Source: Candidatus Hermodarchaeota archaeon (GTDB lineage Archaea > Asgardarchaeota > Heimdallarchaeia > Hodarchaeales > Hodarchaeaceae). Taken from it: 32,000 nucleotides of DNA. Both the position numbers and the translations under genes were made by a program. Positions 1 to 32,000 of the stretch are shown in pieces (position 1 is the stretch's first letter; every line of letters starts with the position of its first letter). The notes beneath the pieces are model-generated. The model was given only the letters and a program-made list of their open reading frames with translations. It had not been told where the DNA came from and ran no database searches. The stretch covers positions 120,001-152,000 of the forward strand of contig JBHLKY010000007.1 in assembly GCA_048886185.1 (NCBI GenBank), written 5' to 3'.

Positions 1-2
1 TC

Positions 3-419
3 GCTTTAATTTTTTGCCTAGCTTTTTACCATCAAGAAAAAGAAAAGTTTAAGGATGATAAAATCGGGAGATTGCTTATAATTATTGGAATGATTGCGTT
101 TTTCTTTGCTGTTCTAGCATTAATTGGCATTAGTATTTTTTCAGAAGATTTTGGGGCTATTCATAGGTTTGTATCAGAAGTCTTTTTCACCTGTATTCCC
201 TTCGCTATGTGGTTTTTTGGAGGTGCATTTTATCGCCAAAAGAAATTGAAAGTTATGGGTTTGTTAGCACTTCTTATTGGCACCATAGCAGGTATAACAT
301 GGATTTCTTATTTCATTCTCCATTTATTTTCTGGAGTGGCTATCCCTGAGGCTATTTCGTCAATTGCTGTGAGTTTTTGGATTGTTTTACGTGGTGTACA
401 GTATTACTGGTATGGATAG
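3..419 (+). CDS. DUF998-like membrane protein, 5'-truncated by window start
   Basis: The frame of ORF 72..419 is open back to position 3 (ALIFCLAFYHQEKEK...). It has several hydrophobic segments, an IHxxVSxxFF segment and a C-terminal GVAIPE motif that I recall from archaeal DUF998 proteins. Confidence 0.55.
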   Translation, partial: ALIFCLAFYHQEKEKFKDDKIGRLLIIIGMIAFFFAVLALIGISIFSEDFGAIHRFVSEVFFTCIPFAMWFFGGAFYRQKKLKVMGLLALLIGTIAGITWISYFILHLFSGVAIPEAISSIAVSFWIVLRGVQYYWYG

Positions 420-615
420 TCAAAAATCACCATAATATTGCTCATTATGGATCCTTTCAAGGTTTAAAAACTGACAAATAAAAGGAGAAAAATTCATTGT
501 GTTTATCATGGTTTCTTTTTCCTTCCTCTTGTTATTAGCATAAGCTTTTAGATTATCACACGACAGAAGCATAAATCATCTTGAATTCACGAACTGATAA
601 TAAGGAGAATCCATT

Positions 616-2019
616 TTAATCCTTCTCTATGATTAGTTCATCAGGGAATTTCGTAAAGACAAATAGAGCCACTAACATTGGGATAAAAGCAAAAGCTCCC
701 ATGAGTAAAATTGGGCCTACTGGGTCATAGATGTAATACGGAATATCTAAGCCAGTTCCAATATAATCAGGATGCGGAATGATGTCAATAACAAATAGAC
801 CTAGTATGAGTCCTTCTAAAAAGATAGCAACGGCAATAGCTAATTTTTCTGTGAATTCTTGAAACGCATAATACATTGATTCCCTTCTAAGACCTAATCT
901 TTTCTCCTCCTCATCCACAATATCCCCAACAATGGTTGGTGGAAATATCCATAAACCACCCATTCCGAAACCAATAGTACAGATCATAATGAATGCAATA
1001 AATAGATTCTTGGGGAAGATAAGGAGTAGGAAGCTCAATAGTAAGGGGATTGTGAAAACAATCATAGAAATAATGAATGCTCTTTTCTTGCCCAAATATC
1101 GAGGACTTGAGAGTTTTCCCCAGATAGGAAAACTAATAATCGCTACGACAATCCAGGGTGCTGTTAATACCATTATTTGATCAAGTTCTAGAGCAAGAAC
1201 ACTTACTGCGAAGAATGGCATTACTGCATTTAGAATTCGGAATGAGAACTGCATCCCAATCTGATTAGTCAAGAAGATTTGATAAGCCTTGTTCTGAACA
1301 CTTATCTTCAATGATTCCAATAATGAGACATGGGGTTGTTTCCTAATTTCATCACCAGGTAATTCTTTGATAGGAAGAACGGCAATGATTGTTAAAAAGA
1401 CAATAATTCCTAAAATAGTGCTTGTATTTGAGAATCCAATGTTATCATACATGATTGGAGCAATTACAACACCAACAATATTCGCTAAAATCGCGAAAAT
1501 GTTACCCCAAACTGCTAATGTTACGCGTTCACCTGAGGTAGGAGCAATTTCAGGTAAAAGTGCATAAATGGGAACGAATACAAACGTAAATAGAGCATCA
1601 AAAATAGATATTATAATAAAAAGATATAGTATAAGAAGTAATTCTCCCAACCCATCTGAAAAAAGAGATAGTAGAAATATTGGAGGATTGAAAAGAAGTA
1701 TAAAACTTAAAGTCATAGGTAGAATTCCAACAAGAACGAATGGTCGACGCCGTCCCCATCTTTTCCATCGAGTATTATCAGATAACCAACCCACTAAAGG
1801 ATTCACGAAAGCATCAACTAATCGTCCAACCATTAGAGCAGCCCCTACCAAAGCTCCGATTACCATTGGATGGAGGGAAACGCCAGTCATTCCTTCAGTT
1901 AAATAGAAAAATAGGACAAATCCTAATATTGATGCATTTATTATAGAAATTCCAAAATTAGCTGTGGAATAAAGAAAAATTTCCTGTCTTGTGAGTTTTC
2001 TTTGGTGAAATGTATTCAT
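616..2019 (-). CDS. MFS transporter, glycoside-pentoside-hexuronide (MelB/GPH) family
   Basis: 467 aa with about 12 TM segments. GPH-type motifs DAFVNPLVGWLSD, RWGRRRPF, DIVDEEE and RRESMYYA. GAGGT SD upstream of the ATG. Confidence 0.85.
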   Translation of the reverse strand: MNTFHQRKLTRQEIFLYSTANFGISIINASILGFVLFFYLTEGMTGVSLHPMVIGALVGAALMVGRLVDAFVNPLVGWLSDNTRWKRWGRRRPFVLVGILPMTLSFILLFNPPIFLLSLFSDGLGELLLILYLFIIISIFDALFTFVFVPIYALLPEIAPTSGERVTLAVWGNIFAILANIVGVVIAPIMYDNIGFSNTSTILGIIVFLTIIAVLPIKELPGDEIRKQPHVSLLESLKISVQNKAYQIFLTNQIGMQFSFRILNAVMPFFAVSVLALELDQIMVLTAPWIVVAIISFPIWGKLSSPRYLGKKRAFIISMIVFTIPLLLSFLLLIFPKNLFIAFIMICTIGFGMGGLWIFPPTIVGDIVDEEEKRLGLRRESMYYAFQEFTEKLAIAVAIFLEGLILGLFVIDIIPHPDYIGTGLDIPYYIYDPVGPILLMGAFAFIPMLVALFVFTKFPDELIIEKD

Positions 2020-2083
2020 CAGTGGAACCTCTTGGCGTAAAAACAGGATTATTGGGTTTCAAACTAAAGAGAAATTTAACTAC

Positions 2084-2764
2084 TTAATCCCTGCTACCAC
2101 CAAAGAGGTAGATAAAAATCAATAATAATTCTTTTAATAGATAAATTATGTCATAAAAGAGCCACAGTGCCATGAGAGCTGGTGATGAGAATGCTCTATT
2201 CTCAAGACGAGCAAAATCAAGGAACATATATATACTGAAAATGGCTGCTCCGAATAGACTGATTATCAGATAAAATACTGGATCCGCACTGTAAAAGAAG
2301 AGCCCAAACAATAAGAGGATGAAAAAGCAGATAACTAAAACAATGACTAATTTTGTTATTTGATTGATCCTTTTATATGTATGGCCTGAGAACAAGTACG
2401 CTGCCAAGACGACAATTGTGGTTGTACCCACTGCCCCGACAACTAAAGCAACATCTAAAGCAAGAGCTATATAGACAAGTAATGAAAGGGTTATGGAACT
2501 ACATACAGCAAAAGAGTACAAGAGGATAGTAGCTGTTGATTCACTAAATTGTGTCCTAAATAAACCTGAAAACAACAGAATCATGATGATTATAAATTCA
2601 CCTGCGCTTCCTACCCAATAAAGAGCTAATGGAACATCTAGCCATAACATTATCCCAACAGTGATAGTTGCTAACATTAAAGCAATACCTAGATGTCTAT
2701 AGGCTTCTATTTTTATATCATATCCTGTATATTGCCTCGTTTCCATTCTATAATAATATGACAC
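2084..2764 (-). CDS. Bax inhibitor-1/YccA (TMBIM) family membrane protein
   Basis: 226 aa, about 7 TM. Both Asp of the TMBIM di-aspartyl sensor appear present (MFLDF and LFYDIIYL), and the C-terminus is GGSRD. GTG start with AAGGTGA SD. Confidence 0.8.
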   Translation of the reverse strand: MSYYYRMETRQYTGYDIKIEAYRHLGIALMLATITVGIMLWLDVPLALYWVGSAGEFIIIMILLFSGLFRTQFSESTATILLYSFAVCSSITLSLLVYIALALDVALVVGAVGTTTIVVLAAYLFSGHTYKRINQITKLVIVLVICFFILLLFGLFFYSADPVFYLIISLFGAAIFSIYMFLDFARLENRAFSSPALMALWLFYDIIYLLKELLLIFIYLFGGSRD

Positions 2765-2780
2765 CTTATTTCACCTTATT

Positions 2781-4691
2781 TCATTTGGGTTTATCTCCAC
2801 TGAAATCTTTCATAAGGTCAATCGCTGAGCTTACTTCATCAATGCTAGCCCCATCTTCAATTGTACTTAAATCTCCGAGGTGTTTTCCTTCATAGACACC
2901 TTTCATGACTCTTCGCATTATCTTTCCACTTCGAGTTTTAGGAAGCATTTTGACAACTTCAACAGCTTTTGGTGCAGCAATTGGACCAATATCCCTACGA
3001 ACAATTTGAATTATTTCCTTTTTAAGTTCATCTGAAGACTCAAATCCTTGTTTAAGTACTACAAAAGCAATAACAACAGTTCCCTTAACTGGGTCCTCGA
3101 CCCCAATGCATGAAGTTTCAGCAACAGCATCATGAGAGGACACAGCTTCCTCAATTTCTCGTGTGCCTAATCTGTGACCTGCAATCTTTATAACTTCATC
3201 TGCACGTCCTAAAACCTTAAAATATCCCTCCTCATCTCGAATAGCATAATCACCAGTGTAGTAGTATTGTTTTCCTGGGAATATTTCCCAATAAGTCTTC
3301 TTGTAACGATCATCATCACCATAAATAGTCATCAGAGTTCCTGGGGGTAATGGTGGACGAGAAACAAGGGTACCTTTCTCTCCATTAGGGATTTCATTAC
3401 CCTTTTCATCTACTACTAAAAGATCATACCCCATTGCCGCTACACCAGCAAATCCTGGTTTTACAGGAATGTCTTCAATACATCGTCCTGTTAAAATACT
3501 CCACCCAGATTCAGTCTGCCAATAGTGGTCTACTATCCGAGTATTGAGTGTCTCCTTTGCCCAGTAATACGTTGGTTCATCTAATGGTTCCCCTGCTAGA
3601 AAAAAGATACGTAAGGATGACAGATCTCGGTCTTTTATCCATTTGATAGGGAATTTTCTAAGGATTCGTAAGGCAGTTGGTGCAGAGAAAACAACTGTGA
3701 CTCCATACTTCTCCATTACCTTCCACCATGCATCGGGTTCAGGATACACAGGTGTTCCTTCAAAAAGTACTGTTGGAATCCCAAGAAGTAATGGTGCATA
3801 AATGATATATGAGTGTCCGACTACCCATCCTATGTCGCTAGTCGAGAAATAGACATCTCGATCAGGTTGACAATCATAGATTTGGGTCATTGATGCATGT
3901 AAAGCTACCATATAACCTCCAGTGTCACGAAGAACTCCCTTAGGTTTTCCAGAGGTACCAGATGTATAAAGAATATAAGACGGATCTGTAGAGTCCATAA
4001 TTTCAGGTTCTACAAAATTTGATCCTTTATTATGAAGTAGTTCAAGCCAATCAAGATCACGATCTTTGGTTTTTGGAAAGTTAGGATTCAATCCTCGATT
4101 CAAGACAATTACATGTTCTACTTCGGTGGATGCCAACTCAAGTGCTTCATCAACAATTTCTTTTAGTTTAACTATTTTTCCGTTACGAGATCCAGCTTCA
4201 CATGTGAGAATCAATTTTGGTTTGGCATCATCAATCCTCCCTGCAAGTGATTCCCGACTAAACCCCGCAAAGACTACAGAGTGAATGGCACCAATTCGAA
4301 CACATGCTAACATTGAGATATGTGCTTCAGGTATCATTGGTAGATAAATTATAATTCGGTCCCCCTTTTCAATGCCAAGATTCTTTAGTACACCTGCAAA
4401 TCGGTTAACTTCTCGATATAAATGATAAAAAGTGTAGATTCGTGATTGACCTGTTTCTGGGCTTTCCCATATTACTGCAGCGGTTCCTCGTTTCGATCCA
4501 AGAGCGTGGCGGTCAACTGCGTTATAACAGAGGTTAGTTTTACCTCCTACGAACCATTTGAAAAAAGGGTAATTGGAATCATCCAGGACTTTATCCCACT
4601 TCTTGTACCAATGTAGTTTCTCTGCTTCTCTACCCCAAAATACTTGAGGATTTTTAATCGATAAGTTAAGAGCTTCTTTATACGATTTCAT
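2781..4691 (-). CDS. prpE: Propionate/acetate--CoA ligase (AMP-forming), PrpE-like
   Basis: 636 aa. AMP-binding motif YILYTSGTSGKPKG followed by RDTGGY (PrpE-type), SDIGWVVGHSY, DHYWQTE, and PKTRSGKIMRR carrying the catalytic/acetylation Lys. Confidence 0.85.
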   Translation of the reverse strand: MKSYKEALNLSIKNPQVFWGREAEKLHWYKKWDKVLDDSNYPFFKWFVGGKTNLCYNAVDRHALGSKRGTAAVIWESPETGQSRIYTFYHLYREVNRFAGVLKNLGIEKGDRIIIYLPMIPEAHISMLACVRIGAIHSVVFAGFSRESLAGRIDDAKPKLILTCEAGSRNGKIVKLKEIVDEALELASTEVEHVIVLNRGLNPNFPKTKDRDLDWLELLHNKGSNFVEPEIMDSTDPSYILYTSGTSGKPKGVLRDTGGYMVALHASMTQIYDCQPDRDVYFSTSDIGWVVGHSYIIYAPLLLGIPTVLFEGTPVYPEPDAWWKVMEKYGVTVVFSAPTALRILRKFPIKWIKDRDLSSLRIFFLAGEPLDEPTYYWAKETLNTRIVDHYWQTESGWSILTGRCIEDIPVKPGFAGVAAMGYDLLVVDEKGNEIPNGEKGTLVSRPPLPPGTLMTIYGDDDRYKKTYWEIFPGKQYYYTGDYAIRDEEGYFKVLGRADEVIKIAGHRLGTREIEEAVSSHDAVAETSCIGVEDPVKGTVVIAFVVLKQGFESSDELKKEIIQIVRRDIGPIAAPKAVEVVKMLPKTRSGKIMRRVMKGVYEGKHLGDLSTIEDGASIDEVSSAIDLMKDFSGDKPK

Positions 4692-4762
4692 TGATCCAGA
4701 CCGACCTATTGTAATAATATAAATTCAAGAGGTTATCACTGGTGCTAATTGTTCACAATTTA

Positions 4763-4806
4763 AAAAGAATTTTCTTTCGTCAAAAGAAAGATAACGAAAT
4801 TCTTTT
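4763..4806. repeat. Imperfect inverted repeat in the divergent prpE / metallophosphoesterase intergenic region
   Basis: AAAAGAATTT (4763-4772) is the reverse complement of AAATTCTTTT (4797-4806). Inside, TCTTTC can pair with GAAAGA, or TTTCGT with ACGAAA. Confidence 0.45.
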
Positions 4807-4901
4807 CTGTTATAAAGGAGATTGATGCTAATAACTAGATAGGATGAAAATCTTCGGATGAGGTTATTTTCTCAGTAATAGAAAAGTGTGAGGCCAAGCA
4901 A

Positions 4902-5897
4902 TTGACTATAAAACTAATAGCTATTTCTGATCTTCATCAAGGTAATCCTATCTCTTTTCACAGTAACATCAAAGTGATTCCTCAAGAAAAATTAATCTTT
5001 AACTTAATAAAGAGAAAACCAGATGGAATTCTGGTTGCAGGTGATCTTCAAGATTACATGTGGAATCTAGGAGTAGACGCTGGAAGTGTTAGTGAAATTA
5101 AAGTACAACTGAGAAATGATCCAGTATTTAAAACACTTAATAAAAGTCCTGTTCCTGTTTTTTTTATATGGGGTAATACGGATATTATGGATTTTGAAAA
5201 AGAATGGTCTGAAACAAATGTTACAAACGAGTTACGTGCATGGTTTTGCGACGAATTCCAAAATTTAAAAAACTGCCACAATCAAGTTCAATATATCAAA
5301 GGAGTCCCCTTATTGGGATATTCTGATGCTAACAAAACTACAGATAATCATAGTGGAAAATGTTGGGATGAACCAACGATCCTTAAAGACTTTCAAAATA
5401 AGCTTCAAGATTTCAAGCTAGAAAAGAAACCCCCAATTTTTATGACACATTGTGCTCCTAGGGGAGTTCTTGACTTTTCTAGCTTAGGTGGTCGTCACAT
5501 TGGTTCATATTATTTAAGGGAGCTTATTGAAACATACCAACCTATTCTTTCAATATTCGGGCATGTGCATTATTGTGGGGGGTATTCTGAGTTTATTGGT
5601 AAAACCCAATGTATCAATGTATCTTCCTTTGGTATTGTGGTATCTCATGAAATACTCTTTGGACAGAGTGCATTCGAACTCCACATTGATTCCAATCCCT
5701 ACCGAGTTAGTTCCACAAAGATGATTGTTTCACATTATTGGGAAGGAAAACAGAAAAAGGCATTTGTTGAGTATCGTCACTGTCAAGTTTGTGGACGTCA
5801 CACACCATTTGCCAGAAAGCAGTTTAAAACCTGTCGTGTTTGTTTAGCAGCACGAAGAATTGAGGATAGGCAAAAACAACAAACTGAAATTACTTGA
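4902..5897 (+). CDS. Calcineurin-like metallophosphoesterase (Icc-like) with C-terminal Cys4 zinc finger
   Basis: Motifs SDLH, AGDL, GNTD, THCAP and GHVH. C-terminal CQVC-x12-CRVC. Confidence 0.8.
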   Translation: MTIKLIAISDLHQGNPISFHSNIKVIPQEKLIFNLIKRKPDGILVAGDLQDYMWNLGVDAGSVSEIKVQLRNDPVFKTLNKSPVPVFFIWGNTDIMDFEKEWSETNVTNELRAWFCDEFQNLKNCHNQVQYIKGVPLLGYSDANKTTDNHSGKCWDEPTILKDFQNKLQDFKLEKKPPIFMTHCAPRGVLDFSSLGGRHIGSYYLRELIETYQPILSIFGHVHYCGGYSEFIGKTQCINVSSFGIVVSHEILFGQSAFELHIDSNPYRVSSTKMIVSHYWEGKQKKAFVEYRHCQVCGRHTPFARKQFKTCRVCLAARRIEDRQKQQTEIT

Positions 5898-5923
5898 TTC
5901 TTTGGAAATCTTCTTCCTCTTGC

Positions 5924-7009
5924 TTATGTGAATGAATATTCATCTAGCCCTAATTCTTTTTGTATTATAAGCAGATCTTGAAGGACAGAGGAACCTATAG
6001 GAATTCCTTTCTTTGTACGTTCGATTTCCATTTCATATTCCTTCTCGCCAGCAGTATAAATTCTTGATTCTCCAGGAGCTTTTTTCGATCTTCTTAGTTC
6101 CCGTAAAATATTACCTGCAATCTTTTTAAATACTTCAAGAGGGATGAAACTTTCAATATTGATAGCTAGAAAGAAATGGCCGAGTTTATAGCCCTTTTCT
6201 AATGTTAAATCTTTCATAAAAGGGCCTCCTGTTAATGCTCCAGCGAGTATTTCAACTGCAGTTCCATATCCATATCCCTTATGCCCCCCTAAAGTTTCTC
6301 CTGCACCTCCTAATGGTAATAAGGCAGCAGTTCCTTTTATTAATTTATTTAGAATTGCCACGGTATCTGTAGATTGTTCTCCGCTAGAATCAATGACCCA
6401 TCCACTTGGTGAGGGGGTTTTTGTCCTTGCAAGTACTTCAATTTTTCCTCTCTGAGTAATTGAGGTAGCACAATCAATCAAAAAAGGAAATTCCTCATCA
6501 GTGGGGCATCCAATCGTCAATGGATTGGTTCCAAGCATTGGTTCAACACCGAATGTCGGTGCTATAGACGGACGAGCATTTGTTAATGTTATTCCAATCA
6601 TTCCTTCCTGGATTGCCATTAGTGAATAATATCCTGCAATGCCATAATGGGTTGAATTACGAACTGCAACAGCACCTGTACCATATTTTCTTGCTTTTTT
6701 AATGGCTAGGTTCATTGCATTATATCCTGCAACATGACCCATTCCATGGCCTGCGTCAATCAATGCTGTGGTTTCTGATTCTTTTACTATTTCAAATGTA
6801 GTAACTGGTTTTTGGAAATTGGCAAGGATTCGGTCATAGTACATTTTTAATCGTTGTACACCATGGGATTCTATTCCACGAAGATCGGAACTGATTAAAA
6901 CATCAGCACAAATTTTAGCATCTTCTTTTGGCACTTTAAGGCCAATAAAAACATCTTGCATGAAATTATGTAAAGTTTTAGCGTCTATGCGAATAATATC
7001 TTCAGTCAT
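5924..7009 (-). CDS. Ldh_2 family 2-hydroxyacid oxidoreductase (malate/L-lactate/sulfolactate dehydrogenase; AllD/ComC-like)
   Basis: 361 aa. Motifs RGIESHG, NSTHYGIAGYY, LGTNPL, LLPLGG...GHKGYG and GHFFLAINI. Confidence 0.88.
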   Translation of the reverse strand: MTEDIIRIDAKTLHNFMQDVFIGLKVPKEDAKICADVLISSDLRGIESHGVQRLKMYYDRILANFQKPVTTFEIVKESETTALIDAGHGMGHVAGYNAMNLAIKKARKYGTGAVAVRNSTHYGIAGYYSLMAIQEGMIGITLTNARPSIAPTFGVEPMLGTNPLTIGCPTDEEFPFLIDCATSITQRGKIEVLARTKTPSPSGWVIDSSGEQSTDTVAILNKLIKGTAALLPLGGAGETLGGHKGYGYGTAVEILAGALTGGPFMKDLTLEKGYKLGHFFLAINIESFIPLEVFKKIAGNILRELRRSKKAPGESRIYTAGEKEYEMEIERTKKGIPIGSSVLQDLLIIQKELGLDEYSFT

Positions 7010-7113
7010 GAATGTTCACACTCTTTGAGCTGAGACACCAAAGGAGATTCTGTTTAATGATTGCGATAAACAGCCCTATAGAATTATTCGATATTAATTT
7101 AAGGTTAGAGAAC

Positions 7114-8556
7114 CTATTTTAAGTTATTAGCTGCAATTTTATCTAATTCATTTTTTAGGTTTTCATCAACAGCTTGTCTAGGTGGACGTTTGCTTAATTT
7201 AATAGCAATTTCTTTTGCTCTGTTACGAGCTGATGTTTCACCACCTTTCCTCCATTGATCACGGGTCTCTCTATTTATGATCTGTAAATTTTCAACTGTA
7301 AAAGGGAAATAAAGCTCTTTTCTGAATAAACTTAGCGTAGTTGGGTGAGATAGTAATGAAATATTAGCATCATAATCACTAAGAATATCTTGAGCAAATG
7401 GTACGCCATGATCTGTGATCCCTTGAAGAAGATGTTTAACCATTCCTGCGATTTCATTATCAATGATTAATTTCTCGAAGCTTTGAGTTGATTCGAAATC
7501 CAGCATACCAGGCCCAGAAATCATATTGATTCCAGCGAGACCAGCTAGCAATGCCCCCATGCCTCCCTCAAATCCTGCTTGAGCATCAGGAACTTTTGAG
7601 TCAGATAATGTCATATATGCATGTGTTGGTAGATTTAAGAACTTTCCCATTTGAGCATCTGCAATATTAATCATCATTGTCTCAATTGCCCCCATGGGGG
7701 TCGTTCCATTCCTCATATCAAATACTGCTGGAGATCCTCCCCATATAACAGGAGAATTTCTCTTGGCTAGTTGTGAAATTACAAGTCCTGCCAAAGATTC
7801 AGCGGTATGTTGAGTGACACAGCCAATTAAAGTTATAGGAGCTGTTGAACCTGCAAGAGGCATACTAATGAATTCTGATGGGATTCCGCTTCGTGCTGCG
7901 TCAATTACAGATTGAGTAGTTAGATTTGACCACATCAAGGGGGGACTTGGGCATGCATCAAAAATCGCCAAAGGTTTTTCAGCTAGTTTTTCCTTTGAAG
8001 TTCTTGTTGCCTCCAATAACTCTTGCATTATAGAAAAGCTTTCTATTCTAAAAGTGCCTGTAACAATCGGTTTGGAACAATTAATTAATGCGATGTACAA
8101 ACGATGCCAATCTTGAGCATTATTAGGGACATCAGAACAAACAAGTGAGGTTGATTGAGCTGCAAAATTGGGTAGATGGTCCACAATTTTTGAAAACATT
8201 ATGAAATCTGAAGATAATGCTTCTCGTATTGTCTTTGTTTCTAGATCTTGTACGAAAATTGCAGCAGATCCAGGATCAAAGTGAATATTATCTTTTGAGA
8301 GCTGGATTACTTCTCTTCCTTCTCTATCATATAATTTGATTTCAGAGGGAGCGTTGGTGCGTAGCTTTTCAACTAGATCCTCTGGTATAAAGTACCTTAA
8401 ATTTTTATAATGGATCCCTTCCTCCTGTAATAAGCTTTGAGCATCAGGATTTTCAATTATTACTCCTTGGTTGTGAAGAATAGCTTTAGCTTCATTGAAT
8501 ATCTTTTTCATGTATTCATTGGTCAATAATTCAGTTTTGGGTCTTAAAATTGTCAA
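7114..8556 (-). CDS. mttB: Trimethylamine methyltransferase (MttB) superfamily protein, non-pyrrolysine type
   Basis: 480 aa. Motifs SPLMW, SMPLAGSTAPITL, DMRNG and SDSKVPDAQAGFE. The position equivalent to Pyl (LP-x6-[O]-SD) is Leu317, codon TTA at 7608-7606. TTG start with GGAAGATGA SD-like motif. Confidence 0.9.
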   Translation of the reverse strand: MTILRPKTELLTNEYMKKIFNEAKAILHNQGVIIENPDAQSLLQEEGIHYKNLRYFIPEDLVEKLRTNAPSEIKLYDREGREVIQLSKDNIHFDPGSAAIFVQDLETKTIREALSSDFIMFSKIVDHLPNFAAQSTSLVCSDVPNNAQDWHRLYIALINCSKPIVTGTFRIESFSIMQELLEATRTSKEKLAEKPLAIFDACPSPPLMWSNLTTQSVIDAARSGIPSEFISMPLAGSTAPITLIGCVTQHTAESLAGLVISQLAKRNSPVIWGGSPAVFDMRNGTTPMGAIETMMINIADAQMGKFLNLPTHAYMTLSDSKVPDAQAGFEGGMGALLAGLAGINMISGPGMLDFESTQSFEKLIIDNEIAGMVKHLLQGITDHGVPFAQDILSDYDANISLLSHPTTLSLFRKELYFPFTVENLQIINRETRDQWRKGGETSARNRAKEIAIKLSKRPPRQAVDENLKNELDKIAANNLK

Positions 8557-8562
8557 AAACTA

Positions 8563-9450
8563 TCATCTTCCAGTAAGTTCGTCAATAATTTTGCGTAATA
8601 GGTTAATATGGTTTGGTTCAGTACCACAACATCCTCCAACAATTTGGCCATCATAATCAAGAATATGTTTGATATCTTCTGCAAATGTCTCAGGGGATTG
8701 TTTGTAGACTGATTTTCCATTTTCTAGTTTAGGACTGCCAGCGTTTGGTTTTATTGAAAGTGGGATATCTGGAGCAGCAGCTCTCATAGTTTTTATCAGC
8801 TCAAGAAAATCATTACTACTAAGAGTGCAGTTCGCTCCAACAACAGTTACTCCTGAATCAATTAATTCAGAGACACAGTCAAAAACAGTGTTTCCCATAA
8901 TAGTAAAGAATCCCCTTGGGGTTCTTTGATAAGTCATACTAGCAATAATAGGTTTGTCTGATTCAGTTTGAATAGCTAATATTGCTGCTTTCATCTCTCG
9001 GATATCAGAGAATGTTTCAATGTGCCACGCATCAATATAGGGTGCGAGCGCTTGTGCTTGCAACTGAAAGCTCTGTTTTAAATCATCAATAGATATCTTA
9101 CCTACTGGCGGAAGGAATTCTCCAGAAGGGCCAATATCACCTATCACGCACCTTCCTGGAGGACAGACACTTCTTAATATTTCAGCTGAGCTTTTATTAA
9201 TGTCTTTGAGTAGGTTTTGAATACCATAGTTTTGTAAAGCAATATTATTTGCTCTAAAAGTAGCAGTTTGAACCAGATCGCTCCCCGCTTTGTAATATTG
9301 ATCAAAAACTTCTTTAATATCATTAGGACGATCTAAATTCCATTTATCAGGAGCTTCTCCTGGTTTTAATCCTCGACGAATTAATTCGGTACCCATAGCT
9401 CCATCAAACAGAAGAATTTTCTTTTCGCGTAATAAGGAGAGAAAATCCAC
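8563..9450 (-). CDS. Stand-alone homocysteine S-methyltransferase domain (MetH N-terminal Hcy/Zn-binding module)
   Basis: 295 aa. Motifs DGAMGTE, GDIGPSG, ETFSD, GANC, KPNAG and GGCCGT, giving three Zn-ligand Cys. No pterin-binding or cobalamin domain is attached. GTG start with GGTGA SD. Confidence 0.9.
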   Translation of the reverse strand: MDFLSLLREKKILLFDGAMGTELIRRGLKPGEAPDKWNLDRPNDIKEVFDQYYKAGSDLVQTATFRANNIALQNYGIQNLLKDINKSSAEILRSVCPPGRCVIGDIGPSGEFLPPVGKISIDDLKQSFQLQAQALAPYIDAWHIETFSDIREMKAAILAIQTESDKPIIASMTYQRTPRGFFTIMGNTVFDCVSELIDSGVTVVGANCTLSSNDFLELIKTMRAAAPDIPLSIKPNAGSPKLENGKSVYKQSPETFAEDIKHILDYDGQIVGGCCGTEPNHINLLRKIIDELTGR

Positions 9451-9471
9451 GAATTATCTCACCATAATAGA

Positions 9472-10116
9472 TTATTCAAGACCTAGTAACTGTATAGCTA
9501 ATGTAACTGCAGCTACTGCATTTTCAGCATAACCATCTGCACGACACTCGTCTACCCACTTTGATGTAACAGGAGCACCTCCTAGCATTACCTTGAATTT
9601 ATTACGAATGCCCTGTTCTTCGAGTAACTCAATAATTTTCTTTTGTCCTATCATTGTAGTAGTCAGTAGAGCAGATACACCAATAAGATCAGCTTGCTGC
9701 TTTTCTGCCTCTGCGATAATGGTTTCAGCTTTCACATCTGCCCCTAGGTCAATTACATCAAATCCATTAGCTTTTAACATTGTGGAGACTATTGTTTTTC
9801 CAATGGTATGAATATCACCCTCAATTGTGGCCATAACAACCTTACCTTTCGTCTTTCTTTCCCCAGAACCTTCCATATGGGGCGTAATAATATCGACAGC
9901 TTCTTGCATCACTTGCGCACCTCGCATAAGTTCTGGAAGAAAGAATTCACCTGCATCCCATAAATCACCAACTTTTTTGATGCCATTACCAAAGCCTTTT
10001 TCAATTACTTCAAGCAATGGGAGGTTTTCGTCTAAAGCTTTTTGTGCAAGGCTTTTTGCTTTGTCCATATCAAGTTCCACAACACTATTAGCCATCTCTT
10101 CGTAGATTGGTTCCAT
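9472..10116 (-). CDS. Cobalamin-binding corrinoid protein (MttC/MtbC/MtgC type)
   Basis: Cap domain FFLPELMRGA, B12 motif DIHTIG (DxHxxG), SALLTTT and MLGGAP. ATG at 10116 is preferred over GTG at 10125 because an AGGTG SD lies just upstream of it. Confidence 0.92.
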   Translation of the reverse strand: MEPIYEEMANSVVELDMDKAKSLAQKALDENLPLLEVIEKGFGNGIKKVGDLWDAGEFFLPELMRGAQVMQEAVDIITPHMEGSGERKTKGKVVMATIEGDIHTIGKTIVSTMLKANGFDVIDLGADVKAETIIAEAEKQQADLIGVSALLTTTMIGQKKIIELLEEQGIRNKFKVMLGGAPVTSKWVDECRADGYAENAVAAVTLAIQLLGLE

Positions 10117-10253
10117 TCTAAACACCTTTTGAGCTAGGAAACAGAAATTTCTTTGCTAACATAAATTTAACACGAAATAAATTTAAATTATGACATTTAT
10201 TATTAGTTTTCATAATTTACCTTTTTAACAGTAAGTTTTAAGTAATAACTTTG

Positions 10254-11663
10254 CTAATGAAAACGTCTTTTAAATTCTTTCATCTGAATAACTTTAGAAG
10301 TCAATCGTGCCTCTTCTGCAGCAAAAGCCATCATATGGCTTTCTAGTGAAGATCTGGCACTAGTTAAAGGTTCTTCTAAACCGAATTGAATTGATTTAAT
10401 AAATGACCGAATCAGCCTTGGATCTCCTCCCCCATGCCCACTACCAGCATTTAAAAGTGTTTTTTGATCCATAATGATTTCTTCGGTTTCCTTAAGATGA
10501 TCATAGAGAACTATTTTCTCCTTTGTTGTAAGGAACTCTCCAATCAAAGTCCCTTTTGTCCCATCTATGCGAATTGTTCTCCCCTCTAAATGTGAACAAC
10601 CATGCATTGTGAAAGTAGCTGTGACTCCATTCTGAAATTCAATTATTGTAACTTGGTGATCAACAACATCATTCCCTGCAAAATAGACACACCGCCCGTA
10701 CGGTCCAGTTTGTAAAGCATCCCACTTTCCTTCTAAAGATAAGTTTTCTGTAATGGTAGAAACCGGCCATCCTTGATATTCATACACTTTTCGAAAAAGT
10801 GGTAAACTTTTAAGCTTTTTAAATAATTGCGGATGGTTAATCGCTATATTAGCAATAAATTTGACGTATCCAGAACCTGCCTCTTGTGCTATACGAAGAA
10901 GGGGAACAATATCAATGTAAATCCGTGGGGCAAAGTATTCACAGCAATTAGCTACAGAACATCCATCTAAACATCGTTTTGTGGCTCCGTGAGGTGCTTT
11001 TTCCTCCTTAAAATGCTTTAAACTTCCAAAAGAACTAATTGATTTAGGAAAACTTCCTGCTATCCAGTATAGAAGGTCTAAATCATGTACACTCTTCGTG
11101 AGTATCATCGGACTGGATTTAGACAAATTAGCCCAATTTCCTCTAACAAAGGAATGACTCATATGCCAATATGAGACGTTTTCACAATGATCGATGGTAA
11201 TGATGTCCCCAATTTTACCTAATTGGATTATTTCATGAATTTTTTTGAAAAAGGGGGCATATCGTAATACTTGTGCTATACATAATTGTGACTTGACTTC
11301 ATCAGATTTCTGTACTAGCTGGATACACTCTTCAGGTTGGGTAGCCATGGGTTTCTCTAATAATACTTGATAACCTAAGGCTAACGCTTGTAAGGTTGGA
11401 GCGGTGTGCATTTGGTCTTGAGTACAAATGATTGCTGCATCTGCGAGTTTTGATTTTAAACCCTCTTCCCATGTTCTGAATTGATGAGTGGAAGGAATAG
11501 CGTGTGCTTGAGCAAAAATTTTTCTTCTAATGGGATGGGGTTCAGCAACAGCTATGATTTTCAATTCGTGAGGATGATCTAGAGCATATTGTCCATATAC
11601 ATCTTTCCCACGATTCCCAGCTCCAATCACTATCGCTGTTAAGCATTCTTCTGAATCAGCCAA
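10254..11663 (-). CDS. Gfo/Idh/MocA family oxidoreductase
   Basis: Rossmann motif IGAGNRG, LLEKP, HDLDL, Cys-rich insert CLDGC...CCEY, and C-terminal GHGGGD. AAGGAG SD before a TTG start. Confidence 0.88.
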   Translation of the reverse strand: MADSEECLTAIVIGAGNRGKDVYGQYALDHPHELKIIAVAEPHPIRRKIFAQAHAIPSTHQFRTWEEGLKSKLADAAIICTQDQMHTAPTLQALALGYQVLLEKPMATQPEECIQLVQKSDEVKSQLCIAQVLRYAPFFKKIHEIIQLGKIGDIITIDHCENVSYWHMSHSFVRGNWANLSKSSPMILTKSVHDLDLLYWIAGSFPKSISSFGSLKHFKEEKAPHGATKRCLDGCSVANCCEYFAPRIYIDIVPLLRIAQEAGSGYVKFIANIAINHPQLFKKLKSLPLFRKVYEYQGWPVSTITENLSLEGKWDALQTGPYGRCVYFAGNDVVDHQVTIIEFQNGVTATFTMHGCSHLEGRTIRIDGTKGTLIGEFLTTKEKIVLYDHLKETEEIIMDQKTLLNAGSGHGGGDPRLIRSFIKSIQFGLEEPLTSARSSLESHMMAFAAEEARLTSKVIQMKEFKRRFH

Positions 11664-11974
11664 TACTATCTTCTCCTTAAATTGACAGTTATCATCATTA
11701 TAGAAAAATGAAAAAAACTTATGTTAAAAATCAATTCTTACTTTAAAATTTCAAAATATGAAGAATGAAATGTTTGAAGCTATTAAGACAAAAAATAACA
11801 TACTATATTCCACTAGGCTCTAAATGTAAATTTTTGTCCTTTACTTTTGAAAAAACTTCTAATTTATATAGGTAGGGCACCATTGATTCTGGTTATTTTA
11901 ACTTTCATAAACTTTTTATAATATTTTAAGTCAATTCTGGTTGTATTTCAGGATACAGAAGTTACGAGATAAGA

Positions 11975-12199
11975 ATGCAAGAACTAAAACATGTAATATC
12001 GAAACTAACGATTTGCATCATATTATGTATTCTCTTCTTTATAGACACTGTAAATGCTCATATAACAGGTACTTTTAGATTTTCTGGTGATTACATGATG
12101 ACCCTAATTGCATTTGGAGGAATAATGTATTATCTCATTCATTTTATTATAATGATAAAAAGACAAAACTTCTCGAAGAATCAAAAAAATATGTTATGA
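11975..12199 (+). CDS. Small hypothetical membrane protein (signal-peptide-like N-terminus plus one TM)
   Basis: 74 aa ATG ORF. A hydrophobic stretch ends in VNA/H, a second hydrophobic stretch follows, then a basic tail. It lies in AT-rich DNA and I recognise no family. Confidence 0.35.
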   Translation: MQELKHVISKLTICIILCILFFIDTVNAHITGTFRFSGDYMMTLIAFGGIMYYLIHFIIMIKRQNFSKNQKNML

Positions 12200-12735
12200 A
12201 AAACATATTAACTGGATTTCTATAAAGGAATCTTGATTTTTCCGACTAATTTGATGAATAATGGTTTCTGAATTATTTGAACCAGCTGAAAAGATACTTA
12301 AGGTAATTTTATCCTACACGGGGACTATTTTATGCCCTAAACAGTATCATTTTGTTATTGCGGTATAACATAAGTACCAAAAGTGTATTTAAATCTACCT
12401 TGAGCCTTTATAATTTTATAAATCCAAAATCATTTGGATTAACATCATAAGAACTAATTGTATCACTACAACAACTTGGAATCACTCCTAATAAAATCAT
12501 GAACAATATAATACCAGAGAAAGCCCAGATCAACGTATAGATTTACAACTCACGTTAATCACGATTGATCATAACAAATCAGACTAAATATTTTCAGAAT
12601 AAGGTATTTATTCTTACATCTACAGAAGTCTATAGGTTTTTAGTTGATAGAATATAATTAGGATCCTCTTATTACCTTAGAATATTGAGATAAAGCTAAA
12701 CTTTCTTCAATTACATTTTTATAATAATTTTAAAC

Positions 12736-13185
12736 CTATTGATTGATATTAACTTCGTAAGTTACTTTTGGTTTAATGTTTTTTCCAATCACACAGTATT
12801 TTGGGATTAATTCACACGCTCTCTCTAAAAGAAAACTTTCACCATGAATATTAATTAAACATTTTATTACAGAGAAAAAGAAATCGTTATTTTCCTTATT
12901 AAATTCAAGTGTGGCTTTAGTTGTGACTGAAAGACTTTTTGGAGTAGTATGGAGGCTATCACATAAATGGAGGATTGTAGTCAAAGTGCAAGTTGCAATA
13001 GCAGAAAGAAATAAATCCTCTGGAGACGGTTGGTCATTACCTCCAAAGACTGGAGGACAACTAAAGGGTACAGGCTTTTTCCAATTTGTTGTGACGAAAA
13101 ATCCTTCTTTCTTTTTCTCCCATATTGCTATTGTCTGCACGTCCAAATTTTTAATATTTGATTTGAGCATAATTGATATTTCCAT
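12736..13185 (-). CDS. OsmC/Ohr family protein
   Basis: 149 aa. PSPEDLFLSAIATC (first Cys) and KYCVIG (second Cys). Confidence 0.8.
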   Translation of the reverse strand: MEISIMLKSNIKNLDVQTIAIWEKKKEGFFVTTNWKKPVPFSCPPVFGGNDQPSPEDLFLSAIATCTLTTILHLCDSLHTTPKSLSVTTKATLEFNKENNDFFFSVIKCLINIHGESFLLERACELIPKYCVIGKNIKPKVTYEVNINQ

Positions 13186-13339
13186 TTGAATGTTAATAAA
13201 CGACCCTACAATCTTGACAGAATATTAGTATTATGTTCAATAGTTAAATGTGTTTTATTTCTGTTTTGAGTTTCTACCGAGTAAAATCCTATAAATTAAA
13301 AATCAATTAAGTGAAAGAACATTTAAGGAATGGATAACA

Positions 13340-14155
13340 GTGAAGGAAAATTTTTCTTTGAATTCTGTTACCAATGAAAATTGTTTGCAGTTCATTCAGA
13401 AATTACCTGATAAGTCTATTGATATCGTACTTACAGATCCACCTTACGCCATATCTTCGGGTAATAAGTTGTCAATGAGAAATATTAAAAAACAAAAGGG
13501 ATTTGGTGGAGATTGGAACATTATTAATGAAAAATGGGATATTTTTTCATTTCAGGATTATTGCAGATTGATAGAAAATATGTTGAAAGAAACGTACAGG
13601 GTTTTAAAACCAACAGGAACAGTATTTATCTGTGGAACTTACCATAATATAGGAATTATTAACTATTTTGCTCTTAAAACTACTTATAATATTATCAATG
13701 AAATTATCTGGTTTAAGAGGAACGCTTTTCCAAATTTATCCCAAAAATGTATGACCGCTTCTCACGAGAACATTTTATGGTTAAGTAAATCAGATTCTTG
13801 GAATTATAATTATGAAGCCATAAAAGAAACAAGTTATCATTTTGATAAGATAAAAGAATCTGATAAGCAATTACGGTCCGTATGGGATATTCCAAATAAT
13901 AAAGAGAAGGATGAGCTATTATATCGGACGGTTTTTACAGATCAATCATATTGGATTAAATCCCAAAAACCTCTTAGACTCATTGATAGATGCATAGAAC
14001 TGGCTTCCCAACCCGGAGATATTATCGCAGATTGGTTTAGTGGGTCAGGGACAACCCTAGTTTCAGCCTCAAATCATTCTTTATCCTTTATTGGATGTGA
14101 AATCAACCCCAAATATGTTGAAGTAATCCGTTGGCGATTAGAAAGAGGAATTTAA
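13340..14155 (+). CDS. Orphan beta-class amino-DNA methyltransferase (probably N6-adenine; DpnA/M.HinfI-like)
   Basis: Motif IV DPPY precedes motif I DWFSGSGTT (beta order). Also GTYHNI, PNL...SHENILW, QLRSVW and QKP. No restriction endonuclease next to it. Confidence 0.85.
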   Translation: MKENFSLNSVTNENCLQFIQKLPDKSIDIVLTDPPYAISSGNKLSMRNIKKQKGFGGDWNIINEKWDIFSFQDYCRLIENMLKETYRVLKPTGTVFICGTYHNIGIINYFALKTTYNIINEIIWFKRNAFPNLSQKCMTASHENILWLSKSDSWNYNYEAIKETSYHFDKIKESDKQLRSVWDIPNNKEKDELLYRTVFTDQSYWIKSQKPLRLIDRCIELASQPGDIIADWFSGSGTTLVSASNHSLSFIGCEINPKYVEVIRWRLERGI

Positions 14156-14272
14156 GGTTTTTTAATTAAAACTGATTTACTTGATTTTTTATCTTTGATT
14201 TCATTATATTTAACTTACAGATATTAACTCTCTTCTATTTCTATTATTTTGGATCCTTTTGTATATTACTTT

Positions 14273-15055
14273 TTATCTAGCGACATTTAGAATCGTTTCT
14301 CTCATTAATAATGGAAGAAGACCACTTAGAAGATAAACTGGGGTAAGGGGAATATAAAGAAGAATGATAAATGAATCACGATCAATGGAAGGTATGTTAA
14401 TTGTTAGAAGAGCTAAGCTGATGAAAAAAATCATTTCTACAATAAGAAAATAAGAAATCTGTTTCAATTTTTGTGGCCAGGAATAAATAATAAAGTTTTT
14501 TGAACCCAATTTCAGCTCTATTGTCTGATCTACCTTATGTTTGCTTGCAAAGTGAGCGAAAACTAAAAAATAAACTAATTCAAAGTGGCCATCTAATGTA
14601 CCGATTATTTTAGCCAACAGTGAGTTATAAATAGGACTAAGGTCTTCATATGTGAAAGAAAGGATGATCGTTCGTTCGCCTAATGGCTGAAATGGCCATA
14701 AGAGAGTTACTCCATCAAAATAAACCATATCTAGCGCCACATGAATAAACATTCCAGCTGTTAATCCCACAATAAATGGATAATATATGATTGAAGCCGA
14801 TTTAAAATAAAAATTTGTCAGATAGCCAGTAATAAGGATTATGGCTATTATCACAAGACTGTGGGTCACTGAACGATGGAATGCAATTGCCATCTCTTTT
14901 TCAGCGGTAAGAAGGAAGATTAAGACACTACCTAGAAGGTCAAGATCAGGTATGACAGAACCCGCTACTAGCCCAATTTTAAGATATTTATGATTCTCTC
15001 CTAGTCTGCTTGCCAAAAATAATCCTAACAGACCATGAAAACCTGTCGGAGCCAT
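14273..15055 (-). CDS. Membrane-bound metal-dependent hydrolase (YdjM/DUF457 type)
   Basis: N-terminal His, then IPDLD, HRSVTHS and HVALD motifs among TM segments. Confidence 0.8.
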   Translation of the reverse strand: MAPTGFHGLLGLFLASRLGENHKYLKIGLVAGSVIPDLDLLGSVLIFLLTAEKEMAIAFHRSVTHSLVIIAIILITGYLTNFYFKSASIIYYPFIVGLTAGMFIHVALDMVYFDGVTLLWPFQPLGERTIILSFTYEDLSPIYNSLLAKIIGTLDGHFELVYFLVFAHFASKHKVDQTIELKLGSKNFIIYSWPQKLKQISYFLIVEMIFFISLALLTINIPSIDRDSFIILLYIPLTPVYLLSGLLPLLMRETILNVAR

Positions 15056-15218
15056 AAAAGTATTTCTTCCTTTGTTTTATACCATTAAATTTCAAATCTT
15101 ATTGTAAAGTAACTACGGAAACTTTTACTGGTAACTCTTTAATTAAACGCGATATCCTAATTATCTAACTCACCTTAAAATCAGGAGCTTGAAAGGGTAA
15201 AATTTGGAGAAAGATTAA

Positions 15219-15974
15219 GTGACTATTAGAGCAACTGGTAGAATAACACGCGTTTTAAAACAAGCAATGCCACACGGTTTTAGGGGAGTCTATAAAATTA
15301 ACATTGTTGGCTCAACGGGGGCTGGAAAGACTGAGTTTCTGCGATATTTATTAAAAGATCTATTTGAACCCAGTACAGAAGCACCAAGACGTTCAAAAAC
15401 CGAAAATACGGTAGATTCAACACACACTTGGTTTCATATTGGTCCTCAGAGCAAACAATCGACGACAACTATAGCTTTAAACCCAGTAGGGATTTTATTA
15501 GTGCGGACCTTATTTAACTCCATTGAATTCCATCCAGTTAATAAAGTTGACGAATTGCTTTTGCGTGATGACATTGAAGAAATATGGCAGTTAATATTCT
15601 TTGATAATGCTGGTCAAGAAAGATTTGACTTTATGCCACAAATCACAATGCGTGGTGCTGATGCGGTAATAGTTCTAGCAGATGGAACCAATATGGCTAG
15701 TATAGAAAAGATTTCATATTTTTTAGAACTTATACAAGATGAAGAGTACAGAGCAAGTGGTGGATTAATTCGGATCCCCGTTTTTATTCTTTTAAATAAG
15801 AAAGATTTAATTGAGTACGGTTGTTTTATTGGCCTTAAAAGTGTTCGGCATATGATCGGTTCCTCTGATGAATATGATTTTTATGAAACATCAATGAAAA
15901 CTGGAGATGGAGTTGATGATACAATTAGATCACTGATCTCCCGCCTTCATGAAAAAGCTATTGAAAAGAGATAA
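15219..15974 (+). CDS. Ras-superfamily small GTPase with insertions
   Basis: G1 GSTGAGKT (31-38), probable G2 in STTTIALN, G3 DNAGQERF, G4 NKKD, G5 ETSMK. Confidence 0.88.
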   Translation: MTIRATGRITRVLKQAMPHGFRGVYKINIVGSTGAGKTEFLRYLLKDLFEPSTEAPRRSKTENTVDSTHTWFHIGPQSKQSTTTIALNPVGILLVRTLFNSIEFHPVNKVDELLLRDDIEEIWQLIFFDNAGQERFDFMPQITMRGADAVIVLADGTNMASIEKISYFLELIQDEEYRASGGLIRIPVFILLNKKDLIEYGCFIGLKSVRHMIGSSDEYDFYETSMKTGDGVDDTIRSLISRLHEKAIEKR

Positions 15975-15991
15975 TATTCCCATCGTAGGAT

Positions 15992-16288
15992 TTATTCTTT
16001 TCTTAATGCCTCTACTGTATCTAATTTCGCTGCTCTCTCGAAGGGATAAAATCCTGCTACCATTATATTTCCTTCTTTAGGATTATCCAAAGTTCCTAAA
16101 CAGTTAAGTAATGTATTTTTTCCTGATCCTGAAAATCCCATTACTACAATACAGTCTTCTTTTTTCACCAGTAACTCTACACCTTGAAGTGCATTCACCA
16201 TCACTCCTTCTCCTAAATTGTATGTTTTTCGTAGGTTAGTGATTTCAATTGTGAAGTCAGTTTTCTTTTTGTGGAAGGATTCACCAAT
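15992..16288 (-). pseudogene. Truncated ABC-transporter ATPase remnant (LolD/MacB-like)
   Basis: The frame reads IEITNLRKTYNLG...NALQGVEL...VMGFSGSGKNTLLNCLGTLDNP (degenerate Walker A), then stops without the signature motif or Walker B. An AAGGGG SD sits 8 nt before an ATT at 16288, possibly a decayed start codon. Confidence 0.75.
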
Positions 16289-16309
16289 AAAATGTTCCCC
16301 TTCTTGATT

Positions 16310-16686
16310 TTATTGGTGGAATATGCTTATTAGTGCAGAAATCATAATACTTACTAAAAGAAATAGTAAAATTAGTGTTGGAATGAAAAATGAGACCTTT
16401 AGGTTATTTAAAAGAGCAACACATTGAAGAAATCTCTCTGCTAGAATAACCATTAATGCTAATATGATATTCATTCTTGAATCAGTTAAAATACCTAGTA
16501 ACCCCAAAATCCCATAAAAAACCATTATAATGGGAATAACGGCCGAAATTGGATATTGAAGGATATTAACAGCTGATTTGAATAATCCAAATCTCTCTGC
16601 AAGTGAAAAAAGAGTCAGCTTAAGAATAAGATAACTGAGATATCTTCAAAATCAGAAATCGAATCTGAAAATTGATTAATAGTCAT
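16310..16686 (-). pseudogene. Eroded remnant, probably the C-terminus of an FtsX/MacB-type ABC permease
   Basis: A hydrophobic frame is open from 16645 to 16310 with no start codon at its 5' end. AERFGLFKS resembles the permease ERxxExGxxK(S/A) motif. A short upstream frame (16686-16615) suggests a frameshift. It lies directly upstream of the ATPase remnant. Confidence 0.45.
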
Positions 16687-16755
16687 CTTCTATTCTATAT
16701 CAAAATCTATCAGTTCTTATTCCTTTCATTAGGCTCTTCATTGATGATCTATTTG

Positions 16756-17736
16756 TCATTTATTCTTATAACGGGGATTTTCTGCTTCAAAAATTATTCG
16801 TTCTATTGTTTTATCAAGGTGATAATTCTCAGGGTAGATTTTGGAATTTTTTGAAGGAGTTGCTTTTTTACCAACTTGTCGTGAAAAGGTAAATTTTGTA
16901 ATATCTTCTCCTGTTTTATCTACATACCGTCGTAGTGTTTTAAGGTTTGGAAAGTTATCATTTTCATCAGGAACACCATTTAGACGATGATTAGCTATAT
17001 CCACATACTTTTTGACTATCTCACATCCAATAAAACGTCGATTATTATTTTTAGCTACAACTGCAGTAGTACCAGATCCTATGAACGGATCTAGAACAAT
17101 GTCATTTAATTCAGTTGTCGAAAGAATAATACGTGTAACTAAATCTTCAGGAAACTGACATGGATGTTCTGTCTGTTCTTCGTGGTTGTGTTTGACATTT
17201 CTAAAAGCCCAAACGTCTCCTGGGTTCTTTCCACGAGGGTCACTAGTAAATTTGCCGTAGTCCATACCTTGGCGATAATTCTTCTTTTTAGGATAAATTT
17301 GTGGCACACGAATGTCATCTAGGAAGAACTTATAGTTATCAGATTTGGAAAACCAAAGAATTGTTTCGTGACGGTTCGAAAATTTATGTTTCGCATGCGT
17401 TCCATGCTGACGAATCCAGATTATTCTATTCCTTGGAATGAAACCTAATTTAACAAAAATTGGAAAAATAACTGCATCCCATGGGAAATGAGCTCCATTG
17501 TTTCCAACATATGTTCCAACTTGATAGAAAATGGATCCTGTGATCTTAAGTATACGCCAACATTCAGTTAAAACCTTATTAGACCACTCTAAGTATTGGT
17601 TTAAAGTTGTTTTTTTCTCATACTCTTTACCTATTCCATAAGGGGGAGAAGTGACAATCAGATCAATAGTTTCTTCTGAAAGTTTTTTAGAGAATTCAAT
17701 AAAGTCCTCATTATAGATTCTATTGTATTTAATCAT
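16756..17736 (-). CDS. Orphan beta-class amino-DNA methyltransferase (SPPY type, probably N4-cytosine)
   Basis: TSPPY, RHETILWF, KNPGDVW, HPCQFP and DPFIGSGTT, plus an approximately 70-aa C-terminal extension. It starts 17 bp after the gltX stop, with a GAGGT SD. Confidence 0.87.
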   Translation of the reverse strand: MIKYNRIYNEDFIEFSKKLSEETIDLIVTSPPYGIGKEYEKKTTLNQYLEWSNKVLTECWRILKITGSIFYQVGTYVGNNGAHFPWDAVIFPIFVKLGFIPRNRIIWIRQHGTHAKHKFSNRHETILWFSKSDNYKFFLDDIRVPQIYPKKKNYRQGMDYGKFTSDPRGKNPGDVWAFRNVKHNHEEQTEHPCQFPEDLVTRIILSTTELNDIVLDPFIGSGTTAVVAKNNNRRFIGCEIVKKYVDIANHRLNGVPDENDNFPNLKTLRRYVDKTGEDITKFTFSRQVGKKATPSKNSKIYPENYHLDKTIERIIFEAENPRYKNK

Positions 17737-17753
17737 AAGAAGATATAACCTCG

Positions 17754-19499
17754 TTAAAATGATTCAGTTAGGTTGAGTTGAACGCTGTTGGGTGTGAGCT
17801 TGTCAATTCTACCAAAACCTATACGTTCAAGCTGTATTATCTCACCTACCTGAAATTCTAAAACTGATTTTTCTATAAATCCACTTTTAATTGTTAAAGA
17901 ATTGGGATTAATCTTACCATCTATATATAAAGGACCTGGCACATTTATTGATAGATCAGTACTGTATTCTTTTGGTACCCATTGAATTTTTGGGTAATTT
18001 AGAGATGGATCTTCAATATAGTGGGCCTTAATAATATACCTTTTATCAGTCAATGTTTTTATTTCATAAATTTCAATATTAAAAAGATCCTTAAGCCGAA
18101 CAAATTCCTTTGGCTTTAATAAATTTAGATCACTAAAACTAATGTAAAAAATTTCACTATAAGGGATTTTTCGCATCCCCAAATCAGTATTTTTTGGGTG
18201 ATATGGTATTTTTACATCCTTTCCTGGCACATCAGCAACTTGTAGTTCAATTGGATCGACAACAGAAAATAATCGTCTTGTACTGTCGTCAACAATCTTC
18301 CTATTGATTGCTAATAAAATTGACATATCCAGCTCTGATTGACCTGTACTTAATTGCATTTCAAAAGCCAATTGACGAATAGTTTCAGGAACAATCCCAC
18401 GTCGACGCATTCCTGAAAGGGTGCTTAGCCGAAAATCATTCCAATTTGAAATAATGCCTTTATTTATAAGTTCACGAATTCGTCTTTTTGCTACTGGAAC
18501 ATCAGACAATCGAAGTCTTGAAAAATGTACAAAAATAGGTGATCGCAGGCCAAGAACGTCTCTAATGTAATTCTGCAAAGGAACTTTCTGAACAAATTCT
18601 TCCGATCTCAAAACATGAGTTATTCCAAGTATTGAATCCTCTATAGAAACTGCAAAATCATATAGAGGCCAAACACGATATTTATCCCCTTGTAAACAAT
18701 GAGATGCTTCTATTACTCGCATTATAGTAGGATCACGCAATGCAGCATTTTTGTGAGACATATCTATCTTTAATCTAAGTGATAATTCCCCCTCAAGACT
18801 ATCTTCAAGCATACGTTCCCACAATTCGAGGTTATCCGAAGATGTTGAAATTCGATGAGGACACTCTTTTTGTTTGTGCCTATTTTCGCGAACAACTTTT
18901 ACGGGGCAGCCGCATACATACGCATTTCTTTCTTCTATTAATTTCTGAACATAGTCATAATACAATGGGATTCTATCGGATTCATTAACTTCCTCATCCC
19001 ATTCTATGCCCATAAACCGAAAATCTTCCCTGATGGCATCATAATACTTCAGTTCAACCTTCCGGGGATTGGTGTCTTCAAAACGCAGAATCAGCTTACC
19101 ATTGTATCTCTTCGCATAGTAATAATTTATGAACCCTGCATATCCGTGTCCTATATGTAAATACCCGCTTGGTTCAGGTGGTAGTCTTGTACACACTTTA
19201 CCATCAATAGCTCCTTCAAGCGGAGGAAGTGTTGTCTTTTTTTTCTTAATTCTTTCTTCTTTTTTAAAAAACTCTGGATATTTTTCTTGACAGTGCTGTT
19301 CGATTTCTTTTGGACTCAAAGAGTTAACAAAAGTAATTTTAGATGAAGTTAAAGTCGCGATCTCCTTTACTTGACTTTTTAGCCCTGGAAAAGCAGCAAT
19401 TATTGCTCCCATTACAGAACCAGTTTTTGCTTTACCGTGTTTCATGGCGTTTTCATAAACAAATTTGTCAATAATTTTTTCAAGATCCAAAATATCCAC
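17754..19499 (-). CDS. gltX: Glutamyl-tRNA synthetase, archaeal type
   Basis: 581 aa. Archaeal N-terminal helical domain, PPEPSGYLHIGH, RFEDTNP, WPLYDFA, THVLRSEE, and C-terminal QLERIGFGRID. Confidence 0.95.
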   Translation of the reverse strand: MDILDLEKIIDKFVYENAMKHGKAKTGSVMGAIIAAFPGLKSQVKEIATLTSSKITFVNSLSPKEIEQHCQEKYPEFFKKEERIKKKKTTLPPLEGAIDGKVCTRLPPEPSGYLHIGHGYAGFINYYYAKRYNGKLILRFEDTNPRKVELKYYDAIREDFRFMGIEWDEEVNESDRIPLYYDYVQKLIEERNAYVCGCPVKVVRENRHKQKECPHRISTSSDNLELWERMLEDSLEGELSLRLKIDMSHKNAALRDPTIMRVIEASHCLQGDKYRVWPLYDFAVSIEDSILGITHVLRSEEFVQKVPLQNYIRDVLGLRSPIFVHFSRLRLSDVPVAKRRIRELINKGIISNWNDFRLSTLSGMRRRGIVPETIRQLAFEMQLSTGQSELDMSILLAINRKIVDDSTRRLFSVVDPIELQVADVPGKDVKIPYHPKNTDLGMRKIPYSEIFYISFSDLNLLKPKEFVRLKDLFNIEIYEIKTLTDKRYIIKAHYIEDPSLNYPKIQWVPKEYSTDLSINVPGPLYIDGKINPNSLTIKSGFIEKSVLEFQVGEIIQLERIGFGRIDKLTPNSVQLNLTESF

Positions 19500-19698
19500 A
19501 CTTCGTTGTAAAATGTGTAATGTTCAATTGATCAGTAAAAATGATTGTATTAAAGCTACTATAAGTAATTTAACTAGGGGAACAAGTAGTTTGTGAAACT
19601 CATTTGGGGGAATATGATAATGGAATAACAATACAAATTTTATTAATTATTAACTATTTTCCTCAGATGAAAGGTTCACATCTAACTGGGTTATTAAA

Positions 19699-20394
19699 AT
19701 GCAAAAACTGACTCTAGAAGACATCATTAATCAGGATATAAATGATTTTAAGAATTGTCAACAGCTTCATGATTGTGAAGGGTGTGAAAAGCCCACCTGT
19801 GTTATGATTGTGGCTATAGCTGATTTTCCAAGTAAATATGGGCTTTTTAAGATTGTAGGTTTCGTTAATAATAAGGATCAAGAAGAACACATTGCTATAA
19901 TTAAGGGGGATATTTCAAATAAAGAGGGGATCTTAACTCGTGTTCATTCAGCATGTTTAACTGGAGATGCTTTAGGTTCTCTACGATGTGACTGTGGTCC
20001 TCAATTGGGGCAATCTCTAAAAAAGATCGAAGAGAAAGGACTAGGTGTAATAATTTACATGCAACAAGAGGGCCGAGGGATAGGACTATTGAATAAACTC
20101 CGTGCTTATGCCTTACAAGATGATGGTTTCGATACATATGATGCGAACATTGCACTGGGATTTGGTCCAGATCAAAGAGATTATGAGGTGGCTGGAGCGA
20201 TGTTAGAAAAGTTGGGTGTGAAGAGTATTCGTTTAATCACGAATAATCCAGAGAAAATTAATCAACTTGGTAAGTTTATCAAAATCATTGAACGAATACC
20301 GATTGAATTACCTGCAACTGAATATAGTCTTAACTACTTACAAACAAAAAAGCAACGTTTTGGGCATTTATTAAGGATTCATTCGAGAGGATAG
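19699..20394 (+). CDS. ribA: GTP cyclohydrolase II (bacterial type)
   Basis: RVHSACLTGD, RCDCG (three Zn Cys), QEGRGIGL, KLRAYALQD, RDY, TNNPEK and YLQTK...GH. Confidence 0.93.
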   Translation: MQKLTLEDIINQDINDFKNCQQLHDCEGCEKPTCVMIVAIADFPSKYGLFKIVGFVNNKDQEEHIAIIKGDISNKEGILTRVHSACLTGDALGSLRCDCGPQLGQSLKKIEEKGLGVIIYMQQEGRGIGLLNKLRAYALQDDGFDTYDANIALGFGPDQRDYEVAGAMLEKLGVKSIRLITNNPEKINQLGKFIKIIERIPIELPATEYSLNYLQTKKQRFGHLLRIHSRG

Positions 20395-20535
20395 TTCTCT
20401 GAACGTTTGGAATATAAAAAGAACATGATATCTTAAACAGGTCCAAAGAGTAATTAATTTTAGCAGCAGTTTTTTTGGCATATAAGCAAAATGAATTCTA
20501 TATTGTTTAACATAAAGGATATCTGGTATGTCTAT

Positions 20536-21450
20536 CTATTGTGCGATCTCAATCTTTAAGGGTGTGGCATTACTCCAGAGTTCTTGAAATTTAGGTCTTA
20601 ATTCCGATGCCAATTTTTTTTGCCAGACAAAAATCCAAGCAAAAAATTCATCAGGGTTTACTGGATTCATTATTTTCAAAAGGATTTTCTCATTATCAAT
20701 AATATCAAAAGCTGTCGGGGTCTGCTGAGTTCGTTTTACTTCAACTCGCTCTAAGTAAATGAAATAGTGTACTATTGAAGCTAAATATGACTCTTCTCGA
20801 CTTCCTGGTGTAATACCACTAAGTAGAATTTGAATAGATACTCCTTTCTCTGTTAATAATTTAATAGAAGCAATTAGATTTTCAAGAATCTCCTTCTCTG
20901 GTATACGGGCTGCTACTCTGATATTAAGAATTATTTGTAATTCTTTTTCAGTTTCATTGATTTTTTCAATATACTTACTGATTGCTTTTTCACCAAGAGC
21001 AACGCTCCAGAATAAACTATCCTCTGGCTTTGTAGTTTGCAGATTGCTTAACTTCTCTTCAATCAAAGCTGCTTTTGTAGTTAGGATTTGAAGCTCATCC
21101 TTTTTCATTTTCAAAAGGTTATTTAGAGCAATTTTTGGTTCTTTCCCAACATATTGTTTTGGTCGAGATTCTTGCGTATCAGCGAGACCTTTGTCCTCTA
21201 AAGAGCTGAGAACATCATAAATTCTTCCAAATGGAATTTTTGATTCAGTGGCTATTTCTTTTGCGGTTCTAATCCCAGCTTTCAACAAAACGAGATAAGC
21301 GCGAGATTCATAGTTTGATAATCCCAGCATTTCAAGTTCTTGAATAGTACGTTCCTCAACATCACTAAATTTATTCACCCAAAGAAAAGATATTTTTTCA
21401 ATTTTATATAGTTTACAACTCATTGTTGTGAAAATGAGAGTGAAAGCCAT
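20536..21450 (-). CDS. TrmB family transcriptional regulator
   Basis: Winged HTH LGLSNYESRAY...IYDVLSSLEDKGL plus a C-terminal effector domain (IIDNEKIL). A strong GGGGGTGA SD precedes the ATG. Confidence 0.88.
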   Translation of the reverse strand: MAFTLIFTTMSCKLYKIEKISFLWVNKFSDVEERTIQELEMLGLSNYESRAYLVLLKAGIRTAKEIATESKIPFGRIYDVLSSLEDKGLADTQESRPKQYVGKEPKIALNNLLKMKKDELQILTTKAALIEEKLSNLQTTKPEDSLFWSVALGEKAISKYIEKINETEKELQIILNIRVAARIPEKEILENLIASIKLLTEKGVSIQILLSGITPGSREESYLASIVHYFIYLERVEVKRTQQTPTAFDIIDNEKILLKIMNPVNPDEFFAWIFVWQKKLASELRPKFQELWSNATPLKIEIAQ

Positions 21451-21475
21451 TTAATCACCCCCCGTTGAGTTGTTA

Positions 21476-21492
21476 ATTACGATAATCGTAAT
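21476..21492. promoter_or_regulatory. Perfect 8-1-8 palindrome ATTACGAT-A-ATCGTAAT, candidate TrmB-family operator
   Basis: Exact inverted repeat in the 57-bp gap between the divergent TrmB gene and the membrane protein gene. Confidence 0.6.
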
Positions 21493-21507
21493 AAGGAAAG
21501 TTGGAAA

Positions 21508-22365
21508 ATGAACAGAAATCTTCTATTAGGATTTAGTCTCTCTTTGATCGGAGCTGTTGTAGGAATGCTAGGTGGTATGGTAATTTTTGTATTCACATAC
21601 GAACCTTACATGTGGTGGGAAGCACACAGTCCATTGGCAGAAGAAGGATGTAAAGTCATTATTGAGGAGATTCTGCCTATTATCTCTGATCTCAGCATCA
21701 TTGGTGGATTATTATTTGCGGTGAGTGCTTATGGATTCTATACAGAGGAGGAATGGTCTGTTTCAGTTGCAATAGTAGGTAATACCCTCTGTTTATTAGC
21801 TGGTTTTTGGCCTACTATCCCTGCGATGCAAATGGGGTTGATACCAATCTGGGGAATTATTTTTCTTCCGAATTTAATTATATTTTTAATTATAACTCAT
21901 TATGTAGCGGGTATCCCATGGATTACTGTAATTCTTGCACTTCTTACTGGAATAGCTTATGTAATGTGCTTCTTAAATGGTGTTGCAAGTACTAATCGCA
22001 TGAAGCTATTCTTACCTTATGAAGGAGCAGACATCAGTACTATTGCAGATCCAACTGTAACTATTCACGCGGTTTTCAGAGCTTTACAGAGAGTCAGTTG
22101 GGCTGCAGCTATTGGTTGGGGGATTACAACAATTGGAATCCTACGTCGTCCGAATGAGGATTGGGTACGCATTGTAGCTCTTGGTTCTGGTATTTTAGCT
22201 ATAGTAACTGGATATCCTGTAGCTGTTGCGTCATCGCTTAGTTTTGGGAAATTTTCTATGTTCTTCATGGCACCAATTCTCTCAACTTTACTGGTAATGG
22301 TTCCATTTTTCCCACGGATATGGAATCGACTAGTTCTTTCTCCTGAAAACCAAGCTGCGAATTAG
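21508..22365 (+). CDS. Uncharacterised polytopic membrane protein
   Basis: 285 aa with about 8 hydrophobic segments and a weak two-fold internal similarity (EEEWSVSVAI / NEDWVRIVAL). Confidence 0.75.
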   Translation: MNRNLLLGFSLSLIGAVVGMLGGMVIFVFTYEPYMWWEAHSPLAEEGCKVIIEEILPIISDLSIIGGLLFAVSAYGFYTEEEWSVSVAIVGNTLCLLAGFWPTIPAMQMGLIPIWGIIFLPNLIIFLIITHYVAGIPWITVILALLTGIAYVMCFLNGVASTNRMKLFLPYEGADISTIADPTVTIHAVFRALQRVSWAAAIGWGITTIGILRRPNEDWVRIVALGSGILAIVTGYPVAVASSLSFGKFSMFFMAPILSTLLVMVPFFPRIWNRLVLSPENQAAN

Positions 22366-22393
22366 CATTTATCTTTGAAAAAATGAAATTAGC

Positions 22394-22450
22394 TCAGACT
22401 TTGGGGATTGAGAAAGCTTTTCTCATCCCCTTTCTGACTTTTTCTTCTTA
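22394..22450 (+). terminator. Stem-loop followed by a T-rich tract
   Basis: TCAGA/TCTGA, GGGGA/TCCCC and TGAGAAA/TTTCTCA stems, followed by CTTTTTCTTCTT. It begins 28 bp after the stop of 21508..22365. Confidence 0.6.
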
Positions 22451-22511
22451 TTCTGAACTCATACATTAGTAAAAATCCTGAAGAACCATTAAATGTTTGA
22501 TAATATAAAAG

Positions 22512-23366
22512 GTGAAAAGAATAATATATTCTCAAAATAGAGTACTTCCTTTTGAAGCTATTTATGGAGTACCAATGATTATTTTATGGATTGTTACATT
22601 TTTGTTCTGTATTATCTTGATTGATGCGAAATTGTTGACTAAAAGAGTGAGATTTGGAATTTATGCATTAAATATTGTAAGTGCAGGTATTTTGTTAGGT
22701 GGAATACCCAATGCAGTCGTCCCTATACAAGAAGTTATTATAACAATTGGTCTTAGAGGTGATTTTGGCTATCTTCTCCCAGCAATTATAGTTTTAAGCG
22801 TTTTATTGATTTCATCTGTGTTCGTAGGAAGGATTTTTTGTGGATTTGCATGTCCTTTAGGAGCTTTACAAGAAATCATCTCTGGAATAAACTTCAAATC
22901 TAATCTAAAATCACACAAACAAGTGAAATATCGAATTGATGTCTTCTCTCCTTTGCCAAGTATAATCCGATGGATTTTTCTTGGTGTTATAATTCTTTTG
23001 GCATTTTTGGGTGTTATTCTTCTTCCATTGTTTAATCCTCTCTCAGGATTTGCAGTTATAAAAAGACAATTTGAACTTGCAGTGATAATTCCTTTCATCA
23101 GCTTAATTTTTGTAAGTTTCGCGAGTATTTTTTTGTATCGTCCGTGGTGTAGGTTTATATGTCCTTTTGGTGCGGGATCCTCCCTCTGTGGACGGTACAC
23201 CAGAAAAAAATATCGTCGAACAGAAAACTGCACAAATTGTGGGGCATGTGAAGAAATATGTCCTACTCAAGAAGCAGGAACTGATAGTAAGAAGGGAGAG
23301 TGCTATTATTGTAATCGCTGCATAGAAATATGCCCCCATGACGCTATCACGCTTAATTTAGGGTGA
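22512..23366 (+). CDS. Membrane-bound ferredoxin-type 4Fe-4S protein (NapH/MauN/NosR-like)
   Basis: GRIFCGFACPLG and RPWCRFICPFG (CxxxCP motifs), plus CTNCGACEEICP and CYYCNRCIEICP (two 4Fe-4S sites), with TM segments. Confidence 0.88.
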   Translation: MKRIIYSQNRVLPFEAIYGVPMIILWIVTFLFCIILIDAKLLTKRVRFGIYALNIVSAGILLGGIPNAVVPIQEVIITIGLRGDFGYLLPAIIVLSVLLISSVFVGRIFCGFACPLGALQEIISGINFKSNLKSHKQVKYRIDVFSPLPSIIRWIFLGVIILLAFLGVILLPLFNPLSGFAVIKRQFELAVIIPFISLIFVSFASIFLYRPWCRFICPFGAGSSLCGRYTRKKYRRTENCTNCGACEEICPTQEAGTDSKKGECYYCNRCIEICPHDAITLNLG

Positions 23367-23490
23367 TTTTTCTTCATCTAGTACTTTAATTAATTATACC
23401 TATTTCTTAATTAACATCGTCCTATATGTTTCTCTGTGACATGACTGAAAGAATAATAGTTTGTTTCCATTAAAAGGAGGATAAATTTTA

Positions 23491-24702
23491 TTGAATCAAG
23501 CAAACATACCAGAAGAAAAACTCATGCAAATAGTGAAAGAAAAACATGAACAAATACCTTCCATAATGATGGAAAATGAAGTTGATTGCTGGATTATCTT
23601 TATAAGAGAAACTGAAGCAAATCCTGATCCAGTTTCGGACTTGGTTATAGGAGGAAAAGTCGTTTGGGAATCTGCTTTCATATTTATTAACAAAATGGAA
23701 ATATTTTCGAAAGTTGCAATCGTGGGAAATTTTGATGCTCCAGCAGAGACGAAAAAAGCAATTTGGGATGAGGTTATTTCATATAAAGAAGGTATTGCTA
23801 AAAGTTTAAAGGAAACCATAGAAAGATTTGATCCCCAAAAAATAGCTCTAAACTTTTCCGAAGATGATGTAGTGTCCGATGGACTTTCCCATGGAATGTT
23901 CTTAAAAATTTCAAGCATACTAAAAGATAGGGCTGAACATTTTATTTCTGCTGCACCAATAATTCAGGCCATCAGAGGAAGAAAAACAAAAACTGAAATT
24001 GATTTAATTACTAAAGCCTGTGAGTTAACTGAGGAGATCAATCAAACAATAACTCCTTTATTAAAACCTGGTATGAACGAAACTGAGATTCAAAAGTTAT
24101 TTCACTCTGAAATGGATCGATTAAGAGTAGCTACAGCATGGCAACGAGTATCTTGTCCTGCTATTGATGCAGGGCCAGATAAGGAAATAGGGCATATAGG
24201 TCCGGCCCCAAACCATATTACAAAGAGAGGGCACACTTTACATAATGATTTTGGGATTAAACTACAAGGATATTGCTCTGATATTCAAAGAATGTGGTTT
24301 TTTGGTGATAATATACCAGATGAACTGGTTCATGCTTTCAAAACAGTTCAAAAGGCCATTATTAAAGCAGCTGACTACATTAAACCAGGTGTAACTGGGT
24401 ATTCTGTTGATAAGATAGCCCGAGATTATGTGAAATCGAGAGGGTACGAGGAGTATGCCCATGCCTTGGGCCATCAAATAGGAACAAAAGCTCATGATGG
24501 AGGAATAATTCTGGGTCCCCTCTGGGAAAGATACGGCGATACTCCTAGAGGAATTGTAGAAGTAAATAATGTATTTACTTTGGAATTACATGTGAAAACA
24601 CAGAATTATGGTGTAGTCTCATTAGAGGAAAACATACTAATTACAGAAAAAGGTTGTCGGTTTCTTATCCCCCCACAAGTGAACTTCATTTTGATTAAAT
24701 AA
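23491..24702 (+). CDS. M24 family Xaa-Pro aminopeptidase/prolidase
   Basis: Metal-ligand motifs HNDFG, YCSDIQR, HALGHQIG..AHD, FTLE and SLEEN. AGGAGG SD before a TTG start. Confidence 0.9.
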   Translation: MNQANIPEEKLMQIVKEKHEQIPSIMMENEVDCWIIFIRETEANPDPVSDLVIGGKVVWESAFIFINKMEIFSKVAIVGNFDAPAETKKAIWDEVISYKEGIAKSLKETIERFDPQKIALNFSEDDVVSDGLSHGMFLKISSILKDRAEHFISAAPIIQAIRGRKTKTEIDLITKACELTEEINQTITPLLKPGMNETEIQKLFHSEMDRLRVATAWQRVSCPAIDAGPDKEIGHIGPAPNHITKRGHTLHNDFGIKLQGYCSDIQRMWFFGDNIPDELVHAFKTVQKAIIKAADYIKPGVTGYSVDKIARDYVKSRGYEEYAHALGHQIGTKAHDGGIILGPLWERYGDTPRGIVEVNNVFTLELHVKTQNYGVVSLEENILITEKGCRFLIPPQVNFILIK

Positions 24703-24816
24703 AATTAATTAACAAATTGTTATTAATAGCCAATAAAAGAATAACCACTCACTCTAAATTTTCAAGAGATTCTTTGATAAAAAAGATTTTCCTTATTTAT
24801 CTTTCTTGGTGATCAT

Positions 24817-25824
24817 ATGGCCTTCCTCGAAGGATTCTTTGAACTTTTATCTGATCTTTTAATTGTCTACATAATGATTGGCATTGGGATCATCTGGCGT
24901 TTTTCAAAATTTTATAAACCAGAATATGGTGAATGGATCACAAAAATAACAATTTGGGTTTTCTTTCCAATTAATATCATTTCTTCGTTTGCTTCTATTG
25001 AATCTTTTGCAGGTGAAACGATAATTATTGTGACCGTGATAGCATTCACAGTACATATAGCCAGCTTCCTTTCTATTCATTTCATCTCTAGAAATAAACC
25101 ACCAGAAGAAGTGGGAGCACGGGTTCTATGCAGCACATTCCCCAATTCCTTATTATTTCCATTTCCGATTATTTTGGCAGTATTAGGGGACTTCGCGTTG
25201 CTCTATGCCTCGATATTTGTTTTTATGGCGATGATACTCCGTAATAGTCTTGGAGTACTGTTAGGAATTTGGTATAACCCAGAAAATACTGATAATAGTG
25301 TATTAAGGGAATCACCATTTTTAGATGCCAAGAGAATTTTACTCAATCTTCTGAAGTTCCCTCCTTTTTTAGCAGTAATTGCTGGATTTATACTACATGC
25401 GACTGTAGGGCCAGGAACAATAGGTGCTTTCCCTGGATTAGAGATAATAAAACCAATATCATTATATGGAGCTTTGATAGTCGTTGGAATTTCATTCCGA
25501 GGGATAGAACAACTTTATCCAAGGAGTCTTTTCTCAAAAGAAGTATTCAGGGTAAGTTCTGTCCGGTTTCTGATAGCTCCTCTAGTAGTATTGATCTCTC
25601 TAGTAATACTTCAGGTTCATGACTCCTTTGTAGCTATTACGCTTATGATTCAAGGAATGGCCCCGCCAGCAGTTATTAATATTATGTATGGAAAATTCTT
25701 CAAACTAAAAGAAGATGAAATAAGCCTCTTGATAACTAGTTTAACATTACTAGCTTTGTTATTCTTACCGTTTGAACTAATTATTTTACTTATCTTGTTT
25801 CCTATCCCTAACTTCTCCCTGTAA
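24817..25824 (+). CDS. AEC (auxin efflux carrier/malate permease) family transporter
   Basis: About 10 TM segments. Motifs FPNSLLFPFPI, ALIVVGI, RFLIAPL and MAPPAVIN. Confidence 0.82.
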   Translation: MAFLEGFFELLSDLLIVYIMIGIGIIWRFSKFYKPEYGEWITKITIWVFFPINIISSFASIESFAGETIIIVTVIAFTVHIASFLSIHFISRNKPPEEVGARVLCSTFPNSLLFPFPIILAVLGDFALLYASIFVFMAMILRNSLGVLLGIWYNPENTDNSVLRESPFLDAKRILLNLLKFPPFLAVIAGFILHATVGPGTIGAFPGLEIIKPISLYGALIVVGISFRGIEQLYPRSLFSKEVFRVSSVRFLIAPLVVLISLVILQVHDSFVAITLMIQGMAPPAVINIMYGKFFKLKEDEISLLITSLTLLALLFLPFELIILLILFPIPNFSL

Positions 25825-25864
25825 TGACATTAATCAATATTACATTCGCCAAGAAAAGTACTGT

Positions 25865-26470
25865 TCAGAGGAAAGCCATCAACTGTTCACTAGTATGGTC
25901 ATCAATATACTTTTCAGTACGATAGACTTTTTTTGTCGTGACTGTGTAAAGAGCTCCTGTTGGTGTTACTTTTTCGTCAATTGCTTTTAAAACGCTAATT
26001 ATCTCTTCTTCACTTGGCCAGTGAGCCCATTCAAACGCATAATCAAATTCTCCGATAAGAATAGAGGACTTTAGTGTATCCAATGTATTTGTGGGTTCCA
26101 TTTCCTGAATTACTTGCTCAATAGCACGAACAGCTTTTGAAAGACTTGGCCCATGAATTCGTATGAAAGAAAAAATTGTATGATGTGCTTGTTTTCCCAT
26201 TTCTGCTGTTACTCGGTTAGTGTGGCGACTTTCAGATGTTATAGAATACTTTGTTGGTAAACCAGTTAGAGTATCATCAATTTTCTCTAACAACGTGAAT
26301 ATTTGCTGATGTTTCGGATCCTCAATCCAGTGAAATACAAAATCATATCTTCCAAATGTAACTTCCCCTCTAGAAAGAGGAAGCTCAGATTTAATAGTAT
26401 CAACAAGGTTCGATAACCGATCAAGGGCTTGTGGAATTTGTGGGCCATAAAGTCGAACATTAGACTTCAT
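25865..26470 (-). CDS. Hypothetical protein made of two tandem repeats with an Lrp/AsnC RAM-like GxYD motif and no HTH
   Basis: Repeat 1: VRLYGP...TFGRYDFVFHW...LLEKIDD.L...TKYSIT. Repeat 2: IRIHGP...LIGEFDYAFEW...VLKAIDE.V...ALYTVT. ATG at 26470 with a GAGGT SD is preferred over 26515. Confidence 0.75.
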   Translation of the reverse strand: MKSNVRLYGPQIPQALDRLSNLVDTIKSELPLSRGEVTFGRYDFVFHWIEDPKHQQIFTLLEKIDDTLTGLPTKYSITSESRHTNRVTAEMGKQAHHTIFSFIRIHGPSLSKAVRAIEQVIQEMEPTNTLDTLKSSILIGEFDYAFEWAHWPSEEEIISVLKAIDEKVTPTGALYTVTTKKVYRTEKYIDDHTSEQLMAFL

Positions 26471-26600
26471 TATAGTTAACCTCTCACTTATTATTATCAG
26501 AATTATTCTAAGCAAAGTTTTTTAATCTTTGTTCTTTGATTAGGTGAAATTCGAAATCAATTTTTTACCTAAATAACAAATACATATTTGACAAAAAACA

Positions 26601-26707
26601 ACCCACATATGAGCGCGGGGTTAAAACCAGCAGAGCTAAGACATATAAACTCCTCACGAATGGTTCACTTTCCGAGAGCTTAGTTACTTCCGTTTATGAC
26701 TTTGTGT
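26601..26707 (+). other. Candidate structured leader/ncRNA (or 24-aa uORF at 26609-26683) upstream of the HMGS-DUF35 gene
   Basis: A GC-richer patch within an AT-rich 340-bp gap. Possible nested stems GCGG/CCGT, AGCTAAG/CTTAGTT and CTC(C)TC/GAGAG. I recognise no known RNA family. Confidence 0.2.
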
Positions 26708-26812
26708 AATTAATGAATTTAAAGGTTACCAGAACTGTTAATCTCAAGAGAATTTGATAATTTCTTCTTAAATTAATAAAATAATAGCATAATTACGAGT
26801 GTTGGTTAAAAA

Positions 26813-28498
26813 ATGGCGGATATTAAAGCTATAGCCTCCTTCATACCTCAAAATAGGCTCTCTATTGAAGAGTTGGTCGATAGCTATCACAGTTTATCTA
26901 CCCTGAATTATAAGGTTGCCTTACGAAAGCTCAAACAAACAGTTAATCGCTTTCGTGGGAAGACTTTGCGTAGTGTTCGTTGGGTATATAATCAACGGTT
27001 AATGCTTCGAGAAAAGGTTGTTCCAGGTCCTAATGAGGATGCACTAACTGCTGGCACTCAATCGTTAATATATGCTATACGTCGTGCAGATATTTCTCCG
27101 GATGAAATTGACGCGTTATTTGTTGTTTCAGAATCTTATCCCTATGCTGTAAAATCAAGTACCGCTATTGCGGGAAAAGCTGGTTTAACTGATCTAAAGT
27201 ATGGTGTTCGTGGAGAATTTGCCTGCAAACCCTTCGGGGAGTTTCTCGATATTGCAGCTGCACTTATTGATTCTGGGAGGTGTAGGTATGTTGCTGTTAC
27301 TGCAACAGACGCTAGTCAAGGTGCTCCAGGGGATGATCTAGAATTTTCAGCATCTTTCTATTCTACTAGTATTATTCTTGGGAAAGAAAAGGGTATTGCT
27401 GAGATCAAAGGACGGACATCCATTAATTATGATTTTTCAGATTTTATAAGGAAAGAGGGAGAAGAATTTCCTGAGCATGAGGGTCAGGGTACCTCACTAG
27501 CGTTCCGAGGAATGATCCTTTCTACATTAAAGAAACATCTAGAACGCTTTCCAGAAATGGATACTAGTTGTCTTTCAAGAAAGACTTGGGTAATTCATTC
27601 TCCCAATGGTAGTTTTCCTAATGAGGCATTATTAGATATTGGGAACCATTTTGGAGTTACTTTAGCTGAAAAAGTCTTTGATGATGATGGTACTTTGCTA
27701 GGGATTGAACCTAGGGTTAATGTCTCAAATTTAGCTCCTGATATTGCTAATGGTTATTCTGCAACTGTACCAACCGCATTATGCAATGCTATGGAAAATG
27801 CGAAAAAAGGTGAAGAGATTATGGCTGTTCTTTACGGTTCAGGAGCAGGATCGGACGTAATTAGCATTAAACTTAAAGCAAATGGATCACAAGTGGCTAA
27901 TAATGGAGTTCCCACAGTACAGGAGCAGATAGACTATAAACAAAAAATCACTGTTGACGACTATTTCCGCTTTCGTGATAGTCCAGATCAAGTAGCGAGA
28001 AATATAGCTTTGCTCGAAGTAGACCCAATATCCAAAGAATATTATCAGATGGAGGGGTGTCCTGAATGTGGTGCTGTGTACTTTGGTGATAGTTGGACCA
28101 AGGGGAACTTCCCTGATTTTTCTCCTCCTGAAAAATTTGACGAGTTAGAAGGTCGATGTTTACGTGGGATTCAGAAAAGAGCTGGCGATCCTAAAAAAAT
28201 ATGTGGAGCCAAATTAAAACAGGTGAAAATTCCTAAAAGGGCAAAAATTAGAAATGTACACTATTATGCTCCTTCAAAAAAGTCCCCTGGCCATCCTGAA
28301 AACCCTTATTGGGCAATGTTTGATCAAAAGTATGTTAGGGGTTTTAATTACAATCCAAAAGTCTGTAGTTTTGCTGAAGGAGAGGAAGTAAAAGCAGTTA
28401 TTGGTCGTTGGCGTCCTGCACCGAAAGGATGGGTACCAATATTATATGTTCCTATGTATACTCATCTAAGGCGAGATTACCAACAATCATCAAATTAA
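26813..28498 (+). CDS. Archaeal-type HMG-CoA synthase-fold protein fused to a C-terminal DUF35 (Zn-ribbon + OB-fold) domain
   Basis: SESYPYAVK (Glu), EFACK (Cys), DASQGAPGDDLEF, HSPNG (His) and YGSGAGSD. The C-terminal part reads YYQMEGCPECGAVYF...RC...ICG...KIR...PY...GEEVKAVIGRW...ILY, matching the DUF35 pattern. Confidence 0.82.
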   Translation: MADIKAIASFIPQNRLSIEELVDSYHSLSTLNYKVALRKLKQTVNRFRGKTLRSVRWVYNQRLMLREKVVPGPNEDALTAGTQSLIYAIRRADISPDEIDALFVVSESYPYAVKSSTAIAGKAGLTDLKYGVRGEFACKPFGEFLDIAAALIDSGRCRYVAVTATDASQGAPGDDLEFSASFYSTSIILGKEKGIAEIKGRTSINYDFSDFIRKEGEEFPEHEGQGTSLAFRGMILSTLKKHLERFPEMDTSCLSRKTWVIHSPNGSFPNEALLDIGNHFGVTLAEKVFDDDGTLLGIEPRVNVSNLAPDIANGYSATVPTALCNAMENAKKGEEIMAVLYGSGAGSDVISIKLKANGSQVANNGVPTVQEQIDYKQKITVDDYFRFRDSPDQVARNIALLEVDPISKEYYQMEGCPECGAVYFGDSWTKGNFPDFSPPEKFDELEGRCLRGIQKRAGDPKKICGAKLKQVKIPKRAKIRNVHYYAPSKKSPGHPENPYWAMFDQKYVRGFNYNPKVCSFAEGEEVKAVIGRWRPAPKGWVPILYVPMYTHLRRDYQQSSN

Positions 28499-28540
28499 TC
28501 TATTCCATTGGTCAAGTAGATTAATGAGTTTCTGGTTTTA

Positions 28541-29398
28541 TTATTTTTGACATTTTGAGCAATAGAAGGTACTTCTGTTTTTCTGAGTCATCCGACTTAT
28601 ATGAGTTCCACAAACAATGCAGGGTTGTCCCTCCCGATTGTAGGCCATATGCCATGATTGAGCATCCCCAGTAGCGCCTGATGGTAGTTCATAAGGCTGA
28701 AAATTCATAGAGCTCCCCTTATCTTGCAACGCCTTCTGCAATATTTTGCTAATCGCTAGTCCTAGCTCCTCTCTTTCAGTATTTGAGAGCGTGTCTACTT
28801 TTCTTAAAGGATGAATCTTCGCGCAAAATAGAGATTCAGTTTTGTAGATATTACCAATTCCAGCTACAAGGCGTTGATTAAGTAATACCTCACCAATCGG
28901 TTTATCTTTAAAATTTATTTTACTAAGTCGAGTTAAAAACTCTTCTAATGGAAAAGGAGAGGCTAATCCATCAATTCCTAAAAATCGAATTGGATCGTAC
29001 TGCATAACTTTCTCATAAGAGGAAAATACTTTAAATTGGCCAAAATTACGGATATCATCGAAAATAGCACATGGGGGTGTTTCCATCTGTACAATTACTT
29101 TAATGTGGTTTGCGGTTGAGGGTAACTTATTAGTATCAGTATAAAGACACCACTTCCCTGACATGCCTAAGTGATTCAAGATGACTGCGTCAACCCTCTC
29201 AAAACACCAAACTAAAAATTTCCCAAAACGAACAATATCTTGAATTGTTTTCCCTTTAAATTGCTCAAAAAACGGCTGTTTATTATTATATTTAGCATAT
29301 TTTTGAGACAATGGAGTCAATTGAATCCTTTTGACTTTCTTTGAAATCAGTTGACATAATTCTCGTCTCACACTTTCTACTTCAGGACCTTCAGGCAT
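28541..29398 (-). CDS. mutM: Fpg/Nei family DNA glycosylase/AP lyase (MutM-like)
   Basis: N-terminal PEGPEV, GKFL, HLGMSG, DIRNFG, H2TH motif LLNQRLVAGIGNIY, and Zn finger CIVCG...RSTFYCSKCQ. Confidence 0.88.
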   Translation of the reverse strand: MPEGPEVESVRRELCQLISKKVKRIQLTPLSQKYAKYNNKQPFFEQFKGKTIQDIVRFGKFLVWCFERVDAVILNHLGMSGKWCLYTDTNKLPSTANHIKVIVQMETPPCAIFDDIRNFGQFKVFSSYEKVMQYDPIRFLGIDGLASPFPLEEFLTRLSKINFKDKPIGEVLLNQRLVAGIGNIYKTESLFCAKIHPLRKVDTLSNTEREELGLAISKILQKALQDKGSSMNFQPYELPSGATGDAQSWHMAYNREGQPCIVCGTHISRMTQKNRSTFYCSKCQK

Positions 29399-29605
29399 TT
29401 TTAATTACCATTTCTGATTTTAGAGATAACTCCCTAATTTCTTAACGATAAACAATGGTTTTAAGAAAAGCTTTACTCTTTTCGTTCTTTACCATTAAAA
29501 CTATTCTAGCAACCTGAATGAGCTGATAGTCGCACTTATAGTCATTGTACGCTATCTACAAACATATTACTATATAAACAGGCTTCTGTAGAGAAGATTT
29601 GAAGA

Positions 29606-30475
29606 ATGAATAAATTAAAATTTTCCACTTCAGTTATGGAAATTATTAGACGACGCTATTCTTGTAGAACTTATAGTTTAGAACCCCTTGATGAAACAAT
29701 CATTGATAATTTAAGAAAATTCCTCCAAGAAGACTATAGTAGCCCTCTAGAAGGTGAAATACGGTTTGAATTATTGGAGATGTCAGATTTAGATCCTAAA
29801 GTAAAGAAAAAACTTGGTACTTATGGGTTCATCCAAGGAGCTCAATATTTCCTTGTTGGAGCAGCTACAAAATCTAGGTATGATATGGAGAATTTTGGGT
29901 ATATTTTTGAAGAGTTAATATTAATTGCGACTGATTTGGGTTTAGACACTTGCTGGGTTGGCGGAACTCTTCGACGTAACAGATTTGCAGACCAGATCAA
30001 CATCATGGATAGTGAAATTATCCCAGCTATTACTCCTGTCGGATATGCAGCAAAACATCGTAGTAAAGTTGATAGATTGGCACGTTGGGCAGCTCGGTCA
30101 AAAAATCGCTACCCTTTTACAAATTTATTCTTCGAAGGAGACTGTAAGCATCCGCTTACTCAAGAGAAAGCAGTTCCATACGATATACCATTGGAGATGA
30201 TACGAATTGCTCCCTCGGCATCCAATCGACAACCTTGGCGAATTATAAAGGAAATTGATAGCCATCATTACCATTTCTTCATTCTTCGGAATAGAAGCTG
30301 GTACAGCCACTTTCTCTCATGGCCTGATTTTCCAAGGGTTGATCTAGGAATCGCTATATGTCACTTTAATTTAACTGTTCAAGAATTATGTCTTCAAGGA
30401 AGGTGGCAATTTATTCGACCTAAATTCACCATTCCAAATCATCTAGAATATTTCATCTCATGGATTAGTGAGTAA
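29606..30475 (+). CDS. Nitroreductase family protein (TM1586-like, duplicated fold)
   Basis: RRYSCRTY, LGTYG, GLDTCWVGG, APSASNRQPWR and DLGIAICHF. Confidence 0.88.
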   Translation: MNKLKFSTSVMEIIRRRYSCRTYSLEPLDETIIDNLRKFLQEDYSSPLEGEIRFELLEMSDLDPKVKKKLGTYGFIQGAQYFLVGAATKSRYDMENFGYIFEELILIATDLGLDTCWVGGTLRRNRFADQINIMDSEIIPAITPVGYAAKHRSKVDRLARWAARSKNRYPFTNLFFEGDCKHPLTQEKAVPYDIPLEMIRIAPSASNRQPWRIIKEIDSHHYHFFILRNRSWYSHFLSWPDFPRVDLGIAICHFNLTVQELCLQGRWQFIRPKFTIPNHLEYFISWISE

Positions 30476-30510
30476 AACTTTTTTAAAATAAAGAAATATT
30501 TACGAAAGCT

Positions 30511-32000
30511 ATGTTAACAACTCACTCATTTAAGAACTACATCAATCAATTTTATTCAGAATTAGCCCTAATCAGTATAACATTTCTATTTTTCTTCGAA
30601 TTAATATCGGATTTCGTAGAGGCAATTTATGCCCTCTGTCTTTTGACTCTATCCCTCAATGAGAACATTCTAAGCATTATTTTTCTCTTTTCTCCTATAC
30701 TTCTAGTATTCTTAAGGAAAAACTTTTCAGATAAAATTCTCATTATTGTTGGGGAATTAATGGTTGTTTCTCGAATTCTTGAACCATTATTAAGCAATTA
30801 CACACAAATTAGGATGATAGTTGCTGGTTTGGGCGTTGCTTGTTTTCTTATTTTTTTACCGTTATTTCTCTACCGAAAATATGGGTATGAAGAAGAGCAA
30901 AGTGCTATAACAATTGGATTAGGATTGAGTATTGGATTAGCATTATCAATTTTGTTTAGGACAATTGGTTCATCAATTGATATTTCCACTTATAGCTGGT
31001 TTCAATCGATTGGTTGGATACTGGCAATAGTCGCAGGTATCATGTTTCTTGGCTTGGTAACAAGAGAGCAAAAGGTCGCTAACTCATTAAGTCTAGGAGA
31101 CTCTATTAGTATTTGGAGAACAGTAGGGCTCACAATTGGCTTAATTGGAATTCTAATGATGATATATTATACTTTTGCTAGTCCTACTGTCGTTTCTAGG
31201 TGGACTGAAGGGAATTACTTTCTTATTGTCTTCTTAGCTATTATTATGCTTACTCTCTTTGTTGTTATTGTAATAATGAAGCGTGATTTATTGAAGAGAT
31301 TAGATCCTTGGATAATTTGGTTAGGGAATGCCCTTTTTGTTATATCATTAGTCTTAACAATCATGCTAAATCAAACAGATTTTTCAAGAAATGCTTATCC
31401 AATTGATGCCCTTCCGACAACAATACTAAATCATATACCACTAATCTTGATGATATTTCTTTTCCCAATAATCTTAGTTGATTTTATGTTAATCTCTCGT
31501 GAGGTAATAATTAACAAACCAACATTGGGGAAATTAGCTGTGGGTTTCGCTCTCGCATCGATGTTTTTCTTACTTATGATCTTTGCACATGTTTTTACGA
31601 CAGTTTATGACTACATTGATGTTGTTGGCCCTTTTTTTCGTGACATGTTTTGGTTTGTGTATTTAATCGGGGGATTGAGTGTTGCCTTACCAGTATTTTT
31701 TGTGAGAAGGGGAGCTTTCATTTTCGATCCATTCGTTCTCGAATTCCGATCCAAGATAGTTGCTATAGTTATTATGACCATTACAATAGGAACTATTTTT
31801 GCTGCGTTTCTAACCGCCCCCACGCCTCCTACTCTTGGAGAAACCCCCTCAATAACTGTTTTGACTTATAATATTCAACAAGGATATAGCGAAGATGGCA
31901 TTAAAAATATTGATGGTCAATTACACGTAATTAAAGCAATTAATCCTGATATTATTGGATTACAGGAATGTGATACAGCTAGGATTGCTAATGGAAACAT
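30511..32000 (+). CDS. Polytopic membrane protein with a C-terminal endonuclease/exonuclease/phosphatase (EEP) domain, Cwh43/PGAP2IP-like; 3'-truncated by window end
   Basis: Absent from the ORF track because it has no stop in the window. My manual translation is open from ATG 30511 (MLTTHSF...) to the end: a dozen or more hydrophobic segments, then VLTYNIQQG...NPDIIGLQECDTARIANGN. Confidence 0.85.
   Translation, partial: MLTTHSFKNYINQFYSELALISITFLFFFELISDFVEAIYALCLLTLSLNENILSIIFLFSPILLVFLRKNFSDKILIIVGELMVVSRILEPLLSNYTQIRMIVAGLGVACFLIFLPLFLYRKYGYEEEQSAITIGLGLSIGLALSILFRTIGSSIDISTYSWFQSIGWILAIVAGIMFLGLVTREQKVANSLSLGDSISIWRTVGLTIGLIGILMMIYYTFASPTVVSRWTEGNYFLIVFLAIIMLTLFVVIVIMKRDLLKRLDPWIIWLGNALFVISLVLTIMLNQTDFSRNAYPIDALPTTILNHIPLILMIFLFPIILVDFMLISREVIINKPTLGKLAVGFALASMFFLLMIFAHVFTTVYDYIDVVGPFFRDMFWFVYLIGGLSVALPVFFVRRGAFIFDPFVLEFRSKIVAIVIMTITIGTIFAAFLTAPTPPTLGETPSITVLTYNIQQGYSEDGIKNIDGQLHVIKAINPDIIGLQECDTARIANGN

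Follow-up and report, generated by a model that had tools for sequence, protein, structure and literature searches.

A three-gene operon of Asgard archaea predicted to encode a corrinoid-dependent methionine synthase with an MttB-family protein in place of the folate module

The window, a stretch of 32,000 nucleotides from a Hodarchaeales genome, carries on its minus strand three co-oriented genes for a corrinoid protein, a stand-alone homocysteine methyltransferase and an MttB-superfamily protein, with an oxidoreductase gene upstream and a dehydrogenase gene downstream. From upstream to downstream the features are:

10254–11663, minus strand: GFO/IDH/MocA-family NAD(P) oxidoreductase, directly upstream of the trio (PF01408, PF02894, PF22725)
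9472–10116, minus strand: corrinoid carrier protein with a cap domain and a Rossmann B12 domain bearing the DxHxxG His-on motif (PF02607 and PF02310)
8563–9450, minus strand: stand-alone homocysteine S-methyltransferase (HcyMT), homologous to the N-terminal Hcy/Zn module of MetH (PF02574)
7114–8556, minus strand: non-pyrrolysine MttB-superfamily methyltransferase, the putative methyl-donor:corrinoid module (PF06253)
5924–7009, minus strand: Ldh_2-family (malate/L-lactate/sulfolactate-type) dehydrogenase, 105 bp downstream of the trio (PF02615, 399 bits)

The reading frame of the corrinoid protein (9472–10125, 217 aa) probably starts at an ATG at 10116. It is followed after 21 bp by the frame of HcyMT (8563–9450, 295 aa) and after a further 6 bp by that of the MttB-family protein (7114–8556, 480 aa), which has no internal stop; the common orientation and short gaps described in a first-pass annotation of this DNA were thus borne out. 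HcyMT was found in 162 of 400 Asgard genomes. The survey of synteny across Asgard metagenome-assembled genomes (MAGs) that the same annotation had proposed showed the three-gene order to be kept in every one of the 30 best loci from Asgard archaea and in 71 of 80 loci of MttB orthologues, demonstrating that the arrangement is no chance one. The three genes form a real operon, conserved in more than 100 Asgard genomes; MttB orthologues lacking the other two genes are found at a few loci (L059, L127, L130, L135 and P0124).

The corrinoid protein matched the Pfam families B12-binding_2 (69.7 bits) and B12-binding (104.5 bits) and scored 233.7 bits against TIGR02370, ‘methyltransferase cognate corrinoid protein’, for which the cut-off is 215.3; on this match we class it as a member of that family of cognate carriers. 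Both its EGDIHxIGK motif and D104-x-H106-x-x-G109 (DxHxxG) are invariant across 71 orthologues.

HcyMT is the sole PF02574 gene of the genome, present in single copy (S-methyl_trans, 217.4 bits). Its closest solved relative is the Hcy domain of Thermotoga maritima MetH (1Q7M, 157 bits), structures of betaine–homocysteine S-methyltransferase (BHMT) scoring 64. Residues Cys208, Cys274 and Cys275, which lie within GxNC and GGCCGT, are invariant in 73 orthologues, as is the motif E-T-x-S-D. The full-length profile match and the three zinc-binding cysteines identify HcyMT, at the level of sequence, as a PF02574 protein of the MetH Hcy-module type. Assignment as a BHMT (NF005718) was rejected, given a score of 203 bits against a cut-off of 338 and the structural scores of 64 for BHMT and 157 for MetH. 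The adjoining corrinoid gene likewise favours a B12-dependent rather than a direct, BHMT-type mechanism. The NCBI name of NF005718, ‘betaine--homocysteine S-methyltransferase’, we take to be a name under which the MtgE homologue of S. meliloti was formerly annotated. Nor does the trio qualify as a full-length MetH (TIGR02082), its scores of 147 and 161 bits being far under the cut-off of 1010 and the pterin and activation modules being absent from the genome.

The MttB-family protein, encoded by the genome's sole PF06253 gene, matched that profile (MTTB) over residues 6–473 with 245.2 bits (cut-off 25). Alignment with M. barkeri MttB (7XCL) placed Leu317 opposite Pyl334 and a Ser opposite Tyr364, in agreement with the leucine reported earlier at the pyrrolysine (Pyl) position; the alignment shows Leu at this site in Desulfitobacterium hafniense MtgB (2QNE) too, and 81 of 82 MttB orthologues have it. 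The protein scored almost equally against Pyl-MttB (180 bits) and against glycine betaine MtgB (176.6 bits for 2QNE and 176.1 for 9YCE). We rejected its identification as trimethylamine MttB proper (TIGR02369), since its 346.9 bits fall short of the equivalog cut-off of 525, the frame contains no in-frame UAG and the Pyl site is Leu. In a tree labelled by gene context only, the MttB orthologues grouped as one clade with a support of 100, and the HcyMT-linked MttBs were coherent. Identity between MttBs across classes is 61–80%, which is very strong conservation. The domains and the conserved gene order therefore uphold the architecture proposed at first pass, a split MetH in which a non-Pyl MttB takes the place of the folate module.

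We then looked for the folate module elsewhere. Profile searches detected no pterin-binding, MtrH or URO-D gene in the window, in line with the earlier statement that the cluster lacks a pterin-binding or coenzyme M (CoM) methyltransferase gene, and no pterin or CoM-type partner was found elsewhere in the genome either. A search for MtgA and AcsE, suggested in the first-pass annotation, extended this result: the 96%-complete genome encodes no homologue of MeTr, AcsE, MtgA, MtrH or MetH-Fol, and its sole PF00809 (Pterin_bind) protein is a dihydropteroate synthase (DHPS; TIGR01496, 198 bits against a cut-off of 162.6). NF005719 found no match in the genome-wide search, the DHPS itself reaching 18 bits. 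A MetH activation domain was likewise absent from the genome, both by profile and when activation-like proteins of two sister families, f4 and f7, were used as queries. No reactivase gene lies in the window, as had been noted, but a RACo/RamA-type reactivase is encoded elsewhere in the genome (C23), unlinked to the trio. Also missing from the first-pass annotation were a split MetE adjoining MetK and a methylene-THF reductase (MTHFR), both encoded outside the window. Since split MetE and MTHFR are present, the trio would be a second methionine route in this genome and would not be required here. The proposed bypass of folate is therefore incomplete. Two of the conditions that the first-pass annotation had named as refuting its interpretation, a pterin-binding partner encoded elsewhere and a gene order that relatives do not share, are nonetheless answered by the absence of such a partner from the searches of cluster and genome and by the conserved order.

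Families f4 and f7, which belong to the same class, Heimdallarchaeia, have a fourth gene in the operon. It runs there from the corrinoid protein through HcyMT and a protein of ∼217 aa to MttB, and the additional protein matches PF02965, detects the stand-alone activation protein of T. maritima (1J6R) by profile with E 6.6e-11 and has an invariant R-x-S-P-G-Y motif. All MetH modules bar the folate one are therefore encoded in these operons. Metagenome contigs that carry more distant MttB relatives show this four-gene order as well. In the MAGs, of 60–100% completeness, on which all absences were judged, MetE was missing from all 31 f4 and all 12 f7 genomes and neither family has an MTHFR above cut-off, which leaves the cassette as the one methionine synthase that can be recognised in them. 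MtrH was found in none of the genomes of f1 (0/21), f4 (0/31) or f7 (0/12), and across the class MeTr-type domains occur only within four fused MetH proteins, the remaining matches being DHPS. Since the cassette is the only recognisable synthase of f4 and f7, and MetE, MTHFR, MtrH and MeTr-type proteins were not found, a hidden folate partner is disfavoured. RACo was detected in 16 of 21 f1 genomes and in the present genome; in f4 and f7, which have the activation gene in the operon, it was detected in 1/31 and 1/12, respectively.

Taken together, these data suggest that the trio probably encodes a homocysteine methyltransferase that depends on cobalamin but not on pterin, in other words a methionine synthase divided among separate proteins. 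In such a scheme the MttB-family TIM barrel would demethylate a small methylated donor and load the methyl group onto the Co(I) corrinoid of the carrier, a step suggested by its family membership. HcyMT would then transfer the methyl group from methyl-Co(III) to homocysteine, yielding methionine and Co(I), as its homology to the MetH Hcy module and its conserved zinc and substrate motifs imply. Carrier occasionally oxidized to Co(II) would be rescued by the unlinked, ATP-dependent RACo/RamA-type activase, a task that would fall to the MetH-type SAM-binding activation protein of the operon in the sister lineages. In this genome the trio would run beside the folate-dependent route through split MetE and MTHFR. 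Both protein pairs of the trio resemble solved complexes. As methyl donor, our best guess is a quaternary amine such as betaine or choline; the donor may be an environmental methylated amine, as the precedent of the family and the lack of MTHFR in the sister lineages suggest.

More tentatively, we propose that two or more Heimdallarchaeia families have no methionine synthase besides the cassette and would regenerate methionine and SAM solely from B12 and an exogenous methylated amine, and that in Hodarchaeales the SAM-dependent activation protein of the cassette was lost in favour of ATP-dependent RACo. Such a nutritional dependency would be SAR11-like and could account for part of the resistance of these archaea to cultivation.

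The alternative that survives best is that MttB has taken the place of the folate domain of MetH by non-orthologous replacement and uses an endogenous central donor, such as 5-methyl-tetrahydrofolate or another methyl-pterin, instead of an environmental amine, which would make the trio a housekeeping MetH in function. The operon does have a housekeeping-like context in which catabolic neighbours are not conserved; this, the 61–80% identity of MttB across classes, the lack of any other recognisable methionine synthase in f4 and f7 and the MTHFR of the present genome are all compatible with such an enzyme. However, f4 and f7, having no MTHFR above cut-off, have no canonical source of methyl-THF, and where MTHFR does occur it tracks the split MetE genes, often as their neighbour, rather than the trio. 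Moreover, the characterized MttB-superfamily members described in the literature cited here all act on methylammonium substrates. We consider this alternative unlikely.

Zinc thiol methyltransferases are active on several thiols, and the trio might accordingly serve catabolic demethylation, the Hcy-type zinc enzyme methylating another thiol as a sink so that methionine would not be the physiological product. The genome hints at a broader methylotrophic capacity, since it encodes four URO-D-family (MT2-like) proteins, all unlinked, as well as a second corrinoid protein next to a non-Pyl MtmB cluster. Yet HcyMT is closest to the Hcy domains of MetH and keeps their motifs, a MetH-specific activation protein is present in the sister operons and the sister families have no other methionine synthase, all of which makes a different thiol acceptor improbable. 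We regard as very improbable a synthase of the MtgBCDE type that draws its methyl groups mainly from an unlinked pterin-binding methyltransferase, with MttB a side input for amine catabolism: the pterin module MtgD of Ruegeria pomeroyi is indeed unlinked yet essential for methionine synthesis, and MtrH is carried by 133 of 135 genomes of the Loki family f20, but the pterin methyltransferases sought in the present genome are missing there and across f1, f4 and f7, and MttB is fixed within the operon beside HcyMT.

The preferred reading, a pterin-independent methionine synthase, has a bacterial precedent. Williams et al. 2022 (Environ Microbiol, PMC9324843) described in Electryoneota and ‘diverse bacteria’ a four-gene cluster in which genes for an MttB/MtgB homologue, HcyMT, a corrinoid protein and a SAM-binding activation protein are adjacent, and hypothesized that it is a corrinoid-dependent methionine synthase with a non-folate methyl donor; the bacteria with the cluster also had a full MetH. 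The window trio shares its three core modules, and f4 and f7 have exactly its four-gene content. In contrast, the window has three of the four genes, the activation protein being absent genome-wide and a RACo-type activase being encoded elsewhere, and so is a reduced variant. The hosts differ as well, only bacteria having been named for the cluster, and the second route here is split MetE instead of full MetH. By gene content the trio is thus classed as an archaeal three-gene variant of a kind already hypothesized for bacteria. The first-pass annotation had known of no characterization of this wiring in archaea. We too found no paper describing it there, but the idea itself was published in 2022 for the bacterial cluster (PMC9324843).

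MtgBCDE, a split methionine synthase and glycine betaine methyltransferase of R. pomeroyi, Phaeobacter inhibens and Sinorhizobium meliloti, has been shown genetically in marine bacteria (Mausz et al. 2025, PMC12478193). It resembles the trio in its MttB-family MtgB, its common corrinoid protein MtgC, which as the one carrier serves both methionine synthesis and amine demethylation, its stand-alone Hcy module MtgE, to which the 203 bits of HcyMT on NF005718 (under the cut-off of 338) may be compared, and its RamA-like reactivation. The trio nevertheless cannot be classed as MtgBCDE, since it has no pterin-binding methyltransferase of the MtgD type, the sole PF00809 protein of the genome being DHPS; MtgD is bidirectional and indispensable for methionine synthesis as well as for amine demethylation (PMC12478193). 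In addition, the MtgBCDE genes are scattered whereas those of the window form one operon, the MtgBCDE hosts are aerobic Proteobacteria and MtgC has been set apart from the carriers of anaerobes and archaea (Mausz et al. 2025, PMC12478193).

With MetH of T. maritima (TM0268 and its separate activation protein TM0269; 1Q7M, 1J6R) the trio shares homologous Hcy, cap and cobalamin modules and, in the sister lineages, a separate activation protein; unlike MetH, it has no folate (pterin-binding) module, consists of separate polypeptides and has an MttB barrel in the donor position. The three-component systems for quaternary amines and methylamines (MtgB/MtgC/MtgA of D. hafniense, MtpB, MtcB and MtyB of E. 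limosum, and MttB/MttC/MtbA of Methanosarcina) have in common with it an MttB-superfamily MT1, a TIGR02370-type carrier and a RamA-type activase. Their second methyltransferase, however, binds pterin (MtgA/MtqA) or is a CoM methylase of the URO-D type where the window has a MetH-type Hcy module, and the window MttB appears to be an orthologue of none, scoring ∼177–180 bits against both Pyl-MttB and MtgB. The folate-independent ‘core’ methionine synthases MesA, MesB and MesC are fed by the Wood–Ljungdahl corrinoid Fe–S protein (Price et al. 2021, PMC7857596); they make methionine with a methyl-corrinoid protein rather than methyl-folate as the methyl source, as the trio would, but they are MetE-like (PF01717), whereas the catalytic module of the trio is MetH-like and its feeder is MttB. 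A true fused Hcy–pterin–B12 MetH of ∼820 aa is carried by the Asgard family f19, which may be the Prometheoarchaeum lineage, and the published Prometheoarchaeum ‘metH’ (PMC9931769) was accordingly discarded as an instance of the cassette.

If our interpretation is correct, a large share of Asgard archaea, in Lokiarchaeia and in Heimdallarchaeia (Hodarchaeales among them), would tie its methyl cycle to B12 and methylated amines (betaines, choline) and not to folate, and adding B12 and quaternary amines to the media could be an option for cultivation. The interpretation would bear on what becomes of methyl groups from osmolytes in sediments and extend the 2022 bacterial hypothesis to archaea, adding a phyletic argument that the bacteria did not offer, namely lineages that have no recognisable methionine synthase besides the cassette and in which no MTHFR was found. 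Heimdallarchaeia are the archaeal class nearest to eukaryotes, and reconstructions of one-carbon metabolism at the eukaryote root would also be affected.

Neighbouring genes were given no weight as clues to the substrate. Beyond the trio, no neighbour is common to more than ∼30 of 80 loci, and neither a betaine or choline transporter nor a gene for downstream catabolism is a consistent companion of the trio. The GFO-family gene lies upstream in genus-level loci (L023–L032, L060–L066), its conservation as a neighbour being confined to the genus. The other corrinoid cluster of the genome is also preceded by a GFO-family gene, but the two are only 29% identical over their N-terminal half, too little to argue for a dedicated role common to both. 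The Ldh_2-family gene, for which NCBIfam matches are sub-threshold only, lies downstream in L060, L063, L064 and L065, all close relatives. An EamA transporter gene is found immediately downstream, on the opposite strand, in 12 of 67 trio loci, and the MFS_2 transporter of the window is weakly similar to an MFS protein encoded beside a lone MttB relative.

Re-reading of the open reading frames and domains in the window (G000:C7:120001-152000, from a 4.84 Mb assembly that is 96% complete) bore out the three-gene cluster of the first-pass annotation, in both coordinates and description, and placed it among five minus-strand genes sharing one orientation:

10254-11663, minus strand, GFO/IDH/MocA oxidoreductase
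9472-10125, minus strand, corrinoid protein (probable ATG at 10116)
8563-9450, minus strand, stand-alone homocysteine S-methyltransferase (HcyMT)
7114-8556, minus strand, MttB-family protein
5924-7009, minus strand, Ldh_2-family dehydrogenase

The central trio is separated by only 21 bp and 6 bp. Its corrinoid protein passed the TIGR02370 model of methyltransferase-cognate corrinoid proteins (233.7 bits against a cut-off of 215.3) and carries a His-on DxHxxG motif that is invariant across 71 orthologues. For HcyMT, the Hcy module of MetH from Thermotoga maritima (1Q7M) is nearest, at 157 bits against 64 for BHMT, and the three zinc cysteines and E-T-x-S-D motif of HcyMT are invariant among 73 orthologues. 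The MttB homologue is encoded by a reading frame without an internal stop and aligns Leu317 opposite pyrrolysine 334 of M. barkeri MttB, with leucine at this position in 81 of 82 orthologues; it scored under the equivalog cut-off of the NCBIfam model for true MttB. Being equidistant from Pyl-MttB (180 bits) and the glycine betaine enzyme MtgB (177 bits), its substrate is not given by homology. The nearest public orthologue-bearing records are from Candidatus Hodarchaeota/Hodarchaeum, a Heimdall-group Asgard lineage. Elsewhere in the window a Ras/Roc-like small GTPase gene (15219-15974, plus strand) lies between two N6/N4 DNA methylase genes (13340-14155, plus strand; 16756-17736, minus strand).

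HcyMT matches were found in 162 of 400 Asgard genomes. Scanning one genome per species located the trio at 71 of 80 MttB-orthologue loci, mostly in Promethearchaeota (Loki) and Hodarchaeota, and the order corrinoid protein, HcyMT, MttB held at 30/30 best loci. No widely conserved gene beyond the trio was seen among the compared loci, the GFO and Ldh_2 neighbours being genus-level features only. Trio MttBs formed a single clade in the tree (support 100); the MttBs of two further families in this class are sister to it, and on the next branch out comes a pair of MttB relatives that have a corrinoid protein and lack HcyMT. A full trio on a contig filed under Nanopelagicaceae, a bacterial bin (L102), is probably misbinned because its MttB nests among Loki sequences; a contig filed under Eubacteriales (L138) encodes RamA, a corrinoid protein and a close MttB relative, without HcyMT. 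One Loki genus (L070, L072, L077; also L036, L050) has a second, very divergent MttB paralogue (∼28-33% identity) directly upstream of the corrinoid protein, giving two candidate donor modules per carrier.

In two sister families of the same class, f4 and f7, the operon runs corrinoid protein, HcyMT, a protein of ∼217 residues, then MttB. PF02965, the activation domain of MetH, is recognised in the additional protein, whose R-x-S-P-G-Y motif is invariant, and a profile built from ten such proteins matches the separate T. maritima activation protein TM0269 (1J6R; E 6.6e-11). The f4/f7 operon therefore has every MetH module but folate, whose place is taken by MttB. The same four genes occur on metagenome contigs that carry more distantly related MttBs, and the Asgard family f19 encodes an ordinary fused Hcy-pterin-B12 MetH of ∼820 residues. 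Outside the stretch aligned to TM0269, the stand-alone activation-like proteins (alignment A1, L139-L160) share an invariant C-terminal Cys-x2-Cys-x4-Cys. The f4/f7 cassettes (L141-L148) are flanked upstream by a HEAT-repeat (PBS-lyase-like) protein and downstream by a geranylgeranyl-reductase-family flavoprotein (for example L143:6620-7366 and L143:1543-2847), identified by domain scans of both genes in L143 and of the flavoprotein in L145, and by ORF size and position at other loci; they might serve as accessory components or electron donors. Both families also have a second stand-alone HcyMT paralogue (∼42% identity) that has neither a corrinoid protein nor an MttB in its vicinity (L144, G084:C33; L146, G020:C2), at L144 near an Ldh_2-family gene, as beside the window's MttB.

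A pterin-binding partner encoded elsewhere for the Hcy domain, which the first-pass annotation had raised as an alternative, did not emerge. The only PF00809 protein of the window's genome is a dihydropteroate synthase (TIGR01496, 198 bits, over cut-off), whose gene adjoins one for a CofE-like ligase, and MtrH is absent from this 4.84 Mb, 96% complete assembly; nor was it found in any genome of f4, f7 and f1, the family of the window's genus (0/64). Across 83 genomes of the class, MeTr-type domains were confined to four fused MetH proteins, weaker matches being dihydropteroate synthases. This class-wide census, in which no pterin partner was found, is new here.

The MttB module might instead merely bind methyl-folate. 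This explanation is disfavoured by the phyletic pattern: MetE-type proteins (PF01717) occur in 10/21 f1, 0/31 f4 and 0/12 f7 genomes, and MTHFR (PF02219), which often adjoins split MetE where present, occurs in about half of f1, in no f4 genome over cut-off and in 0/12 of f7. The cassette is thus the sole recognisable methionine synthase of f4 and f7, and they lack the canonical methyl-THF supply, a situation in two Heimdallarchaeia families that is also newly described here and that favours a non-folate donor to MttB. Sequence shows what the modules are and which motifs they carry, how the operon is built and conserved, and the phyletic patterns; in the scheme we propose, methyl groups would pass from the donor, putatively a quaternary amine, through MttB to the Co(I) carrier and then through HcyMT to homocysteine, with RACo as the likely activase.

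RACo (PF14574) is common in f1 (16/21), where the in-operon activation gene is absent, and rare in f4 (1/31) and f7 (1/12), where it is present. This complementary distribution suggests that the two are alternative rescues for oxidised corrinoid, and the pattern of one replacing the other is a further addition of this analysis. The window's genome, 96% complete, lacks a MetH activation domain; a corrinoid reactivase is likewise absent from the window, as first noted, but not from the genome, which encodes a 612-residue RACo/RamA-type activase on contig C23.

The four-gene cluster has been reported in Ca. Electryoneota and 'diverse bacteria', with the hypothesis of a novel corrinoid-dependent methionine synthesis of unknown methyl donor (Williams et al. 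2022, PMC9324843). In R. pomeroyi, genetics showed that both MtgC and MtgD, the pterin protein, are required to make methionine and to demethylate glycine betaine (Mausz et al. 2025, PMC12478193), and published MttB and corrinoid genes of the Asgard lineages Atabeyarchaeia and Freyarchaeia are linked to MtrH and H4MPT, not homocysteine. We found no published description of the Asgard operon in the literature. Judged by its sequence, the trio is a three-gene archaeal variant, without the activation gene, of this hypothesised kind of methionine synthase. The earlier interpretation is supported in part, for split MetH modules joined to MttB with no pterin partner found, but the bypass of folate is not complete: this genome encodes MTHFR and a split MetE pair (Meth_synt_1 and Meth_synt_2 proteins; G000:C6:5396-8957, L015; compare Price et al. 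2021) directly upstream of MetK, a bacterial-type, three-domain S-adenosylmethionine synthetase, so that folate-dependent methionine synthesis is also open to this archaeon.

A second corrinoid cluster of the same layout lies outside the window (G000:C2:72228-75519; L016:6228-9519), running from a GFO/IDH/MocA oxidoreductase through a corrinoid protein, 45% identical to that of the window, to a stop-free, 461-residue non-Pyl MtmB homologue; an Hcy module is lacking. A recent study of a methanogen (PMC13044021) connected non-Pyl MtmB homologues with the utilisation of tetramethylammonium and choline.

Follow-up and report, generated by a model that had tools for sequence, protein, structure and literature searches.

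The window, a 32,000-nucleotide stretch from a Candidatus Hermodarchaeota archaeon whose genome is 96% complete (G000 hereafter), contains a gene in which a domain of the HMG-CoA synthase (HMGS) family is joined to a DUF35-like domain. The features at this locus are the following:

26813..28498, +, stand-alone HMGS-family/DUF35-like fusion gene, 561 aa (open reading frame, profile matches, 47 homologues, pN/pS)
26813..27982, +, archaeal-type HMGS domain, residues 1-390 (NF003274/TIGR00748 scores, Foldseek, identities)
26891..26968, +, basic insertion of ~26 aa, residues ~27-52, probably in the helix alpha2 region (alignment, 80% column conservation)
27131..27133, +, catalytic Glu107 (SES.P in 47/47 homologues)
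27224..27226, +, catalytic Cys138 in EFACKPF (EFACK in 47/47 homologues)
27596..27598, +, catalytic His262 in HSPN (47/47 homologues)
27749..27751, +, catalytic Asn313 in ANGY (46/47 homologues)
27995..28477, +, probable degenerate DUF35-like zinc-ribbon/OB domain, residues ~395-555, with Cys416, 419, 449 and 464 and two insertions between them (several weak, concordant tests)
25865..26515, -, divergent neighbour, function not assigned (near the fusion gene in 8/13 relatives)
28541..29398, -, Fpg/MutM DNA glycosylase, convergent neighbour (near the fusion gene in 12/13 relatives; synteny only)

The 561-aa open reading frame begins at a Met common to its homologues, 47 of which were collected (499-569 aa, 71-87% identity, mostly Hodarchaeales by NCBI names), and its product is labelled 'hypothetical' at NCBI. 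All three regions of the gene are under purifying selection (pN 0.06-0.37, pS 0.6-0.9), and a scan for promoters and terminators gave results at chance level. The gene stands alone in 14 of the 14 loci read, mostly near fpg and with no mevalonate gene linked to it. The divergent neighbour encodes a conserved protein of ~205 aa, which to the eye seems to be built of two similar halves that both contain a G.YDF motif; it has no Pfam or Atlas match, and nothing was found that ties its function to the fusion gene.

The best profile matches of residues 60-389 are the archaeal HMG-CoA synthase models, yet the curated cut-offs of these are missed (NF003274, 195 bits against 244; TIGR00748, 175 against 353), and the PF01154 (HMG_CoA_synt) profile does not match the protein. 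The closest solved relative by sequence is the HMGCS of M. thermolithotrophicus (6esq_I, E 1.1e-41), and Foldseek also put 6et9_I/6esq_I on top for the model of the N-terminal domain (E 2.6e-16), which indicates a thiolase fold with HMGS as the nearest structure. The full-length model (mean pLDDT 63.5) is of low quality at the active-site lid and near the insertion. In the alignment, ACKPF, HSPNGSF and ANGYS of the fusion fall opposite ACKAG, HQPNGKF and GNTYS of the M. thermolithotrophicus enzyme, so the open reading frame and the altered motifs described in the earlier note are confirmed, and the catalytic Glu, Cys and His that it had reported as retained are indeed intact (E107, C138, H262), as is N313. 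This E-C-H-N tetrad, kept in 46-47 of the 47 homologues, is essential for HMG-CoA formation in the methanogen complex and is lost in the repurposed PhlA/MucA (PMC12960953). An inactive scaffold of the PhlA/MucA type was ruled out as the class of the fusion, since the tetrad is intact. The identity to canonical archaeal HMGS is 30-34%, compared with ~60% among the canonical enzymes themselves, and 42 of the 101 columns with a conservation of 90% or more among 150 canonical HMGS are changed, including (canonical to fusion) ACKAG to ACKPF, RF to QG, Y208 to F231 and G159 to Y183. Together with the long stem branch leading to the fusion clade in the trees, these changes count against reading the protein as an HMG-CoA synthase.

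The basic N-terminal insertion, given earlier as ~25 aa, is recovered in the alignment as ~26 aa after residue 26. Residues 26-66 hold 11 K/R and no D/E in the G000 protein (7-11 K/R in the relatives), and the columns of the insertion are 80% conserved. By alignment it would map to the region of helix alpha2, where other HMGS enzymes bind the phosphate of CoA/phosphopantetheine (PMC11522927).

The C-terminal ~165 aa carry four Cys (416, 419, 449 and 464) in DUF35 order in 47 of 47 homologues, and a GRWRP...YVPM surface there is strongly conserved. None of 31 C-terminal domains matched either of the DUF35 Pfam models (PF12172 and PF01796) at E<=10, and the C-terminal alignment found no match when searched against the HMMs of Pfam and PDB. 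Against the DUF35 proteins of Heimdallarchaeia operons, HHalign gave P values of 0.0009-0.0015 with 96-97 colinear columns and all four Cys matched, the score being 29.0 against a maximum of 26.8 across 60 column shuffles. The top seven Foldseek rows for the C-domain model (pLDDT 68) are all DUF35 chains (E 0.09-0.28), and in a second look with VIA-align such chains occupied ranks 1-10 (Z 2.8-3.6, rmsd ~4 over 55-76 residues); the VIA-align run on 48,161 chains put a phage fibre at rank 1 and contained nothing with Z>=5. The ESM Atlas features returned only DUF35-like clusters (0.85, 189 shared features), and a profile search of 1.84 billion proteins yielded, beyond the family, only fragments, repeat noise and P0075. 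Because each of these concordant tests is weak and there is no Pfam match, the DUF35 identity is likely rather than firm; in our judgement the domain is very probably of DUF35 ancestry and degenerate, although its HMM scores leave it outside the family. Of the C-terminal Zn-ribbon/OB-fold DUF35 domain proposed in the earlier note, the four Cys and the insertions between them stand, but no HMM match supports the family name.

The ~560-aa fusion form occurs in 20 of the 22 GTDB genomes of the genus, which bears Hodarchaeales names at NCBI, the two genomes lacking it being 71% and 80% complete, and the remaining 61 genomes of the class have only the canonical HMGS of ~350 aa or fragments. A search of G000 for a second or canonical HMGS found none, the fusion being its sole HMGS-family gene, and in nearly all genomes of the genus it is the only catalytically complete one. 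A second copy with Cys, His and Asn is present only in G052, where it is truncated, and a second partial match lies on contig C255 of G064. Weak NF003274 matches in other genomes of the genus were rejected as HMGS, as they lack the HMGS motifs and have a KAS III-like appearance. The extra HMGS copies of the Hodarchaeales genomes G048 and G063 lie within HMGS-thiolase-DUF35 operons and have lost the tetrad (E>G, C>G, N>D), as in PhlA/MucA. These operons (L036:2097-5041 and L037:2094-5026) are PhlABC/MucABC-like trios, composed of the tetrad-less HMGS, a divergent thiolase with its Cys and a DUF35 protein of ~200 aa. HMG-CoA reductase was found in 20 of the 22 genomes of the genus, and in G000 the genes for mevalonate kinase (over the cut-off), AcnX, a UbiD-like protein and an FMN-dependent IDI-like protein form one cluster. 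The sole copy, the tetrad, the purifying selection and the downstream pathway therefore indicate that the fusion is the HMGS replacement of this lineage, not a spare paralogue, and the 'neofunctionalised paralogue' suggested earlier is wrong as worded. The other case considered there, an ordinary sole HMGS of the lineage, agrees with the distribution, but the sequence is far from ordinary. By database label and sub-cut-off scores the genomes of the genus look as if they had no HMG-CoA synthase, a gap that the fusion fills.

In other Heimdallarchaeia the operon order is kept as HMGS, then thiolase, then DUF35. The operon thiolases of families f2, f4, f5 and f6 group together as a single clade (SH-aLRT 98) and are without the nucleophilic Cys in 20 of 20 sequences; in f7, the only one of these families with an intact thiolase, it has been kept in 9 of 9. 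In f4-f6 the His of the GH motif is missing as well. The HMGS adjoining the Cys-less thiolases is canonical (loci L017, L019-L035, L039, L041, L042 and L119). The clade of operon thiolases was not found in the genomes of the genus (best identity 44%, compared with 54% within f2), and no thiolase adjoins the fusion in G000 or in the loci of 13 relatives, as had been noticed for this locus before. Neither a clustered nor a cognate active thiolase, by which a thiolase/HMGS/DUF35 channelling complex is recognised, was found for the fusion.

G000 encodes eight thiolase-family proteins. Three archaeal-type thiolases are present, and next to each of them lies a separate DUF35 gene. Only the one on contig C9 (G000:C9:72558-73700) has Cys, HDxF and GHP, and this type occurs in 16 genomes of the genus. 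At that locus (L003:173-2538) genes for a zinc dehydrogenase and an enoyl-CoA hydratase-like protein precede the intact archaeal-type thiolase, and a DUF35-FabG-like SDR fusion comes after it, an arrangement that resembles the archaeal fatty acid synthase module (bioRxiv 2024.07.05.601840). Complex predictions for the fusion with the C9 thiolase scored 0.09 and 0.03, the mark being 0.32, and were counted neither for nor against such a pairing. Acetoacetate-CoA ligase is present in 18 and bacterial-type thiolases in all 22 of the 22 genomes of the genus. On contig C4 of G000 one string of genes (L215:5357-9330) encodes an acetoacetate-CoA ligase together with a thiolase that lacks its Cys and a DUF35 protein of 221 aa, and genes for thiolase and acetoacetate-CoA ligase also adjoin in G051, G058, G059 and G065.

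The genus also has a probable route from leucine to HMG-CoA. MCC-beta is present in 20 of its 22 genomes, compared with 0 of the 61 other genomes of the class (E<=1e-150), and outside the genus in only one other among 251 sampled Asgard genomes; a close homologue of the G000 protein is named methylcrotonyl-CoA carboxylase (MCC) by NCBI. In G000 the gene lies in a leucine-breakdown cluster on contig C13 (L212:5519-11163) with genes for biotin carboxylase, BCCP, a LiuC-like hydratase and an alpha/beta hydrolase. HMG-CoA lyase was looked for in the genus and not found. Since MCC and the LiuC-like hydratase are present and no lyase was found, HMG-CoA can probably come from leucine, and thus the sole-copy argument for an essential HMGS is weaker than usual. 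For the same reason, MCC being present and the lyase not found, the Cys-less thiolase/DUF35 pair on C4 is a candidate Ltp2/Sal-like retro-aldolase, which may cleave HMG-CoA to give acetoacetate and acetyl-CoA.

A homologue of the whole fusion exists on Aenigmatarchaeota-like contigs (30% identity, HHalign probability of 99% for the C-domain, 16 shared derived positions), which encode an IleRS 72% identical to that of Aenigmatarchaeota and have no thiolase beside the fusion. The gene lies there (L056-L060) between DUF498 and a co-oriented gene of 229 aa without a Pfam match. The presence of the homologue there suggests that the gene passed from lineage to lineage as one unit. P0077 was searched for in the GTDB genomes and not found. 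Three trees gave three different placements of the fusion gene: grouping with the HMGS of Heimdallarchaeia is not rejected without P0075/P0077 (p-AU 0.63) and mildly rejected with them (p-AU 0.029), and grouping with a largely bacterial clade is not rejected (p-AU 0.34). Moreover, the families of Lokiarchaeia have a separate HMGS form of ~540 aa (51/54, 5/5 and 1/1), often adjoining HMGR, MVK or AcnX genes and with an intact tetrad; the loci that were read contain no thiolase, and MCC has no match. At L061-L080, L218, L223 and L224 this divergent form, with its degenerate C-terminal domain, replaces the canonical one, and G195 has a second copy, whose neighbours are carotenoid-like genes and an IDI-like gene. 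A common origin of this form and the fusion is unsupported, as the C-termini are not detectably alike (HHalign P 0.19) and the branches are separate. In addition, the C-domain model had a match in the Atlas shape search with a mostly Bathyarchaeota cluster of 537-aa HMGS (TM 0.58), and in Helarchaeota and one Bathyarchaeota protein DUF35 is fused at the N-terminus. Given these separate long or fused forms in Lokiarchaeia, Helarchaeota and Bathyarchaeia, fusion of HMGS and DUF35 genes has occurred several times. High-scoring HMGS matches in open frames of 507-524 codons in G110, G127, G134 (family f20) and G088 are possibly further fusions or long upstream frames.

We give a probability of about one half to the reading that the fusion is a stand-alone HMG-CoA synthase, in which the fused domain and the insertion replace the lost complex. 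The findings directly behind it are the tetrad, the sole copy, the downstream pathway, the stand-alone gene and the absence of the operon thiolase. We infer the reaction and the roles of the added parts as follows. Cys138 would be acetylated by acetyl-CoA and Glu107 would deprotonate the acetyl group, His262 and Asn313 would hold acetoacetyl-CoA, and the HMG-CoA produced would enter the mevalonate pathway. The enzyme would probably be independent of a dedicated thiolase partner and could draw acetoacetyl-CoA from the cell pool supplied by acetoacetate-CoA ligase, bacterial-type thiolases and beta-oxidation. In the methanogen enzyme the CoA site is common to HMGS and thiolase, and the HMGS is reported to show no activity when produced without its partners (PMC12960953). 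An enzyme of this kind that stands alone therefore requires repairs, and the insertion and the fused domain may be these repairs. The basic insertion would rebuild the part of the CoA site formerly supplied by the thiolase, and the DUF35-derived domain would pack on the synthase as a structural part, at the site of the free DUF35 in the archaeal complex, a position filled in polyketide HMGS enzymes by their C-terminal subdomain (PMC11522927). In the simplest reading of the order of events, channelling would have already lapsed in the relatives, after which the thiolase would have been lost from the genus and DUF35 retained within the fusion in a structural role. The Lokiarchaeia form, divergent but with an intact tetrad and often beside mevalonate genes, offers a parallel in favour of the stand-alone reading. 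Against this reading, besides the changed columns and the leucine route, stand the inactivity reported for the lone methanogen HMGS, the missing linkage to mevalonate genes and the poor full-length model, and the Cys-less operon thiolases may still serve in binding.

The model of the earlier note was that the fusion carries out standard HMG-CoA synthesis and that its DUF35 docks a thiolase encoded elsewhere, for which the C9 protein is the best candidate, so that the channelling complex is rebuilt. Characterised DUF35 proteins do bind thiolase-fold partners (PMC12960953, PMC12329534), and the strong conservation of the four Cys and the C-terminal surface, as well as the spread of the C9-type thiolase in the genus, would favour it. 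However, each archaeal-type thiolase of G000 already has a DUF35 gene beside it, that of C9 being coupled to a DUF35-FabG-like fusion, and the Aenigmatarchaeota-like homologue has no thiolase beside it either; four genomes with the fusion (G050, G054, G056 and G059) show no C9-type match, a weak point as they are 70-87% complete. With the operon thiolase not found in the genus and Cys-less in the sister family, the recruitment of a distant thiolase has no positive support, and we consider it unlikely. The main rival is a changed reaction, which deserves consideration because the genus probably has the leucine route to HMG-CoA. Having gained MCC and methylglutaconyl-CoA hydratase, it would obtain HMG-CoA for lipids from leucine, and its only HMGS-fold enzyme, freed from the thiolase complex, would condense acetyl-CoA (or propionyl-CoA) with another 3-oxoacyl-CoA. 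The restriction of MCC-beta to this genus within the class and its clustering with the other leucine genes, the undetected lyase, the many pocket substitutions and a burst of divergence followed by stasis in the tree all point this way, and a flux from leucine to mevalonate has been proposed for another archaeon (PMC12979851). Nevertheless, the match with MCC is a single evolutionary event, the sole HMGS form of Lokiarchaeia has diverged just as far without MCC, G105 has MCC with a canonical HMGS, and partner genes of another pathway are absent near the fusion in 14 loci. The odd residues are not specific to the genus either, because P140, E223 and G226 are shared with the Aenigmatarchaeota-like homologue. 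Such a rerouting is unlikely in our view; if true, archaea proposed to be closest to eukaryotes would do without the standard entry step of the mevalonate pathway.

The enzyme could also run in reverse as the last step in the breakdown of leucine (HMG-CoA + CoA giving acetoacetyl-CoA + acetyl-CoA), standing in for the missing lyase. MCC without a detected lyase would agree with this, as would a string in another genome (L225:8001-15248), in which HMGS, thiolase and DUF35 genes are directly followed by those for carboxyltransferase, hydratase, biotin carboxylase and BCCP, the thiolase being intact. But HMG-CoA formation is an exergonic step (PMC11522927), so the reversal should need a coupled thiolase, which is absent at the fusion gene, and the gene is unlinked to the MCC cluster. 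Furthermore, the MCC-beta of G000 is nearer to Thermoplasmata/Ktedonobacteria sequences (72-73%) than to the trio-linked one (66%), and a better candidate for the lyase is the Cys-less thiolase/DUF35 pair encoded next to acetoacetate-CoA ligase. We regard the reverse reaction as highly improbable. Co-transfer of the fusion with an MCC-linked trio is likewise unsupported by the MCC-beta identities.

The Asgard group of the Hodarchaeales has been proposed as close relatives of eukaryotes, and a thiolase-independent HMG-CoA synthase is the state in bacteria and eukaryotes. If the stand-alone synthase is active alone, the archaeal channelling complex would be reducible to a thiolase-independent enzyme, with the Cys-less operon thiolases as a plausible intermediate. 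As it is confined to one genus, the fusion is a parallel to the eukaryotic and bacterial state, not its ancestor.

Among known systems, the thiolase/HMG-CoA synthase/DUF35 complex of M. thermolithotrophicus (6ESQ/6ET9; Vogeli et al. 2018, as described in PMC11522927 and PMC12960953) is like the fusion in the match of the N-terminal domain, the E-C-H-N tetrad and the DUF35-like C-domain; the fusion differs in being one polypeptide without a thiolase gene, in the 26-aa basic insertion, in the 42 of 101 changed columns and in a degenerate DUF35 with insertions in the zinc ribbon. HMGS-DUF35 fusions are already known from P. fluorescens (with inactive HMGS) and S. albus. In the PfACAT/HMGS-DUF35 system of P. 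fluorescens (PMC12960953) the tetrad of the fused HMGS is lost and an active thiolase is co-encoded, whereas here the tetrad has been kept and a thiolase is missing. The HMGCS-DUF35 of S. albus DSM 41398, likened here by its description in PMC11522927 and not by sequence, also has a DUF35 homologue fused C-terminally, and is proposed there to form a thiolase complex. A literature search, which covered few subscription papers, turned up nothing on the Hodarchaeales enzyme or on any fusion that is catalytically complete and lacks a thiolase. PhlABC and MucABC (5M3K, 9VBO) go back to the same ancestral trio, PhlA being the second-best PDB sequence match, but in PhlA/MucA the tetrad is lost and catalysis resides in the thiolase unit, the reverse of the situation here. 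The ~540-aa HMGS of Lokiarchaeia (P0066 type) shares with the fusion the intact tetrad, a C-terminal extension with a faint resemblance to DUF35 (HHalign P 0.039) and loci without thiolase, but it is on a separate branch, 21% identical, often in mevalonate clusters and without the N-terminal insertion. Set against these systems, the fusion appears to be a strongly altered enzyme that, with the HMGS-thiolase-DUF35 unit gone in the genus, is left as the only candidate for the HMG-CoA synthase step and thus for the entry into isoprenoid lipids.
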